Below are positions 1-64,000 of a DNA stretch of 64,000 bases, piece by piece. Origin of the DNA: Callorhinchus milii (Eukaryota); assembly GCF_018977255.1 (NCBI RefSeq), contig NW_024704742.1, positions 35,714,001 through 35,778,000 on the forward strand, read 5' to 3'. The notes under the pieces are model-generated. The model had not been told where the DNA came from. It was given only the letters and a program-made list of their open reading frames with translations, and did not search any database. The translations under genes and the position numbers were made by a program. Positions within the stretch are counted from its first letter, which is position 1; the number at the start of each line of letters is the position of its first letter.

Positions 1-1210
1 TAGGTATGGAGGTGCAAGAGCATGAAGGCTTTTGAAAATGAGTGAAAGGATCTTGAAATCGATCCGTTCAGTAATTGGGAACCAGTGGAGCCGGGCAAGG
101 ACTGGTGTGATGGGGGTACAGAGTTTTGTGTGGGTGAGTATCTGGGTGGTGAAGTTTTGAATTAATTGAATATTGTGCACGGTGGAGCTGGGGAGACCAG
201 CAAGGACGGCATTGGAATAGTCCAGCTGGGAAATGACAAAGGTGTGGACGAGGGTTTTGGCTGCATTGGTTGTGAAGTACAGACGGAGGTGGGCAATGTG
301 ACGGAGGTGGAAAAAAGCGGTCCTGGTTAGGGAATGGATGTGGGGTCGAAATGAAAGCTGGGGATCGAACCTGATGCCTAGGTTGCACACGGATTTGGTG
401 AGTCTGAGGGAGAGCCTGGGGAGGTTGAGGAGTTCAGACCCGCACGGGAGAAAATGTTGATGGGAGCCAAAGAGTATGGCTGTCCTTTTGCCAATATTCA
501 GCTGCAGGAAATTTGCGCTCATCCAGGCCTTGATGTCCATCAAACAAACTGACAGGACATCAGCAAATTGGGGGTCACATCTGGAGGAGGAAAGATAGAT
601 TTGGGTGTCATCCGCATACATGTGGAAGTTGTCTCCATGTCTGTGGGAGCATTTGGTAGCGTGTAGATAAGGAAAAGAAGGGGGCCAAGGATGAAGCCTT
701 GGAGTACCCTGCAAGTTCCCGGGCAGGGGTAGGAGGAAAAAACATTCGCCGAGATGTATTGTTGGTGGTTTGTTAACTAAGACTCAAACCAAGCGTGTGC
801 GGACCCACTAAGGTGGATGAGGGAGGAGAAGTGATGAAGGAGGATCTGTGAGCAGAGGGAGCCCTGCTCACAGAAAGAGTGGACATCATTTGTTAATTTG
901 ATGAGAACTGTCTCTGTGCTGTGGGCAGGGTGAAAACCGGACTGGAGTTGATTTCCAATGAGTTTCAAAACTTTGGCCAGGAAAGGTAGGTTTGAGATGG
1001 GTCTGAAGTTTGTGAGGTTGGAGGGATCAAGCGTAGATTTTTTTAAGGAAAGGAATGATGGCAGTAGTTTTGAGGGAGAGCGAGACAGAGCCTGAGGAGA
1101 GGAACTGGTTGATTGTGTCAGCCAGCAGTGGGCAGAGGAGGGGAAGTTGAGTGACCAGAAGTTAGGTGGGGAGGGGGTCGAGGCAGCAGGTGGGCTTTAC
1201 CTGGTGTCTG
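1..1210 (-). mobile_element. L2-clade LINE RT fragment, decayed, runs off the window edge
   Basis: Minus-strand QSGFHPAHSTETVLIKLTND, a YADD-encoding segment (gtcatccgcataca) and PISNLPFL-type sequence; frameshifted. Confidence 0.9.
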
Positions 1211-2635
1211 GAGTTAACCAGCATCCGGCTAAAGTGGATTCCACTGTAAATTTATTCTAGTTCTAGTTGAGTTGTAGACCTATCCTTATTACTGGAAAAC
1301 CTTTGTTCAGAAGCAACAGTAATCACGCACCTCCCATGAGCTGGTCGGTAAGATATGTTTTACTCACTTTAATTTCGCTTTTGTCACTGTGGCTTCATCT
1401 GAATGAGCACATGCGTTTGGTTGCCATCTGTATCCATGATATAATAATAATAATTCAGTGGTTGAGAATTTGGAATTTACTATACTGTTACAACAACAAC
1501 TTGGATTTATATAGCGCCCTCCACGCCGGACAGCGTCTCAGAGCGCTTAAGGATGCAATGATATCTTCTAACCAGTGGCTTTAAAGAATGCAACCATTGA
1601 AGTAAATTTTATATTCTGTGTAATAATCTGCGATGGAGCAACACGAATTTCAAGCCTGAACAAAAAGGTGTTATTTCATATGCTGTTATGCCACATTAAT
1701 CATGTTACTATGATAACATTTGCAGTTGAGTTTTCAAACTCATTTTTTGGAGCTTTTGTAATAGGGAGGAATATCTTTCCTATGGGATTTTATATTACTA
1801 AATATATATATTTTATAGGTAACAAAATGTACAAGTTCATGACCATTTAATAAGAAACAGTAAAGTCAGCACAGTGTCTTTTATTGGACCAGCAGAAATA
1901 ATCTTATGCGCACCATTAGCTGAAATCTTTTTGATGGCTATTTTTACAACTTAAATATCTACAGCAGCACTTGCTAGGCTTCCATTTATGTTATTTTCAC
2001 ATTCCTGATCTCTCCAGAACAGCTGAGTGTAAAACCCCAATATTGTCACAGAAAATGGCAATATTTGTGCCATTGCTTAAAAATAGATAAAATTTCGCCA
2101 ACCAATGCTACTAACCAGTTGCACATTTCTTGATGTGGTCAAACATCTGTTTTGAAGCAAAACACAACTCTAAACAAACCTTGACATAACTGAGATTAAT
2201 ATAAGAACTGCTGAGCACTTCCATTTAAGATTCCTTTCATATGATGGTTAACCACATGGAGTATATAAATGGAAGTCCATTTTCCGCATTGGTTACTGTG
2301 AGGTTTTAGTGTGTTTTGTTGATCATGTCCAAGCTGCAGTATGAAGGCCCTATACTCACTCTGGGGCCTTGCCAATGTGGGTAACAGCAAATATTGTAAT
2401 GTAAGCAAATTAACTTAATGATTTAAAACAATTTCTAAGCTTGAAAGGAAGGCAAACAAACAATCCTGACTGATATCTTGTGCCAAAAGAGTAATTGGCA
2501 GTAATTTCAACAAATTGTGGAGAGGCATTCACAAGCACATGAAAACTGCACAGAAAAAAGGTTGTAAATGCTGAGTCAGCCATTCTGCACACAGTACTGC
2601 TTGAGAATAACAAGCCATTTATTTATTGCTCATTT

Positions 2636-2860
2636 GGGGTCTGACACTTGTGGAAACCCATTGCCATGTTTAAAGTGTATCCAAATGAGACTGAGAATTT
2701 CACTCATGTATGCCATTTACGCCTGGTGATTTCCCTTTGTCTGGAATACAAAGCTTACTCTCTCTGAAAGGATGCAACCCGTTTACCTCATTTTGGAATG
2801 TATTGGGCACAGATTGGTGAGAACCAAGGCCTTGTGACCCTATAGTGTGCATTGCTTTAA
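2636..2860 (+). repeat. Copy A of the 5' region of the atypical LINE family
   Basis: Begins gtctgacacttgtggaaaccc; colinear with the reverse complements of 10440-10665 and 6590-6800. Confidence 0.75.
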
Positions 2861-3811
2861 AGGATAGATACTCATATATTGATATCACAGAATATGTTCA
2901 TTTGTCAATCAATATTCCCGATTAATGTGCTGGTGTTTTAATAACCTTTTATAGAATTCAAACTTTTTTTCTTGTCATCATGATCTCTTAGTGATGTAAC
3001 ATTTAATTATTGGATTTTTGCATTAATGTTACATGATTGTAACATTAATTTCCTATATTTTAACATAAGGTGAGGGGAATTCTCCCCTTGCTGATACATT
3101 TAGTTGCCTTCAACTGCTTGTCTATAAATACATATAAGTGCACACTACCAGAGGTTGGTTACTGACAAATATTACTGAGAAAAATGAATCTTGTCTCCAC
3201 TTTAGCTTCTCCTGGTTGGTGATAAGATGTAAACAATTTCTATTGATTCATTGGAGAAGAAAAACAAGGCTTTTTGTTGAATGCAAATTATAATTGAAGT
3301 TGTTCCTTCCTGCTCAGTTTACGTCAGATACCATATGCCAATGCTGCAATTGGTAATTTCAACATACAATGGAAAAGGAGTCAAGATTGCATGAAAACTG
3401 GAAGAAAAAGAAAGGTTAAGTCAACTTTGCCTTGCTATCCTCGGATCAAAGAGTGACATTAACTAAGGGTGTCTATGCCGAAAGCTTAGACTGCCTCACA
3501 GGATGGCATAGATATGGTAGCCTAACATTGTTGTCTAAGGAGAATTTTATGTGAATTAATTTGTACTAAAAAAGCATGAAGTTGCATTTAGGAATGCGTC
3601 TTGTATATTTTGAATGTCTAAATTTTAATCCAAACTATAGGTTGACATTATTTATAGATTTTTTTTAACACCAGTTTGAAATTTTTGATTTTGTGTTGTT
3701 GGGAGTTTAAACAGATAAAACTGTATAGATTGCCAGTGCGGATTCCAAATCAAGGTGATGTGTTTGGACTTTGTGACGGATACCGAGCTGACCAAAAATT
3801 AACTGCTTAGA

Positions 3812-4131
3812 TTCATAGAATCTTACAGCATAGAAGGAGGCCATTTAGCCCATCGTGCCTGTGCAGGCTCTTGGAAAGAGCTATCCAACTAGTCCCACTT
3901 CCTCCACTCTCACCCCATAGCACTGCAAGTTTTTCCTTTTCAAGCTCCAATTCCCTATTGAAAGCTACTGTTGAATCTGCTTCCACCATCCTTTCAGGCA
4001 GTACATTTCAGATCGTAACAACTCGATGAGTTTTTTTTAAAAAAAACTCTCATAGTCTTCTCTCTGGTTCTTTTGCCAATTATCTTAAATCTGTGTCCTC
4101 TGGTTACCAGAGGAAACCGTTTCTCTATCTA
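3812..4131 (-). mobile_element. CR1-clade LINE 3' end (chondrichthyan HER1-type tail)
   Basis: (t)catagaatc tail and gaaggaggccatttagcccatcgtgcc stem motif shared with copies at 38116, 52194 and 63085. Confidence 0.8.
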
Positions 4132-5575
4132 ACCTGAGCAGCTTTTAGGAACTCAGCATTAGTGCTGTCCACAACTACTGCCTTGCCATTAGCAAGGCGT
4201 CGCAGTGTAGAGTCCTCCTCCCAATGGATTGTGTTGTTAAGGCCTTCAGTCTGTTCCTTGCCTCCCGCCAGCTCTTCCAACCTCCATGGAGATGGATTTC
4301 TGCTACAACCTGTTGGGTCAGATGACAATTCCGCATAATATTCCCTCTAGAACCCAAGGATATCCTCAAGTTTTTTTTTATTGAACGCCAAATGTTTCCA
4401 AGCGTCCCTCTGGCCATGACTGACGACAGACTTTAGCCGCGGAAAAAAGATTTGGGATTGTTCTTGTGCAATTGCGCCCCCTTTTGGAGTGAAGCAACCC
4501 ATTCATCGCACTTTGGTTCTCTAATAACTTTTATGGCTTTGTGCCGTGCTTGGTCATTAGTTGTCTTTCCTGCAGTTTTAGCCTGCTCCGAGGAAGATTC
4601 CAAACTACTTTAAAGACCCACTGCTTTTGCCTAATAGCTCTCCTTCCCTTTGTGGTTACCCTGACAGGGTCCTGCTTCAGGGTTAAGTGCTTTGCAGGCT
4701 GTAGCTTCACTTTCCTTATAACCTCAGCTACAGAAGCAAGAAAGTTCTTGGCTGCGTCGTCAATCAGTCCTCGTATAGAATTGGTCCTAGGCTTCATGGT
4801 CAGCATTACCCCTTGAGTGACGGAGTACCTTGGCACAATCACCTTGTAGCACAAAACATGCCAACGGCTCCAAATTGACAGCCGCTCCATGTCACAGAGT
4901 CAGCACTCGGCCCTAAAAGTTCAAGGGATGCCCTCTTGACACAAACAGGTGACTGGCCAGTGGTCAGAGGTTTCTCAGTGACATCAAACAGCACGATTGG
5001 ACAGCATAGGATGTGCCAAACCACTCACCACCATGTGATCAATTGCTGTTCCATTCTGCACTCTGTGCCAACACCATGTAATTGGCGAACCTCGGAATGG
5101 TAGCAGAGAGCACCACTATTGAAGGATCTTGCTCCACCCTTGAAGTTCCGGTTTTGACATGTTCCAGTCTCCTATAAGGAGCAATGAATAGTCAGTAAAA
5201 TGTTGTGTGAGACCATCTAGCAAGGTTACACGCCTAAGGATACCCGGCGCTCTGCTCCGTGCAACTGCTGAGGAATGTAGACTGATCCTCAAACCAGGGA
5301 GTAGATCCTCTAAAGAGCATTTTCTCCCAGATGGGGTCAACTGAGCACACTCCGACTACCACTGGCAACGGGTCCTGGCGAGCCACGCCACGTGCACCAT
5401 TCTTCTTTGAGTCTATAGGCCCTTCAGCACACATTCTGGATTCACCAAGCTCTTGCCAACATGTACTTAATACTTTTTGTAAGCAGGGTGCATCCCTTCA
5501 GGAGAGCATGCACAATACATTCCAGGCATAGAAAATATGTATGTGGAACTCTTGGTCTCGTTTAGATACTCTTAA
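4131..5575 (-). mobile_element. Decayed non-LTR retrotransposon: 5' region, APE endonuclease and start of RT (not L2/CR1; RTE/RTEX-like)
   Basis: Minus-strand motifs in order across frameshifts: GARGVA, VYIP, LLIGDWN, TAIDHMVV, SDHWPV, then EYYAELSSDPTGCSRNPSPW and LNNTIHWEE..LRRLANGKAVVVDSTNAEFLK (KAPGxD equivalent). Confidence 0.85.
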
Positions 5576-5769
5576 TATTAATAATAATAATCCTTGAATT
5601 TATTATAGCTCAGCATTGTAAAGGGTTTCCGTATGTAACAGTGCAAATTGTTCTTTGAAAATACATAAAATTCCAACTTGGGATGAGTAATGCAACATTA
5701 AACTAATGATATTGGGAGCTACCTAAAATAATTAGATGACCAACTAGTGATTATGCTCCTTGCAGGAGA

Positions 5770-6800
5770 GTTTGTGGCATCGAAGCTGAGATGGCTGCAA
5801 GGTGACACGCCAAAGGAATGTCGATCCTCTGTGGCAATCTTGGTAGTCCGTTTTCTAAGCCAGTGAATATGCCACTGCTGATGACAGACCAGCTAGACGG
5901 GTTTGTAGGCAGGACTTGGAGGGGCAGGGATTCTTTACACTCTTGCTACTGTTAACGTGCAAACCAACAAAAACAACTTGCACTTACATGGTACCCTCCA
6001 TGAAGGGTAGTGTCTCAGAGTGCTTAACAGTGGTGGAGCCTGACTCGTAGCTGGAGGGCCCCGGGGGGGAGGTGACAATAAGCATGGTCGAAAAGGAAGG
6101 TTTTCAGGAGGGTCTTGAAAAAGGGAGGAGAGGGGGCATGGTGGTGGGATTGAGGGAGAGTGTTACAGAGCTTTGGGGCAGAGTGGCTGAAAGCGCGACC
6201 TCCAATGATGGAGCGGGAGATGCTAGGGACAAGCAGGAGGCCGCTGCCAGTCAAGCGGAGGTGCCAGGTGGTGGATAGGGAGTGAGGAGGTCGGAGAGGT
6301 TGTAGGGAGGTCCCAGGGAGTGAATGGATTTGAACGTGAGTGTGAGGATCTTGGAAGTCGATCCATTTGGTGATGGGGAGCCAGTGGTGCCTGGCCAGAA
6401 CTGGTGAGATGGGGGTACAGAGTTTGGTCCCGGTAAGTATGCAGGCAGCAGAGTTCTGAATGAGCTGGATTTTTTTTAAGCCAAAGTCGTAATGGTAGGG
6501 TAGTCTTAGCTAGACTATAGGAATCTTGCCAAATAGTATTCATTATGCCAAGCTGTGCCTTAGCTGGTTAAACATCAATAGTACCCCAAAACATATACTC
6601 TGAGGTCCCCAAGCCTTCTCACCAAATTGAGCCTAATGCTTTCCGGAATTGGGTAAGCAGGGTGCGTCCCTACTGGCAGGGAATGCACATTCCATTCTTG
6701 ACACATAGAAATTTCCATGTGTAAATGTTATGCATATGTGCATGTGTCTGGTTTGGTTACTCTTAAGTATGGTGATGAGTTTCTGCATGTGTCAGACACC
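5770..6800 (-). repeat. Copy C of the atypical LINE 5' region, split by an L2 insertion
   Basis: 5880-5945 matches 10233-10315 (ggcaggacttgga...ggggcagggattctt); 6590-6800 matches 10450-10665. Confidence 0.75.
5965..6470 (-). mobile_element. L2 3' fragment nested in copy C
   Basis: (caa)n tail and ORF2 C-terminus GGRAFSHSAPKLCNTLP...FKTLLKTFLF. Confidence 0.9.
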
Positions 6801-8154
6801 TGGCTGACCCAAGAAAAATGGAATCATAGGGGTAAAATTTAGAAATGCCCTTAACCATTGTGTTAATTAGCACCGCGGTAAAATATGCAATGGTTTGAAA
6901 GTTGCAGTTAAAAGTTGACATTAGTTTATATGCCAGCGTTAATCATGCACCTGTGTAATCAATGCAGCTTTTGGGGCCTCTGCTTCTACACAGAGGGGGA
7001 ATTCGTGGCCTCAGTACAACAGTAGAGTCCGAGAGAGAGAGCATGAATTTAAAGTCCATTTTTTCATTTAAAATTGCATACTATAAGCAGTTTCCTCCTT
7101 TCAGTTTGTTGTTAACCAGGATCTGGTTGTGTGAGAGCAGAGACCTCTGGAGTTGCACTGATGCCATGGTGACTAATTTAACACAAAGTAACATCAACTT
7201 TTAATAGTGAATTTCATACTTTCATACACACTGGCAATAATTAACACAAAGAATGTATTAAGAATGATCCCAAATCTATAGAACCCCATTGAAATTCATA
7301 AAATAGGCAGAGGCCCATATTGATGCCAGAGTCTGCAAGAGTTTGGGCTGAATGGACCGGAGTCTAATTCTGATTCTCTCTCTTGTTTCTCTTGAAAACT
7401 TATCCAGTCTCCTTTCCAAGGGAGTACTGAGATTGAAACCCACATCCCGTCAATTCATGAAGCGCTAATCCAGTGGTGTAAACCACTCAGTCATGTTGGT
7501 TCTACAAAAGAGCAGTACTGTTACGGTTACAATCAATCTTTCATGAATTATTTCCAGCGGTGTTTTATGTTAACATTTTCCATATGGCATTTAGCTTTTC
7601 ATTTACCTAAAATCTTCTAACCATTTGTTGTTCATATGGTGTGATCTGCTGCAAGAAGCTACACGTGCTAAGAATGTTTTTTGCTCTGAAGTTGAGTGGG
7701 AGGATTTTATGGTGTGTGGCAAATGGTTTTGGAGATAATTGGTGTCTAGAAGAAAGGAAACTTGAATGAGTTGAAGGGTGTGCGTACCTTATGCGTGTGA
7801 GGGTTGCAGAGGGAGATCAGTCTTTGATGGTAAAACCAAGTCTTTGAAGATATGAATCTTTCTGCCGTTTTGCGGTTGTTTTAAGCAGCACATAGCTCTG
7901 GGTATTGTGACCACAAATATGGTTAGAAAACCCAAGTATCAACCGCATGATTAAGGTGCAAACAATTATATACAATGTAATACAGCAAATAGTGTTTGTA
8001 TAAGCATGTTTTATATTATGTTTAGAGCCCAGATGGATAGATACCTAAGGATAAGGCATTGAGTTTTGCATTGTATTCATTTACTATGTGGACCAAATAA
8101 ATTCCAAGTGCCATTGGCTTGAGTGCAGGACTTGATTATGAATAAAATGTTGTA

Positions 8155-10120
8155 TTCAACAACAACAACACCATTACATTTGTATAACGCCTTTCACATC
8201 GGGGGACGTCAAGGCGCTAGGTTTCGAACCCGAGCTGGGGATCAAGGAGAGTGAAGGCCGGGGGGGGGGGGGGGGGGGGGGGATGGCGAGTGACCGAAAG
8301 CACGGTCGAAGAGGAGGTTTCTTGAGACAGGTTTTGAAGGAGGCAAGGGAGGGGGCGAGGCTGAGAGGACTGCGGGATGGAGTTCCAGAGGGTGGGGGCA
8401 GAGTGAGGTTTTGAAAGTGAAGACCAGGATGTTGAATGGTATCCTCTGTGATGGGAAGCCAGTGGAGTCGGGCGAGGATGGGGATGACAGGGTCGTGGAG
8501 CCTGGTGCGGGAGAGGACATGGGCTGCAGAGTTCTGGATGATCTTCAACCTATGGAGGGAGGAGTTGGGGAGGTGACAAGCAGGGCGTTTGGTAGTCGAG
8601 CCTGGATGTTATGAATGCGTGTATGTAGGTCTCGGCGGCCTGCAATGTAAGACAGTGGTGGAGTCGAACGATGTTGCGGAGGTGGGGAAAGGCGGAGCGG
8701 GTCATGGCACGGATGAGGGGTTGACAGTTGAGGGTCAAACAGGACCCCGAGGTTCCATATTGGCTCTGTAATGTAAAGTGCATCCATGGAGCGAGTTGCT
8801 GTCAGCGCTCAAGGTATGGAGGCGCTGATGGGATCCATCAGGAGAGCATCGGTCATGTTCACATTCAACTGGAAGATGTTAGCGCTCATCCAGGACTTGA
8901 TGTCCGACAGGCACGCCACCCTCGCCTCCGCCAAATTACCTATTTATTTCAAGATAATCTTGGAGGCCAAGGACAATCCCAGGCTCTTCTTCTCTGTGAG
9001 GACACCAGTGGTGCTGGAATCAAGGGTGGAGGTAGAGAGGTAAAGTTGGGTGTCATCCGCATATATGTGGAAGTTGACCCTATGTCTGCAGATGGTATTT
9101 ATCAAGGGGGAGCATATAATTATTGAAAAGGAGTGGGCCATGGACAGAGCTCTGAGGGACGCCACACGTGATGGTGTGGAGGCTGGAGGAGAAGCCCTTA
9201 GTGGCGACAAAGTGGGGAAGGTTGGAGAAGTAGGATTTGAACCAGGCAAGGGCAGGTCTGCAAAGATTGAGCTGAGCGGAAAGGTGGTGTAGGAGAATAG
9301 AGTGGTCGATAGTGACAAAGGCAGCAGAGAGGTCGAGGAGGACAAGGAGGCAGAGAGAGCCCTGGCCGCAGATGTTCAGAATGTTGTTAGGGCTATTTCC
9401 GTGCTGTGAGCAGCACAGAAACACAATTGGAGTGGTTCAGGGAGAGAATGGTGGGAAAGGAAAGAGCGAAGCTGGGATGCAACAACTTGTTCCAGGGCCT
9501 TGGAGAGGAATGGGAGATTGGAGCTGGGGCTGGAGAGTCGGAATGGGTCTGGGGAAAGTTTTTTGAGAATGGGGACGGATAAGGCGGTTAGTGGTGAGGA
9601 GGAGCCTGGGATTGTCCTTGGCCTCCAAGATTATCTTGAAATAAAAAGGTAATTTGGCGGAGACGAGGGCGGAGTGGTAAGTCTTAGTGTGGTCAGACCA
9701 GATCTGCCAATGGATGGTTAGGTTTGATTTGATTCAGGTACATTTGGCAGTGTACACTTGTGCCTTGAGGGATCGGTGATGGCTGGTGTACCAGGAGATT
9801 TCCGGTAATTTGAGGCAGTTTGGTAGGTGAGGGGGGCAAGGGAATCAAAGACAGAGGAGAGGGAGTTGTGGAGAAGAGGGATCGAGGAGGGTAGGTCATT
9901 GTGAGCAGAGGGGCAGGAGTTTGGATGACTCCAGGGCAACGGAGAGGAAGTGGGGGAATATTTTTTTCCAGGGCAGGAGGTGATAGAAATGGGTTGAGTA
10001 GGGGGAAGGCGTACAGAGGTGCTAAGGGAGATGAAGTAAGTGGTGGTCTGAGATGGCTTTATCAGTGATGGTGATGTCCGAGATGGTGAGGCCCCAGGTA
10101 AACAACAGGTCGAGGGTCGA
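8155..10120 (-). mobile_element. L2 LINE, ~2 kb, decayed and internally rearranged
   Basis: LVLLDLSAAF, GVPQSSVHGPLLF, YADDTQLY, IQNSAAHVL and LHWLP motifs; (caa)n tail; G23 run at 8260-8282. Confidence 0.93.
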
Positions 10121-10219
10121 GTCCCACTTATTCTAAGGAGATTCGAGTTCTTGCTTCAATTCCTTTAAAACTTTAGTATAAGTCACTGGGTTTTCTTCAG
10201 ATGACATTATAAATCCCAT

Positions 10220-10665
10220 AAAGGACAATGTTGATGACTGCACAGCCAGACAGGCTCATCGGCAGGACTTGGAAGGGCAGACCAGTCACTGGGGGCAGGG
10301 ATTCTTCCCACTCAGTTCCCGCTATCCCTGCAAGCCAAAGCCCAAACGGGCAGTGTGGTCCTTGCTGGACAAGCAGTGAGAAAGCTGGTCAGGGGTGGCT
10401 CTCAATGGCAAACTATGAGGTTTTAGCTAGTTAGAGTCCAGCAGTACCACAACGCACACTCTGGGATACCAAGCCCCCTCTTGCCAATCTGCACCTAATA
10501 CTTTCCCGAATTAGGTAAGCAGGATGTGCCCCTATATATAGGGAGAGAGTGCGCATTCCAGTAAACATCTATGGAATTTCCATGTATTGATGGGATGCAT
10601 GGAACTCTCAGTTTGGTTTGGATCCTCTTAAGGATAGTGCTGGGTTTCCACTTGTGTCAGACAAA
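10220..10665 (-). repeat. Copy D of the atypical LINE 5' region
   Basis: Ends gggtttccacttgtgtcagac, the terminus shared with copies A and C; aligns with 5425-5575. Confidence 0.78.
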
Positions 10666-11039
10666 TACAAATTGTGTTTTACAATAATGGAAAAATATAT
10701 TTATATTTGTCCTTTAAATAAATAAGGCCCTTCATTATCTCTAACAGATGGTTCTCAGGATTGTTTCTACTAATAATTATAATTATCCTTATATTTAGTA
10801 TAGTGTCTTTTACGTTGGGAGGACGGCTCAAAGAGCTTCCCAGGTTATACTGTAAAATGTAGTGACTGTATGTTTTGTGGGCGAACTCTGCAGCCATTTG
10901 CGCACAGCAGTGTCTTACAAACAGCCATTTTATTTGGGGAATTGTAGGCCAGGAGATTAAAGTCTTTGCTTCAATTCCTTTAAAACTTTAGTTTAAACCA
11001 CTGCTTTTCTTCGGATGACATACATATAAAACCCAGAAT

Positions 11040-11720
11040 CCTGTTTACCATTTTCTACTGCTCTACCTATTCCACTGCTACGTATCTGCTTACAGCTTCC
11101 TGCACTCTTTGCCAATACCTCCTAATTTAGTATAGTCTGCATATTTGAATATTACTTCCTTCAATTCTGCATCCAGATAATTGATTTTTCTGTCTCTCAT
11201 ATATACGTGTGTATATATATATATATGTAAATATATATAAATTGCACGCAGAGAGAAAGAGAGAGAGATATAACATAAATCCACAGCATTATCCATCCTC
11301 TGGGAACTTTACCAGAAGCAGACTAGCATCCTGCAGGTTCTTTACCAGAGGCACGCAAACATCTCTGGGTCCTTTCCATTCTTTCCATTAACTTATTTTC
11401 TTAATTTGGAAAAACATCCCTTAATTCCCACTCTCTGCCACCTGTCCTTCAACCGTTCCTCTATCCATATTACTAACTTTCCATGTGAAATAATATTGGC
11501 CATAAATTATTTATACATCACTTTATCAAAAGCCTTCCTAAAAACTAAATCTACTAAAAGCAACATCTACTTAATCTCCCTTACCTGCATCTGGTTGTCA
11601 CTTCAAATAATTCAATCAAATTGATCAGGTACAATCTTCCCTTTTCAAAGCCATGCTGCTATCCCTGATCAGTTCCATCTTTTCTAAATGTTCCACAGTG
11701 ACGTCCATTATTATGACCTC
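11040..11720 (-). mobile_element. Old CR1 RT fragment interrupted by (TA)n/(GA)n microsatellite
   Basis: KYADYTKLGG (CR1 KFADDTKLGG); DFRKAFDKV- and QHGF-like sequence. Confidence 0.8.
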
Positions 11721-11959
11721 AATAGCATACACATCAAGCAGCGTAGACATTATATTACACGAATTGTATGCAAAAGACTGTTCCAAAATGCTGCATATTG
11801 CACTGAATAAACCTTCAGAAATTATGTGATTGCATATTTCCTTAAAAATCTCTACATCTGTTCATTCCAAAATAGAATTAAACATTGCAACACTACAAAG
11901 CTGAGCAGCAAAGACCCTTGGTATAGAAGTAAGGCACATGGATTCAATCAGCTAGCTAG

Positions 11960-12190
11960 TTGGTGTTTCAGACTAACTCAGTTGGTAGCACTCTCCTCTC
12001 TGAGTTAGAAGATTGTGGATTCAAATCCCACGTTGGGACCTGTAGCTATATTGTCTAAAATGACACTCCAATGCAATACTGGGGGTGAACTGTGGTCGTT
12101 AATCTGAGGTCCACTGTCTTGCCAACAATCCCCCGAACAAAATCATTCACTCCATGACTGTTGGTGGGACATTGCTCTGCACATACTCTT
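11960..12190 (+). mobile_element. SacSINE1-like tRNA-derived Deu SINE
   Basis: ctcagttggtagcactctcctctctgagttagaagattgtggattcaaatccc head and tgttggtgggacattgct Deu core. Confidence 0.7.
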
Positions 12191-13659
12191 AACGAGTATT
12201 CAATTAACTCTCAACTCTCAAACTCAATTTCACTGGGTGGGGGTCCTGGTGTGGAGAAATATTCAGGTCATAAACTGACTTTTTGGCAGATCCAACTCAG
12301 AAGACAACAGTTTAACAAACGATATAGTTAGAACCCGCTCTATGGGCTACAATTTACAGCAAGAATGAAATGTGTTTAAAAAAAAACTTGGACAAAGTGC
12401 TGCAATCTTGTGACTGTTTAACGTTTCTTACCTTGTGTAATGGGAATCTTGCAATGTTTAGTTTCTTACTAAGTTCTGTTATAAAATATGAATCATTACA
12501 CATGGTTACAATGAGAGATTAATCACGAGAACTTTAGACCTCAGGTGCTGAACAGTCATAGCGTATGTTATAAACTCAAACTGAAGAATCAAACCCAATC
12601 AAATGCTAAATTCAGATGGTTGCCACACATTCAAGTATAACTTTTCATTTTCAAAAAGTTATTAATAATGGCAAAGTACTGACAGTAAAACTTTAATCTG
12701 GATAAAGGTACTAGAAACATTATTGCTAGAGCGGATAAGATGAACATATGGTTTTCCAATGTATGTGGTGAGAGTAGAGAACTGGAACCAGGAAAATGTG
12801 GAAGAGATCTGAGATTGAAGAAAGTTCAGAGACTTATCTGTGGGAGACTGGAAGCACTGTTAGGCAAAATAGAGCAGGGGAAGAAATTGGAAGTAGGGAA
12901 TTAAGAACTCATGTTTAAATAGTGAAGTAAATAGTTTTAAAACATACAAATAGTCCTTAAGAGACAATAAATCATAAAAGTAAACATTAAAAAACTGTAT
13001 TGTTAATGTTACCAGTGCATTGATTTGCAGAATGTTGCAGCACTACACTACAATAAAATCTTGTGAAGTGCTTCGAGATGTCTCAAAGGCCATGATAAGG
13101 CACTATGTCCAATGCAAAGATTATTATTAATTTTAATTAATGCCTTCATATTGTGAAATGCTGAAGCTTCTATTTCACTTGCTTAATTAAGCAAAAACGA
13201 AATCTTTCCTGAAAGTGATTTCATAACATATTGCTGTGGGCGGGGATGAAATGGGGAGAGGAAATTAAGCTCCTTTGCCACAAAGTAGAAGAATATGGGT
13301 TTACTCCTGTAATTCCTCACATGGCAAGTTACTGATCTTGACTGTTGCATTGAAACCATTTGTTAAACATATACATGGAGGCGAGACTACTTACTACTCT
13401 TAGTCTCTGTTATCACTTATAGTTCATATGAATGGAAATGGTAACTGAGTTACATTTATGATGTGAAAGGAAAATCACATGAAGCATAACAATAAATTTA
13501 AAGAGTGAATCCAGTGGGGAAGTTAGCACCAACAGAGACATGATGGGCTGAATGGCCTTCTATGCTGAAAACATTTTTGGTCAAATGATATCAGCCCTTG
13601 AGATCTCTTCTATTGGTTTAATAATCATATTTATTGTAATTGTATAAAAGTGTCTACAT

Positions 13660-14150
13660 TGCCAAAACGTTTAAAAGTATTTCACAGGGAATTGATGTCC
13701 AGTGAAGTGACTGTATATTCAGAGGCAAACTAGCATCTTATTTTTGTCCACAGCCAAGTCCACAATGAAATGCCATGAAGTGAATGATCACTTTATGTGG
13801 AGAAACTTCCTTTTTTTTAATAATCTCATGGGATCTTTTCAGGATCTCACTTTTATCTAAAGGACACCACCTTTGACAATGAAGTGCATCCTGAGTACTG
13901 CACTGATTTGTGTGTTCATGTGCCAGTGTAGGGCTTGAACCCATAACCTTTTGACCCAACAATAATAATAATCCTTACATTTCATATAGCGCCTTATCAT
14001 GTTTTCAAGATGTCTCAAAGTGCTTCACAGAATATACTATAAAGTAAATTGACTATATATTTTGTGGTGAAACTCGGCAGCCAATTGCGTACAGCAGTGT
14101 CCCTCAAATAGTCGTGGATTGAGTGATCAAATTATTATTATTTTATTGAG
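13660..14150 (-). mobile_element. Adjacent SacSINE1-like SINE and tRNA/Deu SINE tail
   Basis: cttgaacccataacctt B-box region; aataataataatccttacatttcatatagcgcc tail; gcagccaattgcgtacagcagtgtccc core. Confidence 0.7.
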
Positions 14151-14253
14151 ATGTGTGTAGAAGATAGCTTCATCAAACAATAAGGACTACTGCATAGTGT
14201 GTTTTACTTGCTTTACCATAACATCTTTAGAAACTAACAGAAGAATTTAATTG

Positions 14254-14390
14254 ATGTGTCAGCCTGGCTCAGTTGGTAGCATTCTTACCTCTGAGTCAGA
14301 AGGTTGTGGGTTCAAGCTCCATGTTGGGACATGGAACTCATATACTCTAAGCTGATACTCCAGTGCAGTGCTGGGGTTGTGCTCAAAGTA
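14254..14390 (+). mobile_element. SacSINE1-like SINE head
   Basis: tgtcagcctggctcagttggtagcattcttacctctgagtcagaaggttgtgggttcaagctcc with A and B boxes. Confidence 0.75.
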
Positions 14391-16799
14391 AAATCTGCTG
14401 AAAACCGACATTATTTTCAAAAAACTAACTGTTGTTTGAACATCCGATATTCTGCATTGCCCATGGCCAACTCAGAATTATTAAATAGAACTGTGAAGGC
14501 GGTGTCTGATCCAGGCCTCTAAAGTATTGCCACCTCCGAGATGCAAACAAAATGTCCACTGGCCTACCCCCACCAACAAAAAGGGTTCATGTTCTCTCCC
14601 AGTCTCCTTGTGTTGCATGTTGTAGCCTTGCCCCACCCCCATATTTTCACCTCGCCTGCCCTCCCTCCAGGTTAAAAACAAACAACCCTATTTGTTTGTG
14701 TGTTTTGGCTTTTGCTGTGGACCTGAGCTGCCCACCTCTCTATGTTCCATTTTATTTTTCACGATTTATACTGTCTTATTTTTCTTTTCTTCTTCACCTC
14801 TTTCTTTTTCTTCAATTTTCAAGCTGTCCCTTGTTAGTTTGAATGTACCAAAGTAATCCCCCGAAATTCCAAATTATTTGACCCATTGTTGTTTGTGGGA
14901 TGTAGTCGATGCATATTGCCTGTCATATTTAGCCGCGTTAGAACTTTTTTTTTCAAATATGTTTCTTTTTTATTTCCATATCATCACTTTATTTTATTAG
15001 TTTAGATTCCATCTGCCTTATGATTCAGGTAGACATAAAGGTAATCTATAACAATAATGCCCATCACTATTTTATGAAAATGTGGAATCTTTTGCATGGT
15101 TTTAATTAACTACCAGCATTGCATTAGAGTGTTAGACTAGACTATGTAAGTTCAAGTTCCCAATATAGGGCTTGAACTCACAACCTTTTTTCTCAGAGGT
15201 GAGAGTGCTACCAATGGAGCCAGGTTGACACCTAAAAGCACGACATAATGTTGTTTCTCATTATAATAACCAAAGTAGCAGTCTAATGTAGAATGTTGAC
15301 CAGTATAATGGAGCATGATTTATATATTTTTTTCACCAACAATAGCTAACCTTCGTTACTCTTGCATTTTCTAGTATATGTGTTTTGGGCACAGAGTTGC
15401 TTCTTCAGCTTTTGTTTTAAACCGAACCATATAGCTGACGTTTTTCATTTGCTGTTGATGTAATTTGTTCATAAGGCATAAATATTGGGCGGTTTCATAT
15501 CAACAGATCCAATATGAGATCCATAATATACTGATTCATTTCTTTAAATATAAAACATATACATAAAATGTATACCTCTGCAACACACATTTAAGATTTT
15601 TTTTATGCCTTTTCCTATGATTGATAGAAAATCAACTTTATCATGTAGAACTACATATTTGAACCGCTGAATACAACATATAGCTGTTGAGCTCTGAATT
15701 CTCACTGCACATAATTCTTGCCAAAAATGTTGTCTTGAGAACCACCCAAGCTGATTAACCTTCAAAGTGTGGAAGTGATGTTTCTAGATCTGACAACTCA
15801 GGATTACAGAACAGCATTTTGAAGTCTACTGACACAGTACCATTAGAAGAGAACACTACAGTGAAGTTTTAAATTGCATTATTTAAAAACAAACTTCTGA
15901 AACTTTGGATTTTTACTGGAATGTTTTGCGTAAACAGATATTCACACTTTGGCTGAATTAGCATGCTGAGAATATTTGACATTGGTATTTTCACATGGTG
16001 ACATACAAGTATCAGGACGAATGCCCAACAGATGGTCTGTCAGGAAGTAGTGAAAAGGATAGCTAGGTATTATCACCATTACAATAATATTATTGCAACT
16101 TCTCTTCAGATTGATTCCCATTGGTTTTGATGTGGAAATAAAGTTGGCAACAATTTTCCCCAAATTATCAACTCAAGCTGCCCATCCATTCACCATTTAT
16201 AACTGAACATTCTTTTATTTCAATGTCTCATTGTAGGAACAAACCTTTTGTGCCTACTCATGTAACACCAAAAAGCTCAAAGAATAAATTATATATTATC
16301 AATACCAGTTGCACATGTGAAACAAAGAATACACACATCTTGGAAATAATATATAAAACTTGCAGATGCATTTTCAGAAATAACCCATCTTATGAGTGAT
16401 TTGCACAAGTCTAAGTAAGTCCGTGTTCAATTGGTATTGTGTTTTAAATTTTTTCTTGGTTGAATATGTTTTGATTCATAGCGTCATAATGTCCGAAACC
16501 AACTTGTCTCCAGTTGGATGCTCCTACTCAGCTTTCCTCAACTTTCGTGAAGTATCATTAATGTTGATAAGCATCAGGCAGAAGGAGTAGAATTAATCTG
16601 ATTATTTCAGATAGTGCTCTGCCAAATTTTGTTTTCTCTTTCCGATATTTGCTTCCTGTCAGTCTAGACTCCTTGATGACTACCCAAGGGAAGATATGTC
16701 ATTTCAAGCAAATAAATAGTTTATCTATTTGAATTTGAGATGTGTTTTGATGCCCTGGGTTTCAAAAGAATCAGATCAGCAGCATTGGGTTATCTATGT

Positions 16800-17100
16800 C
16801 AACAACAACTTGCATTTATATAGAGCCCATCACCTAGGGTAGTGTCCTGGAGCGCTTAACAGAGGTGGTGTTTAACGCCAAGAGTTCGATAGTTTCGGGG
16901 CACGGTGGCTGAATGCATGGCCAACAATGGTGGAGTAAAGGGGATGAGGGATATACAGGAAGTGGAGCCATCTGAGAAAAGGAGGAAGGTAGAGGAGTGG
17001 GGTGTAAGCAGGTCGGAGAGGTAGGCAGGTGCCAGAGAGTGAAGTGATTTGTGTGTGAGCATGAGGATCTTGGAATCGATCCATTCTGATCGATCCACTA
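16800..17100 (-). mobile_element. L2 3' fragment
   Basis: (caa)n tail; IDSKILMLTHKSLHSLAPAYLSDLL. Confidence 0.85.
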
Positions 17101-17372
17101 AGCATTATAAAACAGCAAGTGGATTAAGGAATGGTTTGCAATATTTGTCTCACCATCCAAAATATAATCCAGTAGATTTATTGTCAAAATTATATTTAAA
17201 TCAAGGAAGCTAAGTGAAAGGGCAACGTCCTGGACACCAACATATAATGTAATAGACTTGGTTTGACACAGTGTCTTATCATGTTGTTGAAACATCTCAA
17301 AGTACTTCACGGGATATATTATAATGTGTAGTGACTGTTTATTTGTAGTTAAACAAGGTGGCCAATTTGTGA

Positions 17373-18172
17373 ACAACAACAACAAAATTACATTTATATA
17401 GGGCCTTTCACGTCGGGAGGAAGTCCCAAGGCGCTGGACAGACAGATTTACGGACCCGAGCTGAGGGTCAGGGTGGGGGAGCTCAGGGAGGGGGGAAGCA
17501 GGGAGATCGAAACCACGGTCAAAGAGGAGGGACTTGAGGTGGGTCTTGAAGGTGGCGAGGGAGGGGGCGAGATTGAGGGACAGGAGTTCCAGAGGGTGGC
17601 GCAGAGTGGCGGAGGGCCCGGCCGCCGATAGTGGGGCGAGCGAGGCGGGAGACGTGAAGCAGGTTTGAGCCCGCTGAGCGGTGGGATCAAACAGGATAGT
17701 AGGCAGTTAGGAGGTCGGAGATGTAGGTGGGAGCAAGACCATGGAGGTCTTTGAAGATGAGGACCAGGATCTTGAGCTGTATCCTCTGTGTGATGGGAAG
17801 CCAGTGGAGTCAGGCGAGGATGGAAGTGATAAGGTCACGGAGTTTGGTGCGGGCGAGGGCACGGGCTGCAGAGTTCTGGATGATCTGCAGCCTGTGGAGG
17901 GAAGAGTTGGGAAGACCGACAAGCAATGAGTTTGCATAGTCGAGCCTCGATGTAATGAAGGCGTGTTTGAGGGTTTCGGTGGCCTGCGGTGTGAGACAGT
18001 GTCGGAGCCGGGCGACGTGGGGGAAGGCAGAGCGGGTCACGGCGTGAATGTGGGGTAGAAAGGATAGTTGAGGGTTGAACAAGACCCCAAAGTTCCGGAC
18101 TGGCTTAGGTTGCGTGTACAACCATGGATGGTGATGCTGTCAGCGCCTGAGGTGAGGAGGCGCTGACGAGAA
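17373..18172 (-). mobile_element. L2 3' fragment, relatively young (CpG-rich)
   Basis: HAFITSRLDYANSLLVGLPNSSLHRLQIIQNSAARAL; (caa)n tail. Confidence 0.93.
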
Positions 18173-18224
18173 CATCGATTTTCTATAAATAGCAATGAAA
18201 TGGTGACAATTTGAACAGTGTTAT

Positions 18225-18413
18225 AGGATCTTCAGTGCTCACCTGAACAGGTAGAAGGGATCTTGGTTTAACGTTTCATCCGAAGCACAATACCTCTGAC
18301 AATACAGCATTCCCCCAACACTGTATTGGAGTGTCAGCCTAGACTGTGTGTTCAAAGGTCTGACGTGGTTTGGCCTTCTGGCGAGAGCGCTACCAACTGA
18401 ACCATGCTGATAC
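18225..18413 (-). mobile_element. SacSINE1-like SINE
   Basis: gagagcgctaccaactgaaccatgctgatacc (reverse of head); ggagtgtcagcctaga. Confidence 0.7.
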
Positions 18414-20769
18414 CTGAATTAAACATAATAGAGGAAAAGAAGAAATGATTCAAGAAGTTATGGTTACAGACGAATAAAAATATGAGTTTGTCAACATTTA
18501 TAGGTTATTTGTATTGTGTAATCTTGTTGAAATGCCATAGTCCACTAAGCATTACAAAACAGAATACACAACCAAATTGGAAACAATAAGCATGAAGATG
18601 AAAAAAATCAATAAGTAATGGTTAGAAAATAATATTAGTATTAAAAATGAGTTCATCAACATTGGGCCTGAGCTTCAAGCTCAATGGCTCTTTTATGTCT
18701 CATCAGAATCTTCTGACCAGTCGCAAAGCACTGAAACACTTATATACAAAAAACTTTTCTGAAATGCAGCTGAATGATATTCACGAATGTTCAATTATCT
18801 TCAGAATAAAGGGTGGAGATGTTGTTATAAAGTTAAAATTATAACTGAACTGTTTTGGTTCATGAAGATATGATAGTCAACATTTGCATGTAGATCCATA
18901 CTTAAATTAAAAGAAGTTTAAATACAAGAATAGTGCTTCTTTGCACCTTCAGTACTATTCAGTGATTTCATGCTGATCCTCTGGAAACTTGAGAAGAGAA
19001 TAAAACTGTTTTGCAGGTTATTTGCAGTAGGGTTTACATCCTATTTGTACTTGTGCAATCTTTATTCAATCAGTACTCCTTTATCATAATCAGACCTTTC
19101 CTGTACACCACACATTTCTTCCTCTGTAATTTGGGTTGGTTTTCCTGTGAATTTCCGTTTCTACATATAAATCAGGACACATACAAAAAAAAGTGGAAAC
19201 ATTGAAACTTTCCATACTTTTCTTCATATCCTTTACTTATGTCTCCAGAAACAAATATTGAGTTAAAGTTCTAAAATTATACATTTATACTATAAATAAG
19301 GGGAAAATGCCATTCATTTTATGCTGATGCACATACAATTAACCTTTGCACAAAATCCATCAATTTCACTTTGCTTTGGTCCCTCCATTGTAACTGGTTA
19401 ATTGGACACCTTCACTATTACTCTTTGTGAAAATTACTCTCAAATTACTGTTTGCAAAAATTGTTACAAAGCTGGGACTACAAAATGTTATTTTCCAGAT
19501 TAATTTACAGTAATGAAATTTCTCGTTTGTAAGTGGCATGCTTAAGTGGAACCTATAAGTTTGTATACTCTTACTATTAATAATAGTAATAATAATCCTT
19601 GCATTTGATATAGTGCCTTATCACGCCTTCTAAGAGTCTCAAAGTGCTTCACAGAATATACTATTCTAATTTTGTGAGCAAAATGCAGTAGCTAATTGCG
19701 CACAGTAATCCTCGCATTTGGCATAGCACCTTGTCACCATGCCTTATCTTGAGCATGGTGCTGGGTTTCCACATATTTGGATATGCATGTCCTTGTTTTT
19801 GATCCTTGCTGACCATTTTATGCCTCAAAAATCAAATGATTTTGATTGTGGCTCACTTCTGTATTTTTGTAGCTTAAACTAAATGTTTGGATTGGTTTGG
19901 ATCAATACATGTTGCTTAATTTAAAATAATTTTTACATTCACTGCCTTCTGCTTAAAACAGCATTAATGTTTGTTTGGTGTGCCCCAGAATTGTTACATG
20001 CCCAGGGGAAAAATAAAATGAGTGCAAATAAAATGGCTGTTTTTTTAAGTCTCGCCCTCAACACAGATCAAAATATAAAGCATTCTGAAAGAATTTTCAT
20101 TGTACTCTATCAGTGTGCGTTTTAAAAAACAAAAGCTTTGAATTCATTTCAAGTTGGCAGTTAGGTTAGTACTTTGTTAATGCTTGTGATCTAGTTATGT
20201 GCAGAAGATAGCCAACACTGTCATATTGGGTTTGTGGGTTTGAGACCTTATTTATAGCTCCCAAATACTGAAGTGTGAGAATGATATAATCCAGATGGGG
20301 CGCACAATACCTTAGGCCATAGTAAAATTAAGAATTCTTGGATTTTATTCAGTACTCTTTGGTATATTGGAATTCTTGTTACGTAGCTTGTTAACACTTT
20401 TCTCAGAGTGACAATTTTCTTTCAATATATTTCTTTGTGTGTACCAAATAAAGTGTACTCCCTATATATCACTTTTACAACACAGTACTGTAAATTTCTA
20501 CGTTTCACCGCTAAAATAAAATTTGTTGTATCAAAAGAAATTTATATTGGAAATTGGCTCAGTGAGCTCATATTGGCTAGTGTATTGTGCTAGGGTTGCC
20601 AGTCTGGAATCAAATAGATGAAAGAACAAAGATGCTAACAATCATCCATGAGTGGATTTGGATCAAGGAAATGGCAGTACAGAACAAAAGGTCAGTACTA
20701 GATAATAGATGCATCATGTAGATCATGTTTGATTGTTGTTACAATGGGAACGTAGTTGAAAATGTGGAC

Positions 20770-20945
20770 CTCTAATTAGAGCAGTTGCATCACAAGCGAG
20801 AAACCTGGGTTTGATTCCCAGCAGGGCGAAACATTGGGCAAATTTCCTTACTCCACACCCCTCTGTTTACCTAGCAGTAAATAGAAGCGCGGTTGTTAGT
20901 TGATTTGCGGATCACTTTTTCAGGGGTAATAAATTCTTCAAAAAA
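20770..20945 (+). mobile_element. tRNA-derived SINE, 5' half
   Basis: gggtttgattcccagcagggcgaaacattgggcaaatttccttactccacac, shared with 51398-51765. Confidence 0.8.
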
Positions 20946-20959
20946 TTTGAAGGATTTGA

Positions 20960-22857
20960 AGCCTCCTATTCCCGATCCTCACCCTGGTTCACCAGCCACC
21001 TCCGCTCGCTCAAGGGCCAGGAGTGGGCTGCCGAACGTACTTGGCTCAAATCCGGCCTAATGGCTTAGGCTCCTGTTCTCCACCACCAACCGGCTTCTCC
21101 ATCCTCCCCGCCACCCTTCGCCGATTCTTTCCTCCAACTCCCACTGCGAGGAAGTGCTAGACTTCCTCGAGTCCAAAATCGAGAGAATCCGTTCAGCTGC
21201 CACTGCCCTCCCAACTTCCACCCCCACCCTACCCCCACCCCCACACTCCGACCACTACCCGTCCCTCCTTCCACACCTTTGAACCTGTCACCCCCTCCTC
21301 TGTCATCAACACCATATTCTCCATTAAGCTTACCACCTGCTCCCTGGACCCCATCCCCACACCTCTCCTTAAATCCCAGCTCCACCTCCTTGCCCCACTA
21401 CTCGCTGACATCATCAACCTCTCCCTATCATCTGGCACTGTTCCTACCCTCCTCAAGACAGTCACTATCACCCCCATCTTGAAGAAACCTTCCCTTGACC
21501 CATTACACCTATCCAGCTACCGGCCCATCTCCCACCTCCCTTTTCTGTCTAAGGTCCTTGAGACAGCTGTTGCCTTCCAGCTTCGCTCTTTCCTCTCCCC
21601 CCACTCCCTCATGATCCTCTCCAATCAGGTCTGGTCAAGGTCACAAATGACATTCTGACCATGTGTGACCAGGGCTCCCTCTGCCTCCTCGTCCTCCTCG
21701 ACCTCTCCACCGCCTTTGATACTGTGGACCACTCAATCCTCCTCCACCGCCTCACCTCCCACCTCAATCTTCAAGGTTCTGTCCTTGACTGGTTCAGGTC
21801 CTACCTTTCACACCGCCTCCTCTTCGTCTCTGCAAACGGCTTCTCCTCCAGCCCCCGCACTGTCTCGTGCGGTGTTCCTCAGGGCTCTGTCCTCGGTACC
21901 CTCCTCTTCACCCTTTACATGCTCCCCTTTGGTGACATCATTCGCAGACATGGGGTAAATTTTCCACATGTATGTGGATGACACCCAACTATCTCTCTGC
22001 CTCCAACCTGAACTCCAAGACTACTGACATTTTGACCGACTGCCTGTCTGACATCTAGTCCTGGACGAGGGCCAACTTTCTCCAACTGAACGTTAGCAAA
22101 ACCGAGGCCCTCCTGATTGGCTCGTGCCAGCTCCTCCGCACCTTGGGCGCTGGCAGCAGCAACCTCCACGGCTGCACACTCAACCTCACTAAGCCAGTCA
22201 GGAACCTGGGTGTCTTGTTTGGCCCTGAACTGTTCTTTTTCCCCCACATCCGCGCCATGACCGGCACTGCCTACCACCACCTCCGCAACATTGCCAGACT
22301 CCGCATTGCCTCACCCCTCAGGCTGCCGAAACCCTCACCCACGCATTCGTCACATCAAGGCTCGATTATGGAAATTCCCTCCTCATCGGCTTTCCCAACT
22401 CTTCCCTTCACAAGCTGCAGATCATCCAAAACTCTGCAGCTTGTGTACTCTCGCACACCAGGCTCCGTGACCCCATCACTTCCACCCTCGCCCGACTCCA
22501 CTGGCTCCGCATCCCCCAGAGGATCAAATTCAAGATCCTCATCCTGACTTTCAAGGCCATCCATGGGCTTGCCTCCTCCTACCTCTCTGACCCGCCCTAC
22601 CATCGGTGGCCGGGCTTTCAGCCTCTCTGCCCCCCACTCTGGAACTCCATCCCACAGTCCCTTTAGCTCACTTCCTCCCTTGACTCCTTCAAGGCCGGTC
22701 TAAAGACCCTCCTCTTCGATGGTGCCTTCGGTCGCCTTCCCACCTCTCTGCCTTCCCTCACCCCTCTCCCATGCTCGGGTCCTTACCCCTGACTGTCCAG
22801 CGCCTCGGGACGTCCTCCCGACATGAAAGGCGCTCTATAAATATAATTTTGTTGTTG
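20960..22857 (+). mobile_element. L2 LINE, ~1.9 kb RT to 3' end, frameshifted
   Basis: LVLLDLSTAFDTVDHSILL, GVPQGSVLGTLLF, YVDD; tail cagcgcctcgggacgtcctcccgacatgaaaggcgct...(ttg)n. Confidence 0.95.
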
Positions 22858-25800
22858 TATGTTTGGATGATAGGTTTCTCATTGCTGCACATGGATGGGT
22901 CTTGCACTTTTGTCCGCTTCTTGGCCATTAGTAAGCACTGTGCAGCACAATTATAATGTGTTTCTTTACAGCATGAATTCATTTATAAATGCAGTTGCAG
23001 TGTGCACGTGTAGTCATTTGAGAAGAGACTTGTTGATCCGGAACTTGGACATTTTAGCTTCCCACACTAAATAAAATGTCTGACTTCCGGCTGCACATAG
23101 GAGTTGATACCAGCAGTGACCTTATTACCAGAAAGTCGGTCATTTTTCTTAGTGCAGCAACCAATTGGAGCAGTGAGCAAGCTGGCTGCTGCGCACTCGT
23201 GTAGTTAAAGACGGTTATCAAACCACATTCCAATAAGGCTCCATTGTACTATTTTTGCATCCTAATACTATGCTTTTGAACTGCATTATTTTTGCTGTAA
23301 CAAAGTAGCGTTGTACCTTGGAACATGGATAGCCCACCAAGACTTGTGACAATTGTAGTAGAGAGTTCTCGTGATCTTAGCCTTAAGAACGTTTTCTTAC
23401 AAATCTTAAAAGACTGTCTGAAATGTTGTTAAATCTTTAAATGCAGTCTTAGTTTGTAATCCAATCTGCTTTAAAATAACAGCAAACAGAACTTATGAAT
23501 TCAGGTTGAATTTAAGGATTTTTTAAAATTCTGCGTATCTTTAATTTTACAACATGTCTTATTGCTAAGATCATGAGAAATTCAATTCACTTTACAATAT
23601 ATTCTGTGAAGCACTTTGAGATGTTGTGATAACATGATAAGGCACTATATCAAATGCAAGGATTATTATTAATATATTCTAAATTTGAGCCTCGCAACCA
23701 TTGCTGTTGATTGAAAATAAGGAAACTCAGCATTGATGGGCGAACTCAAACATGGTTTGCGTCACACATTATAAGTAGCACTTGTTTTAGAAAGCTAAAA
23801 GACAGACAGAATTGAGATGAGGAGGATGCAAAAGTCCAGAGAAGAAAATCCGAGAAGCAGAAAAGGGTTTTAAAATACAGAAGTGAGTGGAAAGGCACAG
23901 GGAATGCCAGCAGCAAGGAGAAGCTGAGAACAGTAAAAACAAGTGGTAAGTTATATAAACGTGTAATGTTACAATATTAGAGGAATCTTGTTTTCGTACT
24001 GAATACACATTTATGAGAACAGAGTAGACATTTACAAATTGCTGTGGCATTTGTAAATGTTGCACTGAAATAGATAATTGTTCTCCTGGTTCCAAGTTTT
24101 TATATTTGCTATTTTTATACATCAGGTTATAGTTTGAAAGCAAAATGAAGGTTCACTTATGACATTTTAATCTTTTAAGTATTTGTAATTTTCCTATTTG
24201 CAGAAGAGGAAATTGTCTAGCAGTCAAATAAATAATAGTGAGATCATAATCCTTGCATTTGATACAGTGCCTTTCACGTTGGAAGGATGCACAGAGATTC
24301 ACTGTCAAGTGTACTGATTGTGTACTTTCTAGGTGAATGTGGCAGCCAATTTGCACACAGCAATATCCCACCAACAGCTATAAAGTGAATGACCAATTTT
24401 AACTGTGGGATTATTGGTCAGGACAAACACAAAAAAAACTATTTTCTCTTTTTGCTACCAACTGTGCCAGGGTAATCCAGGAGCAGTTTAATGTATATGG
24501 AATTTAATTCAATTTGCACATGCAAATATGGGGAAAAAAATATTTGTATTAATGCGTGATGCCTTTGCAAACATTAATATGCCATACATAACAATAGCAT
24601 CAGATGTTAAAAAGAATAACTTAAATTGCATTTCCTTTAATTCATCAGTTTTTAATGCCTAGTTCAAGTTTGTTTTACAACACTGATAGATTATGAATGT
24701 GGCTAATCTGAATAGCATGACCTAGGTTAATTGGATCCGCCCTCAGTAATTGGCACAGTTGGTATAAAACATTTACTGCTGCGTTAAACTTAAATTTGCA
24801 AATTGGCATCAATTATTATTATTATTGTTAATACTGACCAAAACAACCTTGCCATTCTGTGTGGTGGTAAAGAGTATTCAATTACTGACAGTATCAATGT
24901 AGGCCATTCAATGTCCCGGTGGTCCGAGGAGAATTTTGCTCTGGCTGCTGGGATTGAAAGTTCAATGTTAGCTTTGACCAGACAAATGTTATGGCTTCTA
25001 AGGAGAAAAAAAATAAATCCAAACTTTCATAGATGATAAGTTTAAATCCTCAACTAAATATCACTCTGTATTTACTCGGATAATGTCTGCAAAGCTTGCA
25101 GCATCTGCAAACTTGTAAATGTTTTTGTGGGTCAAAAAACATGAACTGTTGTAAATGTTTGGTTACCTGATGCTCTAAAAATGTATCCACTTGATTTCAA
25201 TCTGTAAATCCGCATAATATTAGTCGTAAACTGCCTTGCTGCACTGCTGTAAAAAATTAGGAAACTGAGAACTCAAATAATGAGATTTATGACAAAGGCT
25301 AAACTTGTATAATAAAACTCCTGACAGCAGGACACTATAGCTTACATTGGAAAATTGCCATAGCACTTTCGTTAGGTCTTTGGCTCGTTTGTTCCTTTCC
25401 CAGAACAATGTCAAATTTTTAGTATTCCAAATTTCAAAATGATGTATGAGCTGTTATGTATCCTTTCCTTTTCATTTGAGAGTGGGAAACACATGTAGAA
25501 GGGTATGCAATAAACAAGCATTTAATTTTCAATTACTCACATAGAAAACAAAAACGATAAAAGGCGAATGAAGTAAAACAGGCTGCAATACTATGCAGTG
25601 AATGCACTCTGATACTCGACCCACGTGAAGGGCGCTATATAAATGCGTTGAATATATCATGGAGACAACCCAAGTAAAACATGTCAGGCACCCAGGAATT
25701 AAATGAATAGTTCAGTTGGTTGAGGACCAGACTTGGTACTAGAAAGTTCTGGGTTCAGATCCCAGTGTGTCTTATCAACCATTCATATTTTTGAGGATGA

Positions 25801-26939
25801 AAATTGATTACCATACATATCCTCCTCAAGGATCTTGTTCAGACAGAATGTCAATGAGATTTGGAGAAGTAGACGTATTCTCAACCCTGCAAAGGTTTTA
25901 CAAATACGGTGGTCCTAACTGAACACGTACTGTGCTGTGTGATTACTATGAAGTAAAATATGCAATGAATGTACTCTAGAAATATACTGAATACTACACA
26001 GACAACGGTCTTAAAAGATTGAAGTAACATTTTTATTTTCCCACAAACTGAGGTCCCACATAGCGATTCGGTCCCATCTATGAATATCACAGAAAAAACA
26101 TAGTTGTACGTAAGAACATAAAACATTGAAAAAGAAAATACCACTTTGCACGTGAAAGCTGATTTTCTACATTCCATGTGCTAACTGCCTTATCAAGTTT
26201 ATTTAATCTCCTGAAGGAAAGAAAAATGTCTGACTTGAAAAAGATTTAAGCAAATTTTCAGAAGGAATATTTCTGTCATTTTACATTCAATATACAAACT
26301 TATCAGGTGATTTCCAGAGCAGGCATGCCTATGGTCCCAGTGTTACAGTAACCATTTTCAAAAGAATCTATGAGCAACCCTATCTGTGGTTCTTCCTAAA
26401 AGATGAAATCCCTTTTCTCACCACATAGTTATGCAGATTTTTGACAAATGCAGCATCAGTACAGTATTATTTTTAATAGTAATATCCGCTCATATATCAA
26501 TTGCTTTCTTTGGGAAGTGTTTCAAGGCTTGTTAAACATTTATTAAAGAGCTCTTGTGTTCTTCAGTTCTGCGTTCACAGTTCAAGTTAACTAATAACTT
26601 GTTTAGATTTCACAAATTGGGTGTTGGTTTCTTATGTCATCAATAGTCTACAGCAGGCAGACTCCCAGAGTGATTCATTTAAAAAATCGACAAATATTTT
26701 TATGTTTTCTTATTTTCTCTGTTTTTTTTCCTTTGAAGTCTCCACATACCACACCCTAAGTGTGAATTACACTGGCATTTGAACAATTACACCCAGACTG
26801 TCTTTATGCTGTTTCATTAGCAGCTGGAAAGAATACAAGTGACCTTGCTGATCATGAGAGAGGTTTGGATGAAGAAGTCCCATTGGCTCATTTGATTTCA
26901 TCATTCCTGAATAGAGTTAATGTCCTCCCACCAAAGCAT

Positions 26940-27640
26940 CAAACTTTGTTTTAGATGAGTCCAACATCCTGGCCTTAACCACCCTTCCTGGTATCCTGTT
27001 CCAGTTTTTATTAAGCCTCTGGGTAAAGAAATATTTCCTAGTTTCCATCCTGAAATTGCCCTTTGCAATCATAAAAAAAGATTATTCTGGGGGTAATAAT
27101 CTCTCCAAAAAATTATATTAAAAGAATAATGTTTGTGGGACACTGCTATGCACAATTAGCTGCCGCATTTTGCCTACAAAATATATAGTCACTCCACTTT
27201 CCAGTGTATTCTCTGAAGCGCTTTCAGATGTCTCAAAGACATAATAAGGCGCTGTATCAAGTGCAAGGATGATTATTATTATTATCCTCTTGTTCTGCTG
27301 CTTCTGTGCATTCTAAACTATTGTTCTGTTTGCTTTCTCTTTTCTGCTAAAATTGTATATACCATGTGCTCTGGGATAGTACCCTGCGTAAGGGGCACTA
27401 TATAAATTCAAGTTATTGTTGTTAACCTACCCACCCTGAGCTGTCCCTTTTCAAGATTGAAGAACCCTAGCTTTTCTAATCGTTGCTCATCGCTCATTCT
27501 TCTAACACTGGGGTTTGTCCTCTCCTCTGCATTTCTTCTAGAGTATGGGCAACTCCCTAATGGCATGACGATCAAGAACTATATACAATGATCTAAGTAT
27601 GGTCTGAGCAAAGCATGTACATCAAGTGTCTTGGATTTGT
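26940..27640 (-). mobile_element. Old CR1 3' fragment with nested + strand SINE (~27080-27285) and L2 tail
   Basis: cttttcaagattgaagaaccctagc (LGFFNLEK); SINE Deu core and tattattatt tail inside. Confidence 0.65.
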
Positions 27641-29779
27641 CTAAAATGTCACAATTGAAGGAGTAAAAGTCACCTCACTTGCCTGATATGTACTAGTAAT
27701 TCCTCTATTATTTAAAGATACTATTTTCTCAACAATGTGATAAGGCGTTTTTATCAAATCCAAGAATTATTATTATTTTATTTATCTTGTTTTTGAGCAA
27801 ATTAAAAGATTATTATAACTCAGGGAACTAGAAAAATATTTAATCTCAGAGATCTACATTCAAACTCTAGTCCAGAATACTAGATGTAGCTGACTGAAAT
27901 AGTTCTATGTGAGATGATCTTGGGTAATCTTAGCTCAGTTTCCAAGACATTCCACCTACCTCACAAAACTGTCCTTAAATTAGCACATTGATTTACAAAG
28001 AGCATTACAAATAACAAACAATTTATCTGTTCTGGTGAAACTGAGTTTTTTCAGGACTTAAATTCTCTATTGCTGATTACGTCCTGCAACTAAATTTAAC
28101 ATTTTCAAATGAGTCAGTTGTATTCAGTAGTTTTTTTCCTACCACCAATTGAATGTCATTAATTTTCCCGCTTTAATACTATTGCAAAACTACACTTTTT
28201 GCTCAGGTTAACACTCTTGTTCTTTGTTTTTTTTCCCATTAGTTCTTTCTTGTCCCATATTTATAGCCAACTTGTTTTTGTTCGTTGATATGCATTTATG
28301 TTTCACAATGAAATTTAATAGACCCTAACAATCTGAACAATTTATTAATTCAGCACAGCATCCACTTTCTTCCAATAGATTGGGCGCAAGATGGCTGAAA
28401 CCTCATGTGTAGCATATACACTTGTCGTTGGCTGAGTATTAAAATCATCGACTAACTGGGTTGGAAAATGCCTTTTATGCAACTACCAAAATACATAAAT
28501 TTAACATATTGAAGTTGAAATGGTGAAGATAGTCCAACCGTTTATAAGCAACTTTTTTTTAATTAGGAACTGCTTTTTTATTTGAAGGCTATAATAAATG
28601 AAGTAGAGGAAAATCTGTTTTGAATTTTGGTCACAAAATTAAGGCCAGCAGTTTATCACGTGACTCATCCCTCTCTGAGTACCACACACAGGCTCCATTC
28701 TATAATTCAATTTTTCTTCAATTTACTGTTGTGGATTTCTATTTCCCCAGTAGTTTACAGTTTGAAAACTTGTACTTGTTTGATGATTCCAGTCTCACTT
28801 CACACTATTTTGATATTCTGTGAAAATATTTCTCCTCTCTTTTCCTAATTGAGTCCTCTAAATTTGTAATAATATCTGATTTTAATTAGTATTGGGAAAT
28901 GGTATCAAATATTTAATAGTTTGATTGAATGCCAAGATAAAAATAAACCATGTACCCCACTCCCCAAATTCTTCCTGTACAGACGAGGCTCTATCCAGTA
29001 TTTTGTGCTGGTTGTGTCATTGTGTTAATACACTTGAAATAAAAAAAATGCTTTATTTTTTGATTGAGTGAATATGAGATTTACAGCAAAGTACCCACTA
29101 CTCTATCCTCCTAGAATTCCAAAGAAATCATTCCTCTTGATTAAAAATGCAGCCTGCAATAACAGCTGCAATCGCTTTTGCTTTCCCCAACACAGCTTGG
29201 TGTCTGTGCAACACTAACAGACCCCGTTGCCATGCATCAAGAAAACACTGTTGGGTAGACACGTGCACATGAAAGCATAAGCCAATCTGCTTTGACAGGA
29301 GCATTAGTTCAGGATCCAAATGCAAAATATTTTTTAACAATTGTGGCAAGAATTATTACTGCAGAGAGTTTGAGATTGTTCATTTTCTTGGAGAAGTTTG
29401 AAATAGAATGGTCTGCTTGGGTTACTATCAAACTTCAAGCTCTGCTGATAATCATAATCATGTCCACCCACTCCCATAAGGGAACTCTGTTTGCCAAGTC
29501 TTGTAGAAAATAGTCATTGGTGGAGTTTTACTGTGTTTTTTTTTCAAATCTCCAATGACAATTAGCTAATACTCTACAGAGCCTTTAGAAAATAAAAGTG
29601 GAAAATCTTAATGACCAGTCTTGTAAATGGACCTATCTGTACAGTAATGCAATATACTTGCATTTAATATAGCACATTTAATGTCAGGCAGACATGTTAA
29701 AGTGCTTCACAGGATTTACTGTGAAGTGTAGTCACGATATAATTTTGTAGTCGGACACAGCAGCCAATTTGTACATAGC

Positions 29780-31180
29780 GACAGCCACTTGCATTTATAT
29801 AGCGCCCTTTGTGCAGGGTATAATCTTGGAGTGCTTAATGAGTGATGCCGAGCCGAGGGAGGAGGAGGCGACGGTAGACATGGTCAAAGAGGAAGGTCTT
29901 CAGGCGTCATCTGAAAATGGGGAAGGGGGAGACAAGGCAGAAGGACTGAGGGAGATAATTCCAAGGTTTCATGGCATAGTGGCTGGAAGCACGGCCACCA
30001 ATGGTGGAGCGGAGGGGACAAGAGGCAAGCAAGAGGCCGGAGCTCGCTGAGTGGAGGTATTGGTGTTGAATGGGGGGGGGGGGCAAGCAGGTCAGAAAAA
30101 TAGGGAGGCGCCAGGGTATGAAGGGATTTGTTGATGAGTGTGAGGATGTGGAGTCCTGTAGCTCAGTGGTTAGAGCACTCGCTTTGCAAGTGAGAGACCT
30201 GAGTTCAATTCCAGGCAGAGGGCGAAACCTTGGGCAAGTTTCCTTACTCCACACAGAGCCTAATAATAATCCCTCCAAAACCAAAAACAATAATAAATCG
30301 GTCATTTTCAATCTACGACTGTTTGTGGGACATTGCTGTGCGCAATTGGCTGCCGCGTTCGCCCACAAATATACAGTCAATTCACTTTACAGTGTGTTCT
30401 GTGAAGCGCTTTGGGACGTCCTTCCGACGTGAAAAGCGCTATATCAAATGCAAGGATTATTATTATTATAGGATCTTGAAGTTGATCTGTGAGGCCTGGC
30501 ATGGACTAGAGTGATGGGGATATGGAGTTTGGTGCGGGTGAGTATACGGGTGGTAGAGTTTTTAATTGGTTGGATTTTGTAGATAGTAGAGCGAGGGAAG
30601 ACAAGCAAGGAGGGCCTTGGAATAAGCGAGGTGGGAGGTGACAGAAGGGTAGACGAAGGTTCTTGCTGCATCGGGTGTAAGGTATGGTTGGATGCAGGCA
30701 ATGTGACTAACGTGGAGGATAAGGACTGGATATTGAATAGGAAAGACAGTTGGGAATCAAACCTGTTGCCAAGGTTATGCATAGGTTTGTTAAGTCTGAG
30801 GGAAATGCCGGGGATGTTGAGGAGTTCAGGAGAGAGCTGCAGGAGAGAAGACGTTGACAGGAGCCAAGGAGCATGGCTTCCATTTTGTCAACATTCAACT
30901 GCAGAAAATGTGCGCCCATCCAGGACTTGATGACTGACAAGCAAACTGACGGAACATCAATAGACCTGCAGTTGCAGCTGGAGGAGGAGATGTAGATTTA
31001 GATGTCAACCTCATACATGTGGAAGTTGACCCCATGTCTGTGGATGTCATCGCCTAGAGGGAGCATTTAAATAAGGAAAAGAAAGGTGCCAAGGATGCAG
31101 CCTTGGGGTACGCTGCAGGTGACCTAGTGGGGCGGGAGGAAAAACTAATTGCGAGCCACATCTGGCGGTGAAGTGTGAGG
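29780..31180 (-). mobile_element. L2 fragment with nested SINE
   Basis: IKSWMGAHFLQLNVDK, GGRASSHYAMKPWNYLP; L2 tail near 29785. Confidence 0.9.
30148..30469 (+). mobile_element. Near full-length tRNA(Ala-like)/Deu/L2-tail SINE with AGGAT target-site duplication
   Basis: A box tagctcagtgg, B box gagttcaattcc, Deu core gtgggacattgctgtgcgcaattggctgccgcg, (tta)n tail; AGGAT at 30143-30147 and 30470-30474. Confidence 0.92.
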
Positions 31181-31329
31181 CCAGTTTTGTGCCATCTGTG
31201 CTTAAGTGTCTGAGTTTGGGATTTAAGGGAGCGGAGGTGGCTGTTATACCAGAGGGAGTGGGTGGGTTATCCTAACCATTGAACAAAGCTTGTGTTCCAG
31301 TCGATAAGTGAATAGCTTAACTCTGCACC

Positions 31330-31700
31330 CCCATCGCTCCAGTACTTGCCAGATTCCACTGGCTCCCTTTATTGCAAAATGGATCAATTTCATGATCCTC
31401 ACGCTCATAAAAGTCATGTCACTCTCTGGCACCTCTCTACCTCTCTGACCTGCTTACACAGCACTCCTGTACCCGTCCCTTAACGCTGCTGGTACTGGCC
31501 TCCTGTACTTCATTTGCTTCCTCTGCTCCACCATCGGCGGTTGTGCCTTCAGCCACTATGCCCCAAAATTACGAAACTTTTTGACTCAATCCCTCTGCTT
31601 TGCCCCCTCTTTGCTTGTCTTCAGATCACACCTGAAGCCTTCCTCTTCGACCGTGCCAAAGGAGACCTCCCACCTCTCTCTCAAGCTCCTTCACTGTTAA
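31330..31700 (+). mobile_element. L2 3' fragment
   Basis: cagattccactggctccc (LHWL) and ccaccatcggcggttgtgccttcagc motifs. Confidence 0.8.
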
Positions 31701-32544
31701 GACTCTACCCCAACTAATAAGAACCTGAACACTCTGGCAGCTTCCCACTCTTTTCTGTGACTGTCAGAGCATGAAAACACTTGCATAACCACACAATCTC
31801 CATTTTGACAGGCCATATACAATCCTCTGTACTTACGTGTGAAATTGAGGTCCAAAGTAGCATTCGAAATAACAAGGACTTAATTCTCTTTATTACAAGG
31901 TGGTTTTACAATGATTCTTTATGATGAGAGAATTGACTGTAATCTCTAAAAGCAACTTTTTGTCAGCCAGGTGTCTTGACGCAAGCGGAAAGCCATCACC
32001 ATATGTTGCCCACAAAATAGTCAATTCACTTTATAGTATATCCTGTGAAGCATTTTGAGATGCCTCAACGACATCAAAAAACATTTTTGGACACTTTGCT
32101 ATCTTATTATAATATTGCAAATATATTCTATTAAATAATTATACTATGCAATAGACAAAGGTAAACTGATTTTTTTCTTTGGAATCCTTCACATAGTATA
32201 AAGCAGTATAAAATTTAAGACTTACTTATTACAGAAACTGTAGGACCTGCACAATGCTGTTTAATAACATATACCAGTTCTAATTCTTTTGACAATTCTC
32301 ATCTGTCCTGAAATTACTTCTACTTTGCAGAGCGTTTCTGTCATAATCAAGGTTAGGGATGTCAGTGTTGGGAAATGAAATACTTCCACCTTTTGGTGCT
32401 CATGGTCAGCAACATACACTACCAGGTCAATTAATACATGGCCAGATGCAAAGTAAAGCTCCCTCAATTCTCAACACACCTTAAACCTAACCTTGAAATA
32501 AAACTTTCTCCTTTACTGGTGTGAATTTTTCCATTTCCCAGAAC

Positions 32545-32780
32545 AACCATCCTTGTGGCCTCTTTCAGTGAGATTTCCCATAATTCAGCACTAATTGGCA
32601 GCACTGTGTTGTAAATATGTGTCCATAGGGACACCTTGGTTGAGAATTCCCAAATTCATTTCACTTAAGACTCTTAAGAGCTGGCAGAAAGAGAGACTTT
32701 CATTACATAAGTATGGATTGGATTTAAACTGGTCTCTGAGGTGAAAAGATGGTGTGTGCACCACTGCATCACCCAGTTCC
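32545..32780 (-). mobile_element. LF-SINE-like ancient SINE
   Basis: Reverse complement ggaactgggtgatgcagtgg...tttcacctc...gtgaaatgaatttggg...ggacac...ccaattagtgctg resembles the recalled LF-SINE consensus. Confidence 0.55.
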
Positions 32781-33289
32781 TTTAAGCCATAAGTTTGAAC
32801 TTGTCATGACTGTGTTCCTGCGTTTTTATGTCCCAAATACAAGTTGAATGTTTTTCAGTGTTTTTGAGATTGTTGAATGATTGTTCTTTTTCACGCATAA
32901 AACACACAGTCATTGCACTCTACAGCACCACCTGTGAAGCACTATTCAGTACCTAATGTAAGGAATCTTATTATAGAGATTTTATTTTTAATTAGAATTT
33001 TGCTTGAATTATGACACACTGTAAGGCTACTTTCTCAAACAATCATACATTGTTCTCAAGACACACAGCTTATATGATAGTGTCAAATTATAGTATATTG
33101 TTGGTCTGGAATGAGTCTTGCTGAGTGGCTTGACTAATTACATGACTAATTCAGATGTCTGAGTTTTGGTATTGCAGTTGCATGTTGTACAAATTACCAA
33201 TTAGCTGGTAGAGTAGAGAACCAAAGAGATCTTGGGGCATTCAAATCTACAAATCTCTAAAATTAGCAGCACAGGTAGATAAAACAATG

Positions 33290-33632
33290 CAGTGCAGGGG
33301 ATGTGTTGCATTGTCAGAGGTGCCGTCCTTCGGATGAGATAATATAATAATGATGGTAACCAAAGTCCTGGCTGACTGTTGAGGTGGACGTTAAGATCCC
33401 ACGGCACTATTTGAAAAGACGAGGAAGTTTCTCTCTCCCGGTGTCCTGGCTGACAATCCCCCAAATAAAATTGGTCACTCACTCCGTGGCTGTGCGTGGG
33501 ACACTGTTGTGCGCAATTGGCTGCCGTGTTTCGTCCAAAAAATACACAGTCAATGCACTTTACAGTATATCCTGTGAAATGATTTGAGACATCTCGATGA
33601 CGTGTTCTACATCAAATGCAAGGATTATTATT
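33290..33632 (+). mobile_element. Deu-domain SINE (SacSINE1-like body with (tta)n tail)
   Basis: gaggtgccgtccttcggatgag, taagatcccacggcactatttgaa, Deu core, tail. Confidence 0.75.
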
Positions 33633-33634
33633 AA

Positions 33635-33925
33635 AGCCATAAAAAATATGATCATGTCCTGGGCTTTTTAACCAGAGGGCAGAATATAAAAGTGAGGAGG
33701 TGAGGTTGAATTTGTATAAAACCTTAGACCACATTTGGCATACTGTGTCCAATTCTGGTCGCCACACTACAAGGATAGAGCAGCAATAGAAAGAGTGCAG
33801 TGTAGGTTTACTAGGATGATAACAGGGTGGGAAATTACCGCGATCAGGGTAGACTGGATCAGTTAGGCTTTTTATTCACTAGAAAAGAGATGTTTAAGAG
33901 GGGACATAATAGAGGTGTTTACAAT
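33635..33925 (+). mobile_element. CR1 ORF2 C-terminal fragment
   Basis: Encodes RPHLAYCVQFWSPHYKD..IERVQCRFTRMI. Confidence 0.85.
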
Positions 33926-34819
33926 TCACCCACAGCCTTATTTAATGACTGATCCGACTTCAGTTGTCAACAATGTGATGATTATCACTGGTGGGCGTAA
34001 TTTTACATTGTAATTTTCACTCCCAAGATGTAATACTATAGGTACATTTTACTAGGGCTTTAAAAATGTCAGTAACACGTCTGTGCACTTGTGTTTTATA
34101 GATCTATTTCTGTGCCCTAATATTTTATTTACTGGTGTATTGTAATAGCAGATGTACAGTGTGACCACATTTTATCATTTACTTTTCAATTAGATATTTT
34201 TATTCGAGGATCATTTCTATAAGCCTATAATTCATTTTATCATGTTTGTGACATTATTAGTAGCAGTTTATATTAAATATCATTGTGTTTTCCTAAAGTT
34301 TCCCTTAACTATTACAGCTATACAATTTCTGATCTTAAATTAACCTGTAAAACAAATATAATCTAAATCAATTATTCTTTTGAATACGTAAAATTGGAAG
34401 AGAGAAATTTTCTTGTCTTTACTTGGAGATAACTCTGTAATGGTATTTACATGGATTGATTCAAAAACAACTACAACAACAATAACTTGCATCGTTATAG
34501 CGCCCATCATGCAGGATTTTGTCTTGTAGTTCTTACTAGTCGTCTAATAGATCCTACATCTGATATAAATGTTCATTTGTGTTGATGATTATTAGTCACA
34601 GAAGTGGATTATTTTGTCTCTTACGTAATTTTCCATGTTTTTTTATATAAATATGTGGACATCAAGGTGAAGTATGACCATGCTAAGAAATTGGATATTT
34701 TTCCATTTTGGCCACACAGTATCTGCATCAAGCATATTCAAGTATAGAATGAGCAAATGCAAAGTAAAGCTTCCACGATTCAGCACTGTATATGGAATGC
34801 TTTGGTTTTTATGGGTTCA

Positions 34820-35200
34820 TATTATTTCAACATATAAAGGGTTGTGCTCATCCCTACCTCTGTGACCAATTAACACCTTACATGCCAACCTGTCTGCTTC
34901 CTCTGTTTGGTGGCCTGCTCTATGGCCCTGCTCGCCCCACCATTGGTGGTTGGGCCTTCAGCTTTTCTGCCCCTACCTTCTGGAACTCCATCCCGGAATT
35001 CCTCCACCTCACCCACTCCCTCCTTCAGGTCCCCTCAAGACCTTCCTCTTTGACTGTGCCTTCAGCCTCCCTCCTACCCCGACCACTCTCCACCCTTCTT
35101 GATTCCAGCGGCCAGCTCGGGTGCAAACCCTTAACTGTCCAGCGCCTTGCAACATCCTTCCAATATGAAAGGTGCTATACAAATGTAATTTGTTGTTGTT
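34820..35200 (+). mobile_element. L2 3' end
   Basis: IGGWAFSFSAPTFWNSIP; (ttg)n tail. Confidence 0.88.
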
Positions 35201-35437
35201 AAATGAGAATCAGATGAATATTTGAAGTGGAAGAATATAAAAGGGTACAGGGAAAAGCAAGAAATTGGGATTTTATAAGATCACAAGATTGGTCTGGATG
35301 AAGAAGGCTTTTCAGAACTCATCCCTCCAGAACACCCATCCTACCATCCCATAAGATGCTTGTTTCAATGAGTTTAGTGCCCTGACCTTGACTACCTTTC
35401 CTGGCAACCTGTTCCAGTGATTGATTACCCTCTGAGT

Positions 35438-36545
35438 AACAACAACTACAACAACAACTTGCATTTATATAGCGCCTTCACGTGGGGTGGCGTCCTGAAG
35501 TTCTTGTCAGGAGCGGAGTCTGGTGCCGAAACATGGGAAGAGGGAGGGGGAGATGACCATAAGCACGATCAGAAAGGAAGGTCTGTAACAACAGCTTCAA
35601 AAACTTGCCCTTATATAGTACCCTTCACGCTGGGTGGAGTCTTGGAGCACTTGGAGCAATTTAGGCGAGACTTGAAGATGGGGAGGGAGCATGAAGGTAT
35701 TTGAAAATGAATGTGAGGATCTTGAAATCGATCCGTTCGGTATTTGGGAGCCAATGGATCCTGGCAAGGACTAGTGTGATGGGAGTATGGAGATTTTATG
35801 GGTGAGAATCCGGGTGGTGGAGTATTGGATTCATTTATTTTGTGTACGGTGGAGCTGGAAAGACCAGCGAGGAGGGCATTTGATTAGTCCAGCCAGGAAG
35901 TAACAAAGGTGTGGACGAGGGTATTGGCTGTGGTGGTTGTGAGGTGGGTAATGTGACGGAAATGGAAAAAAGTGGTCCTGATCAGGGAACAGATGTGGGG
36001 TAGAAAGGAAAGCTGGGGATTGAACCTGATGCCTAAGTTGTGCACGGGTTCGGTGAGTCCGAGGGACAGTGCAGGGAGGCTGAGTAGTTCAGTCCTGCAG
36101 GAGAGAAGACATTGATGGGAGCCAAAAAATATGGTTTCCGTCTTGCTGCCATTCAGCTGCAGAAAATTTATCCAGGCCTTGAGGTACGTTAAACAAGCTG
36201 ACAAGACATCAGCTGAGTGGGAGGAGAAGTAGATTTGCATGCATGTGGAAGTTGACCACATGTCTGCAGGTGACATCGCCAAGAGGGAGCATGTAGATAA
36301 GTGAAAGAAGGGGGCCAAGGATGGAGCCTTGGGCTACCCCACATGTGACCGGGCGAGGGCAGGAGGAAAAAACATTTGCTGAGATATATTGTTGGCAGTT
36401 GATTAAGTAGGACTCAAACCATGCGAGTGCGGTCTGATTAAGGTGGAGGAGGATGGTGTGGTCGACTATGTCAAATGCGATGGAGAGGTCCAGGAGAGGG
36501 GAGCCCTGGTCACAGAGAAAGAGGATGTCATTTGTTATTTTGACA
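35438..36545 (-). mobile_element. L2 fragments with two tandem 3' tails
   Basis: FLQLNGSKTE, HTFVTSWLD; tails near 35440 and 35590. Confidence 0.88.
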
Positions 36546-38115
36546 AGTAAAAGAAAACCGCCTAATATCTGTCTTGAAATTGCCCTTTCCTGTCTCCAGT
36601 AGATGAGCCACCAGTGGATGAGCTAAATGATCTCTTCCTAGGTTGTTGTTTCTGCAATTCTATGCTGTACTCCAAGCTCAGAAGAAAATTAATGGCACCG
36701 GTAGGAATTGTTCTATTTGTCCACACAGGTGCCTGAATGTGATTGCTAATTTGTTCTTACTGTTTAGGCTGTTATGAGTTCATGATTACTAGGAATTGAG
36801 ATAAACACAGAACAAGGAAAAATTTCAACATTCATCAAACTTTGCTTCTAAGGATCATATATTATTTGAGGTTCACCAGTCGTGATAGTTACTAATATCA
36901 GGGTGATTTTCAGTCAGTCAATTTGTGTTGCATTTAAACCTACGAAAAAATCGCATATTAACCTGCTATGTTACTCAGGACTCACCTATGATATAGTTGA
37001 AATAATATAACAATTAGCAGCACCCACCAGTTCATAATATAGATTAGTAGTCCATATGTATTGAAATATACAAATACTTCTAGAAAGGTCTTATGCAGCA
37101 AAACATTAATATTTATTAATTTGGCTGATAGTTATCGACAGCTTTAGTTTCATTCAACACTTCAGTTAGATTGCTTGTTGCTCCATTTTATTTTTACTCC
37201 CTTTGTCCTTTTCTCTCTTTTTCCATTCCTTTCATTGACATTAAATATAGTTGATTGAAGATGCCGAACAAATGGAAAGCTATTCCATTATTGCCTGCTA
37301 ATTGGTGCCAGATGGCCACAGTGATTGACATCCAAAAAAATTAGAACAGAGATTAATGAACACTGAGATCACAAAATGCAGGCTGTAGTCTGTTCAAAAT
37401 CAATAAAAATATTTCTTGTTTGTAAAATAAATTAATCTTAAGGGTAAAATTAAAACCATTACTGACCAGTTTCCAGGATAAAACTGGCATAACTTTGCTT
37501 CTCAAGTTACAAACGTGATCTCGAGTGTACAGTAATGCTTTCGGTCATTGGGTTTGGACATTATGACACACTTGTGTGGTAACTTCGAAAGCCCTCGAGT
37601 CAATATTTTACCAGTTCAGCCGTCAATGTCTGTAAATATTTATGTTATATACTGCTATGTATGTCAGATATTAAACTGAGGTCAAATTATGAGTAAAATA
37701 TTAAGCGTACTTCTGCAGTATATAATTTCTAGTTATTTCTAAATCTAAACCAAGGATGATCTCCTTAAATTTTCTTAGACTCATAGGAACAATATCTTAT
37801 AGTGAGCCCTTCCCTTTTAAAGCTAGCTATAATGTATTCATATCAAATAGAACTCTTATCTTTGTAGAAATACTGCAGTAAAGAAATTTAATTCCCCATT
37901 ATATAGAAAATATTATTTGAATCTACAATTTTCAAAATGTGCTAATATGAACAGTGGATTGTACTGATTTAAAAATAGCAGTGTTGCATATCAATCCATC
38001 AGTTGGGAAAATAGTCCACTGTGTACTCTCGTAAAATTTTAGATATCTTAATAAGTATCTGGCTGCAGAATATTGCTGGAAACTACTTTGGCTCCCACAA
38101 ACAACCATGAAATTA

Positions 38116-38520
38116 ATCATAGAATCATAGAAAAGTACAGCACAGAAGGAGGCCATTTGGCTCATTGCGTCTGCCCCGGCAATCAGCACAGGGTGTTTGT
38201 TCAATCCAACAGCCCTGTCTTTATCCTTCATGTACCTGTCTATTTCTCTCTTGAAACCCTCTGCCATCTTACATGGCAGGGCATTCCATAAACCAACAAC
38301 TCTGAGTGAAAACATTTCACCGAAGCTCTCCTTTTGCTCTTCTTCTAAATGTATAACAATGGTCGCTATTCACTGACTTCAAATGGTGTTAAAAGATCTT
38401 TAACGATTGCCTGAACAGGCAGTTGGGGCCTCGGGTTAATCAGACAGCATCCCCGACAATATAGCACTCCTCCAGCACTGACATCCTTGATTATGAGCTT
38501 AAAGTCCTTATGTGGGTTTT
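38116..38520 (-). mobile_element. CR1 3' end followed by a SacSINE1-like fragment
   Basis: (atcataga)2 tail; FSLRVVGLWNALP; ggggcctcgggttaa. Confidence 0.78.
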
Positions 38521-38764
38521 AAACAGAATTATTTAGAAGGAAAGAAAGTTATGAGTACTTGAAGTCATGCAAAATCATTTGAGGATGACTATAATTAGCA
38601 TCAAAAGATGCCAGAGGGATTGACGGTACTAAGCAGAAATGTCTAATGGTTTCTAAAAACCCTGCAATGAAGTATGAACTGACAAAAATTTCCTTTTAAG
38701 TAGTAACATTTAATAAAGATTAACAAGGTTTGAGATATCAAAGTTATATGCTTCATCAAATCAA

Positions 38765-39300
38765 ATTAACGCTTACGACGGGTTTAGAAAAAGTTCACTG
38801 CAATGTGTTGATCGGATTTCATGCAGCAATCGACTGGTTAACATGGTTCGATCCATGTTGATTGTAGTATATCTTTCTTTCCTTGAGATTGATTGCATTT
38901 GGTTTCTTCTTCCCAAACTCAGCTTTTCCTCCAAACTCAGTTCTTCTCCTTCGATGAGAATTTCAGGTACCAGGATTGCTGCTTTGTGAGTGTCGATCAT
39001 GTTGTCAGTTGTCTCGATCTTTGTCTTCTTTCTTTAAGATACTGGTTATGGATAGCTAGTGTTGCAGGTAGTTAGTCCATTCCCGAATCTCTTTCTTCTC
39101 CTTACGTTGAAAATTATCCTTACAGTTATACCTTGTAAGAACATCGATCTTGTAAAGATATCTGGATTTAGCTAACTAAAAACATCTTTTTATCAAACCG
39201 TCTCTGATATCCGTAGTTGTCAATATCTTTTCGCCTTTATCAAAACAGTTGGTTTCAAACAAGTCTTAGTAGAACAGATTTAACAGTGATTTTTAACATC
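38765..39300 (-). other. CpG-retaining AT-rich segment with a stop-interrupted reading frame, origin unknown
   Basis: 15 CpG counted in 38761-39240 versus 1 in each flanking 240 bp; one minus frame of ~160 codons with internal stops. Confidence 0.45.
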
Positions 39301-39559
39301 TACCCATGGAGAACCCTATCAATGCTGATGTTGAGGAAAACTGTTCTGTAAACATTTTTTCACTTGCTTTACATTGTCCTTGGCATTCATGCATTTGCAT
39401 CATATAGTCTGCTTTTATGAAGTATACAAATCCATGAGTCTTTACGATTTTCTTTGGTCAACTTAAGACAACTCAGAATTCTGGGATTGCTTACAAGTGG
39501 AAGATAAGTTTTTTTTAAAAAAAGCTTTGTCTGGGGTTATCAATTGGTTATTCTCATAA

Positions 39560-40150
39560 TAATGAAAGAATTTTGGATGGCACCAATCTATTGTGACTTC
39601 TGCAGGGATTTTAGTGTAAATACCTGTATCAGTGATCACCAATGTTCTGGAGCATTTACATGCAATATTAAAGACAGTTAGAGGCATGTTGAAGTTGGCC
39701 CAGGATTAGTGTAGATTGAAATGAATTGAAGATGACAATAGAAAGAAAGGACTTTAAATTTGCACCTGTTTGACAGAGAACAACCAAAATGTCCTCAAGG
39801 AAGTCTGAGGTGATAGGTGTCACTACGTTTGCAAACTGCCATTTGAACCAGTTTTAAACAAAAGCATATCCAGTGTTAACTGACTCAGGTTTGAAATGAT
39901 TTATAGAATATCTGAAAATGTTTGAAACTTGAAGAAGTTTGCCCTGCAGATACTGCAGAATAAAAGAGCTGAAGAATGAAAAGATCCTGTCAAGAAATTG
40001 TATCAGGGCAAATTCAGTGCTTGGTAAAGTTGACTGGCTACCCTGAGGTGGATGCATATAAGGAGTCATTGGGTAACTTGGTTAATAACATAAATGTTTC
40101 TGAAAGAATTGCAAAGGTGATGCTTTGAGGAAGTGGATTACGAGAGTTTG
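39560..40150 (-). mobile_element. Very old AT-rich CR1-group (Crack/Daphne-like) RT remnant
   Basis: STEFALIQFLDRI resembles the STxxAL..L.D.I RT motif; heavily degenerate. Confidence 0.4.
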
Positions 40151-40185
40151 CATACAATAGATTAATGTAGAATATGGTGCAAATA

Positions 40186-40560
40186 ATAATAATAATCCTT
40201 GCATTTGATATAGCGCCTTATCACGTCTTGAGACGTCTCAAAGCACTTCACAGAATATACTGTAAAGTGAATTGACTGTATAGTTTGTGTGCGAAACGCG
40301 GCAGCCAATTGTGCACAGCAGTGTCTGACAAACAGTCATGGATTGAGAGACCAAATTATTGTTTTTATATATATTTTTTGAAGGGATTATTACCCAGGGA
40401 AAAGTGATCCACCAATTGACTAACAACCAGGTTCCTACTTACTGCTGAATAAACAGAGGCGTGTGGAATGAGGAAACTTGCTTAAGGTTTCGTCCTGCCC
40501 AGGAATCAAACCCAGGTCCTCTCGCTTGCAAGGCGAGTGTTCTAACCACTAAGCTACAAT
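40186..40560 (-). mobile_element. Full-length tRNA/Deu SINE
   Basis: Reverse complement of the 51398-51765 family from head to (aat)n tail. Confidence 0.92.
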
Positions 40561-41314
40561 AGCTCTCCAGCTGAAAGAGTGTTTCTGCAAACAAATCCTT
40601 TTCACATTGAAAACTTTTTACAGGCTACAATAACTTCTGCTGAAGGTAGCCAGTCCTATGTTAATAATCTATACTACTCTTAGCCAAGCTGTCAACTGAA
40701 AGCCATTCACTGAGGTGGGGGGAGTGTGTATCAGACCCTCCAGCTGCAGAAGCACATCCATCCTGTTTGGCACTGTGCGTGATGATTTTTTCATGGGTTA
40801 AGGAGTTCTGAGAACAAAGATCATCAGGCCAAAGAATACCTTGGCTGCCTCCACTTGAAACCCTTAACGAAATAAAACCCTTGGTGCATTGTGGTACACA
40901 GAGCAGGTATCTCAACCTTCCACATATGTGTGGAAAATCAAACCCTGGGAACAGCTATGCCAACAAAGAGATCCTGAAACAGCTGCAAACATGCCTATGG
41001 GAAAGAGAGGCCCTGGATATCTTTATAGGAGCAAAAGCTACACTAGGATTCAATTCTCATTTCCTTTGAATGTAATCTCACTTACTCCGTCTGGCAACTA
41101 TGGTATTGCTTTTCATTGATAGTTGTCCTTCTTGTCTCAAACTATTGTCTGGAGTTGTCTGAATCATTTGAATAAATTCATATCTCATGATTGTAAGTTG
41201 TAAAGATATGCTACTTCAATAAACTTGAAGACTTAATGAGAAATACAGTAATTTGAGTTTGAGTCTGTGGAATGATTATTCTCATTATTGATGTTACCGA
41301 CTGTCTGATATTAC

Positions 41315-42000
41315 AACAATTTACGTTAATGTAGCACTTTTTACATCAGAAAGATGCCTGGAAGCGCTTAACACGGCTGACTGTGAGCCTGAGCTGTTAT
41401 GGGGGAAGATGGTGAAAAGCTTGGTCAAATAGGCAGATCTGAAGGCAGGGAGAAACTCTGAAATAATAATAATATAATAATAATCCTTGCATTTGATATA
41501 GCACCTTACCACATCTTCGAGACGTCTCAAAGCCCTTCACATAATATACTGTAAAATGAATCAACTGTGTATTTTGTGGGCGAAACGCAACAGCCAATTG
41601 CGCACAGCAGTGTCCCACAGTCGTGGATTGAGTGACCAAATTATTTATTTAAGGGATTATCACCCCCAGAAAAGCAAACCACAAATTGACTAACAACTGG
41701 GTTCCTATTTATTTATTATTTATTGTTCGTGTTTATTTCTTTACTGCTAGGTAAACAATGGAAGGGCAGATAGGGTGGGGGCGAGTCATGTTTGCTAAGA
41801 AGAGGGAGTGGCTTGTGGGGTTTAGGATCACAGTGTTAGAGTGGGGTGAGGCTCTGGAGGGAATTAAAGGTGAGGAGGAGGATGTTGAATACAATCCATT
41901 GGAAGATGGGAAGACAATGGAGCCAAGCAAGGATGGGGTGATTGCCTGTCGGAGAGGAAATGGTGGCAAAACATACTTGGACTGTATCACGGGAAGTCTT
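41315..42000 (-). mobile_element. Old L2 3' fragment split by a SINE (41462-41755)
   Basis: LAWLHCLPIFQWIVFNILLLTF; SINE core and tail inside. Confidence 0.75.
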
Positions 42001-42044
42001 ATTGCTTCTATTAACTTTAATATTGTGGCTGAAAGATAGATATA

Positions 42045-42735
42045 TATGAGGTACACCCCAAAAGTAATGCCTCCTATTTATTTTATTAAGAATGGTAAGT
42101 GGTACAGTGATGAAAAATATATACAAGATACTTGTATCTATCCCGCCCCTGCTGTGAAAGTTTTGTTCACTTCTAACTAGATGGAGGCACATGACAGCAG
42201 TTCAAAATGGTACAAAGCATTGATACGGGTGTTAAGCAGAGAGCGGTTCTCACAGCTGGGGGGCCTTCACCGATTGAGAGTCAACATCTCATGATTAAAG
42301 TGTAGGGACAGTTATGTGTTGATTTGAGTACACTGGGAAAAGTGGAGAGACTGAACTTCAAGATAGGTCTTGCAGGGGTGGTTGTCAACAACTGTTAATG
42401 AAGAAGAAGCTAAAAGCCCATATAAGGAGAACCTGTCCAAACACTAACATGATAGAAGTGCTTTTGCCAATGCCAGATCCCACACAGGCCTCCGAATATC
42501 AGAAGCCATTGGACGAATCAGATGGACTGTGCTTCCTCACCCTCCATATGGCCCAGATTTGGCGTCCTCAGACTTTCATTCTCTTTGGTCCTCTGAAGCA
42601 AGGCTTACATAGACAACATTTTGAAAATGATGATGCCCTAAAGAATGCTGTTCGTCAATGGCTCCGTAACAAAGATGCATCATTTGACCAGCATTCTGGC
42701 ACTGCTTCCACATTGGCGCACCTGTGTACATTGTG
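42045..42735 (+). mobile_element. Internally deleted Tc1/mariner (mariner-type) DNA transposon
   Basis: TA + tgaggtacaccccaaaagtaatgcctcctatttatt left TIR; N-terminal KQRAV..LTAGGPSPIE..VDLST; C-terminal WTVLPHPPYGPDLASSDFH and LFGPLKQGLHRQHFENDDALKNAVRQWLR. Right TIR not clear. Confidence 0.9.
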
Positions 42736-44449
42736 ATTGTGACTTTTATTAAGCATTGCCTCATGGGCCACTGGTGTATTTATAAAAGTTTCTTTTGTGT
42801 CTATGCTAAGTTTTGTAAGTTAATAATTAAAGAATTTTGTGAAAGGGTCCAGAATTTTTGCGCAACCCTTTTCTACCATTTTCTACCCATGCAAAACCAT
42901 AAGGCAGCAAGTAGGCAAAATAAAGAGGTTCAGTCTGTTTAGCTAGGTCACATTTAAGTTGGTGTTTTGGTGAAAGGAATGCTTTCACCGGGGGCTATTT
43001 TGTGATATTTATTAACCGAATTTTAGCAGCATTTGATTGTTTACAAAATGTCGTTATTCCACATTTCTTGTTAAGAAATCTGTTAATGTATGTTACAAAT
43101 TGACCCCACTGTTTATAACACAATTTATATAATTTTTAAATTAACAGACTAACAAGTAAAATTTCAATTCACATGTTATGAATTTTGCTGCTAATAATGC
43201 AAATAAAACATACGGATCATTTTATACGTTTGCCAGATTAATATTTTTACCAGATTTTAGCTGTCTATCAAATCTGACCTTTAGGAATGGAAAATTTATG
43301 AAGTTTGCCACAAGGAACAGGTGTTATTGATGTAGGTTGCTCTGTTTTGGATTCTGTCAAATCTTGTGAGGGGTATTTATAGAAAATGAATTAATTTTTA
43401 CAACCCACATATAAAGCAGTATGTTCACCTGTGCCTCTACGTTAGATGATTGACATGTAAAATCCCAGCCCTTCTACACAGTATCAAAAACAGCTGAAAA
43501 TGAGGTTCAAAGCCCTTTGAAGAGCTGGAACCTTTTGTCTTTAAAATTTCTGTTTCGTCCCTGTAGTTTGTTGTGGCTCTTGATCCAAAATTCCTCATCA
43601 GTTCAGTAATCTACATTGTGTTTCAGTAGTTGCACAGATGCTTGCTGTATGCTTTGTTAAGTTGTTCATATAGCTGTTTGATGGGGACTCAGATATATCA
43701 TACCTTTCTTAAGATCTTGTATGAGATGGACAGATCTTCAAAAACCTGAGTTAACAGCACAAATCAGACAAGCAAGGCAGGGGTAAATCCAATTTAATGT
43801 CTAATCGTATTTTTTGCACCTTGAAGTCGCTTCACCTCTTCCTCATTCTTTGCTTAGAATCGCTCCTCCTCTCCCAAAGCTGTGATCTTACTTTTAACAT
43901 ATGTACAAACCCTTAAAATGAATGTTCTTGCTACAATGAAGCCTTACATATTTTACAGTAAACTTGTGAAACCATCAAATCACTGATATTAGGAGTCAGG
44001 GATTTTGTGAAAAAGTGATCACAACAGTGGACTGGGGTATAGGGGATTCCAGAAGCATCCTTGGGTGTTATCATGAATAGAGATATAGATACTGACCAGT
44101 ACAAGTTAGCAGTGCAGGGCAGCACCCTGAGGGTCACTATTTCAGGAACCAATTTGATCTCTGCCCACAACGATTGTTAACACAGACCTGGTCAACCAGG
44201 AGAAGTCAGTGTCACTCCATGAAGTTATTTTCATTTCATTATATATATATATAAACAGGGAAAATGGCTGCTTAATTCAAAGCTGATTCCAAGCAGGTAC
44301 TGCACTCCTTTGGTGTGTGGGTTGTAGGAATATTGGCTAACTCAATACAAAATTGCCACTGCAATGCTGTGAAGTCCAATGGATACCACAACGGCTTTGA
44401 GCTCAATTGTGAGAGGCAGGGCAGGGGAGCTCACATTACCCTCTCTTCA

Positions 44450-44812
44450 CACATAACAACTTTCATTTGTATATCTTTAAACGTGGGAGATTCTTGAAAT
44501 GCTTAATGGTGGAACTTGATGCTAAGCCGGGGAGAAGTGACCGTAGAGGATGGTCTTCAGGTGTGATTTGAAGATGGACAAGGAGGAGGCAGGGTGGAGG
44601 GATTGATGCAGAGAGTTACATAGTTTCGGGGCATAATAGTTGAAAACAGGGCCACTGATGGTGGAGCAGAGGAGACGAGGGATGTTCAGGAGGCCAGAGG
44701 CAGGGAGCTGCCAAGGCATGAAGTGATTTGTACACGAGTCACTTCATGCCCTAACACCTCCCTACCTCTCTGACCTCCTTATACCCCACTCCGCCACCCG
44801 TGCCTTCACTCA
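44450..44812. mobile_element. L2 3' fragment with fold-back inversion near 44732
   Basis: Minus-strand YYAPKLCNSLHQSL...FKSHLKT, then a + strand continuation after a palindromic junction. Confidence 0.8.
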
Positions 44813-44874
44813 ACTGGCTCCCTACCACAACATATGGACCTTCAGGTGCGAAAGTAAGTTCGGCAACACAAAAG

Positions 44875-44995
44875 TCGTCCCAGCTGATGTCAGTTAAATT
44901 CCGTAGACTGGGAATTGAACCTGCGACTTTCTGAACATTTGACTTTGTTCTACACATGGTTGGCAGTGCCTTTACCCTCGACAACTTAAATGGAG
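44875..44995 (-). mobile_element. AmnSINE2-like SINE head
   Basis: Reverse complement cagaaagtcgcaggttcaattcccagtctacggaatttaactgacatcagctggg. Confidence 0.5.
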
Positions 44996-47011
44996 CCAAA
45001 TTAGTCATTTTGTCAGCAATCATCTTGGCTCCTACACATAATCTGTTAATGTTTATTTTCATCTTGGAGTCAGCCCAGGTGACTGTGATATGCTAATAGA
45101 GATAGGGAACTAGTGGGCACCAAATGAGCATTCATTGATGCCAACTCAATAAACCTGGTTCAAACTGGTGCTGAAATTGAAGCAACCACAATTTATGAAG
45201 AATGTTGCAAAATATTCATTCCAAGTTTAGTGATTCACAGAGGGTAAAATTCTTTATCAAACCACATACAATTGGCACAGAATGTTAACATTTGGGGCAA
45301 CTCTTTGTTCATCTGAATAATCTCTCAATTTCTAAAGGTACATCAATTTCTGTTATCTTTCATTTTATTATATGACTACCTATCCCTTCCAGTGGAGAGA
45401 GTGGAGGCATAGTGACTTAAAGCTTAGATGATATTGATGGGGCAGAGGAAAGGGAGTGAGTTGGGGAAGGTTGCAGAAGTAAGATGTTAGCTCTTATGGA
45501 GCTAACATCCAGTTTTTGGAATTCTCAATATATGTTGAGGAGCAGGAAGTGTAAAGCACAGTTCCCACTCCATATTCCTTAACTGCTGCTTGAAGTGAAG
45601 TTGCTTGCAAAGGAACATATGGCTGTAAAATTACAGTTAATGTGGTGTCTGTCACCAAACATGATGCCATGATTTTTATTTCAATGGGGATTTCCTTATG
45701 AGTCGGTGACTCACACATGTTTAGGTGTAGATCACATGTCTGCAGTTTTTTTATGATCATTTAGAGGATTCTAGCAGTGATTCACGAATACTTGCATAGA
45801 ATTCAATTATTTGTCCAAAATGTATAACAGCAAAAAAAATCTTAATGGATAAATTGCTCTGATCCTTTTATATGAAGAACAATATATGTTTAAAAGCACA
45901 AATGCTCATGGTAACACAAGGATCATGATTTTAATAGGTTTCACACAGAAGAAATAATAATGACCAGTTTCCTATTGTGGTTTCCTGCATAGAAGAGGGT
46001 TAGTTTAATGTGTCCCTGCAGCAATCCCCTTGTTATTATGTAACCAGTTTGAGGACCCTACTTATGTAAATCAAAATCAAATAATATTTCAACGATATTA
46101 GGAGTGAAGCATTGCTCCATTGTGAACGTTTCTGGGATTTTGTAATGATGTTAAATATTGGAGCCTTTTATTTGAAAATGATAAAAGCACTAAAGATATA
46201 TATGTTTTGAAACCTGAATCCTCATGGCACTCAAAGGGTTAGGTTACTTGCTTTCCAACAAGTTGCATTGATTTCGATTACATTTTCAGACATTTGTCTC
46301 TAATCCACAAGAAACTAAACATAAACATCCATTCTGACATATAAACAAGTGCAAAATTATAGACTGAGGCCGAATTCTGATTTTGTTAAAAATATGTTTG
46401 CACTTATGTGTTTCTTAGTATAAAATTTGTGGGAAACACACTGAGTGTGGAGGTCACTGTCAGAGGCGCAATCCAGTTACACCCTTTACGCAGCCCATTT
46501 TACAAACAAATTTTATTGCATTCCAGTTTTTCTCGTGGGAACATTTTATATCATGAGTTCAAAATCCAAACTACCTACCTCTCTCATTCTAGAAAAAAGC
46601 TTTACTGCAAGATCAAATGATATGTTGCAATCTGCTTAAAAAAGCAGCAGAATGAGAAGTGAACAATGAAGAATAAAAAAACTACATTACAAGTATTTAT
46701 TATTTTGAAGTCTTTTTATCTTTCAACTATTTTTAATACTTTAATTGCTGGCTTTAGTTTTGGAGCATTTTTAGCAAGGTTGTGGATTCATGCCCCACAG
46801 TCATTAAGTTCATTAACTCCAATTCTGACCTATTTCTCCAGACTTTTTGTGCTGCTCACTTCCCTCATTTTGCAAACACCTTGGGCCTTCTATTTCTCTT
46901 AACGCTTCTGTTTCACCATTGGCAGCCAAGCTTTCAGCCACTGTGGTTCTAATCCCTGAAACTCCCTTCAAAAATCTCTCTGTCTCGCTCCTGCTCCCTT
47001 TCTTCAAAGGT

Positions 47012-47670
47012 CAAACAACAACAACAACTTGGATTTATAATGCGCCCTCCACACCGGACGGTGTCTTAGAGCGCTTCACAATAATGGATCCCGGCACCGA
47101 GCCAGGGGGGATGGGGAGGAAGGTGACCAAGGGCGCGGTCGAAAAGAAAGGTCTTCAGTAGAGACTTGAAAATAGGAAGGGAGGGAGCGAGGCAAAGGGA
47201 GTGAGGAAGGGAGTTTCAGCGCCTCGGAGTATAGTGGCTGAAGGCACGGCCACAGAGAGTGGAGCGGAGGACTTGGGGGACAAGGAGGATGCCAGACCCA
47301 GAGGAACAAAGGCAACTATGTTGAGGATAGAGGAGGTCAGAGAAGATAGTGGGGTGCAGAGGAGTGCAGGGACTTGAATACAAGGGTGAGGATCTTGAAG
47401 TCGATCCTCTCTGAGACAGGCAGCCAGTGCAGTCTGGTAAGGACTGGGGTAATCGGGGAGCGCAGTTTCGTGCGGATGAGAATGCGGGCGGCAGAGTTCT
47501 GAATGAGTTGGATTTTATGGATGGCAGTGGATGGGAGACCGGCGAGGAGGGCGTTGGAGTAGTCCAGCCGAGAGGTGACAAAGGCATGGACCAGGGTTTC
47601 AGCGGCTTTCGGAGAGAGGTATTGGCGGAGACGGGCGATGCGTCGGAGGTGGAAGAAGGTGGTGCTAGTG
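47012..47670 (-). mobile_element. L2 3' fragment nested in an older + strand L2 end (46790-47010 and 47690-47780)
   Basis: (caa)n tail at 47012-47030, L2 C-terminal motifs; the flanks join as one + strand L2 3' end. Confidence 0.88.
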
Positions 47671-48957
47671 TCATGCCTTCATCTTACCTTGCTTTTAACT
47701 TGCCTGTGATCCCTCCTCTCCACTTAAAGCACTTTGAGACATGTTCCTATGTGAAATGTGCTATGTAAGTGTTCTTTCTGCTGTTGGAGTTAAATACTCA
47801 TTTTATAATGTGTCTTTTCAGCTGTGTAATGTTACAAATGTTCCTCCTTAATGACCTTTGAAAAGCATGTTTGTGGTTCAGGTCTTAACTCTGGATTCTG
47901 ACGGTAGAAATACTCAGTATAGAGTTGATACGGGAGAATTCATCCCTTCCCGTGTTAATCACTTGACACTTTTTTTTATAAAATCTATGTTTTGGTCAAA
48001 TTAGCAAGTACAGAAATACTAGTGAAATAAATAAGGTCAGTACTTTCGAAGAATGTTATCTATCCGGCATCTGATATTTGATGCAGAAGAACAATATTTC
48101 TATCTGTTTTTGATTCTGCATTTTAGCTCCTTTCTTATGTTCCTTTCATTAACCATTGCCTCATGGGCCACATTTGTGTTTGAGGCTGTGTCATATTAAA
48201 ATTCTTTGAGAGCATTGTGGCGTTTTCAAAGCCCTTCACCTGCTCCAGTGTAACCTGAGTTGAGCAATCCTGCACGCTTGTCTGAGACAGAATGGGGCTT
48301 AGGGATTCATTAGTAATATTGAATCCAGAAGCAGGCACAGGTGCATGACTTCTGGCTTGAAATTAATTTGCATAATGGCAGCCAGGTAATTGAAGCTCTC
48401 AATGGTCGATCGACCATGTGAAAAGATCAGAGAATTGTATTTGTGCACTGTTGTTAATGCTTTTCCACTCTGTGAAGTTCTAATAAATTTAAAGCAGCAA
48501 AGCTGATTAACACATTGGATTTGTCTTAGATCTACACAGGTGTTTACTTCTTTGCCCCAGGTGGAGTCTGTTGGTCTTCGGTGGAATGTTGCATAATCTA
48601 TTATATCTATGTGCTATATTGTTCCAACTGAGGTACAATTTGAGGAATATATAATCAGGATTATTTTTGTACAAAAAAGAAGGATTTTTTAAAATCTCAG
48701 CACAAATGCACGTCTTACTTGGCTGAGGTGGGGGGTGGGAGGAACACGAGAATGCGATTCGGCCCATCAAGCCTGTCCATCACTTTCTAAGATCATGGCA
48801 GATCCGTGCCCTTGCTCCATATCCCTTGATATGAGTGGCGGGAAGATTATCAATTTCCACACACTTGATTTTCGCTTCTTTCCCACTCCTAATTTTCTCT
48901 TTGAACTCCTTCCTTTCCTGAAGGTTTTTCGCTTCTTTATTCTTCTATTGGAGTAAG

Positions 48958-49682
48958 GCGTCTTGTTTGACCCTCAGCTATCCTTTCTACCCCACATCGG
49001 CGCCATAACCTGCTCTGCCTTCCCCCACCTCCGCAACATCGCCCAGATTCACCACTGTCTTACACCATAGGCTGCTGAGACCCTTATACACGCATTCATA
49101 ACATCCAGGCTCGACTATGCAAACTCGCTGCTTGTTAGCCTCCAAAACTCCTCCCTCCATAGGCTGCAGATCATCTAGAACTCTGCAGCCCATGTCATCT
49201 CCCGCACTAGGCTTCACGACCCTATCACCCCCATCCTCGCACGACTCCACTGGCTTCCCATCACACAGAGGATACAGTTCAAGATCCTGGTCCTCACCTT
49301 CAAAGCCCTCCATGGCCTTGCTCCCATCTACCTCTGCGACCTCCTAACCCCCTACCAACCTGCCTGCTCCCTCCGCTCAGCAGGCTGCGGCCTGCTTCAC
49401 GTCCCCCTACTCACATGCCCCACCATTGGCGGGTGGGCCTTCTGCCATTCTGTCCCCACCCTCTGGAACTCCATCCCGCAGTCCCTCCGCCTCACCCCCT
49501 CCCTTGCCTCCTTCAAGACTTGCCTCGTCTTTGGTTGTGCTTTTGCTCACCCACCTTCCCCCCCTGCCCTCCACCTTTCCCAATCCCAACCCCCAGCTCG
49601 GGCCTGAAACACTGACTGTCCAGCGCCTTGGGAGGTCCTCCCAACGTGAAAGGTGATATACAAATGTAATTTTGTTGTTGTT
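48958..49682 (+). mobile_element. L2 3' fragment
   Basis: HAFITSRLDYANSLL..LHWLP..GGWAF; (ttg)n tail. Confidence 0.93.
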
Positions 49683-49694
49683 CCACAGTAGGGG

Positions 49695-49775
49695 TCTGGT
49701 ACATCGTCCGTGTATGGACAATGAGCATCGGCAGGCTATTTGACCATGGGGGACCAAAAAACAGCCAACACTCCT
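49695..49775 (-). mobile_element. Nin-domain (AmnSINE2-type) SINE core fragment
   Basis: Reverse complement cccccatggtcaaatagcctgccgatgctcattgtcca matches the recalled Nin core. Confidence 0.55.
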
Positions 49776-51397
49776 TTTGGAAGTAAGGCGGTTTCTGCAT
49801 GGCAAGCAAACTTGGGAACCCTGACTGAGATGTTACACTTGTTGTGGTTCTCCAGCTGCTTCTGGCCTTATGGACTTGTTTGAACTGCCGATGTCTTCAC
49901 TCATTAGAGCATTGGAGAACCTCTTTGCTCTTTTTCAGATATGTAAATAGTTTAAGATTTTATTTTGTAATGCCTCTTTATCAAAGTATTTTAATTGTTT
50001 TGCATTTCTTTACTTTAAAAGATGAGGCCAATAAATCTTCCTCTAACACTTTTGTACTTTGTTTTCATTTCTATTTTTACACTATTACACTGTATCATTT
50101 TGCTTCACCACAAAGCAAATCCATGGAGCAAATTATCCTCACTATTGGGCCTACCCCTGTGCAGTAAGCAAAGTGTGTGGATTATTGGACATTGTGCAAA
50201 ATACAAATTGTTCCTTCAGAATTACTGTATTACACTTGTGCCAGCCTCACTCTCTGCAATCTTCTCTGACTTTTTTTGTTCTCTTTTTCTACCTCTCTCT
50301 TTCTATTGCTAATACTAAACCGTAGACTGTAAAAATCTAAGGACTTACCTTTGCCAGCAGCAAAAAATATGTTGGTGCATATGTGTGAAGTTGTAAGCAT
50401 GTTCAGGAAGCATTTGATATAGTGCCTTATCACGTCTTTGAGACGTTTCAAAGTGCTTCGCTGAATATACTGTAAAGTGAATTGACTCTGATAGCCAGCA
50501 TTGGAGTTCTTTTAAAAACCTTAGACAGAACTTTGCATATGCACAGAACTGCGTCACTTTTGACTACTGTTAAGCGCTGTGAAATTTGATGGAAATTGCT
50601 GTTGTTCTGCCAGTATCTCACATCCAATTTCCACTTTGCACGTCCATGCGGATAAATGGTGTGCAGATAAACACCGTTTTGTTATAAGGGTGACGTAGTA
50701 AGTATCACTGAACAGAAAATATTAAAAATGTGTCCTTAAAACCCTGTCTTTAATAAGTTTGTGAGTAAACAGCCCCTCCCTGGACAGAATGGTTTTGCGC
50801 AGTCTCACTGATGATTGAATATTGGCATCACAGTTTCATTTAGCTGGTGAAGAGCAGAGTCACCTTTATTCCCGATCAGAGGAGCAGCGTTTCACTTCTG
50901 CTTCATCAGCAAATACTGACGTAAAATTAAGGTGAAGTGGTGTTGCCTCCTTGTGAGAGTAAATGTTACCAACAGTTACTAGTAATGCAAAGCATATAGA
51001 TGAGGAAGAGAGTCGATTTACTCAATTGTAGGTAAAGCAGCCACTTTTCAAATTAGCTCCACACATTGACTTTCTCATCTTCCTTCTTGAGAACAAGTAT
51101 ATGGCACAATGTGTTTTTTTCTAATTTTTGTATCCTTCGATTTTGTAAGAAGCTTTGTAAAATGTGTTCACATTTTCTTTTGCTTGAATTATACTCTGGA
51201 TTATTAATCATTTAATTATTTCATCTACTTTGTTATATTGCTTAAAGCGTAGTTCTTTTTCAATGTTTTTTAATACAGTATTTTGTTGACTGTTTCTTAC
51301 AATGGGGAACCCTTTTGTTGGTACGAACAATTGCTCATGTTCCTTATAGATTGTTACCATCTTAGAAAGGAGGGTATTTTTCTGTACTCCATTTGTT

Positions 51398-51765
51398 ATG
51401 GAGTCCTGTAGCTCAGTGGTTAGAACATTCGCCTCACAAGCGAAAGACCCTGGTTTGATTCCCGGCAGGGCGAAATGTTGGGCAAGTTTCCTTACCCCAC
51501 ACGCCTCTGTTTACCTAGCAGTAAGTAGGATCCCGGTTGTTAGTCAATTGGCGGATTGTTTTTCCGGGTGTAATAATTCCTTCAAAAAAAATAATAATGA
51601 ATTGGTCACTTCAATCCGCGACTGTTTGTGGGACACTGCTGTGCTCAATTGGCTGCCGTGTTTTGCCCACAAAATGTACAGCCAATTCAGTTTGTTCTGT
51701 GAAGAGCTTTGAGACTTCTAGAAGACCTGATAAGGCACTATATAAAACGCAAGGATCTTATTATA
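51398..51765 (+). mobile_element. Full-length tRNA/Deu SINE
   Basis: ggagtcctgtagctcagtggttagaac head, Deu core, L2-like tail. Confidence 0.92.
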
Positions 51766-52193
51766 AGGGAAATGGCCCATGTATAGTTTGTCCTCAAAAT
51801 AGTCACTTCACTTCACAGAAAATCCAGTAAAAAGTTTGAGACATCCACCTGATGTGAAAGGCAGTACAGCAAATGCAAGTATTATTATTATAATAAAACC
51901 AGATTTTAGCTTGAGATGTTTTTTGTGGTCTAAACAATCTTTTTTAAGGAAAGATTATTTAAGTTGTTTGGAAAAAGGGCCTTTTAGACACATCTGCCTT
52001 ATTGATTTTCCTGCATGAATGAGTTATCTGCTCAAGAGATACAGACTATAATGCATCTTAATTTGGAGAATAATTACCCACTGATGAGTGATTAATCAAT
52101 GTATTTCCTTTGTAAAGTTGGCCCCTTTCTTCCATAACAACATTGGCATTATTAAAATGAGCAATCAGGATTTATAGAGGAAAAGCCACTGAG

Positions 52194-52345
52194 ATCATAG
52201 AATCATAGAATTAGACAGCACAGAAGGAGGCCTTTCGGCCCATTGTGTCCGTGCCGGCTCTTTGAAAAGAACTATCCAATTCAATCCCACTCCCCCGCGC
52301 TCTCCCCATAGCCCCGCAAACTTGTCCTCCCTAAATAACCATCTA
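52194..52345 (-). mobile_element. CR1 3' end
   Basis: (atcataga)2 tail; highly similar to the reverse complement of 63175-63317. Confidence 0.85.
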
Positions 52346-53044
52346 TTTGATGTACAGTTAGATTTAGTAGGATTCACCCATAATTCTTCTTGGCTACAGC
52401 TGAGGTGGCCTCTGTAAGTATGTTTGAACTCCTTTGAACAGAAGAATAAGAAGCAGCTGATAAAATAGAGTTATCTAAATACAGAGAAATGCAACAATAT
52501 AATAAAAGAATCATTCCAACACATGTTTTTAGTGGCTCTTTTTAGGGAGGTGACAAACCATTTCTGAGGAGATGAAGCTCTTGTGAAATTTCTCCCTCAA
52601 CTCTTTCCCAGTATTTTCCCCTCCGCTCTCCCAGATAATTTAATAGCAGTGTATTAATACTACTTAAATTATTCAGCTCTAAACAGGTTATATTCCTATG
52701 GTATCAGCAGCACATGAACCCTTGTGTTTCTGATCAGCTGTCTGCTTATTTCTGTGTCCTTTCATTCCATTCTTAACCAGATATTTATCCAGCTCATTTT
52801 TAAAGCACTGAATAATGAATACAACCAGAATGTACAATTATATCAGTTGCTCATAATGCTATTCATATTCTAAGCTGTTCTAAACATTGTAAACCACTGT
52901 TGTTCTGGTTTACAAATACGTAAACTTGTAACTTTTCATTTAAAATATTACATGGAACTTCTCCTTGTGCATCTCAGTAATGAGAGAACTCACAGTTCAG
53001 ACCAGTTTTTCAGTGTTTATTTTTCATTTTGTTCTGTGAATCTG

Positions 53045-53205
53045 TATCCACTGGAATGAAATTGAGACTGGCTAGGCCCATTTCATATGGGACTCTTACA
53101 ACTGGAGAGAGAGGAGGTATGTTTCAAATCAGTTTGGACCGAATTTGAGCCCAAGTCCCTGAAGTGACAAGACCTTGTGCCAATCCAAAGCACTGATCAT
53201 TCCTC
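53045..53205 (-). mobile_element. LF-SINE-like fragment
   Basis: Homologous to 32620-32780 (cccatttcatatgggactcttacaactggagagagagg). Confidence 0.5.
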
Positions 53206-54379
53206 TTTATGATGTGTTTTGAAAGTGTAGAGAGATGAATATGCTTTCTGGTGATGTGATTTTATAATAATATTCTGAATGTCTGTTCTCATTGTTTCGG
53301 GTTGTGGAGAAAGATCCATGTTGAGGAAGGAACTGTGTGTTGCAAGGCTGTGCTGTTTTGAGGAATAACTGGAGAGTGAATCAAAACTACTTTGCCCTGC
53401 CTCGGGGAACCAGAGTTACCTCTAGGGACCAGAAACAAGTGCAAGCTACTGCATTTCGTAGTCAGTGGAATAGAAAAAATACAATGAGTACAACATGAGA
53501 ACAAGAGGAATAAGGAAAGAGGAGAACATGAAAACAAGATCAATTTGATGGGTTTTGTCTTGCAGTGAACCTACAAACTGACAGCTAGCTAAGACAGTCA
53601 TTGTTGCTGTGGAAATATATTACAGAAACAATTGTCTACTGTAACTGGACTATGGTGGACGAAGGGTGAAGAGAAATATGCTACTTCTTTTTTTTGACAT
53701 ATGTTGCAAAATGGTTGGGTACTAATAAGGTAGCCCCTACTATTTATTTTCTGTTTTGTATTGGAGAAAGTTTTCTTATTTATATTTCTTTAATATTACT
53801 CATAAACTATCACAAAACAGAAGCTAAGCCTCTTTTATAAGTGGCAGATATATATATCAGAGTGTTGCTTGGGTTAGAGTGTGGATCAAATTCAGTGTAT
53901 ATGATTTCAGGTCTATAAACTTATACATATCTTGGTTTAGAACTAGTTGGAAACAGGAATACAAAATATTACTGTACTTAGTCTTCAAATCAGAAACATC
54001 TTGACTGACATTTCCTCTCAGGGGATGTAAGTTTCCAGAATTTCAGCCAAACTTACTTTGACAGGTAGTGAAGAGGGAATGGAGAAAAATTTGTGTACTT
54101 TGCGACTGCATATTCTGATCAAGGATTACACAATCATGCTCTAAGTGGGCTGTCTGCCCTCTTGATTATAGGAGATGTGATAGGCCTTAGAGAAGGTGAG
54201 AGGTGAATAAATGTAGAACCCTGCGTTCCACATATTTCTTCAGTTGAAATCTGCATCAATTCATAATCTATTTGATATGATAATTATTATGGAACACTGC
54301 AAGTTTTGCCCTATTCCATGTTACCAATATTTACATTTGAAGGAAAGTTTTGCTCTATCAGCCAGCTGGACTGAGAGGT

Positions 54380-54600
54380 TAAAATGATTATTAAGACATT
54401 CATAAGCTGTGGGAACCCATTAATGTTTCCTTTCTGGAAGGGCGTTTTAGATAGCATCACTAAGATAGGAACAGCAGTTATGCTTCAGAACACCTCATTA
54501 TGGATTTTAGGAGATCCTGGAGCTTTTTATTACCTCTTGGGGAAGTCCAATAGGTACAGTGTTACTCATACAATTGTTGTAAAAGGTCATTGTAAACTGG
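54380..54600 (+). mobile_element. Possible L1/Tx1 ORF2 C-terminal remnant
   Basis: PFWKGVLDSITKI...LWILGD resembles the post-zinc-knuckle region of fish L1 ORF2. Confidence 0.4.
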
Positions 54601-57600
54601 TGCAAATCCCAAACTTTCTTGAAAATGTGTCATGGAAATTTAAAAGTAAACTTAAAATTTCTGATTGAATTCCTACAGGACATTATTTGTCAAAAGTTAT
54701 CAAAGACTAAACTAAAGATTTTCTTGAGCAATGTCAATCATAAAGAAGTGAGCTGGTGATAAAGAGTTCCTGAGAAAATGAAATTGCATGGCACTAGTTA
54801 GATGATTTAAATCATGGCCAACAATCTCCCAGGTAAAATTAATTGGTCATTCACTTCATGGCTGTTTGTGATACATTGCAATCCGCAAAATTGGCTGCCG
54901 TGTCAGCCTACAAAACACAGTCACTATACGTTACAGTAAGTCCTGTGAATGCTTTGAGAGTGAAAGTAATACCATTTAACATAAAAGGGAATAATCCTTG
55001 CATTTAACATATCTTTCTTTTCGGGTTAAATGCAAGAATTAGTATTACATTATATTAATATTATGAGCATATCCAAGACACAATTATCCTTTGATCTTGA
55101 ACTCATAACATTTTGGGGAAAATAATGAAGAAAGAAAATGCTGGAAATGCACAGCAGATTGATCAACATTTGAGAAAGAAACCCAGTTTTGATGAAGGCT
55201 CACCCTGAAATTTTAAACTGGTTTTGATGTTATGAATTGATTCATAGTACATTTTTTCTTTGTTTTTATTTCTGATTCTCAAAATTAGCAGTCTTTGTAA
55301 TTCTGCTGCTTACATTATATGGACACAAAAGAAAATAATTTTAGACCCAGTTAGAAAACACTTTTTTGAACAGAAGTTGATTGGAATATAGAATTTGATC
55401 AACAGTATTTGTTTTGTTACAAGTGGGGGATTTGGGGCTCAAAATTATTCCTAGCCACAGGTGCAACATTTTGACCCTGCTCCACCAGATACTGGTCTAA
55501 AATTAAGATTATTTCAAAATTAATTACAATTAACTTCATGGCTGTTTGTGGGACATATCTGTGCACAAAATGGCTGCCACAACACACACAATCACTTCAC
55601 TATACAACGTATCCTGTGAAGTGCTGTGGGACATCCTTCTGGCATAAAGGGCACTATTTACAATGAGTATTATTTATTATTCTAAAATTAAAACTTAAAA
55701 CACTCTTCTGTGGCCTGGAATAACATCAATTGCAATGATTGTTAATAAAAAATATGAAGATGTTCTGATTCTGAAAATACACAAGGGAGAAACTATTCTT
55801 CACTTTCCCAATAAATTAGAGTCATAAAATAATGGCCAATGGCTTTATGTAATTAATGATAGAAGGTTAGAGCCACTTTTACCCAAACCCGTCAGATACA
55901 TTTTTATTCTCTGGATTTCCTTATTTCTGAAAAATGTTCCCACATGCACATTTAAGTTCCGTATTATTAACAACAGGCTAATTTTCTTAGTTGCAAACAA
56001 TAGAGCTCATTGTATAAAATATGCTCTCAGTATATTTTATTTATTAGAATGGTTTATGCAAATATAGCATGTAGCTGATAGAGGTTGATCCCATTAAACA
56101 TTAGAGCGGCAATGGAGCTGTGTTCACTGAAGGCTGCTGGTAACTATTTGAAGCATTAGTGCCAATGTTTTGTCAGGTGTGAGTGCCTCACTGTAGGTCC
56201 AGGCTGTGTAACCATAGTGTTCAAGTGCCAGCCCAAGAGTACATGCTGCTACATACACAAACCTTTGCTTCCATTATTCAAGTATGTTCATAGTTATACT
56301 TTGGATTATAATTTGTTCATATTTCCATTATTTTTCTGGTTTCGTAGATTATATTAATTTGTTATCAATTGCTTCATTTTGTGCTTTTTGTAAAGCATTT
56401 TCTTTCCAACAAAATATTCAGTTAAATTGTACCAAAAACATTTTTGTTGTGTTTAGAAAAGCTGAATATTTACCAACTCAAGCAAATGATTTTAAACAAG
56501 ATAAAGATTTGTACCTTAACCTTTTGCTGTTATTTTCATTTTATTTAACGCAGATTATAATAACAGATTTAAGCCACTCTACTCTAGGATGTTGTGATTT
56601 TGGATGTGGAGTTCAAACAAAAGACATCCCTAGTATCATTAAAGTAAAAGACATTAATAATTCCAAGTTTTGAAATTTAATTTAAGGTGATGATAGCAAA
56701 TTTACTGAAATAATTTAATTTCCATTGATTGAATGTAGATTTTTCTATTAGGAAGTGCTTTGAGTTCTACAAGTGATGTTTACTTTTTTTATTTATTTTT
56801 ACCTAATTTTATAAGAGGTGCATATATAACATATTTTATGGTAGTCTGATTAATATTTTTACATTCATCAAACTATAAGTATATGTTATAAGGCAATTTT
56901 GTCAAAAAGTGAAAGTATAACAATACTGTTTTGTCAATGTGGCAATAACAATATAAAACTGGGCTTACGGTTTCTTCCTGGTTTCACATCCATTGCTGAA
57001 GCAATGTGAAACTGATAATTGTATTTTTCTAGCCTTTGTAGACTTAGGGAACAAGGTGAGGAGAAGGATTCCATCCCCAGTCCATTCAATGTAATACATG
57101 TCACATGGACTGCAAATCTATTTAAAGCTTATCAATACGTTTTAGGATAAAAGATAAGATATTCCCTTGGCCTCCTCTTCTGCAATCTCTTATAATTACA
57201 GCTATCGGTTTAGTTGTCCTTCACTATACACTCACATTGCCAGGATATCTGCTGCAGCACAATGACTGTACTGAATTGTAGATTGTGCTTCACATTAGGT
57301 TGGTGATGTATTCTACTTTCTGTGACTTATGCTCTATTTCCTTAGCTAGATATTCAAGAGTCTGTTTACTCTCTTTAGTGCTGCAGTGCACTGAATGATT
57401 GTTTCAGCAATTACCAGTATTTCCCCTCCCAATTCCCTCTCTGTGTTGTGCCCTCTAGATTAGCACTACTTATCTAGTATTGTCAGTGTTTGTTCTACAC
57501 TCCCAAATTCATCACTCTGTAATTTATCCACATCTAATGACATTTGCTGCTTGTCAGCCCACCTCCCTATCTATTCAAATTCTTCTGTATTGGCCAATCT

Positions 57601-58206
57601 GTTCTGTGTTGATTGAATCTTCCCAGTTTGCAAGCAATAAAAAACATTTGATAGCTTTGTTTCTGTAGTTCAGTAAATGTGTTTTTAGAGTAGCTCGGAT
57701 ATTATCAAATTCACAAGGCAGCTTTGGATAGTGTAGGTTCTAATGCACAGATCAGGCTTAAAGTGTTCTGGCTTTCTTTAGTAACCAAATATAACGCCAG
57801 GTGCATCGCTAACTGTCAAGCAACTGGAATTAGAATCCTATATTTAGTTGTTTACACACAAAATGTTCAGTTTGAAGTCTGACAATTTCTCAAAATGTTC
57901 AGCTATATGCCCATGTTAATCGGTGTGTTAAAATATTTGCATAATTCTCACAAAGAAACACATAAGGAGTCCAAGTCCTTAGCTCCTCTCAATTTGGATG
58001 CTGTTCTACACAAGTAGCCTTTTTTGGAAAGGACATGGAATTTGACAAAATTAGAGTTGGTTTCTTCACAAAATAGTATTCAATGTTCATAACTGTCCCC
58101 TTGTTCACAGCAGATTACTTTAATTAGCTTCATATAAAGGATTTGATCGGATTCTCTGAAGCAAGTTTAAAACAAAACAGCAATTTATGTTATTTTTCTT
58201 TTGCAG

Positions 58207-58297
58207 AATATTGGCAAGTGCAGGAAAAGAGCTGAAGGATAATTTCCTGATAGAACTGGCACAGAGAGAGGAACCCAACCGTGTCGGGAAAATGACT
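58207..58297 (+). CDS. CFAP299: Internal coding exon (probably exon 3) of cilia- and flagella-associated protein 299 (C4orf22 orthologue)
   Basis: Polypyrimidine acceptor ttttcttttgcag, 91 nt, donor gtgagt. After one phase base it reads ILASAGKELKDNFLIELAQREEPNRVGKMT, matching recalled human CFAP299 TLTSAGKDLQDNFLTALAMREEDNRSGKLS. Too short for the ORF track. Confidence 0.93.
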
Positions 58298-60139
58298 GTG
58301 AGTGCATAACCAAGTATATAACCTGCTTGTAGATTTTTATTGGTGGAAAATGTACAAGGATTGATTTATACTCCCAACAGTGGCAGTCAGTCAGGGAGTT
58401 GTGTGTGAATATTGGAGTTTCCCTTGGAGACCAAAACAGTGCTTTCTACAGTTGAAAAGTATATCATATGTCATGTAATTGTCTTTAAGAGCTATCATAG
58501 TTTAGACCATTTCACAACGATGTGCAGGATGGTTCAGGTATGTTCAGTGAGCACTATTAACCCTTGAAGGATTTATAACAGCATTTTTACATTAAAAAAA
58601 CTCTATAATATTTCCCTACATGTTCAAAGTATTCTGTAAGTGAAAACAAAAGTTTATCCTCACATGTACTTAAATTTTAATCAAAAGACTTTTCACACAT
58701 ATACTTTTGGAACCATTACTTCATACAAAATGTATTTTTCCTTTAGCGTTCGTAATACACCCAATGTTAATAAAGGAATGATTTTTTTGTATGTGTTATT
58801 TTTAAGTTCCTTCATTTCATTTTTTTCACTGTTAGAGTTGCAGAGAATACCACCCACCTACTAGTAGCTACTCCAGTTGCTTGATATAGTACAATAACTG
58901 CAGTCATAATTCTGTAAATCAAATCCTTTTAATTTCAGACATGAAATTGATGGATTGAGAAGTCTGCGCGCTGCATATTGTGTAGGAACACTGATGCTAA
59001 AAGAGTTTGAATTAGAACTGTGCTTAAAAAAAATGGATTTTGATTGGAAAAACAAACAACAAAAAAAGTGATGGCCTTCCTATACCTGGACCTGAGGGAT
59101 TTATAATTACAAGATCAAATATGGCCCAGAGAAGGGATACTGGAACTTGTGGACACATATTTTCCCACTGAATGTTGACTATGTAAACAGATTCATGCAT
59201 AAGCCATTCTAACTTTTAGACTTATGTTATTGAAGTTGGTATAAAAGAACTGGTTACAACTTGTTCCTTTTCAAGGCTATTCAAAGAAACCACTGTAGCT
59301 GACATAGAAAACAGTGAATTAAGCAACTTCTAATGTACCTCTTCCTGTGTTTAAAACCTGCGGAAGAAAATATAGCACAGTATATGACTAACAATATTGT
59401 GCTGACAGCCTCCTTTTTTCCTTAACTATTTTCCAAGTCTTCTGAAGTGTTTCCTTTGATGAAAAAAGGCTGATTGTAGGAATGTTTATTTCATTTTCAA
59501 TTAACCCAAATTTGCCCCCATTTAATAAACCCACTACTGGAAAAAGTATGAGTCATACAGGTAATCTCATTTAAATGTTTGACAATTCTCATTTTGTGCA
59601 AACTCCACAAAGTATATCAAATCTTATTTACACAGGCAGCGAGGTGGTGGGCTGTCTTTAACCACTTCACTACCAGAACCCAAGGGAACTTTATTTTCCA
59701 TGTTTGCTTAATTTTTGGTTTTCTTTAAGCTTTCCAATTCAAGTATTTAGTTTGTGACTCAGTGGAACTTTATAGCTTCTATTTTGGTTCCATTAGTATT
59801 TTAATTGTCAAAAAAACATGCAGATAAATTAGTATGATATAAACCCTCCTTTTCATTGATTGAAGAAGGGAATGCAAAAGGATACCTGGATAGTGATACT
59901 AAAAGAAGGGAAGAGGAAATACCACCTTCCAATGTTAATGGGTATCCTAGTGGTATAAAATGCTGGTATCTCATAATGGGAGTATAGATTGTGGTGGAAC
60001 ATATCATGCAAGTAATAGCGAGTGCTGAATTTGTGCAAGAGTTTCTCATCTTACAAGATGTTAAGCATGAGGAGGGAGATTCTTTTCTGGGTCAACAGGA
60101 GAAACGGAAGATCAGATGGCAACTCAACACAAATATCTG

Positions 60140-60500
60140 CTTGGCTCAGTCCACAGCTCTCTTTCCTGTGGTCAGAAGATTGTGGGTTTAAGTTGCATGT
60201 CGGAACTTGAGCTCACAGGCTCCGCTGACATTCCAGTGCAATAATGGGGAAGTGCTGCATTGCTCGACGTGCCATTCCTCAGATGAGTTGCTAAATAAAA
60301 TCCCTTCTGCCCGTTTATGTAGCCATTAAATATCCCATGATACTATTTGAAAAGAGAACTAGTTTCTCCTAGCCAACAATTCTCCAGATAATATTGGTCA
60401 TTCACCTCATGTTATGTGCAAAATATCTGCTAGCAAAATCAATCACTACATATTTGGCAGTAATTAACTACAAAGTACTTTGAGACGCTTCAATGTTATA
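60140..60500 (+). mobile_element. SacSINE1-like SINE
   Basis: tggctcagt...gtcagaagattgtgggtttaag...gctgacattccagtgca...cccatgatactatttgaa. Confidence 0.7.
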
Positions 60501-61039
60501 GATGCTTTTGAGTACAAATTCTTTCTTTCTAGTAGTCTTGGTGCAGAACAGTATATACATGGAGAACAGATGGCATTCCCTTCCAAGCAATGTATGCATC
60601 ACAGGAAGACCAGAAGAAAGGAGAAAATAGCACCATAGGTCATGAATCAACTGAAGCTAACAGGGCAGGGTTTTTTGCACCTGATTATTACTTAGCAAGC
60701 CCTGTGTTTGAACATAGGATTGGAGTGGTTTCAGTTGTGGGAACCGGAATCAATTACGAGAGCCAGCATCATACTCTGCCTAAAACAGCAGAAAGGAGAA
60801 CATTGAAGTGAGAAAAAGAATACTATAAATTAAAAACAGTTGCAAAAAGTAACCACATTGACGCACAAACATGAACCAACATGGCATATTTAAGCCTGTT
60901 CCTTGCTGTTTCAGGCATTGACTTGCTGGGGGAGCCTGAGAGTGTAGTGGTAATACATATTTAACAATAGAGCCTGGAAATTGTACAGTTCTAATATAGA
61001 GCATAAGGAGATTTGAACAGTTTGAGTAAATGGCAGACA

Positions 61040-61500
61040 GAATAATAATAATCCCTGCATTTGATATAGCGCCTTATCACCATATTAAAAACATAGTTTT
61101 ATTAAAAGTACTCATTGTCCAGCGCCTTGGGACGTCCTCCCGATGTGAAAGGCACTATACAAATGTAATTTTGTTGTTGTTGTTATCACGAGACGTCTCA
61201 AAGCGCTTCACAGAATATGTTGTAAAGTGAATTGACTTTAAATTTTGTGGGCGAAACGTGGCAGCCAATTGCACACGGCAGTGTCCCACAAACAGTCATG
61301 GATTGAGTTACCAATTTTTTTAAGGGGATTATTTACCACCTGGAAAAGCGATCCGCCAATCGACTAACAACCGGGTTCCTACGTACTGCTAGGTTAACAG
61401 AGGAGTGTGGAGTAAGAAAGCTTGCCCAACGTTTTGTCCTGCCTGGGACTCAAATCCAGGTCATGTGAGGCAAGTACCCTAACAACTTTACAGATCTCCA
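61040..61500 (-). mobile_element. tRNA/Deu SINE interrupted by a + strand L2 tail (61081-61182)
   Basis: SINE head and tail both present; insert flanked by TTATCAC duplication. Confidence 0.9.
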
Positions 61501-62499
61501 CATCTACAGGAATCTGCTATGTATAAGTGTATATAGCAGATTCATAAGACAGGTGCATGTAGAATCCTGTAGCTTTTTTATGACATTAATCATAAAAAAA
61601 AATGACTGATGTCAACACTAAACTTATCCACTTGTTCTCCGGGTGGACGTTTTGAATGTGTCTTTGTCTCTGAATAGTTAAGCGAGCCCTATATGTTGGC
61701 TAGTCTTTATTACTCCTTAGACTGCAGCTTTGAGAAATTGGGGGACTGAAGGTCAAAATTATTAAAATGCTCATTGGTAGCAGCAATTAATTTTCCACAA
61801 TAGAGAAAGGAGGTATGCTGAAATCTAGCTGTAAATATGGTTTCATTGTACCTAGCATCAAAGTATGTCATACTATTCATTTCAAACCAGCTGTATTTTT
61901 CCTTAATGATCCTTCTAAATGCTGCCTTTAATGCATTAAAGAACCATCTTCACAGATGGTTTCCACGCGTGCCTCACTTAACAGCCCATTTGTTAATTTC
62001 TGTAACTGAGACAATCTGGTGACAGAGAAACTGCTTTACTTGGACTGTTGCCATTGAAAGTCTTCATTCCAAGACTCTCTTCTGCTTTCTTCTAAAGTAA
62101 TAATTCACATTAAAAAAAGTCTTTGTGTTTGTCATCACATGGAAGACAAAATGGTGTTTTTCTTTCACTTTAAATATGAATCTGCAGAAAGAAATATTGT
62201 CAGGATGCAACGTACTGAAAGATGAGTTAAATAACCAAATATGTACTCTGATCTCAATGTAAAATTAAATTACAATGAACAATTTTACTGCTATCTTGGA
62301 AAAGTGAACAAAACTGAAGATATCTTTTCCCCTCTCCTGAGCTACTGGAAAATCTATCTTTGGTGTGTCATTTAAGTGGGAAGCCCTGGGGTATAGACAT
62401 TTTTCTACATAATAATCTTTGTATTGATATTCAGGCTTTCACATCAGAAGGACGACTGAAAGTGCTCCACAGATATACTGAAAAATGGAATGACTGTAT

Positions 62500-62810
62500 G
62501 TTGTATGTAAGCACAGCAACCAATTTGTGGACAGCAATGTCCAACAAATAGATGAAGTGAATGACTGATTTAATTTAGGGGATTGTTGGCCAGACATTGG
62601 GAGAAATTTCCTTCTCTTTTCAAATAGTGTCATGGTATCTTTAGTATTCATCTCAACAAGCAGACGGGCTTTAATTTAATGTCTCATTTGAAGGACGGGA
62701 CACCCAACCTTGCGGCATAGCCCACCACTGCATTGGAGAGTCAGCCTAGAGTACATGGGTTCCAAGTTCCAACATAGGCTTGAACCTGTAACCTTCTGAC
62801 TCAGAGAGTA
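62500..62810 (-). mobile_element. SacSINE1-like SINE
   Basis: cttgaacctgtaaccttctgactcagag; cttttcaaatagtgtcatggtatcttt; Deu core. Confidence 0.72.
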
Positions 62811-63084
62811 CATGGGTCCTATCAACAATTATCTGTGTTGGAATTGAAAGAGTGGCACTACTTGGTTCTAATATTTTTTCTTCATTCTGTGCTGAATTTT
62901 GTTACGAATTGACTCCCATATAAGGTTGTATGAGATTACACTACTTACCTTGGTGTATCTTCAAGGAACTTTATTTATCTTTGTTTATATTTGCAAAATC
63001 ATCAAATTGCTACAAAACTCTTGTTGGAGTTACCTAAGCACAAGAGATCTATTCTCCATTCACATTTTTATAAGTTGCTATATG

Positions 63085-63317
63085 TTTTTTCACACAGCTA
63101 GTTGTTCAGATCTGGAATGCACTGCCTGAAAGGGTGGTTACAGCCGATTCGATAACAACTTTTAAGAAAGAAGTAGATAATTATTTGGGGAGGACAAGTT
63201 TGCAGGGCTATGGGGAGAGAGCGGGGGAGTGGGATTGAATTGGATAGCTCTTTTCAAAGAGCCGGTACAGACACGATGGGCCGAATGGCCTCCTTCTGTG
63301 ATGTATAATTCTATGAT
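63085..63317 (+). mobile_element. CR1 3' end
   Basis: FFTQLVVQIWNALPERVV; gatgggccgaatggcctccttctgtg; ttctatgat tail. Confidence 0.88.
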
Positions 63318-64000
63318 GTCTGAATTACTGAGTTAATATCATTGGTAATAATGATGTTCACATTACTTACACATTAGAGTTAAAAAAGTGCTTGTTGGAA
63401 AACGGCAAAATAAATGGTGCCTCAACCCTGGAAAAGGTGCCTAAAGACCTAACATACTCTCTGTGAAATTGGGGTATATTAGGTCTTTAACACCTGAGTG
63501 CTTGGCTCCAAGAACTCAATGGAGCTTTTTTAGTGGGTCATTGTGACATTAGATATAGGGTCATCATCATATCACTGGCTTCCCGTCTGAAATGCTGTAC
63601 ACTGTCCATGACGTGAAAGGCACTATACAAGTGTAATCTTGTTGTTGTTGTTGGATCCCTGCAGGAGATGCACTGTATGTCCCAAAGAGCCTTTTCTGGT
63701 GTTGAGACATTGAGACACCATTTACATTGAAAGATTTGAACCTTTTTGTAGGACTGCAGCAAGGAGTGAGCCTATTGTGGCCCCATTATAACACTAGTGC
63801 CATATGGAGTTAGGTGTAAATGAGCATGGAGAATAAGCAGCATTGTTTGCACCATGGTGTGAAAATATTCCCTTTTCTCCCTGGAGTCCTTGCACCATTT
63901 TTTTCTGCCCCAGTGAAAGAGTATTAAACAATCAATTACCACTAACTTTTATATTGGATATGCTGGTTCTCTTCCCTTTAGTTCCTTTGGCATCAATATG

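What the first reader, a model, noticed from the sequence alone, without database searches (positions are those of the whole stretch)
4131..5434. Atypical APE-RT retrotransposon unlike the local L2/CR1 elements
Seen: all APE endonuclease motifs in order (GARGVA, VYIP, GDWN, TAIDH, SDHWPV) and a linker EYYAELSSDPTGCSRNPSPW...LNNTIHWEE...LANGKA..D...AEFLK. The D-x-T-G-x-S-R-N...W linker is not a CR1/L2/L1 feature I recognise. From memory, not a search, it resembles RTE/RTEX-like ORF2 proteins of gut fungi and microsporidia. Inference: a poorly described LINE lineage in cartilaginous fish, possibly horizontally acquired.
Basis: partly seen in the sequence, partly recalled or inferred. Interest (0 to 1): 0.7.

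Follow-up and report, generated by a model that had tools for sequence, protein, structure and literature searches.

The report
Dead LINE from a little-described lineage
This is a broken 1.3-kb piece of an old, multi-copy jumping gene whose named relatives come from brown algae, gut fungi, a clubmoss and a nematode assembly rather than from vertebrates, but whether it entered this genome by horizontal transfer is not shown.

Summary
The motifs are real. Window 5431→4136 (minus strand) is a decayed non-LTR retrotransposon fragment: about two-thirds of an APE endonuclease plus the linker. It has 4 frameshifts and 6 stops and ends just before the RT core, against a CR1-like tail. The same species holds other, old copies (20–28 contigs per run differ at one site; listed pieces are 15–20% diverged), and their majority letters fit the coding profile better. 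The fragment is not L2/CR1. It belongs to a well-supported clade (RT tree 99/98) of mostly single-ORF elements: RRM-like lead, APE, D-x-T-G-H-S linker, RT, CCHC. Named hosts are Orpinomyces, Neocallimastix, Ectocarpus, Laminaria, Diphasiastrum and an Acanthocheilonema contig; no vertebrate is named, but most hits are unnamed. Gut fungi are in the clade but not the nearest (20% identity); no microsporidian was seen. The best match is 42% over 151 residues, from an unnamed metagenome contig. Horizontal transfer is neither shown nor excluded, and the host being a cartilaginous fish was not verified. Repbase and Dfam could not be searched; the clade may already be filed as RTE-X. The scan's earlier notes hold nothing like it.

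The parts
4136..5431 (-). Decayed LINE ORF fragment, about 434 codons; frameshifts near 5290, 5243, 4602, 4438; stops at 5118, 4986, 4977, 4923, 4902, 4349
   Evidence: 400 half-bits vs 31-33 shuffled; 302 vs 29-33 with an RT-selected profile. The first 20-25 bases (5431-5406) overlap repeat Y, so the 5' edge lies at about 5410-5430.
4950..5431 (-). C-terminal two-thirds of the APE endonuclease (GARGVA, VYIP, GDWN, TAIDH, SDHWP)
4136..4949 (-). Endonuclease-to-RT linker up to the start of the RT N-terminal region (W-x-E ... GKA ... AEFLK)
4296..4319 (-). Clade-marking linker motif D-P-T-G-C-S-R-N (relatives: D-x-T-G-H-S-R-D)
3808..4135 (-). Tail of a very high-copy repeat, CR1-like by recalled C-terminal motifs (RGH..FKI, RVV..WN.LPE), same strand, abutting the fragment's 3' cut; not part of the element
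   Evidence: 76-79% to copies at 63092-63316, 52198-52328, 38110-38180; summed depth above 10,000 over 4040-4141 in the three deep runs
5406..5575 (.). Old non-coding repeat 'Y' abutting the fragment's 5' cut; not part of the element as far as tested
   Evidence: 62-66% to 6575-6729 and 10431-10631; no protein match

Best explanation
The stretch is a dead, internal fragment of one copy of an old, dispersed LINE family. The family belongs to a distinct clade of APE-type non-LTR retrotransposons, most with one ORF of about 1250-1470 residues: an RRM/ferredoxin-fold lead domain, APE endonuclease, linker with D-x-T-G-H-S-R, RT and a C-terminal CCHC finger. Shown: the homology, the decay, other copies in the same species, the clade and the relatives' architecture. 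Inferred from established LINE biology: the active ancestor moved by target-primed reverse transcription (APE nicks, RT copies the RNA from its 3' end), with the fused RRM-like domain standing in for the RNA-binding role of a separate ORF1. Because such insertions keep the 3' end, this copy was probably long at insertion and later lost its RT and tail by deletion at or after the arrival of the CR1-like tail, and lost its front end at repeat Y. It does nothing now. How the lineage entered this host is open.
For: phmmer gave 20 hits at E<=0.001, all with endonuclease Pfam matches and 10 with RT as well. The joined reading matches P0003 at 28% over 417 residues, E 8e-34. Profile scores: clade 302, L008 group 55, L007/L009 group 40, CR1/L2 group 41, shuffles 29-38. 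RT trees: 144 clade rows against 70 other LINEs, SH 99; 24 against 29, 99/98. Other copies: at 4710 another letter is carried by 24, 20 and 28 contigs in three runs, and listed foreign pieces differ at 15-20% of letters. Of 37 majority differences, 23 improve the profile score, 9 do not and 5 are silent; the sum is +79 against a null of -64 +/- 23 (0 of 2000 as high), and 2 of the 6 stops read as sense codons in other copies. The lead domain of a relative folds with pLDDT about 90 or more and matches GUCT/RRM domains at Z 8-10. CCHC is present in 102 of 105 long relatives.
Against: The window copy has no RT, so its place in the clade rests on endonuclease and linker alone (433 columns, 21% median identity). 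The lead domain, RT and CCHC are seen only in relatives. Two loci of the clade (L005, L006) have a separate upstream ORF, so 'single ORF' is not universal. The lead fold also matches ACT and other ferredoxin-like domains at similar Z. No target-site duplication can be defined. Contig counts are not copy numbers.
Confidence: 0.88

Rival explanations
1. Origin by old horizontal transfer: the family entered this vertebrate lineage from a protist, fungus, alga or invertebrate, spread, and died.
For: None of the named hosts is a vertebrate: Orpinomyces, Ectocarpus (2), Laminaria, Neocallimastix, Diphasiastrum, Acanthocheilonema. That scatter across eukaryotes suggests a mobile lineage (inference). 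Only one organism's runs hold the DNA (8 of 24 rows), though that search finds near-identical DNA only.
Against: No close donor: 42% over 151 residues (P0009, an unnamed 1.36-kb ENA contig that itself looks decayed) and under 30% for the rest. Only 4 of the 120 listed hits name an organism, and 808 of 928 were not listed. Decayed vertebrate copies would be missing from protein collections. Frith 2022 (PMC9004415, passages) shows that patchy LINE types in vertebrates often prove ancient and vertical.
Confidence: 0.4
2. Vertical inheritance: an ancient eukaryotic clade that persisted in early vertebrates, was active in this lineage long ago, and was lost or overlooked elsewhere.
For: The window copy sits on a long branch with no starred tie to any named host. 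The copies are old (15-20% apart, cut off by the 80% filter). An RTE-X fossil of gnathostome age is reported in human (PMC9004415, table passage).
Against: No named animal member except one 4-kb nematode contig, whose tie to the window copy (SH 87) vanished in the careful tree. Of 80 metagenome loci, the many animal-type LINEs fall outside the clade (types assigned from recall).
Confidence: 0.45
3. It is already catalogued, filed under RTE-X (or another Repbase/Dfam label) by best hit.
For: Curated Ectocarpus RTEX-1/RTEX-2_Ec32 are single EN-RT ORF elements of 5.5-5.9 kb whose best blastp hits are RTEX-4_NV and RTEX-1_BF (PMC12477816 supplement 1). The clade holds Ectocarpus proteins, one on a 5.7-kb contig. 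RTEX traces are known in vertebrates (human L4, L5; PMC5753468, passages).
Against: The loci I take for canonical RTEX (by recall) form their own starred branch (97/92) apart from this clade, and their profile scores only 55 on the window. The Ectocarpus sequences could not be read, so the identity with RTEX-1/2_Ec32 is a guess.
Confidence: 0.4
4. For the 3' junction only: the fragment is a template-switch chimera, in which a CR1 RT copied its own tail and then switched onto this LINE's RNA.
For: The CR1-like tail lies directly 3' on the same strand, and nothing of the LINE continues beyond it. The two parts are about equally diverged from their families. An earlier, unchecked note reports a 7SK-CR1 chimera in this genome.
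Against: The CR1-like tail is itself deleted near the junction (loose ends at 4106-4109), so later deletions are evident here. No flanking duplication can be seen.
Confidence: 0.2

Closest known systems
Ectocarpus RTEX-1_Ec32 / RTEX-2_Ec32 (curated as LINE/RTE-X; PMC12477816)
   Same: Single EN-RT ORF, about 5.5-5.9 kb, brown algal host; the clade found here holds Ectocarpus and Laminaria proteins.
   Different: Identity with the clade is inferred, since their sequences were not readable. The Ectocarpus proteins are only 19-21% identical to the window copy. Their (C)n tail cannot be checked here.
Metazoan RTEX clade (RTEX-4_NV, RTEX-1_BF; human relics L4, L5)
   Same: APE plus RT; probably the nearest named clade; has vertebrate relics.
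   Different: RTEX has a full ORF1, some with an esterase (PMC3905857, passages); this clade mostly fuses a short RRM-like domain to the APE. RTEX-like loci (assigned from recall) branch apart and lack the linker motif.
RTE clade (BovB type)
   Same: One long ORF with APE and RT and no real ORF1; known for horizontal transfer.
   Different: RTE-like loci (L007 with a weak DUF6451 match, L009 group) lie outside the clade, and their profile scores 40 on the window. The relatives carry a C-terminal CCHC finger, which RTE lacks (recalled).
Human LINE-1 ORF2p
   Same: Best solved relative of the clade's profile (E 6e-72) and of its endonuclease fold (Z 23); APE-RT-CCHC order.
   Different: L1 has a separate ORF1. 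It was not among the tree's named rows; loci I take for L1-like (recall) fall outside the clade.

Membership tests
APE-type non-LTR retrotransposon | APE endonuclease with GD(F/W)N, D and SDH motifs | tested here: met
   N-terminal third missing
APE-type non-LTR retrotransposon | Non-LTR RT downstream in the same ORF | tested here: inconclusive
   absent from the window copy; present in the relatives
APE-type non-LTR retrotransposon | Dispersed multiple copies in the host | tested here: met
   20-28 contigs with another letter at 4710; pieces 15-20% diverged
APE-type non-LTR retrotransposon | 3' tail and target-site duplication | tested here: inconclusive
   both ends are cut by other repeats
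Clade defined here (RRM-APE-linker-RT-CCHC) | Endonuclease-linker homology far above other LINE groups, with the D-x-T-G-x-S-R motif | tested here: met
   (302 vs 40-55)
CR1/L2 group | Endonuclease/linker homology and RT grouping with CR1/L2 | tested here: not met
   41 vs shuffles 37-38; no match to the window's other repeats. The CR1/L2 label of the comparison loci is recalled.
RTE clade | RT groups with RTE references | tested here: inconclusive
   relatives do not group with RTE-like loci, but no named reference was in the tree
RTE clade | Single ORF, no real ORF1 | tested here: met
   most relatives; L005 and L006 have an upstream ORF; not testable on the window copy
RTEX clade | RT groups with Repbase RTEX references (the clade's definition) | not testable with these tools
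   no Repbase/Dfam; stand-in loci (assigned from recall) form a separate branch, sister relation unresolved
RTEX clade | Separate ORF1, in some members with an SGNH esterase | tested here: inconclusive
   most relatives have a fused RRM-like lead instead; upstream ORFs of L005 and L006 have no Pfam match; curated Ectocarpus RTE-X are also single-ORF
L1/Tx1 group | RT groups with L1; separate ORF1 | tested here: inconclusive
   best PDB relative, but no named L1 in the tree; the single-ORF layout differs
Horizontally transferred element | Patchy host range plus higher identity to a distant host than vertical descent allows | not testable with these tools
   no vertebrate genomes searchable; best identities 28-42%

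The most novel reading that the evidence does not exclude
An unnamed, eukaryote-wide LINE clade with an RRM-like domain fused in front of the endonuclease and a conserved 3' hairpin. It is common in algae, gut fungi and protists, is distinct from both RTE and RTEX, and once invaded a vertebrate (probably chondrichthyan) germ line by horizontal transfer from a non-animal or parasitic host, leaving tens or more fossil copies.
Probability: 0.2. Interest if true: 0.7.

Novelty: new member of a known kind. Interest (0 to 1): 0.45.

Why it matters
If the clade is unnamed, it adds a widespread LINE lineage with its own architecture (the ORF1-like RNA-binding fold built into the enzyme protein) to the roughly 30 recognised clades, and it would explain some elements now filed as RTE-X by best hit. 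If a vertebrate got it from a non-animal host, it would be a rare cross-kingdom transposon transfer into a vertebrate. The locus itself is non-functional debris; its value is as a pointer to a family that can be tested genome-wide.

Tried and rejected
No whole genome is held, so no genome-wide copy count, family RT or flanking analysis was possible. Pfam on six single ORFs gave only chance matches. A word-indexed search with one read-through frame found nothing among 1747 candidates. Viral contigs: 70 pattern matches, none confirmed. Rfam on 8 clade loci: 0 matches, so no sign of rRNA, tRNA or snRNA targets there. The protein atlas gave APE-RT clusters with no taxa for two relatives. No RNA holder listed; this says nothing on expression. 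The Acanthocheilonema protein as sister (SH 87) did not hold in the careful tree and was dropped. The WN-like motif at 5533-5518 was rejected as chance: it lies in repeat Y, which has no protein match. A 3' continuation beyond the CR1-like tail was not found. The clade's 3' motif is not in the window. Ten paper searches (terms such as RTEX, RTE-X, Proto2, RTETP, Deceiver, Inkcap, shark, chondrichthyan, Neocallimastigomycota, microsporidia, Ectocarpus, horizontal transfer) listed no paper that describes this clade or a shark member by title or abstract start; the library is partial. Earlier scan notes by place, sequence and words gave nothing on this family.

Full report
What is there. A frameshift-aware alignment to a profile of 27 relatives covers profile positions 143-575 of 1262 without rearrangement. 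It scores 400 half-bits against 31-33 for 4 shuffles and needs 4 frameshifts (near 5290, 5243, 4602, 4438) and 6 stops. The fragment lacks the first third of the endonuclease and stops just before the RT core; neither part lies within the flanks tested, 5430-6000 and 1250-3810. At its 3' cut lies a same-strand tail of a very high-copy repeat, 3808-4135, CR1-like by recalled motifs. At its 5' cut lies an old non-coding repeat with three more copies in the first 11 kb. The fragment has no second copy in the window. The rest of the window is rich in L2-like fossils (label recalled).

It is a family, and an old one. Public runs of one organism hold the DNA (8 of 24 rows, 2 studies). Laid at 80% likeness, three deep runs show the locus's own contigs at depth 5-10 and many foreign pieces along it. 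At 4710 another letter is carried by 24, 20 and 28 contigs, and the listed foreign pieces differ at 15-20% of letters, a figure capped by the filter. The fourth run covered only 7 of 30 bins. Contig counts and depth are not copy numbers; 'about twenty or more other copies' is my inference. Of the 40 differences shown (185 more were not shown) I dropped 3 that are the locus's own alleles. Of the other 37, 23 raise the profile score, 9 do not and 5 are silent; the sum is +79 against -64 +/- 23 for random changes (0 of 2000 as high), and 2 of 6 stops read as sense codons in the other copies. So this copy decayed on its own from a coding ancestor. One run pair shows an 11-base deletion allele at 5238, which fits a lack of constraint.

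Its relatives. phmmer over 1.84 billion representatives gave 20 hits at E<=0.001, best 9.5e-11. All 20 match endonuclease families and 10 also RT. An RT-centred profile gave 928 proteins at E<=1e-60 among 8000 candidates, of which 120 were listed. A metagenome scan gave 80 loci; 8 of them I treat as clade members. The long relatives share one layout: a lead domain, APE, the linker motif (70 of 105), RT and CCHC (102 of 105) (near-duplicates included). The linker motif was absent from 30 of 30 other LINE loci with a readable linker. The lead domain of P0012, folded with 56 rows that I chose, is a confident beta-alpha-beta-beta-alpha-beta unit. It matches GUCT and RRM domains at Z 8-10, rmsd about 2.5 over 70-77 residues for the RRMs, but ACT-type domains score nearly as well. 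Four clade loci share a 3' motif with a small hairpin. In RT trees the clade is one side of a strong branch: 144 rows against 70, SH 99; 24 against 29 chosen rows, 99/98. Its sister group is unresolved. The other groups carry no names in my data; I call them RTEX-like, RTE-like and CR1/L2-like from recalled motifs and tails. Against profiles of those groups the window scores 55, 40 and 41, against 302 for 28 clade members found through the RT search, with shuffles at 29-38.

Hosts. Named members are Orpinomyces, two Ectocarpus strains and Laminaria (4 of 120 rows), Neocallimastix lanati, and Diphasiastrum complanatum and Acanthocheilonema viteae (2 of 10 clusters). None of the 10 clusters names an organism. 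No vertebrate and no microsporidian is named. The window copy is closest to P0009, an unnamed 1.36-kb ENA contig that itself looks decayed: 42% over 151 columns, 96/96 in a tree of 41 of 122 rows. Beyond that its place is unresolved; Orpinomyces is at 20% and Ectocarpus at 19-21%. The host is a vertebrate by other, unchecked notes of the scan; a cartilaginous fish fits my recollection of such CR1 tails but was not verified.

How it worked. By established LINE biology the ancestor moved by target-primed reverse transcription, the fused RRM-like domain plausibly supplying the RNA binding that ORF1 gives in L1 or RTEX (inference). Such insertions keep the 3' end, so a copy with only endonuclease and linker was probably long at first and was cut later; a template switch from CR1 is the lesser rival.

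Comparison with print. Repbase's clade list was read in PMC5753468 (passages). Curated Ectocarpus RTEX-1/2_Ec32 are single EN-RT ORF elements with best hits to RTEX-4_NV and RTEX-1_BF (PMC12477816, passages and rows of supplement 1). Its FASTA supplements could not be read and would settle whether they are this clade. RTEX has a real ORF1, some with esterase, and RTE does not (PMC3905857, passages). Frith 2022 reports an RTE-X fossil of gnathostome age and argues that patchy LINE types in vertebrates are often vertical (PMC9004415, passages). PMC13343379 (passages) cautions against classing by RT identity below 60% and notes unannotated LINEs in elasmobranchs. PMC4421812, PMC4350176 and PMC11203168 (passages) added only background. 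Ten searches found no description of this clade, but the library is partial and Repbase/Dfam were out of reach.

Verdict. A real, dead fragment of an old multi-copy family from a distinct and little-described LINE clade. The assignment is firm (0.88); the clade's name and the route into this host are open (vertical 0.45, horizontal 0.4). Interest 0.45.

Noticed in passing
window 2636-2854 (inverted), 5406-5575 with 5873-5967, 6480-6800, 10226-10663: An old non-coding repeat ('Y') with four copies 62-66% alike, all within the first 11 kb and with only short weak matches elsewhere in the 64 kb; no protein match; unclassified.
   Followed up: partly
L001:5337, L004:6611, L006:6806, L010:1612: A 3' UTR motif TTTAGTG...CAC(A)CT(A/G), mostly with a small hairpin, behind the ORF in four clade loci; among the other loci only three opposite-strand matches, none in the window. 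Possibly the RT recognition site.
   Followed up: partly
P0012 residues 43-120 and relatives: A conserved RRM/ferredoxin-fold domain fused in front of the endonuclease, with no Pfam match.
   Followed up: partly
P0164, P0178, P0179 (MBR5954469.1, MBR5953920.1, MBR5953921.1): LINE proteins of the gut-fungal branch are deposited as Methanobrevibacter sp. MAG genes on 5-kb contigs; probably binning contamination.
   Followed up: no
L001 and L004: Both contigs repeat parts of their ends or carry a second, related ORF tail behind the first, as in tandem or nested insertions.
   Followed up: no
window 8912-8992 and 9596-9676: An 81-base inverted repeat, 93% complementary, inside an L2-like fossil, bracketing 603 bases; may mark an internal inversion.
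   Followed up: no
window 42323-42733 (+): A short ORF resembling the C-terminus of a mariner-type transposase (motifs recalled).
   Followed up: no
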